A stretch of DNA of 64,000 bases from contig JAUSAW010000002.1 of NCBI GenBank assembly GCA_030652335.1, positions 205,866 through 269,865 of the forward strand, in the 5' to 3' direction. Shown piece after piece: positions 1-64,000 of the stretch. Made by a program: the position numbers and the translations under genes. The DNA comes from Gammaproteobacteria bacterium (GTDB lineage: Bacteria; Pseudomonadota; Gammaproteobacteria; Francisellales; CACEW01). Numbering within the stretch: position 1 is the first letter of the stretch; each line of letters begins with the position of its first letter. The notes under the pieces are model-generated. The model made no database searches and was not told the origin of the DNA. It was given only the letters and a program-made list of their open reading frames with translations.

Positions 1-199
1 CCCCAAGATCAGCCAGTATCTGAATATTAGGAATATCGTTCACTAAAGCATGAGGTGGAGAGTAAGGGCCTATAATCAATCCCGCTACAAGATATCCTAA
101 CACCACGGGCTGGCGAATTCGTTGGAAAAGTAAGGTTACTAAACCGGCGACTAATAAAACAATCGCTAAATCCTTAATAATAGGGGCTAATTCATGCAT
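1..199 (-). CDS. Cation:proton antiporter (CPA2 / Kef-type), N-terminal fragment running off the window
   Basis: Not in the ORF track because it has no stop in the window. Reverse-strand translation from the ATG at 199 gives MHELAPIIKDLAIVLLVAGLVTLLFQRIRQPVVLGYLVAGLIIGPYSPPHALVNDIPNIQILADLG. This is a hydrophobic N-terminus with the LGYLxAGxxxGP signature seen in KefB/KefC/YbaL-type exchangers. Confidence 0.6.
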   Translation of the reverse strand, partial: MHELAPIIKDLAIVLLVAGLVTLLFQRIRQPVVLGYLVAGLIIGPYSPPHALVNDIPNIQILADLG

Positions 200-379
200 A
201 GATTTTTAAGCTGCCAAAAATGAATAGACTACTTAGCAATTTAGTTGATTGCTGTGGGCTTGTCTAGCGCGGATCTTATTCAAAACACTAATGAAAGTAA
301 TTTTAATTGAGAGTATATTCATCACTAGCTGAACTAGTCCATCAAAATTCTATCATGAATCTCCAGTCAATCTTTATAA

Positions 380-413
380 AGATCCTTGAAGATCTAAAAG
401 ATTCTTGTATAAT
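380..413 (+). promoter_or_regulatory. Putative higBA promoter: inverted repeat AGATC-N6-GATCT (380-395) followed by an extended -10 TGTATAAT (406-413)
   Basis: Read directly from the sequence. The palindrome sits just upstream of a near-consensus extended -10, about 20 nt before the toxin ATG. This is the layout expected for an antitoxin-autoregulated TA promoter. Confidence 0.3.
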
Positions 414-433
414 ACGTTTTCGGGGCGTACCAA

Positions 434-712
434 ATGATCGAAATAATCATCTCTGATAAAGCAAAAAAAGATTTGAAGAAAATACCTGGTGAAATTGAGC
501 TAAAGCTATATACATGGGTCGATGATGCCAAAGAAAATGGTATGGCATATGTAAGAACAATAAATGGTTATAACGACAAGCCACTTTTTGGGAAAAGGAA
601 AGGTCAGCGCTCTATTAGACTTAACTACGCTTATAGGGCTTTTTATATCGAAACTTCTGAGGGTGAAATTGAAATAGTAACAATAATTGAGGTAAATAAA
701 CATGACTACTAA
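434..712 (+). CDS. Type II toxin, RelE/ParE superfamily (HigB-like; the toxin is encoded first)
   Basis: 92-aa basic protein. It overlaps the downstream HTH gene by 11 nt. Size, the IEIVTIIEVNKH C-terminal strand and the toxin-then-XRE-antitoxin order match HigB/HigA-type modules. Confidence 0.6.
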   Translation: MIEIIISDKAKKDLKKIPGEIELKLYTWVDDAKENGMAYVRTINGYNDKPLFGKRKGQRSIRLNYAYRAFYIETSEGEIEIVTIIEVNKHDY

Positions 713-1016
713 TGCATTGGAATACTTTGAAAAAAAACTTGGGAAACTTACATTTGGAAAAATGTTATGGTCATTGCGTAAATGTGATGAAATTTCGCAA
801 ACAGAATTCGCTAAAAAATTAGGCGTTTCAAAACAATACCTTTGTGATATCGAAAAAGAAAGAACGGGTGTAAGTGTAGAAAAAGCTCAAGAAATGGCTA
901 AAACTCTTGGTTATTCTGAAAAGCAATTTATAAGACTTGCATTGCAGGATCAGCTAACCCACGCCGGAATTAAGTTTGAAATTCATCTTGAAGAACCATA
1001 CAAGAACGCAGCGTGA
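702..1016 (+). CDS. XRE-family helix-turn-helix antitoxin (HigA-like)
   Basis: Contains the classic Cro/C1 HTH: ISQTEFAKKLGVSKQYLCDIEKERTGVSVEKAQEMAKTLG. It is translationally coupled to the upstream toxin. Confidence 0.65.
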   Translation: MTTNALEYFEKKLGKLTFGKMLWSLRKCDEISQTEFAKKLGVSKQYLCDIEKERTGVSVEKAQEMAKTLGYSEKQFIRLALQDQLTHAGIKFEIHLEEPYKNAA

Positions 1017-1028
1017 AGCCTTCAAAAA

Positions 1029-1634
1029 ATGAATATACAAGCCATTGACGCCCTATTGCCACAAACACAGTGTACTCGATGTGGCTTTCCCGACTGCTTA
1101 GCCTATGCCAAGGCTATCAGCACCGGCACGCCTCATAATCAATGCCCGCCTGGTGGAACTCGCGTAATTGCCGAGCTGTCGCAATTACTAAACCGCCCTA
1201 TTTTAACCTTGAACCCTAGCAATGGAGTCGAGGCCCAAAAAATGTTGGCCTTTATCCGTGAAGAAGAATGTATCGGATGCACCAAGTGTATTCAGGCCTG
1301 CCCAGTCGATGCCATAATCGGTGCGGCTAAACAGATGCACACCGTTATAACGGATGAATGCACGGGCTGTATGTTATGCGTCGAGCCCTGTCCGGTCGAT
1401 TGTATCGATTTAACCGAAACCAAACCCGACGCCTTAGATAAGGCTGATCACTATCGCCAGCGCCATTATGCTAGGCTTGAGCGTTTGGAAGGCTTAGAAT
1501 TAGTCAGCAAAACCAAACATCAAGCCTTAAAAAAAGCGTCCGCTCCTACTGTTGATAATTCTGCCGAAGCCAAGAAAGCCTATATTGCCGAGGCCTTACT
1601 TCGCGCCAAGGCTAAGCGTAACCCTCATGAATAA
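1029..1634 (+). CDS. rnfB: RnfB/RsxB-like ferredoxin (soluble form; N-terminal Cys cluster plus two 4Fe-4S motifs)
   Basis: Motifs CTRCGFPDC...[17 protein letters not shown] and [12 protein letters not shown]. It lies immediately upstream of nth, like the last genes of the rsx/rnf-nth operon. No other rnf genes are present here. Confidence 0.7.
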
Positions 1635-2268
1635 AGCAAAAATAAAAGAAATCTTTGATCGGTTTTATGCTGCCAGCCCTGAGCCCACTACCGAGCTTGA
1701 ATATGCCAACCCCTTTGAATTGCTGATTGCGGTCATTTTATCAGCCCAGGCGACCGATATTAGCGTTAATAAAGCGACTCGCGAACTCTATAAATATGCC
1801 AACACCCCTGAAAGCATCTATGCGCTTGGCCTGGACCGGTTAAAACTGGCCATTAAAAATATCGGGCTTTATAATACCAAAGCTAAAAACGTAATTGCAA
1901 CCTGCAAAATTTTAATCGAGCAACACCATTCAGAAGTGCCGCATACTCGAGAGGCCTTAGAAGCCTTGCCTGGGGTCGGTCGCAAAACCGCCAATGTAAT
2001 TTTAAATACCGCTTTTGGTGAAGCGACCATCGCCGTCGATACGCATATTTTTAGGGTAGCCAATCGCACTGGCATAGCGCCTGGTAAAAACGTAGTCATC
2101 GTCGAACAGAAACTGCTAAAGGCCGTGCCTACAAAATATCTGCGCGATGCACATCATTGGTTAGTCTTACATGGACGCTATGTTTGTATAGCGAGAAAGC
2201 CAAAATGCCCAAGCTGCCTTATTAAAGATCTCTGTGAATACCCCTTAAAAACCGAAGGCCAAGCTTAA
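1627..2268 (+). CDS. nth: Endonuclease III
   Basis: HhH-GPD region [14 protein letters not shown] and the C-terminal FeS cluster CxxxxxxCxxCxxxxxC ([17 protein letters not shown]). I chose the start at the ATG at 1627 ([13 protein letters not shown]), which overlaps the rnfB stop. The track ORF start at 1552 is an in-frame upstream extension inside rnfB. Confidence 0.9.
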
Positions 2269-2693
2269 TGTTTTCAGATAACCGCGAACAATTACGAAAT
2301 TTTTATTTCGAAACCTGGAAAAAAGCCCGGCAAGGCTTGCCGCTATCTGCGCTAGAGCAACAAATTACTGGCGTTATTGCCGATCACCCCGAATACCATG
2401 CCTATCTTAACAATGAGCACTCCCTGGAAGCTGAGTTCCCACCGGAACTAGGCCAGACCAATCCTTTTTTACATATGGGCCTGCATTTAGGCATTCGCGA
2501 ACAAGTGCAAACCGACCGCCCCGCCGGGATTGTAAGCGTGTATCAGAAGCTTATAAAAAAGCATAGCCCGCTTGAGGCCGAGCATCTTATGATGGAGCAT
2601 TTAGTCGAATCCATCTGGCAAGCACAACGTAATGGCAGCATGCCTGATGAACAGGCTTATTTAGCCAAATTACTGCTCTTGATAAAGCCTTAA
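2268..2693 (+). CDS. Conserved hypothetical protein (DUF1841-like)
   Basis: 141 aa with an N-terminus (REQLRNFYFETWKKARQGLPLSALEQQI..IADHPEYH) that I recall as characteristic of the DUF1841 family. Its ATG overlaps the nth stop. Confidence 0.5.
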   Translation: MFSDNREQLRNFYFETWKKARQGLPLSALEQQITGVIADHPEYHAYLNNEHSLEAEFPPELGQTNPFLHMGLHLGIREQVQTDRPAGIVSVYQKLIKKHSPLEAEHLMMEHLVESIWQAQRNGSMPDEQAYLAKLLLLIKP

Positions 2694-2795
2694 TCGCCCC
2701 CATATAATGTTTGAAAGCCCTGAAACCCAGGATGACAATATAAGATAGCTAACGTATAATTACTTTCGATATAATTTATAACATTAGGAGCCGAA

Positions 2796-3473
2796 ATGGA
2801 TATTAATCAATCTGGAACTATCGAGCGCAGCAGTCAGTCGGCTTTAGCGACTAACACGGTATTGCGCAACACTTATTTACTTTTATCGTTAACGCTATTA
2901 TTTAGCGCTGCCACCGCTGGCCTATCCATGTTTTATAATGCCAGCTTTGTGAATATTTGGATGGCCCTTATCGTATTTCTCGGCTTTCCCTTTGTACTTA
3001 ATATGGTTAGAGATAGCCCCTTAGCCTTGGTATTAACATTTGTTTATACTGGATTTGTAGGCTGGTATATTGGACCTATCTTAAATTTGTATATCAAAGA
3101 ATTTAGCAATGGTAGTGAGTTAATTATGACGGCATTAGGCTCAACTGGCCTAATCTTCTTAATTCTATCGGCAATTAGCATGAATACTAAACGCGACTAT
3201 AGCAGCTGGGGCAAATTCTTGGCTATTGGCGTAATCGTGGGCATCGTTGCCATGATCACTAATATATTCTTAAAAATGCCGATGCTACAGTTAGGTATGT
3301 CGGTAATATTTGCGTTTATTTCCGGCGGGTATATTATGTATCAAACCAATATGATCGTACGCGGCGGTGAAACCAATTATGTTATCGCTACTGTCGTATT
3401 GTATGTCTCCTTAATTAATATCTTTTTAACCTTGCTACAAATCCTAGGAATGTTTAGCGGTAATCGTCGCTAA
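2796..3473 (+). CDS. Bax inhibitor-1 / YccA family inner-membrane protein
   Basis: 225 aa with about 7 hydrophobic segments. The N-terminal TNTVLRNTYLLLSLTLLFSA and the overall layout are typical of the BI-1/YccA family. Confidence 0.8.
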   Translation: MDINQSGTIERSSQSALATNTVLRNTYLLLSLTLLFSAATAGLSMFYNASFVNIWMALIVFLGFPFVLNMVRDSPLALVLTFVYTGFVGWYIGPILNLYIKEFSNGSELIMTALGSTGLIFLILSAISMNTKRDYSSWGKFLAIGVIVGIVAMITNIFLKMPMLQLGMSVIFAFISGGYIMYQTNMIVRGGETNYVIATVVLYVSLINIFLTLLQILGMFSGNRR

Positions 3474-3488
3474 ATTTTTCTCTCTCAT

Positions 3489-3518
3489 AAAAAAGCCCGC
3501 ATAATCGCGGGCTTTTTT
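3489..3518. terminator. Bidirectional rho-independent terminator between the yccA-like gene (+) and ald (-)
   Basis: aaaaaGCCCGCataatcGCGGGCtttttt: a GC stem flanked by an A-run and a T-run. Confidence 0.7.
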
Positions 3519-3538
3519 ATGGGTCTACTTAAGCTATA

Positions 3539-4660
3539 TTAGCCGTTTAACAGCTCTTGCTCAGCAGAGTAATACTGTTTAGTCAGGGCATCGGCTACGG
3601 CACGACAGGTCACTTTACCGCAATAGACATTTAAGCCTTTTAGTAAATGCTCATCGTTAAGTAAAGCTACCTTGTAACCCTGGTTAGCCAGTTTAACTAC
3701 AAATGGCAGGGTGGCATTATTTAAGGCCAATGATGATGTTCTAGCTACTCCACCTGGCATATTCACTACGCAGTAATGTATGACATCATCGACTACATAG
3801 GTAGGCTCTGCGTGAGTAGTAGGTTTACTCGTATCAGCACAGCCGCCTTGATCGATGGCTATATCGACTATTACCGAACCCTTGCGCATATGTTGCAGCA
3901 TTTCACGACGAACTAATTTAGGTGCGGCCGCGCCTGGCACTAATACGGCACAGATGACTAAATCAGCATGCGTTAAGTAATATTCCAAAGCGTCTTTGGT
4001 CGCATAAACGGTGGTTAAAGAGGCGCCAAATAAATCATCCAGTTCTTTCAAGCGATTAATCGATTGATCGAGCACGGTTACATGAGCGCCCATACCTACG
4101 GCTACTTTAATAGCATTGGTTCCTGATACTCCACCACCGATAACGACCACATCAGCAGGTGGCACACCTGGTACCCCGCCTAGCAATACACCGCGTCCGC
4201 CCTGCGCTTTTTCTAAGTAATGCGCACCGACTTGAATAGACATTCTACCGGCCACTTCACTCATAGGTGCCAATAATGGCAAGCGATTAAATTTATCGGT
4301 AACGGTTTCATAAGCGATAGCGATACAACCTGATTTCAGCAATAGATCGGTCTGTTGTAAATCGGGCGCTAAGTGCAAGTAGGCAAATATAACCTGGCCT
4401 TCACGCAACATGAGACATTCTTCATGCAGAGGTTCTTTGACTTTAACGATCATATCGGCTCGGCCGTATACTTCAGAGGCGGTAGCGACGATATCGGCCC
4501 CGACTGATATATAATCCTGGTCGCTAAATCCAGCGCCATCTCCGGCGCTCGTTTCGATTATGACTGAATGCCCGTGAAAAATTAACTCTCGAACACTGCC
4601 TGGAGTCAGTCCAACACGATACTCATGATTCTTAATTTCCTTTGGTACACCGATTAACAT
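3539..4660 (-). CDS. ald: Alanine dehydrogenase
   Basis: MLIGVPKEIKNHEYRVGLTP N-terminus and the NAD-binding VVVIGGGVSGTNA. Length 373 aa. Confidence 0.9.
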   Translation of the reverse strand: MLIGVPKEIKNHEYRVGLTPGSVRELIFHGHSVIIETSAGDGAGFSDQDYISVGADIVATASEVYGRADMIVKVKEPLHEECLMLREGQVIFAYLHLAPDLQQTDLLLKSGCIAIAYETVTDKFNRLPLLAPMSEVAGRMSIQVGAHYLEKAQGGRGVLLGGVPGVPPADVVVIGGGVSGTNAIKVAVGMGAHVTVLDQSINRLKELDDLFGASLTTVYATKDALEYYLTHADLVICAVLVPGAAAPKLVRREMLQHMRKGSVIVDIAIDQGGCADTSKPTTHAEPTYVVDDVIHYCVVNMPGGVARTSSLALNNATLPFVVKLANQGYKVALLNDEHLLKGLNVYCGKVTCRAVADALTKQYYSAEQELLNG

Positions 4661-4668
4661 AATTACTC

Positions 4669-6129
4669 CTAGAGGTATGGCGAAAACAATTTAAATATCG
4701 AGTTACGCAATTTAATACCGAATGCTTGTGATTGCAACCATTCGCTGGTAATTACATGAGAACTAAACTTAATTTTATCGAAATACAGGTTTAACTGGTC
4801 GGTAAAGGCTTGATTGTACACCTCAAGATTAAACTCGAAATTAAGATAAAAACTACGCGTATCGAGATTGGAGGAGCCGATAATCGCACAAGCCTCATCG
4901 ACCATAAATAATTTAGTATGCGCAAAGATTCCTGGACGGTAATAAAAATGCACGCCCTGAGCCAATAGACCTGGCATCATGGCTTCGCTCGCCCCTTTTA
5001 CAAAGGAAAGATTGTTCGCCTCAGGCAAGATTATTTCTACGTTAACGCCTCGTAAAGCCGCGGCTCCAAGAGCCGAAGATAAGGGGTAACCCAATATAAG
5101 ATAAGGAGTCATAATCCGAATGCGAGTAGTCGCGCCATTGACCGCGGCGCAAAGCATCACTTGAAGCTGAGGAAATTCATGATAAGGCCCGGCATCGATG
5201 CCTCGGCATAAAATACTACCCTGCTCGGTGTCGTCATAATAGACGATCTTTTTCGGCTGCTGCTTAGTGCTGAAATACCAGTAACGTAAAAACACATCCT
5301 GTAGTTGGCCGATTATGGGGCCATTAACCTGAAAATGCATGTCGTGAATAAGTGGATCACCGCTAGGATTATAATTGCTGTCGTGAATATTCATGCCGCC
5401 GGTAAACCCTACCTTACCATCGACTACCAAAATTTTGGCATGACAGCGAAGATTAAGATGCAGGGCATAATACCAGCTACGAAATGGCGGCAGGAATAAG
5501 CTAACCGGCACTTTTTTGCGCCTTAGGCGATAATAGGAAGAAGGCCAGGAATACATAACCCCGACTCCGTCGATTAATACCTTAACCTCTACTCCACGAT
5601 TATGGGCCGCGGCCAAGGCATCGATAAAAGCGCTGCCTATGCCGGTTGCGCCAAAAATATAGGTTGAAAGATAGACCGATTGCTTGGCATTATTAATGGC
5701 TTCGATCATCTTGGGATAGGCTTCTGTGCCATCCAATAATACCGATAATGCGTTTCCTGGCGATAATCGAAGCTTTAATACTTCATTGCCGGTTTTAATT
5801 AAGCCGAGATAATGCTCGGGCAAACTGTAGTTTGATTCAGGCTTGGCATGGACCCTCGGGAAAGCCGCATTAGTATTATGCTGAACGTCCGATAAGCCAT
5901 AAGATTTCCATTCTAAGGCCAATGACTTAATTCGGTTGATACCAAACAGGCAGTATAGGATGACGCCCAGGCCCGGTAGCATAATACAGACTATGGTCCA
6001 TCCTAGAGCTGCTCTAGGATCTTTTTTAGTCATTAAGGCATGGATAGCCCCGATAATTCCGGCGATATGACCTAGGATTAATAAGGTCCAATCTAGAATA
6101 TAGTGGTAATGCTCGGGCATAGTTAACAT
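4669..6129 (-). CDS. cls: Cardiolipin synthase (PLD superfamily)
   Basis: N-terminal TM pair and two HKD motifs (LRCHAKILVVDG and FAHTKLFMVDE). Confidence 0.85.
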   Translation of the reverse strand: MLTMPEHYHYILDWTLLILGHIAGIIGAIHALMTKKDPRAALGWTIVCIMLPGLGVILYCLFGINRIKSLALEWKSYGLSDVQHNTNAAFPRVHAKPESNYSLPEHYLGLIKTGNEVLKLRLSPGNALSVLLDGTEAYPKMIEAINNAKQSVYLSTYIFGATGIGSAFIDALAAAHNRGVEVKVLIDGVGVMYSWPSSYYRLRRKKVPVSLFLPPFRSWYYALHLNLRCHAKILVVDGKVGFTGGMNIHDSNYNPSGDPLIHDMHFQVNGPIIGQLQDVFLRYWYFSTKQQPKKIVYYDDTEQGSILCRGIDAGPYHEFPQLQVMLCAAVNGATTRIRIMTPYLILGYPLSSALGAAALRGVNVEIILPEANNLSFVKGASEAMMPGLLAQGVHFYYRPGIFAHTKLFMVDEACAIIGSSNLDTRSFYLNFEFNLEVYNQAFTDQLNLYFDKIKFSSHVITSEWLQSQAFGIKLRNSIFKLFSPYL

Positions 6130-6146
6130 GCAGTTTCCTAGACTTA

Positions 6147-6800
6147 TTAAAATATATTGGCGATGCTTCGCGCTAAAGCGGCGCTCAATTGTGGCTCCGC
6201 CTCAGCAAATTTCAGATTAACCTTATTGGCATACGACACGATTCGAGTCTGATACTGCTGCTTTTTGGCGCTATTTGAATTGATCGTAATCTGGATATCG
6301 GTCGTTACCGCATAGGTAACATTTTTAACGAAGGAATCCGCCACGATAGAGCCGATGCCGATTGCAGCACCGGCCAATATGCCAGCTTCCGATGAATGGC
6401 TTAAACCACCCACTGCCATACCTGTCAATACGCCTGTACCAGCTCCATTCACTAAAGAACGCTGAAGATTAGCATTGGTGGTAGCCCCTGCTTGCAAGAT
6501 ATTGATCTGCAACATCTCAAAGGCCTTAGCAGGATCGGTGCTAATCTGATAGCCCTTGGCCTGCAAATCGGCAATGATCTGAGGCTCGATACTTAGGGTT
6601 TGTTGGTCTGAGGTATTTTTAATCTGTAGATAGATAAGCTTTTGATTATCTGCGATCGGGTTAAGAAATATAGTTTTGCTCATTTTAGTCTGAACATTTA
6701 AATTACGATTCGATATCGACGTCGATAACGCCGCACAACCTGTCAGTGTCGCCATGGCGACTATGCTTGCAGCCCATAAGGTTTTTTTACTATGATTCAT
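6147..6800 (-). CDS. traT: TraT-like outer-membrane lipoprotein (complement-resistance / surface-exclusion family)
   Basis: Lipobox LTGC. Long colinear similarity to plasmid TraT as I recall it: RNLxVxTxMSxTIxL, LQIKNTSD, AKGYQ, YQTRxVSxANKVNLKFxEA, and the C-terminal SIANI(F/L). Confidence 0.8.
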   Translation of the reverse strand: MNHSKKTLWAASIVAMATLTGCAALSTSISNRNLNVQTKMSKTIFLNPIADNQKLIYLQIKNTSDQQTLSIEPQIIADLQAKGYQISTDPAKAFEMLQINILQAGATTNANLQRSLVNGAGTGVLTGMAVGGLSHSSEAGILAGAAIGIGSIVADSFVKNVTYAVTTDIQITINSNSAKKQQYQTRIVSYANKVNLKFAEAEPQLSAALARSIANIF

Positions 6801-6809
6801 TCTATTCTC

Positions 6810-9800
6810 CTAGTTAGATTGCCAGGTTAGTAAATATGGCAGCAAAGGGAAGTATAGCCCTAAATGTTGAACTTTATTATCCTGCAGTATTTTCCCATAG
6901 GTCTCCAGCTGATCCTGATAGACGCTCTTTTGCTCCTGTAAAAAATCCTGCAGGTCTTGACCTGGCTTAGGCTCTGAAGTTTTATAGTCTATGATCCAGC
7001 GCTTATCCTCTTTATCGATGAAGGTTCTATCGATAATATATTTTTTACAGGATAGGCCCGACTGGTAAATTAAGGCCAATTCTACCTGGGCTGAAACATG
7101 CTTGCCTAAAATCCAACGCCCCTGCTCATCCTCAAGAATTCTATTTAAGGCGAGTTGAACGCGCTTGGCCGCGGACTCACATTCCTTCTCAACCACCCCT
7201 ACTAATTTTAATTCATCGTGCCATTTAGGCAATAAGCCCTCCAGCCTATCCACTGTCCAAACTTCCAAGCCTTGCACGGCCATCTCTGCCAAGTAACGAT
7301 GCACCAAGGTGCCGATGGCGCGGGAGCTAAAATTGTCAGCCTCGAGAACTATTTCATTCCCGTCCCGTAGAGTATCGTCTTTCCCGCCACTTATTGTGTC
7401 ATTCCCGCGAAGGCGGGAATCATAGCCTAGTGGATGACATACCAGTCTAGCTAATTGAGCATGAGATGGCTTAGTGAATGGGATGTTAGTCGTAGACTCC
7501 GACTGAAAGGCTGCCGCTGAGACCGTATTCTTAAGCGATGGCCATAATAGGGCTAAAAAACTGCCTGATTTAGGCAGATAGGCCTTTTGCGATTCGCTGT
7601 AGTTGGCGCTGCCCATTAGATATAAACGTTTTTTAGCGCGAGTGACGGCCACATATAATTGGCGCTGACTCTCATAACGCTTGCGGGCTTGATTGGTCTC
7701 TTTAATAAAATCATAGATCGGTTCATCGCTCATATCTCGACTCTTAATAGGTGCCATTAAAAGACCATGACCGCCATCTGGTAGCGGATAGCTTTCCCAA
7801 AGTAGTAAGGATGCGCTATCGGGCCTTTCACCCTTGCCTAGCCCAGGGATAATAACCGTATCAAATTCCAGGCCCTTAGCTTTATGGACCGTCATAATCT
7901 GTACTGGCGCTTTTGATACCGGTGTGGTCTGAGCCTTTAAGCGCTCTAAAAATTGTTCGATACGCTCTCTTTCAGGCAAACGTCCATCAGCACTTATGTT
8001 CTCTACCATAGCGAAATAGCTTTCGGCATTGTCGATATCTACCGGATCGGTTAGACACTGCACTCCACCGAGGTTCCACCAGGTTAATTCCACCCATTGC
8101 CGCAGGCTAAAGCGATCTCGCTGTAAAATGCTCGCGGCTAGTATAGGAATAATTCTAGTTAGGCTCTGCTGGGCAGGCTCTGAAAGTGAATGGCATAAAT
8201 CAGGATCTTGAAGGGCTTGCCAAATAGGGACCCCGGCACTCACCTTAGCAATTAGGGTTAAATCCGGCAAACTTAAGCCGCACCAAGGCGCGCGTAATAC
8301 CGCCATCCAGGATAGGCGATCGCCTAGATGCGATAAAGCATAGGTTAAAGACAATAAGTCCCGGATAACCTGTCGTTCAGATATCGATTCAATATCCACC
8401 GCTTGATAATGAATGCCCGCCTGCTGTAAGGCCGGTATTATAGCCTGTAAGTGACTTCGAGATCGCGCCAAGATGGCGATATTATCTTCGGGAGCCTGCA
8501 TCAGTAAACTTTGAATTTTTTGAACCACTTGCGCCGCTTCATCTTGAGGAGTAGCGGTTGGGATAAAGGCAACCTCGGATCCCTGATATTTTCTGGTCGA
8601 TATCGAGCTTCGATAGGATACGGCGCCATTAACCATATCGTCCTGCAAGGGAAAAATATCTACGAATTGCCGATTAACCCAATCGATTACAGCGATATCA
8701 GAGCGAAAGTTTGCCGTGAGCTGAACATACTCTAATAATAGATTGCCCACCCCATAATTTTTAGCTTGTAAAAATAAACTTACATCGGCCTGGCGAAACC
8801 GATAAATAGACTGCATAGGATCGCCCACTAAAAACAGACTGCGACCATCACCAGGCTCCCAGCCTCGCGTTAAGGCTTGCAACAATTGAAATTGCAGCTG
8901 GGAGGTATCTTGAAATTCATCGATCAATAGATGGCGAATGCGATAATCCAAGCTTAAGGCCAACTCGGTAGGCTCGCCCTCGTTACCTAAGGCCTGTAAG
9001 GCGGCCAAGGATATTTCATTGAAATCGACCACCGCTTCTTTGGCAAATAACTGCTTTAATCGCTCCACCGCAATCGGCAGTATCACTAATAAGGCCTGGA
9101 CGATTTGCCATTGCTTATCTTGATAGACCACCGCTTTAACATTACTTAGTGATACCAAGGCGGACCTAAAAGATTCATAGCGTTTTGCATTAGTGGATTC
9201 AGGATCACGCAGGGCTTGCAAAAGCACATGTATGCGATCTTTAATCGCCTTGTATTCGCTTTTTTCCTGCTTCGATTCACCGGCCGGAAAGCCCTGTTTT
9301 ACATTGACAACTTTGCGCCACTCACCCGTGGAAGTGAGTAAAATCTCGGCTACCGATCGCCAGGTATCTAAGGCTTCTAATGTCGCCATAGCGTTAAGAT
9401 TAAGGTAAGTAACATTGCCGATGCGCCGCTCTTGAATGGCAAACTGTAGCAATACCAACAGTTCAGATTCGAGCTCGATGGGGAAAGCTTTGTTAAGGTT
9501 ATGCAGCATCTGGAGCGCCGCCGCTTGTAAGCTATATTCTAAAATCTCGCGCAACTGATGCTGCTGACTGGCTAGCGTTACTACATCGAGCCATTGCTCT
9601 CGACGCCTTAGCATTTCCACCATAAGATTTTCAAACCAACCGAGCTGATTATCTAAATGCCGCAGTAATTGGCTGAATTCATTATGCCATTCTGGAAGCT
9701 GCCCCCAATCTTTAAGCAAAGCGTGCACCGCCTCTTGATACAGTAAACTTAAATCTTCTTCGACCTGAGGCGGGCTGCCCAGGCTCGACACTATCGGCAT

Positions 9801-10202
9801 TTTTTGCACGAGGTTGGCACATAGCGAATCGATGGTGGTTATTTTTAAGCGTTGGCTATTGTTAAGGATATTCCAGTTTTGTTCACCATCTTTTGCTAAG
9901 GCGGCCCTGGCTAATGCCCAGGTCTTTTGCGCATGATTATCTTTGGGAGGCGTAGCATCGGTAGCTCTTTGTAAAGAGGCTAATACCCTAGCCCGCATTT
10001 CTGCCGCGGCTTTACGGGTAAAGGTAATGGCAATGATTTCTTCGGGCGCCTTATCCGCATGCGCTAGTAATAATAAATAGCGTTGGGTTAATAATTCGGT
10101 CTTACCAGAGCCTGCCGGTGCTTGCACGATAAAGGATTGCTCTGGATCTAAAATGCGCTCTCGAGCCTGATGATCCGGCGCTAGTATAGGGGCCTGACTC
10201 AT
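6810..10202 (-). CDS. addA: AddA-type helicase-nuclease (UvrD/Rep helicase plus C-terminal PD-(D/E)XK nuclease)
   Basis: Walker A APAGSGKTELLTQR, UvrD motifs (ITFTRKAAAEM, DEFQDTS, VGDPMQSIYRFR, TVHKAKGLEFD, YVAVTRAK) and the C-terminal nuclease IIDYKTSEP. It overlaps addB by 4 nt. Confidence 0.8.
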   Translation of the reverse strand: MSQAPILAPDHQARERILDPEQSFIVQAPAGSGKTELLTQRYLLLLAHADKAPEEIIAITFTRKAAAEMRARVLASLQRATDATPPKDNHAQKTWALARAALAKDGEQNWNILNNSQRLKITTIDSLCANLVQKMPIVSSLGSPPQVEEDLSLLYQEAVHALLKDWGQLPEWHNEFSQLLRHLDNQLGWFENLMVEMLRRREQWLDVVTLASQQHQLREILEYSLQAAALQMLHNLNKAFPIELESELLVLLQFAIQERRIGNVTYLNLNAMATLEALDTWRSVAEILLTSTGEWRKVVNVKQGFPAGESKQEKSEYKAIKDRIHVLLQALRDPESTNAKRYESFRSALVSLSNVKAVVYQDKQWQIVQALLVILPIAVERLKQLFAKEAVVDFNEISLAALQALGNEGEPTELALSLDYRIRHLLIDEFQDTSQLQFQLLQALTRGWEPGDGRSLFLVGDPMQSIYRFRQADVSLFLQAKNYGVGNLLLEYVQLTANFRSDIAVIDWVNRQFVDIFPLQDDMVNGAVSYRSSISTRKYQGSEVAFIPTATPQDEAAQVVQKIQSLLMQAPEDNIAILARSRSHLQAIIPALQQAGIHYQAVDIESISERQVIRDLLSLTYALSHLGDRLSWMAVLRAPWCGLSLPDLTLIAKVSAGVPIWQALQDPDLCHSLSEPAQQSLTRIIPILAASILQRDRFSLRQWVELTWWNLGGVQCLTDPVDIDNAESYFAMVENISADGRLPERERIEQFLERLKAQTTPVSKAPVQIMTVHKAKGLEFDTVIIPGLGKGERPDSASLLLWESYPLPDGGHGLLMAPIKSRDMSDEPIYDFIKETNQARKRYESQRQLYVAVTRAKKRLYLMGSANYSESQKAYLPKSGSFLALLWPSLKNTVSAAAFQSESTTNIPFTKPSHAQLARLVCHPLGYDSRLRGNDTISGGKDDTLRDGNEIVLEADNFSSRAIGTLVHRYLAEMAVQGLEVWTVDRLEGLLPKWHDELKLVGVVEKECESAAKRVQLALNRILEDEQGRWILGKHVSAQVELALIYQSGLSCKKYIIDRTFIDKEDKRWIIDYKTSEPKPGQDLQDFLQEQKSVYQDQLETYGKILQDNKVQHLGLYFPLLPYLLTWQSN
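7354..7440. repeat. Palindromic repeat element (GTCATTCCCGCgaaGGCGGGAATC family) inserted in-frame in addA
   Basis: 7398-7421 gtcattcccgcgaaggcgggaatc is nearly identical to 16171-16192. Degenerate copies of the cattcccg unit lie at about 7355 and about 7380. It is translated as GYDSRLRGNDTISGGKDDTLRDGNE. Confidence 0.7.
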
Positions 10203-12862
10203 TCTGCGCCCTCCTCATGATTGGATTCATCTTCTGATAGTTGAGTGTGCAGGGCCTTATAATCGACCCGACAGACGCGATCTAAGTTACAGCGCTGACA
10301 GGACTCCTCTTTTGATTTAGGCTTAACCTCGGCATAACCCTGAGTAAACTCGCTGGCCAAATCGACTAACTGTTGTTTCCATAGCGCCAGTTGAGCATTC
10401 CAATCGACTGCTTTTTTCACGCCAGGCAGCATATCGGCATAAGAACTTAAACCTTCGAAGCCTTTCTTAGTAGTATTATTAACCTTGGCAAAAGCTATAG
10501 CATGGGCATTTTTAACCACCGTATAGAGCGGTAGCTGTGGGGAACTCATGCGAGGCGATTGCCACTCTCTTGCGCTGGCTCGCCCCGTTTTATAATCGAT
10601 AATGACTAACTGTCCCTGGCTTAATTCATCTACCCTATCGATCCTTAACTGTAAGGGAATGCCGCCCAGCGTGGTTAAACATGATTGCTCAATAGAGGCC
10701 ACTTTAAAATAATCGCGCTGCTTTTCATAGTGCAGCCAGGCTTGCATTAGCTCAACCAGCCTTTGCTGCTCCAAGGCCATTAAAGATTCATTTAACAAGT
10801 GTCTATAACGAGACTGATAATACTGTAGCGTTTTAGCCACCTTTTGCTCGATTAAGTGGTTTAAATCCTCCTGGCTCATTGCATTGAGGCGGATAGAATC
10901 TTTTAGCTCAGACCAGAGATCCTGTAAGATACTGTGAATCATATTACCTTGAATACTAGGATCTAAAAGACTTATAAATTCAGGAAAGGCTTCGATATCA
11001 AGCCGCTCGGTAGCATAAGCTTTAAACGGACAAAGCGATTGATCTTTGAATAAATTGCTGCCGGCTCTAAAATTATCCGAGTCATCGAGCGCTTGACCAA
11101 AAGTATCGACTACATACTCTAGATCGGCGCCATTATTAAATAGCCCTTCGCTATATCGCGGCTGAGGACCCAATGTTTCCGCAGGATGGTTTTTCAATAA
11201 AGGGCTTGGGTTTAAAGCGATGTCACCCTGCCAACAGGGATAACTTAACATAAGTTCCTTGCTGTGATAAATCATATCCTGCATTAATCTTTTAGCATAA
11301 GAAAACTCACGCTCAGCCGAGGCATGGGGCATATTTTTTTGAACTTGCATACTTATTGGAATAAAGGGATTAGGCGAGGCGGCTTTTGGCCATTTATCAT
11401 CGCTAAGGCCTGTAAACCAAATTGCATCGAAGGGCAAACCACTGGCTTCCAATACTCCTAATATCGAAATCTGAGCCACCGAAGAGCTTTCAGGCTGAAA
11501 TGAAATATCGTTTAAAACCTGCTCCAACATACTCAATGCCTTCCGATAGCTGCATTCTCCGATGACCGGGCTTAGACTAATAACCTGATCAAAAACCCCC
11601 ATAAAACGCTGAGCCGCTTGATACTCCGCGCTATTAAGCCGCCTCTCGCCTGGCCAGCCTAGTAGTCCTAGTAGTTTTTTAACTTCCTCCATCCATTCGG
11701 CTAGATAAGCCTTATAAGGAAGATGATGTTCTGCATACTGAGTAAAAATTTCAGTTAATACCGGGCAGGACTCTGACTGGCCTAATTGCCATACGCAATC
11801 TTGTAGACTCGCCTCTTTAGTGAGAACGAGGCGTAGGGTTATGTCGAGTTCAGCCCTGGCCAGCAACTCCTGCTCAGCCGCTTTTAAAAAGGGTGAGCGC
11901 ATAATGAGGCTACAGATTTCAAATTGCTGAACATGGCGCAGGCTAAGCATATGCACTGCATCGGCAACGATTGGGTAAGCGTTTAGAGGCTTAGAAGCGG
12001 CGATATTATAATAGACCGCGCCTTTATCATTCAGAGTGGTTTGCTTATCGATAATTTCAGAGGCCAGACGATCGATCTGAGCCAAATGTTGCTCTAAATC
12101 AGGAATCACTATAGCGATACTGGCGTTTTTATCTCGTTCAGAACAACGCTGAGCCCATTGCATGGCATGGCGCCATTCTATTTCTCGATCCTGACAGACT
12201 CTCTGTGAGATAGTAGCTTTGGAAAAATCGGGATTAAACTCCTCTATTATTTTACCCGCGGCTTTGAAGCTCTGGCAGAATTTCTCCATCTGAGGGGAAT
12301 ATTCATCAAAGCCCGCCAGGGTAATTTTGCTTGGAAATAACCCCGACAACTCGCTCTCTGTAATAAGCGTGCTTACCACAGTTAAACGCTCACTCGAACT
12401 AATCCAATTTTCCTGCTGACAACGTTTTTTAAAAGCATTGGCCCAGAGCGTAAACGCTTCAACATCTTCGGTATAATAACTGGGAATCTCGTGTAGACCG
12501 ACGCACCAATGCTGAAGAGTTTGCCAGGCTTGCTGTGCCTGATAGACGGTGCCGGCTAAGTGGATACATTTTTTGCCAAAGTAAGATTGCTGGATAATAT
12601 CCTGCCAGAGCATTTTTTCTTGGTGGCAATTTAATGCCATCGGTAAGCTTGCCTGAGCCACGCTAAGTCTTTGCCATATGGCATCCAGCCAGGTTGAATA
12701 GGATAAAATAATATCGCCCTGCCAAATGCTATTACCTAGTCTACGCTGATACTGCGCATAGTCATTATGCAGATGCAGACAAAGGCGCTGGTTAACACTC
12801 AGCATAATATGCTCGGCATTAAGCTCGACAAAAACTGAATTATATAAGCCAGAAGCTTTCAT
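10199..12862 (-). CDS. addB: AddB-type nuclease subunit (PD-(D/E)XK with an iron-sulfur 'staple')
   Basis: C-terminal VIIDYKTGRA nuclease motif. Cys set CPFKAY ... CQRCNLDRVC is typical of the AddB Fe-S cluster. It is coupled to addA. Confidence 0.7.
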   Translation of the reverse strand: MKASGLYNSVFVELNAEHIMLSVNQRLCLHLHNDYAQYQRRLGNSIWQGDIILSYSTWLDAIWQRLSVAQASLPMALNCHQEKMLWQDIIQQSYFGKKCIHLAGTVYQAQQAWQTLQHWCVGLHEIPSYYTEDVEAFTLWANAFKKRCQQENWISSSERLTVVSTLITESELSGLFPSKITLAGFDEYSPQMEKFCQSFKAAGKIIEEFNPDFSKATISQRVCQDREIEWRHAMQWAQRCSERDKNASIAIVIPDLEQHLAQIDRLASEIIDKQTTLNDKGAVYYNIAASKPLNAYPIVADAVHMLSLRHVQQFEICSLIMRSPFLKAAEQELLARAELDITLRLVLTKEASLQDCVWQLGQSESCPVLTEIFTQYAEHHLPYKAYLAEWMEEVKKLLGLLGWPGERRLNSAEYQAAQRFMGVFDQVISLSPVIGECSYRKALSMLEQVLNDISFQPESSSVAQISILGVLEASGLPFDAIWFTGLSDDKWPKAASPNPFIPISMQVQKNMPHASAEREFSYAKRLMQDMIYHSKELMLSYPCWQGDIALNPSPLLKNHPAETLGPQPRYSEGLFNNGADLEYVVDTFGQALDDSDNFRAGSNLFKDQSLCPFKAYATERLDIEAFPEFISLLDPSIQGNMIHSILQDLWSELKDSIRLNAMSQEDLNHLIEQKVAKTLQYYQSRYRHLLNESLMALEQQRLVELMQAWLHYEKQRDYFKVASIEQSCLTTLGGIPLQLRIDRVDELSQGQLVIIDYKTGRASAREWQSPRMSSPQLPLYTVVKNAHAIAFAKVNNTTKKGFEGLSSYADMLPGVKKAVDWNAQLALWKQQLVDLASEFTQGYAEVKPKSKEESCQRCNLDRVCRVDYKALHTQLSEDESNHEEGAE

Positions 12863-12943
12863 AGTATGACCATTCGATATTTACGCTTCCAATGTAGCAC
12901 AACTTAGGTACAATCTCTGCATATTCTACAGATGAGATCCATT

Positions 12944-13798
12944 ATGAAAAGACTAAGCATTTGGCATCAGTATTGCCTGCCACAACACTTCTTATCCAGA
13001 TTGCTTGGCCGTATCGCCAATATTCGTTGTCGCTGTATTAAAAACTTTATGATTAAAACCATTATTAAAATTTATAAAGTGAATATGAGCGAGGCTAAAT
13101 TAGAGAGCCCTGATGATTACCCAAGCTTTAACCAATTTTTTATTCGCCACCTAAAAGCCAATGCCAGGCCTTTTCCCCATAATAATTTATTAATCGCCTC
13201 GCCTGCCGATGGCGTTATCAGTCAGTTTGGCCCTATTACTAAAGGCAGATTGATTCAGGCTAAAGGCCACGATTTTAGCCTAATGGAATTGCTGGGCGGT
13301 GAAACCAGCTCCTATAAGGAATTTTTAGACGGTGAGTTTGCGACGATTTATCTCTCGCCCAAAGATTACCATAGAATGCATATGCCCCTATCAGGCAACT
13401 TGCGACAGATGAGCTATGTTCCTGGCAAATTATTTTCAGTTTCGCCTAAAACCACCTCGATGATCCCAGAATTATTTGCTAGAAATGAGCGGGTAATCTG
13501 CTGGTTTGATTCGGAACAAGGACCTTTCGCCTTAGTTTTAGTCGGAGCCTTTTTCGTAGCCAGCATAGCGACAACTTGGGCCGGCGTTATTGCACCAGGC
13601 GTGTCGAAAGGCATTCAAACTTGGGATTATGCGCCCAATCAACAGATTCACCTTAAACAAGGCGATGAGATGGGCTATTTTGAGTTTGGCTCAACCATCA
13701 TTATGTTGCTGCCCAAAGGCATGGCAAATTGGCAGCCAAGTTTAAAAGCCGAAGACGCTGTTAAATTAGGACAGGTTTTAGCAAGGATCCAGAGCTAA
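12944..13798 (+). CDS. psd: Phosphatidylserine decarboxylase proenzyme
   Basis: Colinear with E. coli Psd, including the self-cleavage site FEFGST (LGST-type). The ATG at 12944 (MKRLSIWHQY) aligns best. The track start at 12932 is also possible. Confidence 0.9.
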   Translation: MKRLSIWHQYCLPQHFLSRLLGRIANIRCRCIKNFMIKTIIKIYKVNMSEAKLESPDDYPSFNQFFIRHLKANARPFPHNNLLIASPADGVISQFGPITKGRLIQAKGHDFSLMELLGGETSSYKEFLDGEFATIYLSPKDYHRMHMPLSGNLRQMSYVPGKLFSVSPKTTSMIPELFARNERVICWFDSEQGPFALVLVGAFFVASIATTWAGVIAPGVSKGIQTWDYAPNQQIHLKQGDEMGYFEFGSTIIMLLPKGMANWQPSLKAEDAVKLGQVLARIQS

Positions 13799-14155
13799 GC
13801 CATTATTGACATTTTTTACTATAGCCCATGGGCTTAAAACAGTTTCTTCGTCAGTCTCAATACTCGCTAAACCAACAGCCCCATTAAAATTTGCATCTGC
13901 ATGGCTTATACCAGGGGCTTGAACCTCAGATATAGTCGAGGTAGCAGCTGGGAGCACGTTAACCATTGGCAAAACTCGGCGTGATGCTCGTAATGCTCTG
14001 TACTTCCAAATAGCCGCTAAGACAATAATGAGTATACCTGCTATCAACGCCCATAAATCAGTTTTATTAGGAACGGAATCGACCGGTTGAACGGATGATG
14101 GATTAGGAATTGGGGTGCTTGAATTAGTTGAATTTTGGAAAGTCACATTATTCAT
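13778..14155 (-). CDS. Orphan single-pass membrane protein
   Basis: Good SD (GGAGAA 5 nt before the ATG). N-terminal Ser/Asn/Pro-rich region, then the TM LWALIAGILIIVLAAIW. No recognisable family. The 3' end overlaps psd by 21 nt. Confidence 0.4.
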   Translation of the reverse strand: MNNVTFQNSTNSSTPIPNPSSVQPVDSVPNKTDLWALIAGILIIVLAAIWKYRALRASRRVLPMVNVLPAATSTISEVQAPGISHADANFNGAVGLASIETDEETVLSPWAIVKNVNNGLALDPC

Positions 14156-14204
14156 AGGTTCTCCATAACCCTTTGTTAAAAGCGAATAAAATCAATTTAA
14201 AAAT

Positions 14205-15113
14205 TTAATGCTTATAAAGTAATTTTAAATCCTCGTCGGATAGGCCTGTTAGTTTTTTAATTAAAAACATATCAAAACCTTCATCACAAAGCTTTTTTGC
14301 TATATCGATGGCCTTTACATACTCACCTTTCTGTATTCCTTGCTGTATTCCTTGCTGGACACCTTTTTCCATTATACGATCAGCCATTGTCATAACATCC
14401 TCCTTATATTCTTCAGCTTCTGAAGTGATGATTTTAAAAAATGCCTCATAATCGTCTTCTTCACCTGATCTCAGCACATATAATATCACATCTTTAAACA
14501 TTTCATGGCCTATAACATTAAGTTTAGCTAAGTAAGCAATTTCATGCGCTAAATTTATAATGTTTCGTTCAAAGATATGTTTTTGAACCATTTCAAGCAA
14601 TGCCACAGTTTTATGAGTTTTAATTTCATCATCGCTAATAGCCGTAATATCGATTAAATGTAAGGGCTTAAACATTAACTCTCGAGCTAATGTAGCCTCT
14701 TCAAAGCAATCATGGATATCAATGCTATAAGGATAGGGTTTAATTTTTCCATGATAAAATAATAAAGGCAGCACAATGGGTAATTTTTTATGCCCTTTAT
14801 CTAGATACTGCTTCATTATTGAAATCTGGTAACGCAGCATCCGAAATGGCATTAAGGAGTCCGGCGTACTCTGGTGTTCTATAAGGCAATAGATATAGCC
14901 TTTTTTTTTAGAAATTTTCATCGAATACAAAATATCTGAATAGTGTTGTTTTAACCCTTCTTCAACATAGCTGCCTGACTCAATTTTTAAGGTTCTAAAA
15001 TTACACCGCTTTTTAACCGAGGCAGGTAAATGAATATTCAAAAAGTCTTTGGCAATACTGGGGTCATTTAAAAATCGTTTAAAAAAGGCATCATGCGAAA
15101 CAGCGGCAGTCAT
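14205..15113 (-). CDS. Rpn-family recombination-promoting nuclease / putative transposase (YhgA-like PD-(D/E)XK)
   Basis: FFKRFLNDPSIAKDFL, DILYSMKI, CLIEHQSTPD, MPFRMLRYQ are the characteristic Rpn/transposase_31 N-terminal blocks. Strong SD AGGAGG. Confidence 0.75.
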   Translation of the reverse strand: MTAAVSHDAFFKRFLNDPSIAKDFLNIHLPASVKKRCNFRTLKIESGSYVEEGLKQHYSDILYSMKISKKKGYIYCLIEHQSTPDSLMPFRMLRYQISIMKQYLDKGHKKLPIVLPLLFYHGKIKPYPYSIDIHDCFEEATLARELMFKPLHLIDITAISDDEIKTHKTVALLEMVQKHIFERNIINLAHEIAYLAKLNVIGHEMFKDVILYVLRSGEEDDYEAFFKIITSEAEEYKEDVMTMADRIMEKGVQQGIQQGIQKGEYVKAIDIAKKLCDEGFDMFLIKKLTGLSDEDLKLLYKH

Positions 15114-15197
15114 GAGTCCTCCTTATGCTGCGCGAATTGATCATAATTCATTCTGACAAAACTTTAACGATAGATCAATTAACGCACAATGAGGAAT

Positions 15198-16154
15198 TTA
15201 AATATTTTTAAGGTTAAAACTTAAAATATCTTCGATCCGATCGGCCTTTAAGGCCAACATAACCAGGCGATCAACCCCCAAGGCTACTCCGGCGCAATCA
15301 GGAAAACCCGACTCTAATGCGGCCAAAAGCTTTTCATCGACCGGCACCTGAGGCTTGCCTTCTTCTACTCGCTTGCTTAAATCTGCTGCAAAGCGTTGCT
15401 TTTGAATAGCGGGATCTTTTAATTCATGATAACCATTTGCAAGCTCGATACCCTTTACATAGACTTCAAATCGCGCAGCGACTTCCAAGCCATCGACAGT
15501 GCGAGTACGAGCCAAGGCCGCTTGCGAGACCGGAAAATCAGTAATGACAGTCGGAGCTTCCTGACCTAATTGCGGTTCGATAACATCCGACATCAGCAAT
15601 TGCAAATAGGTATCTTTATTGGGAACCAGGCCATTTATCTCGCCAAATCGATCCAGGCAAATGGCTTGCAGTAGGCGCATATCTGCCTTATGAGGATTGA
15701 TACCGAGATAATGCTCAAAAGCCTCTTTGTAACTGAGGCGTTGTAATGGCTTAGTTTTTAAGATGGTTTGTAATAAGGCATCGATCTCATCGATAAGCTG
15801 TGAATCATCAAAACCGATGCGATACCATTCCAGCAAGGTAAATTCGGGGTTATGTAAGCTCCCGCATTCATCGTCTCGAAAGGCTTTTCCTAAAGAATAG
15901 ATTGAACCTGAACCCGCCGCCAATAAACGCTTCATCGCGTATTCTGGTGAGGTTTGCAGATAAAAAGTTTTAGCCGGATATAAGCTGCACTTGGTTTCAA
16001 GCGCCGTTAAAAAAGGATCGGTAACGGGAGCCGAGGCCATAATGGGCGTTTCAACTTCATAAACATCACGCGCATGAAAAAATTCACGGATCTCACGCAG
16101 TTTGGCAGCCCTAGCCTTCAGATTTTCTGTCGAAGCTGTAGGCTGCCAATTCAT
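15198..16154 (-). CDS. epmA: EF-P lysine-34 (R)-beta-lysine ligase (truncated LysRS paralogue, GenX/PoxA)
   Basis: 318 aa. Class II aaRS core without an anticodon-binding domain (FRDDECGSLHNPEFTLLEWY, GVALGVDRLVML). It lies directly downstream of efp. Confidence 0.85.
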   Translation of the reverse strand: MNWQPTASTENLKARAAKLREIREFFHARDVYEVETPIMASAPVTDPFLTALETKCSLYPAKTFYLQTSPEYAMKRLLAAGSGSIYSLGKAFRDDECGSLHNPEFTLLEWYRIGFDDSQLIDEIDALLQTILKTKPLQRLSYKEAFEHYLGINPHKADMRLLQAICLDRFGEINGLVPNKDTYLQLLMSDVIEPQLGQEAPTVITDFPVSQAALARTRTVDGLEVAARFEVYVKGIELANGYHELKDPAIQKQRFAADLSKRVEEGKPQVPVDEKLLAALESGFPDCAGVALGVDRLVMLALKADRIEDILSFNLKNI

Positions 16155-16170
16155 ATATTACCTTATTCTC

Positions 16171-16232
16171 TGTCATTCCCGCAGGCGGGAATCTAGTTTT
16201 AAAACTGGATCCCCGATCAAGTCGGGGATGAC
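16171..16232. repeat. Composite palindromic (MITE/REP-like) element between efp and epmA
   Basis: GTCATTCCCGCaggcGGGAATC ... GGATCCCCGAtcaagTCGGGGATGAC. Two hairpin units with GTCAT/ATGAC termini. The first unit recurs inside addA. Confidence 0.75.
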
Positions 16233-16264
16233 AATAATCTAAGCAGCAAGCTGCAAAATTATTG

Positions 16265-16834
16265 TTATTTCTTAACGCGTGAAAGATATTCACCGGTACG
16301 CGTATCGACTTTAATAATCTCATCGATCTGCACGAATAATGGCACACGAACCACCGCGCCAGTCTCTAAGGTTGCAGGTTTACCGCCGCCGCCTGAGGTA
16401 TCGCCTTTCACGCCAGGATCGGTATCGGCCACTCGAAGCTCAACGAAGTTAGGAGGGTCTATCGATAAGGTTTCACCATTCCAAAGCGTCAGCATGCATG
16501 TGTCTTGCTCTTTCAACCATAGCTTGGTATCGCCCACTCCGGTCTCTGATACTTGATATTGTTCAAAGCTTGAAGGCTGCATAAAATGCCAGAACTCACC
16601 GTCGAAGTATAAGTATTGCACTTCCATTTCGGCTACATCGGCGCCTTCTAAGGTATCGCCGGATTTAAAGGTTTTCTCTAAAACGCGTCCAGTTTTAAGG
16701 TTACGCATCTTAACGCGGTTAAAGGCCTGGCCTTTACCTGGCTTAACATGCTCGTTATCCATAATACTGTATGGCTGGCCATCCATTAACACCTTTAAGC
16801 CGCCTTTAAAATCATTGGTACTAAATACTGACAT
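16265..16834 (-). CDS. efp: Elongation factor P
   Basis: 189 aa, with KPGKGQAF containing the modified Lys. Colinear with EF-P. Confidence 0.95.
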
Positions 16835-16850
16835 TCTTTGATTCTCCTAA

Positions 16851-18359
16851 TTAAACTGGTCGCAGATGCGGGAATAATATCACATCTCGGATAGAAGACG
16901 AGTCGGTAAATAACATAACCAATCTATCGATACCAATCCCTTCCCCTGCCGTCGGTGGCAATCCGTACTCTAAAGCCTGAATATAATCGGCATCGTAAAA
17001 CATGGCTTCTTCATCTCCTGCATCTTTTGCCGCAGATTGCGCCTTAAAGCGCTCGGCTTGGTCCTCGGCATCATTAAGCTCTGAAAAACCATTAGCCACT
17101 TCGCGTCCGCCCACAAAGAATTCAAAACGGTCGGTAACGAATGGATTATCATCGTTGCGACGCGCTAAAGGCGATACTTCAGCCGGATATTCGGTAATAA
17201 AAGTAGGCTGAAATAATTTATGCTCGACCAGTTCTTCGAATATTAGAATCTGTACCTTGCCTAATTCGGCGCCTTTTTCAATTTCGATATTACGCGCTTT
17301 AGCGATAGCCTTAGCTTTTTCAAAATCCAATAAATCGGCTTTAGCAATCGAAGGCTCGAACTGCACGATAGAATCGACTACGCTAATCCTAGCGAAAGGC
17401 AAGCCTAGATCGATTTCCTGGCCCTGGTAGATAAGCTTGGTGGAACCCATTACATCAACGGCAAGCTTTCTTAATAGCTCTTCGGTAAGATTCATTAAAT
17501 CAATGTAATCAGCATAGGCTTGATAGAATTCGATCATGGTAAATTCTGGGTTATGACGCGTTGATAGCCCCTCGTTCCTAAAGTTACGATTAATTTCAAA
17601 TACTCGCTCAAAGCCGCCCACGACTAAGCGCTTTAAAAATAGTTCTGGCGCGATGCGTAAAAACATCTGCATATCTAAAGCATTATGATGGGTAACAAAA
17701 GGTTTGGCCGCCGCCCCGCCTGGAATAACTTGCAGCATAGGCGTTTCGACTTCCATATAATGACGGGCTAATAAAAATTGTCTAATGCCTTCGACCATTT
17801 TGGCACGAACTTCAAATACGCGACGGCTTTCTGTGTTGACCATTAAATCTAAATAACGTTGACGATAACAAGCCTCGGTATCCGTTAAACCATGAAATTT
17901 GTCGGGCAAGGGGCGCAATGATTTAGTGAGTAAAATGGCATTGCTAGCGTGGATCGTTAGCTCATTGGTTTGGGTTTTAAATAGGCGGCCTTCGATGGCA
18001 ATAATATCGCCTAAGTCCCAAGATTTGAAACTCTCATAGACATTTTCTGGTAGCTCATCCAGTCTCAAATAGGCTTGAATACGGCCCGACATATCTTGAA
18101 TAGTGACAAAGCTAGCCTTACCCATCACCCTGCGTAACATAACTCGGCCAGCTACTTTAACGGTAAACATTTTTGGGTCTAATTCTTCTTTGCTTAAAGC
18201 AGCATAAGAATTTTGTAAGTCCCCTGCTAAGGCATCACGCCTAAAATCATTTGGAAATGCAGTTTTTTGTGAAGCACGCATTGCCTGGAGCTTTTCTTTA
18301 CGCAGTGTTATCTGCGTATTCTCATCGAGTTGCTCAGGATTAGGGGTGATTTCAGCCAT
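16851..18359 (-). CDS. lysS: Lysyl-tRNA synthetase (class II)
   Basis: 502 aa with an OB-fold N-domain and class II motifs ([31 protein letters not shown]). Confidence 0.95.
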
Positions 18360-18511
18360 TCTATAAAACCTATCTTAATAAAAAGATATATCTTAGCGGG
18401 AGTTTAGGCTGCTGTCAGCTGCTTAAGCCAATATTATTTAGCATTGACTGATTAGCGTTGCAGCAAAAAGCGCTATATTATAATGTGAAATTCATAAATA
18501 AAAATAAGATC

Positions 18512-18925
18512 ATGGCATATGCTCGAATTGAATCTTCCCCTAAAGTGCTTAGCTTAAAGTTACCAGATGCTGCACTTTCAAGTATCCATTCATTTTTATT
18601 TTACCCTGACAGCACCAAGCTTGCACAAACATCGAAATTTCATGTAGCCCATACCACCAAGCTTACCGATACTCAAAAAGCAACCGTGCTAAAAACTGTT
18701 AGCGCCAGGACTAGAAGATTGGATCTAGATGAATTAATCGCTTATGCAGTTAACCCTCTATTTCGCCATGAGATAGGGCCTAATCCCTTTGATATAATAA
18801 AAAGATATTACCCACTGGAAGATTTAGATAGGATACAGACCGTTTTCACTAGCCATTTAATAAGCCCCAGTAGACTCGAACCTCTTCATGATGAATTAAT
18901 CGCACGCTGTCAACTTGCTAAATGA
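18512..18925 (+). CDS. Orphan protein with an N-terminal F-box-like motif
   Basis: LKLPDAALSSIHSFLFYPDSTKLAQTSKFH fits the F-box pattern LPxxxLxxIxxxLxxxDxxxLxxxSKxW/F. The rest is unassignable. The ATG at 18512 is preferred. The track ORF starts at a TTG at 18458. Confidence 0.45.
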   Translation: MAYARIESSPKVLSLKLPDAALSSIHSFLFYPDSTKLAQTSKFHVAHTTKLTDTQKATVLKTVSARTRRLDLDELIAYAVNPLFRHEIGPNPFDIIKRYYPLEDLDRIQTVFTSHLISPSRLEPLHDELIARCQLAK

Positions 18926-18928
18926 AAA

Positions 18929-19126
18929 ATGACAATAAGTGCAATTCATATAGCAAAACTCTATTTATTTTTAGGCTTAATATTTGGTCTATCTGCAATA
19001 GCAACAGGATATCTCAATAAAATTAAACAGCCTGATACTAAGGATGGAGTTCTTATCTTCGTATGGGGCTTGTTTGCAGCAATAGCTATAATTTCGCTTT
19101 ACGGCATGGCAAAAAGCCTGCATTGA
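18929..19126 (+). CDS. Small two-TM membrane protein (orphan)
   Basis: 65 aa with two hydrophobic helices. It starts 4 nt after the preceding stop, which suggests translational coupling. Confidence 0.4.
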   Translation: MTISAIHIAKLYLFLGLIFGLSAIATGYLNKIKQPDTKDGVLIFVWGLFAAIAIISLYGMAKSLH

Positions 19127-19428
19127 TTTAAAATTGCTTATGATCTTACTCACAGACCTGACAGTGATTTTTCCAGAATTGCAGATTCCATCGCAAACTG
19201 TATGGCTGAACCAAGTAATTTACGAATTGCATTGACTTTATTAAACCCATTTCATTGCTCCTCAGGCTCACGAGGAATGCCATTAGTATTCGATCTTATA
19301 CCAATGCTTGGACAAAGCTCTCAACATATTACTTTACCAAGCAATAACTCGCTCACCACACCATTACTGCGAAATACAGCAGCCCCCCGCTTTGAGTACG
19401 GCACAGCAGCCAGGCCAGGAAGATAAGC

Positions 19429-20527
19429 TTATAAGCCTGCTTTTAAACTCGCCTCGATAAAGCGATCTAAATCCCCATCTAACACGGCTTGGGTATTAGA
19501 GTTTTCTACTCCGGTACGCAGGTCTTTAATTCTGGATTGGTCTAATACATAAGATCGGATCTGACTGCCCCAACCGATATCGGACTTACTTTCTTCTAAG
19601 ACTTGCTTGGCTGCGTTTAATTTTTGCATTTCCATTTCATACAGTTTGGCGCGCATTTGTTTCATGGCGCTATCTCTATTGGCATGTTGCGAGCGCTGGT
19701 TTTGGCATTGCACAACGATACCTGAGGGCAAATGGGTAATTCGAATCGCAGAGTCGGTCTTATTTACATGCTGACCACCCGCTCCTGAAGCTCGATAGGT
19801 ATCGACTTTTAAATCGACTGGATTTAACTCGATATCGATATTGTCATCCACCTCCGGGGAGACGAATACGGAAGCAAATGAAGTATGACGACGATTGCCG
19901 GAATCGAATGGGGATTTGCGAACCAAGCGATGCACACCGGTCTCAGTCCTTAGCCAACCATAAGCATAAGGGCCTACGAAATGAATGGTGGCACATTTAA
20001 TCCCTGCCACATCGCCCGATGAAGCCTCTACTAACTCCACCTGAAAACCATGGGCTTCCCCCCAACGCAGATACATCCTTAAAATCATTTCAGCCCAATC
20101 CTGAGCCTCGGTACCGCCTGAACCTGACTGGATATCCAAATAAGCATTATTAGGGTCCATCTCACCTGCAAACATGCGGCGAAATTCTAGTGCAGCCAGC
20201 TTTTTTTCAAGCTCGTTTAATTCTTGGGTTAAGGAGTTAACCAGGCCTTCATCTTGCTCGGCTATGGCTAATTCCAACATTTCAGCGGTATCGGCTAGCC
20301 CTTGGTCCATATCGTTAATGGTATTGACTACAAGCTCGAGACTGGCTCGCTCTTTCCCTAGTGCCTGGGCTTTTTCAGGCTGGTTCCATACTTCGGGTAA
20401 TTCCAGCTCGCGGTTTACTTCAACTAATTTTTCAGACTTATCCTGATAGTCAAAGATACCCCCTAAGCTCATCCACTCGATTTTTCATATCATTAATCTT
20501 TACCAAAAGCGCATTTGTCTCTAGCAT
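19429..20527 (-). CDS. prfB: Peptide chain release factor 2, expressed through a programmed +1 frameshift
   Basis: Frame 0: ATG at 20527, [25 protein letters not shown], then in-frame TGA at 20452-20450. After skipping T20452 the +1 frame continues DYQDKSEKL... into the 347-aa track ORF, which contains SPF and GGQ ([11 protein letters not shown]). Confidence 0.9.
20449..20464 (-). promoter_or_regulatory. prfB +1 frameshift site AGGGGG-TAT-CTT-TGA-C
   Basis: Internal SD-like AGGGGG, 3-nt spacer, slippery CTT followed by UGA-C. This is identical in form to the E. coli prfB autoregulatory site. Confidence 0.9.
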
Positions 20528-20584
20528 ACAGAACTACCTTAATTTTCTTTTTTTGAATTATATGCTTAAAGGAACAGAGATTCC

Positions 20585-21592
20585 ATGACAATTCTAGTAA
20601 CAGGCGCAGCAGGATTTATCGGTTTTCATGTCGCCCAAGCTTTAATAAGCGAAGGCCGGACGGTTATCGGCATCGATAATCTGAATGCCTATTACGATAT
20701 TTCGCTTAAAAATGCCAGGCTCGATCGATTAAAAACATCGGCTCATTTTAGCTTCCTTACTGTCGATATAGCAGACCAGACGGCGGTTGAAAATTTATTT
20801 AAATCTTACAAGATAAGCAAAGTCATTCATTTAGCGGCCCAGCCTGGAGTGCGCTATTCATTGGAAAACCCGCATTATTATATTCAGGCAAATCTCGTAG
20901 GTTTTTTTCATATTATCGAAGCCTGCCGTCAGCATAAAATTGAACACCTGATCTATGCCTCAAGCAGCTCGGTTTATGGGGCGAATACCCAGCAGCCCTT
21001 TTCAGAAAATACCAATACCGATCATCCTATGTCGCTGTATGCCGCCACTAAAAAATCCAATGAGCTTATGGCACATTCCTATGCCAGCTTATATCAGCTA
21101 CCTTGCACCGGACTGCGATTTTTTACCGTTTATGGCCCTTGGGGCCGCCCGGATATGGCGCTATCTTTATTTACCTACGCCATATTAAAAAACCAGCCTA
21201 TCGATCTATATAATCATGGCAAAATGCTAAGAGACTTTACCTATATCGATGATGCGGTCAACGCTATATTGCTTAGTGTAAATCATCCAGCCAAGCCTGA
21301 CCCTAACTGGTCGGGGCAAAATCCACAGTCAGCCTCGAGCTATGCGCCCTATCGGATTTATAATGTGGGGAATAACAAACCGGTTAATCTTATGCAGTAC
21401 ATTGCGGCGATTGAGCTGGCTACAGGAAAAAAAGCGCTTATCAATAATTTGCCCGCTCAGGCAGGCGATTTACTGGAAACAGCGGCTGATATTAGCGCTA
21501 TTCAAAATGAACTAGGCTATGTGCCAAATATAGATATTCACACTGGGGTACAAAACTTCGTGGATTGGTATCGAGCTTATTATGCTCTTTAA
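20585..21592 (+). CDS. NAD-dependent nucleotide-sugar epimerase (UDP-glucuronate 4-epimerase-like)
   Basis: GAAGFIG Rossmann motif, YxxxK (YAATKKSNE), and the NAYYDISLKNARL block typical of the UDP-GlcA epimerase subgroup. Confidence 0.75.
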   Translation: MTILVTGAAGFIGFHVAQALISEGRTVIGIDNLNAYYDISLKNARLDRLKTSAHFSFLTVDIADQTAVENLFKSYKISKVIHLAAQPGVRYSLENPHYYIQANLVGFFHIIEACRQHKIEHLIYASSSSVYGANTQQPFSENTNTDHPMSLYAATKKSNELMAHSYASLYQLPCTGLRFFTVYGPWGRPDMALSLFTYAILKNQPIDLYNHGKMLRDFTYIDDAVNAILLSVNHPAKPDPNWSGQNPQSASSYAPYRIYNVGNNKPVNLMQYIAAIELATGKKALINNLPAQAGDLLETAADISAIQNELGYVPNIDIHTGVQNFVDWYRAYYAL

Positions 21593-21599
21593 ACACCCT

Positions 21600-22589
21600 C
21601 TATGGCCCTCCCTTTTCAAAGGATAGAGAAGCCCCAGCGCAAACTGATTCCCGCGCCTCAAAGAATGCTGCTTGCGTGGCTTCAGGCTTAGGCCTTAAAT
21701 CATGCTCAAGCAATTTAGCATAAGCCTCGTAAAAATTAGCCTCTTTTGGGCTTAAATATCTGAAGATAGTTGCCAAATTTTTTGTTATTGCAAGGTGATG
21801 TTTTTTCTGTTTCAAACTAAGATCGGTAAGCCGATGATAGGCTTCATCGAGACTTTGATAGATTGCATAGGCTTCTAGGCAATAATGACGCCGGATGTCC
21901 TCATGCCCTTCATATTCAGGCAAATGTTCTAGCGCTGCATTTTTAGCATAAAGCTCCGCAGCACGGGCATAGATAGGCACGGCTTTATCCAAATCAAGCT
22001 CTTTAGCCTGAGCTAATAAAGCTTTTACTTCTTGTGCGTCTTTAAATGCGGCCTCTACTTTAGCTGTAAATCCTGGATTGCGTCTTTCTCGATCGGCTAA
22101 TAAAGCCCCAACTGTAGTGGACACAATTTTTGTAGCAAGCATCTTTTCATAATCATCAACAAACCACATTAATAACCTTAATAACCGCAAGCTATTATAG
22201 TTAATTGCATAACAAATAATATTTTTTGCCCATGAAACATAGCATGGATCTGTACCAGCCTTAAGTAGCATAATTGCCGCGGCATACCGCGGGTCATTGA
22301 TGTTCCTAAAGGCCTCAAAAATTGGGTTGCCCACCACATAATGATCAGAATACTTAATTTCAAAAGTGCCTTGCCATGAACAGAGCATTTCATCGAGCTT
22401 ACCCTTTTTCTTAAAGTAAGTCAGACAAGCATCAATCTTTGCTAAGTCACCTTCGGCAATCGCATTGCGAAACTCTACAATATTGTATCCAACTATAGAC
22501 TTGAACATTTTTGACATCCCTTGTATAAGAACTATCAAATAGCCAAGATCTACCATAACAAATATTATGGTCAAAACACATAGTAACAT
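21600..22589 (-). CDS. Orphan protein with ankyrin-like repeats and a helical (TPR-like) C-terminal half
   Basis: NPIFEAFRNINDPRYAAAIMLLKAGTDP and NIICYAINYNSLRLLRLLM resemble ANK repeat cores (xPLHxAxxxGxxxxxxxLLxxGAdP). The start is uncertain: 22589 has a hydrophobic leader, and the alternative is the ATG at 22517. Confidence 0.5.
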   Translation of the reverse strand: MLLCVLTIIFVMVDLGYLIVLIQGMSKMFKSIVGYNIVEFRNAIAEGDLAKIDACLTYFKKKGKLDEMLCSWQGTFEIKYSDHYVVGNPIFEAFRNINDPRYAAAIMLLKAGTDPCYVSWAKNIICYAINYNSLRLLRLLMWFVDDYEKMLATKIVSTTVGALLADRERRNPGFTAKVEAAFKDAQEVKALLAQAKELDLDKAVPIYARAAELYAKNAALEHLPEYEGHEDIRRHYCLEAYAIYQSLDEAYHRLTDLSLKQKKHHLAITKNLATIFRYLSPKEANFYEAYAKLLEHDLRPKPEATQAAFFEARESVCAGASLSFEKGGP

Positions 22590-22625
22590 TCAATATCTAA
22601 AAAGAGAGCTCGCAGTCTTAGCAAA

Positions 22626-22943
22626 CTACCGATCAGGCCCAGTAGGACCTCCAGCCGTCCCTTTGATCCTTTTTATTAACTCATCAGTCTCCGTTTTGCC
22701 GTGATGCTCTATCTTGGCTTCCAAATAGGATGAACTTAATAGCGCAGTGATAATGCATGCCATATAGAGCCAGGGCAAGGCTAAGCCTTTATTATCAGGG
22801 TAATTGAAGCTCGCTATTTTGCAACTTGGCCCCGTTGCCAATAACAATAAATTGAATATGGCCGCCAAATAAAATCGGACATCCATTTTTTGAGCAACTG
22901 GCTGGCCCAAAACAGATAAATCCACATTATGTTCACCTGCCAC
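22626..22943 (-). CDS. Orphan membrane protein; reading frame open for about 140 nt upstream of the only candidate (GTG) start
   Basis: Hydrophobic segments are present. The frame stays open back to about 23085, directly after the pdxJ stop, and encodes ...APIEVAAALAYLSGAASLGLKACIFAEHHYRRKEIIK with no ATG. It could use a non-canonical start or be a decaying gene. Confidence 0.35.
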   Translation of the reverse strand: MAGEHNVDLSVLGQPVAQKMDVRFYLAAIFNLLLLATGPSCKIASFNYPDNKGLALPWLYMACIITALLSSSYLEAKIEHHGKTETDELIKRIKGTAGGPTGPDR

Positions 22944-23101
22944 TTTAATAATTTCTTTCCGTCTATAATGGTGCTCTGCAAAAATGCATGCTTTTAAGCC
23001 AAGGGAGGCGGCCCCGCTTAAATAAGCGAGTGCGGCGGCAACTTCAATAGGCGCTTCGCTTTTAAAGGTAAATAGCGCATTTGATTAAAATGAATTGACA
23101 A

Positions 23102-23839
23102 TTATCGTGAAGCCAACATCAATTCCTTCATGGTTTTCACCGCTTCTGGCAAGCCGCTGAATACCGCCCTTGCCACAATGGCATGACCGATATTGAGCTC
23201 ATTGATTTCAGGGATGGCGGCAATAGCCTGGACATTTTGATAATGTAAGCCATGCCCTGCATTGACGATCAAACCTATAGAATGCGCAAATCGTGCCGCT
23301 TCTGTAATGCGTACTAGTTCATTGGTTTGTTGCTGACCCACGGCATCGGCATAACAGCCAGTATGGATCTCGATAAAATGCGCTCCGCAATCTTTCGAGG
23401 CGGCGACTTGATCACTGTCTGGATCGATAAAGAGCGATACTTTAATACCTAGGCTGCTTAAACGCTCGCAGGCCAATTTAATACGCTTTTGCTGCCCTAC
23501 TATATCTAAGCCCCCTTCCGTTGTAAGCTCAGCCCTTTTTTCGGGAACTAAACAACAATAAGCTGGAAGCAAATTTTCAGCGAACCGAAGCATTTCTTCC
23601 GTTACGGCCATTTCAAAATTTAGTGGGATATTTAAGACTTCTTTAATTAGGGTGACATCCCTATCCTGAATATGACGGCGATCTTCACGTAAGTGAACCG
23701 TGATGCTATCGGCACCAGATTGCTCTGCCAATAAAGCAGCATGAACTGGCTCAGGATAGGTCGTCCCGCGAGCTTGGCGCAAGGTGGCAATATGGTCGAT
23801 GTTTACGCCTAATAAGATGTCATTCGAATGGTTTGTCAT
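23102..23839 (-). CDS. pdxJ: Pyridoxine 5'-phosphate synthase
   Basis: [18 protein letters not shown]-terminus and full-length PdxJ colinearity. The start at 23839 ([13 protein letters not shown]) overlaps the recO 3' end. The track start at 23968 is an extension inside recO. Confidence 0.9.
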
Positions 23840-24542
23840 TAGCCAATCCTTCCCTAAAGATTTCGCGAGATTTAAATACTTTGCCTTTGGTATAATAATG
23901 AATCCAATTGCGCAGGAGTAATTTGGCTGCACGAAGCGTGTCGTCATTTTGCCATTCCCTACGCTCAATCGCTAGCAATTCTTTACCTGACAGTACCAAG
24001 CCTCGCTGTGAAGATAAGCCTTTTCTAGGCAAATTACCTGGCCTGACCAGATAGTTTTCACTTACTAATATGGGCTTATGATCTTCATCGATACTAAGCT
24101 CAGGTGCTAAACCTAACTCCAGAAGCAGGCTTAGCTCAAAATTGCGTATATGCCCTTCAAAATCTATGTCGCCCAAGCCCTCTAAAGCCTGGTGATAGGC
24201 TGAAAATAAAGCCGGATATTCTTGGTGAGGATGCAGGAAGCTCATTAATAATTCATTGAGATAGAATCCGCTTAATAGATTGGCTTGCTTATAACTAAAT
24301 GCCTTGCCGGCAGGCTCGGCTATTTGTAATCCTACTACCTCGCCGCGGCCTTTGCACTTAACTAATAGAGGCGCAAAAGGCTGCAATAGGCCATGCCAAG
24401 GTGATTTGGGTTGCTTGGCCCCTTTTGCGATGGCGGTCACAAAACCCGATTGAGGGGAAAATAGCTTTAATATGAAGCTGTGATCCTGGTATGGATATCG
24501 ATGCAAAATAAATGCTGGTTCTAAATTGCTCACCTTATCCAC
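23820..24542 (-). CDS. recO: DNA repair protein RecO
   Basis: 240 aa with an N-terminal OB region ([20 protein letters not shown]). The recO-pdxJ order matches enterobacteria. Confidence 0.85.
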
Positions 24543-24661
24543 CCTATTAAAGATATTTAAATATGCGTTAAATCACTTTACAGCTTGCGCTTTAGTAAGT
24601 ATATTTAATCTGTCCTAAATTAGTTAGGACTTAATTTATAATTGACTAAAGGTTAGTAGCT

Positions 24662-24871
24662 ATGACACGTAAAATCGGCACAGTAAAATGGTTTAACTCC
24701 AGCAAAGGCTTCGGATTCATTCAACAAGAAGGCGGCGACGACATTTTTGTACATTACAAAAATATCCGTGGCGATGGTTATCGCTCACTTGAAGAAGGCC
24801 AAAAAGTAGAATTTGGTGTGATTCAAGGGCAAAAAGGCTTACAAGCAGACGACGTTATTGCTGCTGACTAG
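24662..24871 (+). CDS. Cold-shock protein (CspA family)
   Basis: [15 protein letters not shown] (RNP1) and DIFVHY (RNP2). Length 69 aa. Confidence 0.9.
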
Positions 24872-24895
24872 ACCTTAGGTTCTTACTATTTAGAT

Positions 24896-24930
24896 ATAGC
24901 TGACACCTAATAAGTATCAGCTATTTCAAA
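24896..24930. terminator. Hairpin ATAGCTGA-N13-TCAGCTAT between csp (+) and rnhB (-)
   Basis: 8-bp perfect inverted repeat followed by a T-rich run. It overlaps the rnhB stop codon. Confidence 0.4.
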
Positions 24931-25505
24931 TTTAGACTGATGATTTTGTTACGCACCGGTGCGAATGTAGTCCGGTGAATGTTACAAGGCCCATATTTCT
25001 CTAAAGCATGCAAATGCTGCGCTGTTCCATACCCACTGTGCTTATTAAACCCATATTCCGGATAGATCTCGTGCATTTCCTGCATTTCACGGTCACGAGT
25101 CACCTTGGCTATAATCGATGCCGCACTAATTTCTGCCACCAGGCTATCGCCTTTTACAATAGCAAAGCATTCTATTTCAAGTGCGGGACAAACATTTCCA
25201 TCCACTAAGACTAAGTTGCCTGCAATGTTAAGGTTAGCCACCGCCTTTTGCATGGCAAGCAAGCTGGCCTGCAAAATATTAATATTATCGATTTCCAAAA
25301 CGCTGGCTTGAGCTACTGATACAGCCTCAGCCTGATCATAGATTAGCTCATATAAGTATTCTCGCTTTTTAAGGCTTAACACTTTGGAATCGTTTAAGCC
25401 AGCAATCGGTCTTGAAACCGATAAAATAACTGCGGCCGCCGTAACAGGCCCTGCTAATGGCCCACGGCCTGCTTCATCGACCCCTACTATAATCATTAAC
25501 CCCAC
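24921..25505 (-). CDS. rnhB: Ribonuclease HII
   Basis: [14 protein letters not shown] active-site block, length 194 aa. Confidence 0.9.
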
Positions 25506-25595
25506 CCTAATAACAAAATAAATTCCATTCTACCTACCTGACCCGCCTATAATTCAGTAGAATAACCACAACCTAATATAATCAGGAAACTATTT

Positions 25596-27059
25596 ATGCG
25601 CTACGTATTGCACCCCGAGATAGTAATAGATTGGCTGACCAAGCGCAAACACCCTGCTGAGTTTTACCTAAAGCTTGAAACCCTTTTAAATGAGAAGGCC
25701 CTATATTGCGCCGCAAGCTCCTTAAGCCATATGGAATCCTATTTCGTCGCTAAGCCAGAACATCGATCCTGGCGTCAATTTTTAAGTCAGGTACAGATTG
25801 CCAAAACCCCAAGTTATCTCGACCATCAAGTATTAAACCAAATCGAAAACTTGGATAATTATCTTATCGAGCAATCGGCTAAAGCGGTTGATGCCAGAAT
25901 CCTATACAGCCCTATGGATCTGCAAGTAGTCAATGACATATTGCCGATTAACTTTATCGATCTAAAAGCTCAGTATCATCAAATGCAACCTGAAATAGAG
26001 CAGGCTATGGATGAGGTGCTTAATAGCACCCAATTTATTATGGGCCCTCCTATCACTCAATTAGAAAACACTCTGGCCGAATATACCGGCAGCCGCTATG
26101 CCTTGACCTGTGGCAATGGTACCGATGCCTTAATGCTGGCCTTAATGGCTATCGATATTCAACCGGGCGATGAAGTCATCACTCCCGTATATAGCTTTTT
26201 TGCCGCTGCCGAAGTGATTGCCCTATTTCAGGCCAAACCTATTTTTGTGGATATAGAAGCGGACACTTATAATATCGACGCATCCAAAATTGCCGAACGC
26301 ATTACGCCTAAAACTCGTGCCATTATCCCCGTCGGGCTCTATGGCCAAGTAGCCGATATGCAGGAAATCAATGCCATTGCGAAACAGTATTCGGCAAAAT
26401 TTGGCCATAAAATTTATGTTATCGAAGATGCCTGCCAGAGCTTTGGTGCGGAATACCAGGGTCAGAAATCCTGTCATTTATCGGATATGGCTTGCACCAG
26501 CTTTTTCCCAGCCAAACCCTTAGGCTGCTATGGCGATGGCGGCGCGATTTTTACCGATGATGAGGCCCTCGCCAAAAAGATCGATATGCTAAGAGTACAC
26601 GGTCAATCGACTCGCTATTTTCATAAATATATCGGCATGAATGCCCGCTTCGATACCTTACAAGCGGCCGTACTCAATGTAAAAATGCGCACCTTTGCCA
26701 ATGAAGTCAGCACGCGCATCGAGCTTGGTCAACGCTATGATACCTTATTAAAAGACTCTGCTATTATCCTGCCTATAATCAGGGCCGACCGAGCCTCGGT
26801 TTATGCGCAATATTCCGTTCGAGTCAGCAATCGAGATGCCGTGATTAAGTATTTATCCGAGCATAAAATCCCGACCTCTGTCCACTACCCTATGCCATTG
26901 CATTTACAAGAGTGCTTTAATGGCCTAGGCTTTAAAGCGGGCGATTACCCTGTGGCAGAGCAAGTCGCTACTGAAATTTTTAGTCTACCGATGAGCCCGT
27001 TTTTAACCGAGGCTCAGCAAAATTATATTGCTAAACATTTACTCGCTGCTTCAAAATAA
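25596..27059 (+). CDS. gnnB: DegT/DnrJ/EryC1-family aminotransferase (GnnB-like, UDP-3-keto-GlcNAc transaminase) with a ~106-aa N-terminal extension
   Basis: The core starts at INFIDLKAQY...FIMGP and has a PLP-lysine region (SFFPAKPLGCYGDGG). It is adjacent to a Gfo/Idh/MocA oxidoreductase and lpxB, as described for gnnA/gnnB. The N-terminal 106 aa look like a degenerate PIN domain. An alternative start is the ATG at 25914. Confidence 0.75.
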   Translation: MRYVLHPEIVIDWLTKRKHPAEFYLKLETLLNEKALYCAASSLSHMESYFVAKPEHRSWRQFLSQVQIAKTPSYLDHQVLNQIENLDNYLIEQSAKAVDARILYSPMDLQVVNDILPINFIDLKAQYHQMQPEIEQAMDEVLNSTQFIMGPPITQLENTLAEYTGSRYALTCGNGTDALMLALMAIDIQPGDEVITPVYSFFAAAEVIALFQAKPIFVDIEADTYNIDASKIAERITPKTRAIIPVGLYGQVADMQEINAIAKQYSAKFGHKIYVIEDACQSFGAEYQGQKSCHLSDMACTSFFPAKPLGCYGDGGAIFTDDEALAKKIDMLRVHGQSTRYFHKYIGMNARFDTLQAAVLNVKMRTFANEVSTRIELGQRYDTLLKDSAIILPIIRADRASVYAQYSVRVSNRDAVIKYLSEHKIPTSVHYPMPLHLQECFNGLGFKAGDYPVAEQVATEIFSLPMSPFLTEAQQNYIAKHLLAASK

Positions 27060-27060
27060 G

Positions 27061-27110
27061 TCCCCTTGCCCCTTGCCCCTTGCGGGAGAGGGCTAGGGAG
27101 CTTGGGACTG
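27061..27110. repeat. GGGAGAGGG-family repeat with (CCCCTTG)x3 micro-tandem, intergenic gnnB/gnnA
   Basis: tccccttgccccttgccccttgcGGGAGAGGGCTAGGGAGc. The core GGGCTAGGGAG recurs, as its reverse complement, at 58397-58428. Confidence 0.65.
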
Positions 27111-27139
27111 GACTAGTTGCCATAATAGGAAAAGTATAA

Positions 27140-28090
27140 ATGATCACCAAACTTAAAGTCGCCGTAATCGGCACAGGTTACCTCGGCGAATTTCATGCTC
27201 AGAAATATGCGCAAATAGACTCAGTCGATTTAGTCGCCATAGTCGATACCAATATCGAGCGTTGCCAAGCCCTTGCCGCAACCTTACATACCAAAGCCGT
27301 AGAAGATTATCGTGAATTAATCGGCAAAGTAGATGCGGTCAGTATCGTCACCCCCACTAGCACTCACTTTGCTATCGGTAAGTTCTTTTTAGAAAATGGC
27401 ATCCATGTATTGATGGAAAAACCGATTACCACGACGGTAGAGGAAGCCGATATATTAATTAGCCTAGCTAAGTCCAAAAATTGCTTATTACAGGTCGGTT
27501 ATTTAGAGCGATTTAACCCCATCTTAAATCACGTCGAAGGCAAAATTAAGCAGGTTCAATTTATCGAATCCACCCGAATTGCACCCTTTAACCCCCGCAA
27601 TAAAGATGTCAACGTCGTGCTGGATCTGATGATCCATGATATCGATTTAATTCAGCACCTCGTGAATGCCCCAATCGAAAGAATTGACGCCAATGGCGCC
27701 TGTGTATTGACGCAAGAAATCGATATCGCCAATGCCAGGATATTATTTGCCAATGGCTGCGTGGCTAACGTAACGGCTAGTAGAATTAGTTTAAAACCTG
27801 AACGCAAGATGCGCATATTTCAGCACGATGCCTATATTTCTTTAGATCTTCAAAATAAACAGGTTAGCATCTGTACCCGAGGTCAGGGTGAGATGTTCCC
27901 CGGCATCCCTACTATCGAACGCGAAGAGCATACCATCACCCAATCCGATGCCCTGCTCGAAGAGATTAAAGCTTTCGTTAACGCCATTTTAAATAAAACC
28001 CCGGTATTAGTGACCGGTGAAGATGGCAAAATCGCCTTGCAGACCGCCCTTGAAATTACCCGCCTGGTAAAAGCAGGAGTGTTTGCATGA
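27140..28090 (+). CDS. gnnA: Gfo/Idh/MocA-family oxidoreductase (GnnA-like, UDP-GlcNAc 3-dehydrogenase)
   Basis: N-terminal Rossmann VAVIGTGYLGEFHA and EKP motif (LMEKPIT). It overlaps the lpxB start by 4 nt. Confidence 0.7.
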   Translation: MITKLKVAVIGTGYLGEFHAQKYAQIDSVDLVAIVDTNIERCQALAATLHTKAVEDYRELIGKVDAVSIVTPTSTHFAIGKFFLENGIHVLMEKPITTTVEEADILISLAKSKNCLLQVGYLERFNPILNHVEGKIKQVQFIESTRIAPFNPRNKDVNVVLDLMIHDIDLIQHLVNAPIERIDANGACVLTQEIDIANARILFANGCVANVTASRISLKPERKMRIFQHDAYISLDLQNKQVSICTRGQGEMFPGIPTIEREEHTITQSDALLEEIKAFVNAILNKTPVLVTGEDGKIALQTALEITRLVKAGVFA

Positions 28091-29280
28091 GCCGAATACT
28101 GTTTGTAGCAGGCGAAGCCTCTGGAGATGCTCATGCCTCCGAGGTCGCTAAAGCCCTAAAGTTACAACAGCCTGGCATTACTCTCGTCGGTATTGGCGGT
28201 CAAAAAATGCGCGAAGCCGGCGTGGAAATCATCTTCGATGCTTCTGAAATCGCCGTAGTTGGAATCGTCGAAGTCATTAAGCACTACCCCGCCATAAAAC
28301 GCGCCTGGAACAAAGCCGTCGACCAATTAAAAAATCATCGTCCAGACTTAATCATTTTGGTGGACTACCCAGGTTTTAATCTGCGCCTAGCCAAGCTCGC
28401 CAAACAGATGGGCATTAAAGTGCTCTATTACATAAGCCCGCAAATTTGGGCCTGGCATCAAAGCCGTATAACAAAGATCAAACAGACCGTCGATCACATG
28501 GCAGTAATCTTCCCCTTTGAAGTCGCCTTCTATAGCAAAGCCAATATCCCAGTAACCTATGTCGGATCACCTTTAGCCGAGTCAGTAATCCCCATCGGTA
28601 AAGACAACGCGAAGCGACAAATTATCCCCTCCCTCCTCGAGGGGGAGGGTCAGGGAGAGGGGGCTTCACCTTTTCCAATAATCGGCCTACTACCAGGCAG
28701 CCGCAAAAGCGAAATATCGCGACTCATGCCTCTATTGCTAGAGTCGGCTAAAGCCTTAAAAGCGATTTATCCCAATGCGCAATTCTTATTGCCTATTGCC
28801 AGCACCTTAAGCGAAGCAGATTTCCAGCAATTTTTACCTCCCCCCATCGCGGGGGAGGTCGACATGCGAAGCTTGTCGGGAGAGGGGATACGAATTATCA
28901 AAAACAATAGTCACGCCGCCATAGAAGCTTGCGATGTTATTATATGCTCCTCCGGTACAGTCACGCTCGAAGCCGCCATCTTAAGCACCCCCATGGTCTT
29001 AATTTACAAAACCGCCAAAATTACCTATGAGCTTGGCAAGCGCCTTATTAAAATTAAATACATCGGCCTTTGCAATATCTTAGCTGATCGCCCTATTGTG
29101 CCTGAATTAATACAGGATAATGCCAATGTAAAAAGCATCGTAGCGCATACCCGTAAATTATTAGAGGATCAAGTTTGCCGCGAACAAACTTTAAAAGATT
29201 TAGCCTGGGTCCGCGAGCAATTAGGGCAGGATAGAACCGGAAATAAAGTGGCTGAACTGGCAGTGAGACTTATTAAATAA
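28087..29280 (+). CDS. lpxB: Lipid-A-disaccharide synthase, carrying two in-frame repeat insertions
   Basis: ILFVAGEASGDAHASEV N-terminus, YISPQIWAWHQSR, LLPGSR, SGTVTLEAA. The extra segments PSLLEGEGQGEGASP and PPPIAGEVDMRSLSGEG coincide with palindromic DNA repeats. Confidence 0.9.
   Translation: MSRILFVAGEASGDAHASEVAKALKLQQPGITLVGIGGQKMREAGVEIIFDASEIAVVGIVEVIKHYPAIKRAWNKAVDQLKNHRPDLIILVDYPGFNLRLAKLAKQMGIKVLYYISPQIWAWHQSRITKIKQTVDHMAVIFPFEVAFYSKANIPVTYVGSPLAESVIPIGKDNAKRQIIPSLLEGEGQGEGASPFPIIGLLPGSRKSEISRLMPLLLESAKALKAIYPNAQFLLPIASTLSEADFQQFLPPPIAGEVDMRSLSGEGIRIIKNNSHAAIEACDVIICSSGTVTLEAAILSTPMVLIYKTAKITYELGKRLIKIKYIGLCNILADRPIVPELIQDNANVKSIVAHTRKLLEDQVCREQTLKDLAWVREQLGQDRTGNKVAELAVRLIK
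28626..28664. repeat. G/C-rich palindromic repeat inside lpxB (in frame)
   Basis: CCCCTCCCTCctcgaGGGGGAGGGtcaGGGAGAGGGGGc. It belongs to the GGGAGAGGG family. Confidence 0.7.
28836..28887. repeat. Double-hairpin palindromic repeat inside lpxB (in frame)
   Basis: ACCTCCCCCatcgcGGGGGAGGT (perfect 9-bp arms), then CGACAtgcgaagctTGTCG, then GGAGAGGGG. Confidence 0.7.
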
Positions 29281-29318
29281 CGCTCAACCCCTAGTCTTTA
29301 TGGCTTTTAGCAAAGTAA

Positions 29319-30959
29319 ATGACTAAAATTGGATTTGCGCCCCATATTTCCAAGGAACAGGAAATGCTTGCAAGAAAATGCCATGATATCTCTAGTGTAG
29401 AAGCGCTTTCTGATGGCCAAAAAGCACTCTATAAGGCCATTTTTAACTCAGAAAATAGTGAAATATTTTTGAAAGTTCATTTTGCTATGCTGGGACAATC
29501 CGGCGTGAATAGACTTAAATTAATTTGCTACTTTACAAAGTATATTCTAGAAGATTTGCAAACTACAGATCCCAAGTGGTTCATTGCTATAAAGCCAGCT
29601 GTCGATAGGTTAAGCAAGCACGAACTCTCAGGAACATTTTGGGCGTTTATTAAACATATCATAAAGGAAAATCTCAGTACAGCGATTAATGAAAATGTTA
29701 TTAGAATGGGACTTCACTTCTTATTTTTAGCTAAACAGTTTCGAATCTTAGGTCAGCAACATTTTATATTTGACTCATTTAATCGATCCACTTATAAAAC
29801 ATTAACAGCCTCGAATCATTATTTTGAAGAATTCAACATTCACCTTAAAGCTGCCGGCTTGACTGATAGTAGTTTACTAAAGTATTTTAGTATTGAAAAA
29901 AAGAAGTTTGACATAATTAATAATAAATGTGCCGGAGCCTTTTTTCCTGATTTTGTTAAACTAACATCCTTTATTTGTTTAATAGCTAATGTCATTATTA
30001 ACTTCTTTGAACCCGCAAGCGAGGACTATTCCCTCATAAAATTCGCCCTGCTTTTTAACACTTTTATACCATTCTATATGCTCTTGGCAGATCCTGCCGG
30101 CATTCGTTTACATGATGTAAATATTGCGATAATTATTACACTTCTGCTACACAGCTCCTTCACGTTTGACTTACCCCTCGCGTTTATTTCAATGCAACAG
30201 CTACCCTCAATGCATGATTATTTCAATATGAAATATAGAGATTTATTTATACAAAGATCGGAATGGTATCTTCAGGCTTATAAAGCTTATCAACTTAAAC
30301 GAATCACCATTATCGACACGATTACACAGACTATAGAATCACATTATGCCATAAGGCCAGACTATATTTATGAGACAGCCGACATCGGAAAGTCGCCTTC
30401 ACCTGATAGGCCTATTTCTGTCACAGGCTCTTTAGCCGAAGATATTACATCACAAAGAAGTGGCCCTAAAGTTAAAACCAGACCACTTTCTGCAGAGGGT
30501 GATTTAACTGCTGCTGGTAAAGTAAGCCCAATAGCACAAGCTGTTATTCATTTTAGTAATGGCTTAAGTTGCCCATCTTCAAGTGCTACAAAAATTTATA
30601 TTTTAGACTCAACAAGACAAATTTATGGCTGCCTAGATTCATCAGCCTTAAAATTAAACGGCATGACTGATCTGCAAATAGAGTATTTTAAAAATGTGCT
30701 AGAAAAGCATGTGGATGGCGAATTTTTAGCGCAAAAATCAAGAAGCGAAGCAGGCATTAAGATAGAAACGAATCCGACAGTCTTCTTTAGGGCTGGGGTT
30801 GATAAAACAGACCCTGCGCGTTACAAACTTAAAATTGTTAGTCACAGCTCAGCTGTAGATGGTGGCGCTCGTGTTTTTAGTCAGCGAATTGCTAGTGATA
30901 CAGACGCCGTGTTAGAAAACTTTTGCTTTAGCTTAAATAACAAAGCCGCCCATCGATAA
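29319..30959 (+). CDS. Orphan 546-aa protein with a central cluster of hydrophobic helices
   Basis: No recognisable family. Visibly AT-rich. Central TM-like segments are FVKLTSFICLIANVIINFF, LIKFALLFNTFIPFYMLLA and NIAIIITLLLHSSF. It sits between lpxB and lpxA. The start could be 29319 or the better-SD ATG at 29364. Confidence 0.55.
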   Translation: MTKIGFAPHISKEQEMLARKCHDISSVEALSDGQKALYKAIFNSENSEIFLKVHFAMLGQSGVNRLKLICYFTKYILEDLQTTDPKWFIAIKPAVDRLSKHELSGTFWAFIKHIIKENLSTAINENVIRMGLHFLFLAKQFRILGQQHFIFDSFNRSTYKTLTASNHYFEEFNIHLKAAGLTDSSLLKYFSIEKKKFDIINNKCAGAFFPDFVKLTSFICLIANVIINFFEPASEDYSLIKFALLFNTFIPFYMLLADPAGIRLHDVNIAIIITLLLHSSFTFDLPLAFISMQQLPSMHDYFNMKYRDLFIQRSEWYLQAYKAYQLKRITIIDTITQTIESHYAIRPDYIYETADIGKSPSPDRPISVTGSLAEDITSQRSGPKVKTRPLSAEGDLTAAGKVSPIAQAVIHFSNGLSCPSSSATKIYILDSTRQIYGCLDSSALKLNGMTDLQIEYFKNVLEKHVDGEFLAQKSRSEAGIKIETNPTVFFRAGVDKTDPARYKLKIVSHSSAVDGGARVFSQRIASDTDAVLENFCFSLNNKAAHR

Positions 30960-30991
30960 TAGGCGGCTTATTATTTCATTACTCCATTAAA

Positions 30992-31168
30992 TTATGGTTG
31001 TTTAGGTTTTAAGGCTGATTTTACTAAAGCGATCAAGGACATTACTACCATGGCGATTAAAAAAGCAAAAATGCCATAAGCGACCATTTTCATGGTGTAC
31101 CATACCACCATGCCAATCAAAGCGGCTATCAATATAATGATTGCTAATGCTCTACCGATGCTTTTCAT
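30992..31168 (-). CDS. Small (58-aa) two-TM membrane protein, below the ORF-track cutoff
   Basis: My own translation: MKSIGRALAIIILIAALIGMVVWYTMKMVAYGIFAFLIAMVVMSLIALVKSALKPKQP. SD GGAG 7 nt upstream of the ATG at 31168. Confidence 0.45.
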   Translation of the reverse strand: MKSIGRALAIIILIAALIGMVVWYTMKMVAYGIFAFLIAMVVMSLIALVKSALKPKQP

Positions 31169-31204
31169 ATTTTAGTCTCCTTGATTGCAGTGTTCACTTT
31201 AAAA

Positions 31205-31984
31205 TTAACGGACAAATCCGCGCTGGGATGCAGCCATAAAATCCAGCCAGACTTTAATTTCCGGACAGTTTTTTTGCATTTCGGTTAAGATACTTAAAGC
31301 CTCATCAATAGGCAAATTCTGCATAAACAATACTTTATAGGCATCACGAAGGCCATGAATCGCTTCTTTGCTGAAGCCATTACGCTTTAGGCCTCGTATA
31401 TTAAGCCCATGAATGGTCGCGGTGCTTTTATTGCGGGAGCTGGCGACAACATAAGGCAATATATCTTTTTCAACCAGAGCACCATGCACTAAAAAGCTAT
31501 AGGAACCGACCCTCGAAAACTGATGCACGGCGCAATAAGCACTTATGGTGACATTGTTTTCAAGCAAGACGTGACCTGCCAAGCAGGAATAATTGACCAT
31601 GACATTGTTATTGCCGACCTGGCAATCATGGGCGATGTGCGCATAGGACATTAAGTAATTGTTATTGCCAATTCTGGTTATCCCATCGGCCTTAACGGTC
31701 GCTCGGTTAACAGTGGAGCCTTCGCGAAAGATATTGTTATCACCGATCTCTAAGAAAGTAGGCTCGCCCTTATAGCCGGTGTCTTGAGGATCGCCGCCTA
31801 AAACGGCAAAGGAATGCACCTGGTTATTTTTACCCATGGTGGTATTTTGCAATATAACAGCATTAGGATAAATTTTTGTACCTTGGCCTATGGCGACATT
31901 GGGGCCGATATATGCATTCGCGCCTATTTCAACATCGGAGTCAATGCGTGCAGTTGAATCGATTGTGGCCGAGGGATGAATCAT
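31205..31984 (-). CDS. lpxA: Second, divergent LpxA paralogue (acyl-ACP:UDP-GlcNAc/GlcNAc3N acyltransferase)
   Basis: Left-handed beta-helix hexapeptide repeats plus the catalytic HIAHDC block and a C-terminal helical domain ending QRGFVR. The ATG at 31984 lies 1 nt after the stop of the upstream lpxA. The track start at 32002 is a GTG. Confidence 0.8.
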   Translation of the reverse strand: MIHPSATIDSTARIDSDVEIGANAYIGPNVAIGQGTKIYPNAVILQNTTMGKNNQVHSFAVLGGDPQDTGYKGEPTFLEIGDNNIFREGSTVNRATVKADGITRIGNNNYLMSYAHIAHDCQVGNNNVMVNYSCLAGHVLLENNVTISAYCAVHQFSRVGSYSFLVHGALVEKDILPYVVASSRNKSTATIHGLNIRGLKRNGFSKEAIHGLRDAYKVLFMQNLPIDEALSILTEMQKNCPEIKVWLDFMAASQRGFVR

Positions 31985-31985
31985 G

Positions 31986-32759
31986 TTATCGGATAATCCC
32001 ACGCTCAGAGGTCTCTAAAAAGTCAGCCAAAATCTTAATTTCGGCACATTCAGCCTCCATTTCCCGCAAGCCTTCAATGGCTTCAACGACCCGCAGACCT
32101 TGACGATAGATGATTTTGTAGGCTTTGCGCAAACTTTGTAGGCTAGCAGGTGAAAAACCATGACGCTTTAAGCCTTCCACGTTAAGCCCACATACTGTCG
32201 GGCTAACGCCACCTGTAATCATCACATAGGGCGGAATATCTTTTAAAATAATGCTGGCGTTGGATATAAAACTATAGGCACCGATCTGACAAAATTGATG
32301 CACCCCACACATACCGCTCATAATAACAAAATCGGCGATTTTGACATGGCCGGCGATCGCTACGGAGTTGGCGAATATGCAGCCGTTGCCAATAACGCAA
32401 TCGTGAGCTACATGGACATAAGCCATAAACAAATTATCATTACCAACCTTTGTTAATAGCTGGTCCTGAATGGTGCCACGATGTATGGTTACACATTCGC
32501 GAAAAGTATTGCGATCACCAATTTCTAAAAAAGTGCGCTCGTCTTTATATTTCTTATCTTGTGGATCTTCACCTATTGAGGCAAATTGAAAGATTTTATT
32601 TGCCTTGCCGATTTTAGTCGGGCCTTTAATAACAACATGCGGACCGATCCAGCAACCCTCACCAATTTCAACATCCGCACCGATAACAGAATAAGCACCG
32701 ATTTCAACGTTTTCAGCAATTTTTGCATTGGGATGTATTATGGCGGTTGTATGGATCAC
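31986..32759 (-). CDS. lpxA: Acyl-ACP:UDP-N-acetylglucosamine O-acyltransferase (canonical copy)
   Basis: Colinear with E. coli LpxA: QFASIGE.PQD.KY, EIGDRN.FRE.VTIHRGT, HVAHDC, GLN.EGLKR.GFS, ERGIIR. Confidence 0.9.
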   Translation of the reverse strand: MIHTTAIIHPNAKIAENVEIGAYSVIGADVEIGEGCWIGPHVVIKGPTKIGKANKIFQFASIGEDPQDKKYKDERTFLEIGDRNTFRECVTIHRGTIQDQLLTKVGNDNLFMAYVHVAHDCVIGNGCIFANSVAIAGHVKIADFVIMSGMCGVHQFCQIGAYSFISNASIILKDIPPYVMITGGVSPTVCGLNVEGLKRHGFSPASLQSLRKAYKIIYRQGLRVVEAIEGLREMEAECAEIKILADFLETSERGIIR

Positions 32760-33214
32760 TGCTTACTTCCCATATGTGCCGCGGTCAATTCTGCTGAACA
32801 GACTAATTCTCCATCCACTTTAACCGTACCTTTAGCCTTCCAAATGGCGCCTTTTTGGCGGGTTAATAAAATCTCTATTAATAATTGGTCACCTGGTATG
32901 ACCGGCTTTTTAAAGCGGGCTTTATCGATACCGGCAAAGTAAAATATTTCTTTACCTGTAACTATTCCGCCCTTGCTTTGCAAAGACTTAAAAGCCAGCA
33001 AAGCAAAAGCCTGGGCCATCGCTTCTAATTGAAGCACGCCTGGCATAACGGGATTATTTGGGAAATGCCCGGTAAAAAATAATTCGTTAATTGTTACGTT
33101 TTTAATGGCTATTATGGATTGATCCACCTGAAATTCTTCGACTCGGTCGATTAAAATAAAGGGATATCTATGAGGCAATAAGCTCAATATTTCATTAACT
33201 TCTAATTTACTCAT
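32756..33214 (-). CDS. fabZ: 3-hydroxyacyl-ACP dehydratase
   Basis: LLPHRYPFILIDRV, FFTGHFP..PVMPGVL. The start at 33214 (MSKLEVNEIL) has SD GGAAGGG. The track start at 33235 lies inside lpxD. Confidence 0.9.
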   Translation of the reverse strand: MSKLEVNEILSLLPHRYPFILIDRVEEFQVDQSIIAIKNVTINELFFTGHFPNNPVMPGVLQLEAMAQAFALLAFKSLQSKGGIVTGKEIFYFAGIDKARFKKPVIPGDQLLIEILLTRQKGAIWKAKGTVKVDGELVCSAELTAAHMGSKQ

Positions 33215-34247
33215 CTTGCCCTTCCATTTTTTCAATTATAGTCGCTTCCAAGGCTTTAACTCTTTGTGTGAGTTTATCGAGCCGATGTATTCTTGCCACC
33301 ATTTTATTCCAGTCCCTGGATTTTCTTGCAGGGTTTGAACCTGAATAAACTCCTGGTTCATCTATAGACTGCGCCACGCCTGACATGGCGGTAACAATAA
33401 CTTTATCGCATATAGTAATATGCCCATTAATAGCGGTGGCTCCGGCCAGAATGCAATAACGCCCGATCTTAGTGCTACCAGCGATACCTGTTTGAGCGGC
33501 AATGGCTGTATGTTCCCCGATAATAACATTATGGGCAACTTGAACTTGGTTATCAATTTTCACGCCGCTAAGCACTTGGGTATCCTCCAGAGCACCGCGA
33601 TCTACTGTTGTATTAGCACCAATTTCAACATCATCACCCAGTATGACGCTGCCAAGCTGAGGGATTTTAACCCAACGGCCCTTGTCATTTGCCATACCAA
33701 ATCCATCGCTACCGATCACAGCTCCGCTATGGATAATACAATTTTTTCCGATTTTCACTTTATGATAAATTGTCACATTGGCCTTAAGTGTGCTGCCTGT
33801 ATCGATAGAAACATAATCTGAAATAGCAGAGCCTGCACCAATAGTAACTTGCGCGCCAATCTTAACGTATCTACCAATACAGACTAATGGACCAATACTC
33901 GCTGTAGGATCAATTTCAGCACTCGCATCGATTACCGCGGAGGCATGAATGCCTGCTGTAGGAATCGGTGCATCATCAAATAAAGCCCCTGCTTTTGCAA
34001 AACCTAAGTATGGATTATCCATTACCAAAGCATTAACGGAACATTGCTCGGCTAAATCCGGCGCAATAATAACAGCACCAGCCTGTGTTTGAGTCAGATG
34101 ACTTTTGAATTTGCTATTGGATAAAAAGCTTAATTGAGAATTATTTGCTAAATGCAAAGGCGCCAAGCCAGTGATGGCAACTTCCTCAGTTTTTAACTGT
34201 AAAGTTGCACCAATGGCCTTAGCAATTTCGATTAAAGAGATACTCAT
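33207..34247 (-). CDS. lpxD: UDP-3-O-acylglucosamine N-acyltransferase
   Basis: MSISLIEIAKAIGA N-terminus, a long hexapeptide-repeat region and a C-terminal coiled helix. The start at 34247 lies just after the skp stop. Confidence 0.9.
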   Translation of the reverse strand: MSISLIEIAKAIGATLQLKTEEVAITGLAPLHLANNSQLSFLSNSKFKSHLTQTQAGAVIIAPDLAEQCSVNALVMDNPYLGFAKAGALFDDAPIPTAGIHASAVIDASAEIDPTASIGPLVCIGRYVKIGAQVTIGAGSAISDYVSIDTGSTLKANVTIYHKVKIGKNCIIHSGAVIGSDGFGMANDKGRWVKIPQLGSVILGDDVEIGANTTVDRGALEDTQVLSGVKIDNQVQVAHNVIIGEHTAIAAQTGIAGSTKIGRYCILAGATAINGHITICDKVIVTAMSGVAQSIDEPGVYSGSNPARKSRDWNKMVARIHRLDKLTQRVKALEATIIEKMEGQDE

Positions 34248-34248
34248 T

Positions 34249-34782
34249 TTAGGAAGACATTTTTTGCATAACGCTAATAACATTCGAGGTCACATCATAA
34301 TTAGAATTATAATATGGCGCCGCTTGATCGTTTAAAACCAAGTCATAATGTCCGGTTTTTGCTACTTGTGCCACGGCATTATTAAGATCGCTTTCAAAGG
34401 TATTGGCTGCAGATTCTTCTTTTTTCATTTCAGCGGCTTTTATAGTCATGACTTGTTGCTGAAAAGCCTGCTGCTGTTGAGTTAATGCGGCTTCCTGAGT
34501 TTGACGGTCTGATGCTGTCATAGTCGGTGCATTGCGTTCGAGTGTTTGAATAGCCGTCGCTAGAGTTTTTTGCTGTTGTTGTAACTTTTGCATTTGTGGG
34601 GCTAGTTGAGCCTTTAGTTTATCTAGAGTGCCTTTACCTTGAGGAACTTGTTGAAAAACAGCCATATAGTTAACCACGCCAATCTTAGATGTCACCGGTG
34701 CGCTGGTAGCTGTAACGGCAAAAGCACATGCCGCAGTTGCCAAAGATAAGCCAAGCAATGTTAGCTTCAATAATTTTTTCAT
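34249..34782 (-). CDS. skp: Periplasmic chaperone Skp (OmpH)
   Basis: Signal peptide, Gln/Lys-rich coiled-coil, and position between bamA and lpxD. Confidence 0.8.
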   Translation of the reverse strand: MKKLLKLTLLGLSLATAACAFAVTATSAPVTSKIGVVNYMAVFQQVPQGKGTLDKLKAQLAPQMQKLQQQQKTLATAIQTLERNAPTMTASDRQTQEAALTQQQQAFQQQVMTIKAAEMKKEESAANTFESDLNNAVAQVAKTGHYDLVLNDQAAPYYNSNYDVTSNVISVMQKMSS

Positions 34783-34799
34783 ATTCGCTCCTTAAGCGC

Positions 34800-37169
34800 T
34801 TAACTAAAGAATGTTCCCAAAGTAAATTGGAATATCTGAGTATTATCGCCCGGTTTTTTGTTAAGCGGAGCCGCCAAACTAAAACCAAGAGGCCCAAGTG
34901 GGCTTACCCATTCTATTCCTACCCCTGCAGAGTAACGAATATTACTTAAACTTGGCGAAGTTGGCTGTGAGGCCGCATCCCATTCAGTTGCCATATGATA
35001 GGTGTTATAAACGTTACCGGCATCCAAAAATGTAACCAATCGTAAATTCTGACTATCCGCTGCAAAAGGCACTGGGAAGTATAGATTAGCCGTTGCATTT
35101 ACGCTTAAGTTTCCGCCTAAAGCATTTCCTTCGCTCGTTGTGCCTGGGGTACAGTCACTGCCACTGGTGCAGGCTAAGGTATCCGATGGCCCCATAGTAC
35201 CCGCGGAATAACCACGGACCGAGCCCCAGCCTCCACCCGTGAAGTTATCAAAGAATGGCATATGTGAGGTATTTCCATAGCCTCCACCAAAACTAGCACC
35301 ACCGCCCAATGATCCAGTAACGCTATCGGTTAGGCTATGAAACCAGGTTAGATTTGATAACAATTGATACCAGTTTAGATCGCTGCCAGGTACGGCAATT
35401 CTAGTTCCTACACTAGCGGCTTCACCTTGAGTTGGGAAATACGCGCTATTAGTCGAATCGCGCGACCAACCTAAATTCGCTAATAATGAGTTGTAGATAG
35501 TCCCATGCTGAGCAATAAAGCTAGTTACCGTCTCAGAGCTACTATCAGCTGGCTGTTCTAATTGAGTCCTATCGACACCGCCACCAACGTTAAAATAGTT
35601 CCAGGTACTGATGGGGATTTGATAGTTAAGAGTACCGCCATAAGAGTTAGTCGAATAGTTCGCCAAGCCCTGATCGGCCGCATTGGTTCGACTAAAATAT
35701 AAGCCAACCGCTTGTATTACGCCATTCATGGTGAAATATGGCTGAGTAAAGTTAAAGCTGACACTTTGAGATGGTTTACTTATCTGAGTATTGATACTGA
35801 AAATATTCCCTGTACCAAATACATCGGGAATACTAAGCCCAGCTCCGACAATAACCCCATCAAGCTCAGAGTATCCTATGTTACCGGATACTGAGTTTGC
35901 GCTAGTTTCAGTTAAATTGTAATTCTCATCGACCTGGTTTGAAGTACCAGATACGGGCACGGTCTTATCATCCACGGCTGAAATATATGACAGACGCTGT
36001 AACGTAATTTTTGAATAATCTAAATTGGTTTTAGAATAAAGACTGCCTTCCACATAACGCATTCTTTCGCGCAAGGCATTGTCATTTGTGACAGTATTAC
36101 CAGAGAAAGTAACATGGCGAATATATACTTTTTGCCCAGGAATCACATAGTAAGTAATATACACCGACTTAGTTTTATCATCGATGGTAGGAACTGGGTT
36201 TACATTCACAAAGGCATAACCCAAGTTACCCAAAGCATTCGTTATGGCTGTACTGCCATCCAGCACGGTTTGCTTCGAGAATGTTGCGCCGGGTTTAATT
36301 TTGATTTGCGAAGCCAGCTTCGATTCAGGGACAATTAAGTTCCCCATTAATTTGAAGCCTTTAAAGGTATATTTTTGGCCTTCGCTTACGTTAATAGTTA
36401 AAAACACTTTAGTCTTAGTAGAATCGATGGCGACCTGAGTCGAGTCGATATGGAACTTAGCATAGCCTCGATTCATATAGTAATCGCTAAGAGCTTGCAA
36501 TGATTTGCTTAATTTGTCTTGAGAATATTTATCGCTTCCGGTAAAAAATGCCATAAAACCAGGCGTAGTTAAGCTTAATTGATCTACCACTGTACTTTCG
36601 TCGAAGGCGTGATTGCCGACCACATTAATCCTGATAATTTTAGCGCTTAAGCCTTCTGAAACCTTAATGTCGATACCAACGCGATTGCGTGGCAATGGAT
36701 TAATAACGGTATCAACTTTGACCGCATATTTACCTTGAGTATTATATTGTTGCTCGAGCGATTGCTGAATTTGGCGCAATAAGGAGCGGTTAAACATATT
36801 CCCGACTTGTAAGCCGACATTATTTAAGACGGTTTGCAGTTGAGCCGTTTTAATGGCCTCATTCCCGCTAATTGCAATGCTAGCGATGGTAGGCTGCTCA
36901 ACCACTTTAATCGTAAGCACACCTTTATTGTTATACAGTGAAACATCACTGAAATAACCGGTTTTAAATAAGTCTTCAATAACTGCTTGGCTTTGGTTCG
37001 ATTGAAAATCCTGGCCAATTGTTACAGGTACATCGGCCCTTACAGTACTTAATGGGACCCTTTGTAGGCCAACAAATTGAATGTCTTTAACGACAAATGC
37101 TTGCGCAGGGATTTGGATATTAGCGAATAAGGCTAGAGTAGTAGCAATAACAATAGTTTTTTTCAACAT
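34800..37169 (-). CDS. bamA: Outer-membrane protein assembly factor BamA
   Basis: 789 aa with a signal peptide, POTRA repeats (FVVKDIQFVGLQRV...) and a C-terminal beta-barrel ending FQFTLGTFF. Confidence 0.95.
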   Translation of the reverse strand: MLKKTIVIATTLALFANIQIPAQAFVVKDIQFVGLQRVPLSTVRADVPVTIGQDFQSNQSQAVIEDLFKTGYFSDVSLYNNKGVLTIKVVEQPTIASIAISGNEAIKTAQLQTVLNNVGLQVGNMFNRSLLRQIQQSLEQQYNTQGKYAVKVDTVINPLPRNRVGIDIKVSEGLSAKIIRINVVGNHAFDESTVVDQLSLTTPGFMAFFTGSDKYSQDKLSKSLQALSDYYMNRGYAKFHIDSTQVAIDSTKTKVFLTINVSEGQKYTFKGFKLMGNLIVPESKLASQIKIKPGATFSKQTVLDGSTAITNALGNLGYAFVNVNPVPTIDDKTKSVYITYYVIPGQKVYIRHVTFSGNTVTNDNALRERMRYVEGSLYSKTNLDYSKITLQRLSYISAVDDKTVPVSGTSNQVDENYNLTETSANSVSGNIGYSELDGVIVGAGLSIPDVFGTGNIFSINTQISKPSQSVSFNFTQPYFTMNGVIQAVGLYFSRTNAADQGLANYSTNSYGGTLNYQIPISTWNYFNVGGGVDRTQLEQPADSSSETVTSFIAQHGTIYNSLLANLGWSRDSTNSAYFPTQGEAASVGTRIAVPGSDLNWYQLLSNLTWFHSLTDSVTGSLGGGASFGGGYGNTSHMPFFDNFTGGGWGSVRGYSAGTMGPSDTLACTSGSDCTPGTTSEGNALGGNLSVNATANLYFPVPFAADSQNLRLVTFLDAGNVYNTYHMATEWDAASQPTSPSLSNIRYSAGVGIEWVSPLGPLGFSLAAPLNKKPGDNTQIFQFTLGTFFS

Positions 37170-37257
37170 CTGGTTAACCGTTCCATTCGAGGGTTTGCGG
37201 AAAAAGTTTACCTTAAAGAGAGTAGAATAACCAGCGTTTCTAACAACAAAGCAAAAA

Positions 37258-37290
37258 CTGGATTCCCGGTTCCCTGCGGGCCCCAGGATA
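37258..37290. repeat. Short palindromic repeat (GGAyyCCCGGTTCC...GCGGGCCCCAGRAT family)
   Basis: ctGGATTCCCGGTTCCctGCGGGCCCCAGGAT. It is closely related to 40625-40656. Confidence 0.6.
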
Positions 37291-37294
37291 GCAA

Positions 37295-64000: not shown

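Follow-up and report, generated by a model that had tools for sequence, protein, structure and literature searches.

In a 64-kb stretch of DNA (the window) from an uncultured gammaproteobacterium, we identified two short repeats inside lpxB, the gene for lipid-A-disaccharide synthase (Table 1). Judged by sequence, the repeats belong to the BoxC/PIT/TM_ECO family of intrastrand triplex motifs. Alignments show both to be insertions relative to other LpxB proteins, and structural modeling places them in loops. Most probably they are copies of the triplex motif that were inserted at the DNA level, were tolerated in loops and then became locally unstable. They are a real, modest example of repeat DNA turned into protein sequence, in which a known repeat family is found in an in-frame situation like that of the Rickettsia palindromic elements (RPEs).

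Table 1. The lpxB gene and the four repeat elements of the window (window coordinates).
Feature	Position	Strand	Description
lpxB ORF	28087..29280	+	Lipid-A-disaccharide synthase; 397 aa, intact; hosts elements C and D
Element A	27060..27108	+	Degenerate intergenic copy; core match
Element C	28626..28664	+	Canonical triplex-motif copy, lpxB site 1; 39 nt; translated PSLLEGEGQGEG
Element D	28836..28887	+	Rearranged copy, lpxB site 2; 52 nt; translated PPPIAGEVDMRSLSGEG
Element B	58397..58428	-	Intergenic copy, arm 1 cut to CCCC

The lpxB gene is seemingly functional. Its product matches the Pfam LpxB profile (5e-96, covering profile positions 1-360 of 374) and the E. coli LpxB structures 5w8n/5w8s (1e-52), and retains all 38 columns that are invariant among 120 homologues. 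The AF2 model has a mean pLDDT of 91.6, with 5w8s as the best fold match. The C-terminal domain, encoded 3' of both inserts, is fully conserved, the gene is the single lpxB within the window and is assumed to be essential, and the enzyme is presumably active. The sequence-only reading had held that the two elements interrupt lpxB without breaking it; this was borne out by the intact ORF, which reads through both in frame as PSLLEGEGQGEG(ASP) and PPPIAGEVDMRSLSGEG. The source is a metagenome-assembled genome, and errors of assembly or binning, or decay of lpxB into a pseudogene, could in principle produce such segments. We find this scarcely credible, given that both inserts keep the frame, that the downstream domain is conserved, that confidence in the AF2 model is high away from the loops, and that related site-1 elements are present on independently assembled contigs (L003 and L004, with a version of its own in L005).

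The motif family has been known as BoxC since the 1990s and was rediscovered in 2000 as PIT (potential intrastrand triplex) elements by Maher and co-workers (also Hoyne & Maher 2002). Holder et al. (2015, PMC4666352) give it as CCCTCNCCC-N3-6-GGGNGAGGG-N3-GGGNGAGGG, in which a C-rich arm and its G-rich complement enclose a short loop, and another G-rich arm follows after a 3-nt loop. Element C follows this layout throughout: arm 1 (CCCTCCCTC, 28627-28635), loop 1 (CTCGA), arm 2 (GGGGGAGGG, 28641-28649), loop 2 (TCA) and arm 3 (GGGAGAGGG(GG), 28653-28663). Its only mismatch to the consensus lies in the 9-nt arm 1, for which one mismatch is permitted. A further criterion of the family is that its single-stranded DNA forms a purine-motif (G*G:C) triplex in vitro. 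Element C passed the mirror-repeat triad check with at most one mismatch and is the sole complete intrastrand-triplex motif in the window, where about 0.15 are expected per shuffle. The third G-rich arm after the hairpin, the hallmark of the family, had been listed in the sequence-only reading and went unrecognized there.

Element D is more divergent. Its hairpin (ACCTCCCCC, 28836-28844, with GGGGGAGGT, one mismatch, 28851-28859) has a loop 1 (CATCGC) of the length expected for the family and a complementary G-rich arm, and its arm 3 (GGGAGAGGGG, 28878-28887) is perfect. The C-rich arm, CCTCCCCCC, pairs with its own arm 2 and is farther from the consensus CCCTCNCCC, and a secondary palindrome, CGACA-TGCGAAGCT-TGTCG (28860-28878), replaces the 3-nt loop 2 with about 19 nt. 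The assignment of element D to the family is weaker because of this 19-nt loop 2 and because arm 2 ends in T. Part of the element may be old target sequence. When we asked whether element D represents a mobile subfamily, a 26-mer specific to it found no match in metagenome contigs. The sequences quoted earlier for the two elements were correct, the only discrepancy being one extra C in arm 1 of the second.

The two intergenic copies had been assigned to the same family, and elements A and B do share the arm-YYA-arm core; their presence also answers the objection that the family might be absent elsewhere in the genome. Element A, between the genes for a DegT-type aminotransferase and a Gfo/Idh/MocA oxidoreductase, consists of three units of CCCCTTG, then GGGAGAGGG-CTA-GGGAG, then CTTGGGAC, and its third arm (CTA + GGGAGCTTG) agrees only partly with the consensus. 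In element B, the whole stretch from arm 2 through arm 3 (GGGGGAGGG-CTA-GGGAGAGGGG) is perfect. The C-rich arm is truncated or degenerate in A and B, and the G-rich arm 2 takes the form GGGAGAGGG in A and GGGGGAGGG in B. A 3-nt loop 2 followed by a second GGGNGAGGG arm is found in C (TCA) and B (CTA), partly in A and not in D.

In a census covering the window and about 74 kb of relatives, the core GGGNGAGGG-NNN-GGGAG occurred three times in the window (27084, 28641 and, on the minus strand, 58402), compared with 0.00 in 100 dinucleotide-preserving shuffles. The shorter GGGAGAGGG occurs four times in the window and is confined to elements A, B, C and D. Hairpins are predicted for all four elements, ViennaRNA giving hairpins only; as DNA, element D is predicted to fold into two neighboring hairpins (-15.2 kcal/mol). 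Fold z-scores are significant only for D (-3.3) and A (-2.6). For C and B they fall short of significance, since C-run/G-run sequences still pair just as well after shuffling, and fold energy was rejected as evidence. G-rich purine runs were likewise discarded as a census of the family (15 in the window versus 14.7 in shuffles), the structured core alone being informative. A scan of positions 26900-29400 against Rfam at E <= 1 found nothing.

Alternatively, the lpxB segments may have originated in place, through slippage, a local duplication or template switching in the loops during replication, in which case their likeness to the family would be convergent. The tandem CCCCTTG units of element A show slippage on such sequences, ancestral loop codons such as KNLDN or QANLN may correspond to the middle of element D (MRSLS), no target-site duplication is seen, and Holder et al. 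found no association with a transposase (PMC4666352). These points are weighed against a 14-position core that is common to three of the four window copies and had no match in any of the 100 shuffles, and against the fit of element C, with one mismatch, to a 27-position cross-phylum consensus. The architecture also recurs in many phyla, and copying from a template is therefore favored over repeated convergence. We regard an origin in place as distinctly unlikely.

The insertions were judged from two protein alignments, with 16 and 120 LpxB sequences, and from the five closest lpxB orthologues, which lie in conserved synteny and were aligned by codon. The segment at site 1 is 16 aa long in 114 of the 120 homologues versus 27 aa in the window protein; at site 2, 113 of the 120 have 14-16 aa and the window protein has 26 aa. 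The inserts amount to 11 residues at site 1 and about 11 at site 2, where the lengths of other LpxB proteins are nearly fixed. Element C was not found in L001, L007 or any distant LpxB protein, and element D has no counterpart in other LpxB proteins (n = 120 aligned). The claim that the segments are lineage-specific withstood comparison with orthologues, which lack equivalent residues.

The loop positions, previously suggested by eye, agree with the model and with the E. coli structure. Specifically, AF2 with DSSP predicts coil at LpxB residues 184-197 and 247-267, and the structure-sequence alignment with E. coli LpxB has gaps at both insert sites. The 10-residue blocks across the inserts have mean pLDDT values of 63-79, compared with 91.6 for the whole protein. 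In the model, both segments immediately precede strands of the C-terminal Rossmann domain, beta1 and beta3, and site 1 is the linker joining the N- and C-terminal domains.

Comparison with the closest relatives showed that indels are concentrated in lpxB, the sole gene with internal indels of at least 4 aa among about 20 syntenic orthologous genes. Triplex or hairpin repeats at the two loops account for most of these indels but not for every one. At site 1, L003 carries a 36-nt three-arm copy and L005 retains a 24-nt hairpin alone; at site 2, L003 has two more triplex motifs, oppositely oriented. An identical 415-aa LpxB with repeats at both sites is encoded on the contigs of L003 and L004, which come from JGI and NCBI records. 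The intergenic spacer occupied by element A also varies: it is missing in L001 and L006, where the flanking genes abut, it is 16 nt long without a repeat in L005, and it contains a different palindrome in L003.

No target-site duplication common to the sites, or other insertion signature, was seen. Direct repeats of 9 nt flank site 1 only, clearest in L005 (AAAATTATT...AAAATTATC) and weaker in L003 and the window, and probably reflect one event. In the gene tree, L001, which has no insert, is the sister of the window sequence, so a single ancestral insertion at site 1 requires recombination or loss; the pattern suggests that the central part of lpxB is mosaic. Independent gains at site 1 in the window and in L003/L005 were considered and found less likely, since the left junction is identical except at a synonymous third position (ATT ATC|CCCTC in the window, ATT ATT|CCCTC in L003 and L005) and the gene looks mosaic in its central part. 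Decayed forms of the site-1 copy occur in two relatives, indicating that it is old. The earlier description of the repeats as selfish and perhaps active was not supported, considering the age of this copy, the lack of a consistent target-site duplication and the lack of a known mobilizing enzyme. We know of no enzyme that mobilizes BoxC/PIT/TM motifs and, to our knowledge, neither a function nor a mode of dispersal has been established for this family, which is abundant in many bacteria.

The recurrence of structured repeats at the same two loops (triplex-type in the window and L003, a residual hairpin in L005) might also be taken as a sign of selected function. The structures, a DNA triplex or hairpin, or an mRNA hairpin or G-quadruplex formed from G3-N3-G3-N3-G3-N3-G3, could adjust lpxB expression or make translation pause at a domain boundary, or the peptides could be useful as linkers. 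Internal indels in LpxB alone among about 20 genes, the location of site 1 exactly at the inter-domain linker, and a motif in prmC of another bacterium that likewise stands just before a Rossmann beta1 are consistent with this. The elements nevertheless vary in sequence, length and family among close relatives, are decayed in L005, and have no counterpart in L001, L007 or any distant homologue, and a pure tolerance filter already predicts interdomain and loop positions. Earlier work on PIT elements, as summarized by Holder et al. (PMC4666352), also speaks against a function, which we hold to be very improbable.

The lpxB elements share with BoxC/PIT/TM_ECO the three-arm architecture and a nearly identical sequence, as well as occurrence in single or inverted-pair copies and decay to hairpins and flank deletions. 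They differ from the copies of E. coli in that two are translated within a conserved enzyme and in that the host has a low GC content (about 42%); the 19-nt palindrome in loop 2 of element D is a further difference. All 23 motif copies of E. coli MG1655 are intergenic (PMC4666352), whereas C and D lie inside lpxB. Intergenic placement has been reported for the E. coli copies and is outside the sequence definition of the motif.

Other repeat families resemble the lpxB elements in part. REP/REPIN sequences are mobilized by a cognate RAYT transposase of the genome and carry a conserved GTAG-type 5' tetranucleotide beside the palindrome. They too are short, dispersed G/C-rich sequences (20-40 nt) that form imperfect palindromes and frequently come as inverted pairs, but the third arm is foreign to them. 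No GTAG-type tetranucleotide adjoins any of the four window copies, and membership in REP/RAYT was not favored on this ground. MITEs are IS-derived, have terminal inverted repeats and a target-site duplication, and measure roughly 50-500 bp. With lengths of 32-52 nt, no target-site duplication common to the sites and no IS relationship seen, the window elements were not assigned to them. Intragenic ERIC elements (RU-1-3), RUP and NEMIS (Correia) are also small intergenic repeats sometimes fused in frame with genes, but they are MITE-like units of 100-170 bp with terminal inverted repeats (Delihas 2007, PMC2759123, which does not mention BoxC).

RPEs comprise Rickettsia-specific families of about 100-150 bp with conserved encoded peptides of about 30-50 aa (Ogata et al. 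2000, as summarized in PMC10969869). As in the RPEs, palindromic repeat DNA is here placed in frame in unrelated housekeeping genes, at positions where the peptides are compatible with the fold; this is a likeness in working and not one of membership. The elements, at 39 and 52 nt, fall short of the 100-150-bp unit, possess a third arm, and belong to a many-phyla family rather than one specific to Rickettsia with a conserved peptide. The proposal of a lineage-specific, RPE-like family accordingly gives way to the widespread BoxC/PIT/TM_ECO motif. That repeats can become peptides is not new, as RPEs and intragenic ERIC-type repeats had already established the principle; the lpxB elements add one more route from non-coding repeat DNA to a loop or linker peptide.

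In the insertion scenario that we favor, both motif copies would have arrived in lpxB as DNA. They may have survived because each alters the length by a multiple of three, because neither has a stop codon in its reading frame, because the encoded peptides are flexible (rich in Gly, Glu, Pro and Ser), and because the loops lie at the N-terminal ends of beta1 and beta3, on the face of the Rossmann domain away from the catalytic cleft. The local instability reported for the motif family could then have generated lineage-specific variation in relatives, including loss of one arm to leave a bare hairpin, deletions in the flanks and a secondary palindrome. We infer this order of events, and tolerance as the reason for retention. 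The case indicates that a conserved and normally indispensable enzyme can accommodate a BoxC/PIT/TM motif that is read through, and that one gene can turn into a local hotspot of repeat-driven indels. The lpxB orthologues with and without the element provide dated filled and empty sites from which mechanisms of insertion and decay may be inferred.

A scan of a genome collection recovered the three-arm architecture in many phyla among the matches listed, and in 119 of the 140 listed a complementary C-rich arm was present in the flank outside the search pattern. Ten ORFs were examined among these 140 matches, yielding at least six in-frame genic copies in other bacteria. Copies were counted as genic only with Pfam domains on both sides; stop-free spans alone were not taken as coding because long spans occur around matches in GC-rich genomes. 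L071 and L093, in which no Pfam domains were found, were dropped. The in-frame copies lie between Pfam domains in dnaX, a dnaE-like gene, prmC, an MmeI-type enzyme (two copies) and a FecR-TPR protein, so that motif copies at interdomain linkers recur in other phyla. There is a small chance that triplex motifs are an actively dispersing element of many phyla, copied by an enzyme or repair pathway into preferred contexts, with targeted insertion or selected translation pausing rather than mere tolerance. If so, the repeated independent occupation of the same two lpxB loops by different triplex motifs in sister lineages and the domain-boundary copies in dnaX, dnaE, prmC and others would reflect targeting or selection, and the filled and empty lpxB alleles would offer the first clean view of insertion by this family. 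The prmC copy is a 26-aa insertion relative to E. coli HemK (2b3t), just ahead of beta1 of the Rossmann fold, and across other genomes the motif occurs in several reading frames and both orientations.

The gene carrying both repeat segments is a single uninterrupted ORF. Against Pfam LpxB (PF02684) it scores E = 5e-96, covering positions 1-360 of the 374-position profile, and its matches to structures of E. coli LpxB (5w8n, 5w8s and 5w8x) reach E = 1e-52. Its setting is a lipid A neighbourhood. Upstream are genes for an aminotransferase of DegT type and for a Gfo/Idh/MocA oxidoreductase; downstream, on the other strand, are two tandem lpxA-like genes, fabZ, lpxD, skp and bamA (assigned by orthology to Pfam-annotated loci). 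The DegT-Gfo pair (25596-28090) may correspond to gnnB-gnnA, the makers of UDP-GlcNAc3N for lipid A with a 2,3-diamino-sugar backbone. The window protein retains all 38 columns invariant among 120 homologues of LpxB, and for this reason it is probably a working enzyme. The conserved residues, the preserved reading frame and the occurrence of related copies in independently assembled relatives also make it extremely unlikely that the inserts are an assembly artefact or that lpxB is a pseudogene.

Coordinates of lpxB, its upstream genes, the repeat elements and motif copies in other loci (positions without a locus prefix are those of the window)
Feature	Position	Strand	Description
lpxB	28087-29280	+	single uninterrupted ORF, 397 aa
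DegT-type aminotransferase	25596-27059		upstream of lpxB; Pfam
Gfo/Idh/MocA oxidoreductase	27140-28090		directly upstream, ORF overlaps lpxB start; Pfam
Element A	27060-27108	+	intergenic
Element B	58397-58428	-	intergenic
Element C	28626-28664	+	CCCCTCCCTC-CTCGA-GGGGGAGGG-TCA-GGGAGAGGGGG
Element D	28836-28887	+	ACCTCCCCC-CATCGC-GGGGGAGGT, then CGACA-TGCGAAGCT-TGTCG, then GGGAGAGGGG
L003 lpxB, site-2 motif 1	within L003:10740-10850	-	TCCCCTCT-TTGAGAA-AGAGGGGT-T-AGGGGAGA
L003 lpxB, site-2 motif 2	within L003:10740-10850	+	TCCTCCCT-TTGTAAA-AGGGAGGC-A-GGGAGGGA
DnaX	L011:4090-5826	-	motif between domain III and tau C-terminal domain; Pfam
DNA polymerase III alpha-type (dnaE-like), Bradyrhizobium	L026:3411-7376	-	motif between finger and HHH domains; Pfam
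PrmC	L111:2891-3937	+	motif between N-domain and methyltransferase domain; Pfam
MmeI-type restriction-modification enzyme	L114:3-3395	-	two motif copies between domains; Pfam
FecR-TPR protein	L070:1902-5240	-	in-frame motif between domains; Pfam

The sequence-only reading had described elements C and D as palindromic repeats translated in the lpxB frame, and both are present as described, encoding PSLLEGEGQGEG(ASP) and PPPIAGEVDMRSLSGEG, respectively. The sequence GGGAGAGGG occurs four times in the 64 kb, confined to elements A, B, C and D, and the longer core GGGNGAGGG-NNN-GGGAG three times (A, C and B), with matches in 0 of 100 dinucleotide-preserving shuffles. By plain count, G-rich purine runs are not enriched (15 in the window versus 14.7 in shuffles), so the signal is a structured pattern and not base composition. 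Every copy is predicted to form a hairpin; by energy z-score only D (-3.3) and A (-2.6) stand out significantly, since C-runs and G-runs pair in shuffled sequence too. An Rfam search of 26900-29400 (E <= 1) found no known RNA family.

A full-text search with the core sequence identified the family as the G/C-rich 'intrastrand triplex motif' TM_ECO, which first went by the name BoxC and later by PIT, for potential intrastrand triplex (Holder et al. 2015, NAR 43:10126; PMC4666352). Its pattern is 5'-CCCTCNCCC N3-6 GGGNGAGGG N3 GGGNGAGGG[G/T/C/-]-3', with 3610 copies counted in 262 proteobacterial genomes; in E. coli MG1655 all 23 copies are intergenic, some in inverted pairs (PMC4666352). Element C departs from this pattern by one mismatch, in arm 1, and was the sole complete motif that our own finder of class II triplex motifs detected in the window (about 0.15 per 64 kb in 20 shuffles). 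Element B has a perfect arm 2, loop and arm 3, and only CCCC as arm 1, and element A has arm 2, a CTA loop, a degenerate arm 3 and CCCCTTG three times in tandem. Element D combines a good arm 1/arm 2 hairpin with a perfect arm 3; its family membership is weaker because loop 2 is a 19-nt palindrome versus 3 nt in the pattern. Calling these elements palindromic was thus correct but incomplete, as the third arm, the diagnostic feature of the motif, went unrecognised, and so did their identity with the known, widespread BoxC/PIT/TM_ECO motif. It is unlikely that slippage or template switching created the elements in situ; element D may have arisen so, but for element C such an origin is improbable, as its fit to the consensus counts against it. 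In element A, the CCCCTTG triplication (27062-27083) probably stems from slippage at the arm 1/loop junction of the motif.

That repeats inserted in frame are tolerated in loops was read correctly. The earlier wording 'selfish' and 'active' overreached, as no consistent target-site duplication was found at the inserts and TM_ECO has no link to transposons, phages or plasmids (PMC4666352). The single strand forms a stable triplex in vitro, in vivo footprinting gave no support for a stable triplex, and previous studies had detected neither promoter nor terminator activity (PMC4666352). A purine-motif triplex is not expected in RNA (work cited in PMC4666352); as read from the sequence, only a hairpin or a G-quadruplex (G3-N3-G3-N3-G3-N3-G3) could matter in mRNA.

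Comparison with homologues confirmed that both segments are in-frame insertions. The five closest LpxB homologues (63-76% identity; 368, 377, 385, 404 and 415 aa) were compared together with their DNA, and gene order around lpxB is conserved in them. At site 1, the loop with element C, the segment from GK to GLLPGSR measures 16 aa in 114 of 120 LpxB proteins; the window protein has the longest, at 27 aa. At site 2, the loop with element D, the segment from ASTL to the next beta-strand spans 14-16 aa in 113 of the 120 and 26 aa in the window protein, a length exceeded only by P0003, the LpxB of a relative (48 aa). In the codon alignment the 36-nt site-1 motif is flanked by ...CAA ATT ATC and GCT TCA CCT TTT CCA ATA ATC GGC. 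The codons 3' of it (SPFPIIG) still resemble the ancestral xYPVIG of the relatives L001 and L007, so site 1 is a near-clean insertion of 12 codons; at site 2, about 5 ancestral codons are replaced by about 17.

The proposed loop location also held. An AlphaFold2 model built from the 120-sequence alignment (mean pLDDT 91.6, pTM 0.89) has E. coli LpxB 5w8s as its closest structural match. By DSSP on this model, residues 184-197 are coil between helix 172-179 (plus a short turn, 181-183) and strand 198-202, which bears the GLLPGSR motif, and a second coil, residues 247-267, connects helix 243-246 to strand 268-272; in the ten-residue blocks at both, pLDDT drops to means of 63-79. Each loop precedes a parallel-sheet strand of the C-terminal Rossmann-like domain in the model, and site 1 is also the linker joining the N- and C-terminal domains. 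From the general topology of such domains, and not from measured distances, both loops would lie at the edge that faces away from the nucleotide-sugar cleft.

Neighbour joining on Gfo and LpxB (gap-free columns, outgroup L007) grouped the relatives as ((L003, L005), L006), with bootstrap values of 100% for the three and 78% for L003 with L005, and placed the window lineage with L001 (98.5%). The site-1 three-arm motif is found in the window lineage and, as 36 nt, in L003. L005 has a 24-nt hairpin, CCCTCTC-TCCTTGC-GGGAGAGGGG, that looks like arm 1 and arm 3 left after a 12-nt loss, and L006 has an unrelated 9-aa extension; no insert is present at this site in L001, L007 or any distant LpxB homologue compared. 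The left junction is common to the window (ATT ATC/CCCTC) and to L003 and L005 (ATT ATT/CCCTC), differing by a synonymous third position. In 30-codon sliding windows of nucleotide identity, codons ~33-235 of the window lpxB are nearer L003 and L005 and both ends nearer L001. The gene therefore looks mosaic, which suggests recombination within it, and the simplest reading is a single old site-1 insertion, with copies later spread or removed by recombination.

Site 2 has element D in the window lineage and its ancestral length in L005, L006 and L007, and is 4 aa shorter in L001. L003 carries here a clean in-frame insertion of 102 nt, in which two different triplex motifs point in opposite directions, of the type written CCCCTCTTT.../...AAAGGGAGG-CA-GGGAGGGA. 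Different triplex families have thus entered this loop in separate events. The 21 kb of L003 contain four complete triplex motifs, three of them in lpxB, and LpxB alone among ~20 orthologous genes compared across the syntenic region has internal indels of at least 4 aa. TM_ECO goes with raised variability of the local sequence, where deletions can leave a hairpin behind (PMC4666352), and the small deletions, arm loss and replacement in lpxB resemble the 'local instability' that Holder et al. report at intergenic copies. A selected regulatory or pausing role is very unlikely: recurrence at two lpxB loops is its sole hint, whereas the elements decay fast and are absent in close relatives.

The spacer between the DegT and Gfo genes is absent in L001 and L006, measures 16 nt without a repeat in L005, holds element A in the window (27060-27139), and in L003 (8966-9056) holds an inverted pair of ATTCCCG...CGGGAAT-type palindromes (GTCATTCCCGACTTGATCGGGAATCC ... 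ATTCCCGCCCTCGCGGGAATGAC). It is thus one intergenic site with different small repeats per lineage.

A scan of one genome per species with the pattern GGGRGAGGG-NNN-GGGAGAGGG returned at least 120 loci (L008-L127). Among the matches listed, hosts include Alpha-, Beta- and Gammaproteobacteria, a MAG labelled delta proteobacterium, Verrucomicrobiota, Acidobacteriota, Planctomycetes, Patescibacteria, the cyanobacterium Leptolyngbya, Chloroflexi and Thermodesulfovibrionia, and the GC content of the loci ranges from 36% to 74%; the motif matches thus reach well past the Proteobacteria covered by the 2015 survey of 262 genomes. The motif is near-constant in these matches (C-arm, loop, GGGAGAGGG, YYR, GGGAGAGGG). 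The complementary C-rich arm, typically tcCCCTCTCCCcttgcGGGAGAGGGttaGGGAGAGGGg, is present in the upstream flank, outside the search pattern, in 119 of the 140 matches listed, so the three-arm architecture is common to far more than Proteobacteria. One published E. coli copy has a match in 4190 of 5426 complete E. coli genomes, with no annotated feature under it at the best five matches listed.

Ten candidate ORFs were compared with Pfam and counted as genic only where domains flank the motif on either side and share one frame, because in GC-rich DNA a long span without stops is unreliable evidence. On this basis at least 6 of the 140 matches listed are genic, in either orientation and several frames. 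In PrmC, 31 residues stand against 5 in E. coli HemK (2b3t), a 26-aa insertion directly preceding strand beta1 of the Rossmann fold. We propose that insertions would persist only if their length is a multiple of three, they are open in frame and they land in flexible loops or linkers. Such insertions would escape purifying selection, and we assume that the Gly/Glu/Pro/Ser-rich peptides they encode do no harm to the structure. We found no published statement on genic BoxC/PIT copies in an incomplete literature search, and BoxC is absent from Delihas 2007 on intragenic enterobacterial repeats (PMC2759123). A known repeat family thus occurs in a known in-frame situation, like that of the Rickettsia palindromic elements, a combination for which we found no earlier description. 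Both the hotspot in lpxB and the genic copies across phyla offer useful material on how triplex motifs spread.

The nearest named relatives by lysyl-tRNA synthetase are Facilibium, Fangia, Caedibacter taeniospiralis and Francisellaceae, at 67-69% identity, which marks the host as an uncultured, deep-branching gammaproteobacterium. L003 has ankyrin-repeat genes and faint F-box matches, a hint of a host-associated lifestyle. A 408-aa AAA_14/DUF4143 protein (48623-49849, -) has an identical copy on a 1.5-kb contig of run SRR13727531, which probably contains the same organism. The tandem lpxA-like hexapeptide acyltransferase ORFs (31205-32759, -; 265 and 257 aa) overlap, and their arrangement is kept in L001, L003 and L006. 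The slot next to the indel-prone lpxB is variable: directly 3' of the gene, the window has a 546-aa ORF without a Pfam match (29319-30959, +), L003 an ankyrin-repeat protein and L001 a UPF0093/CopD-like gene.
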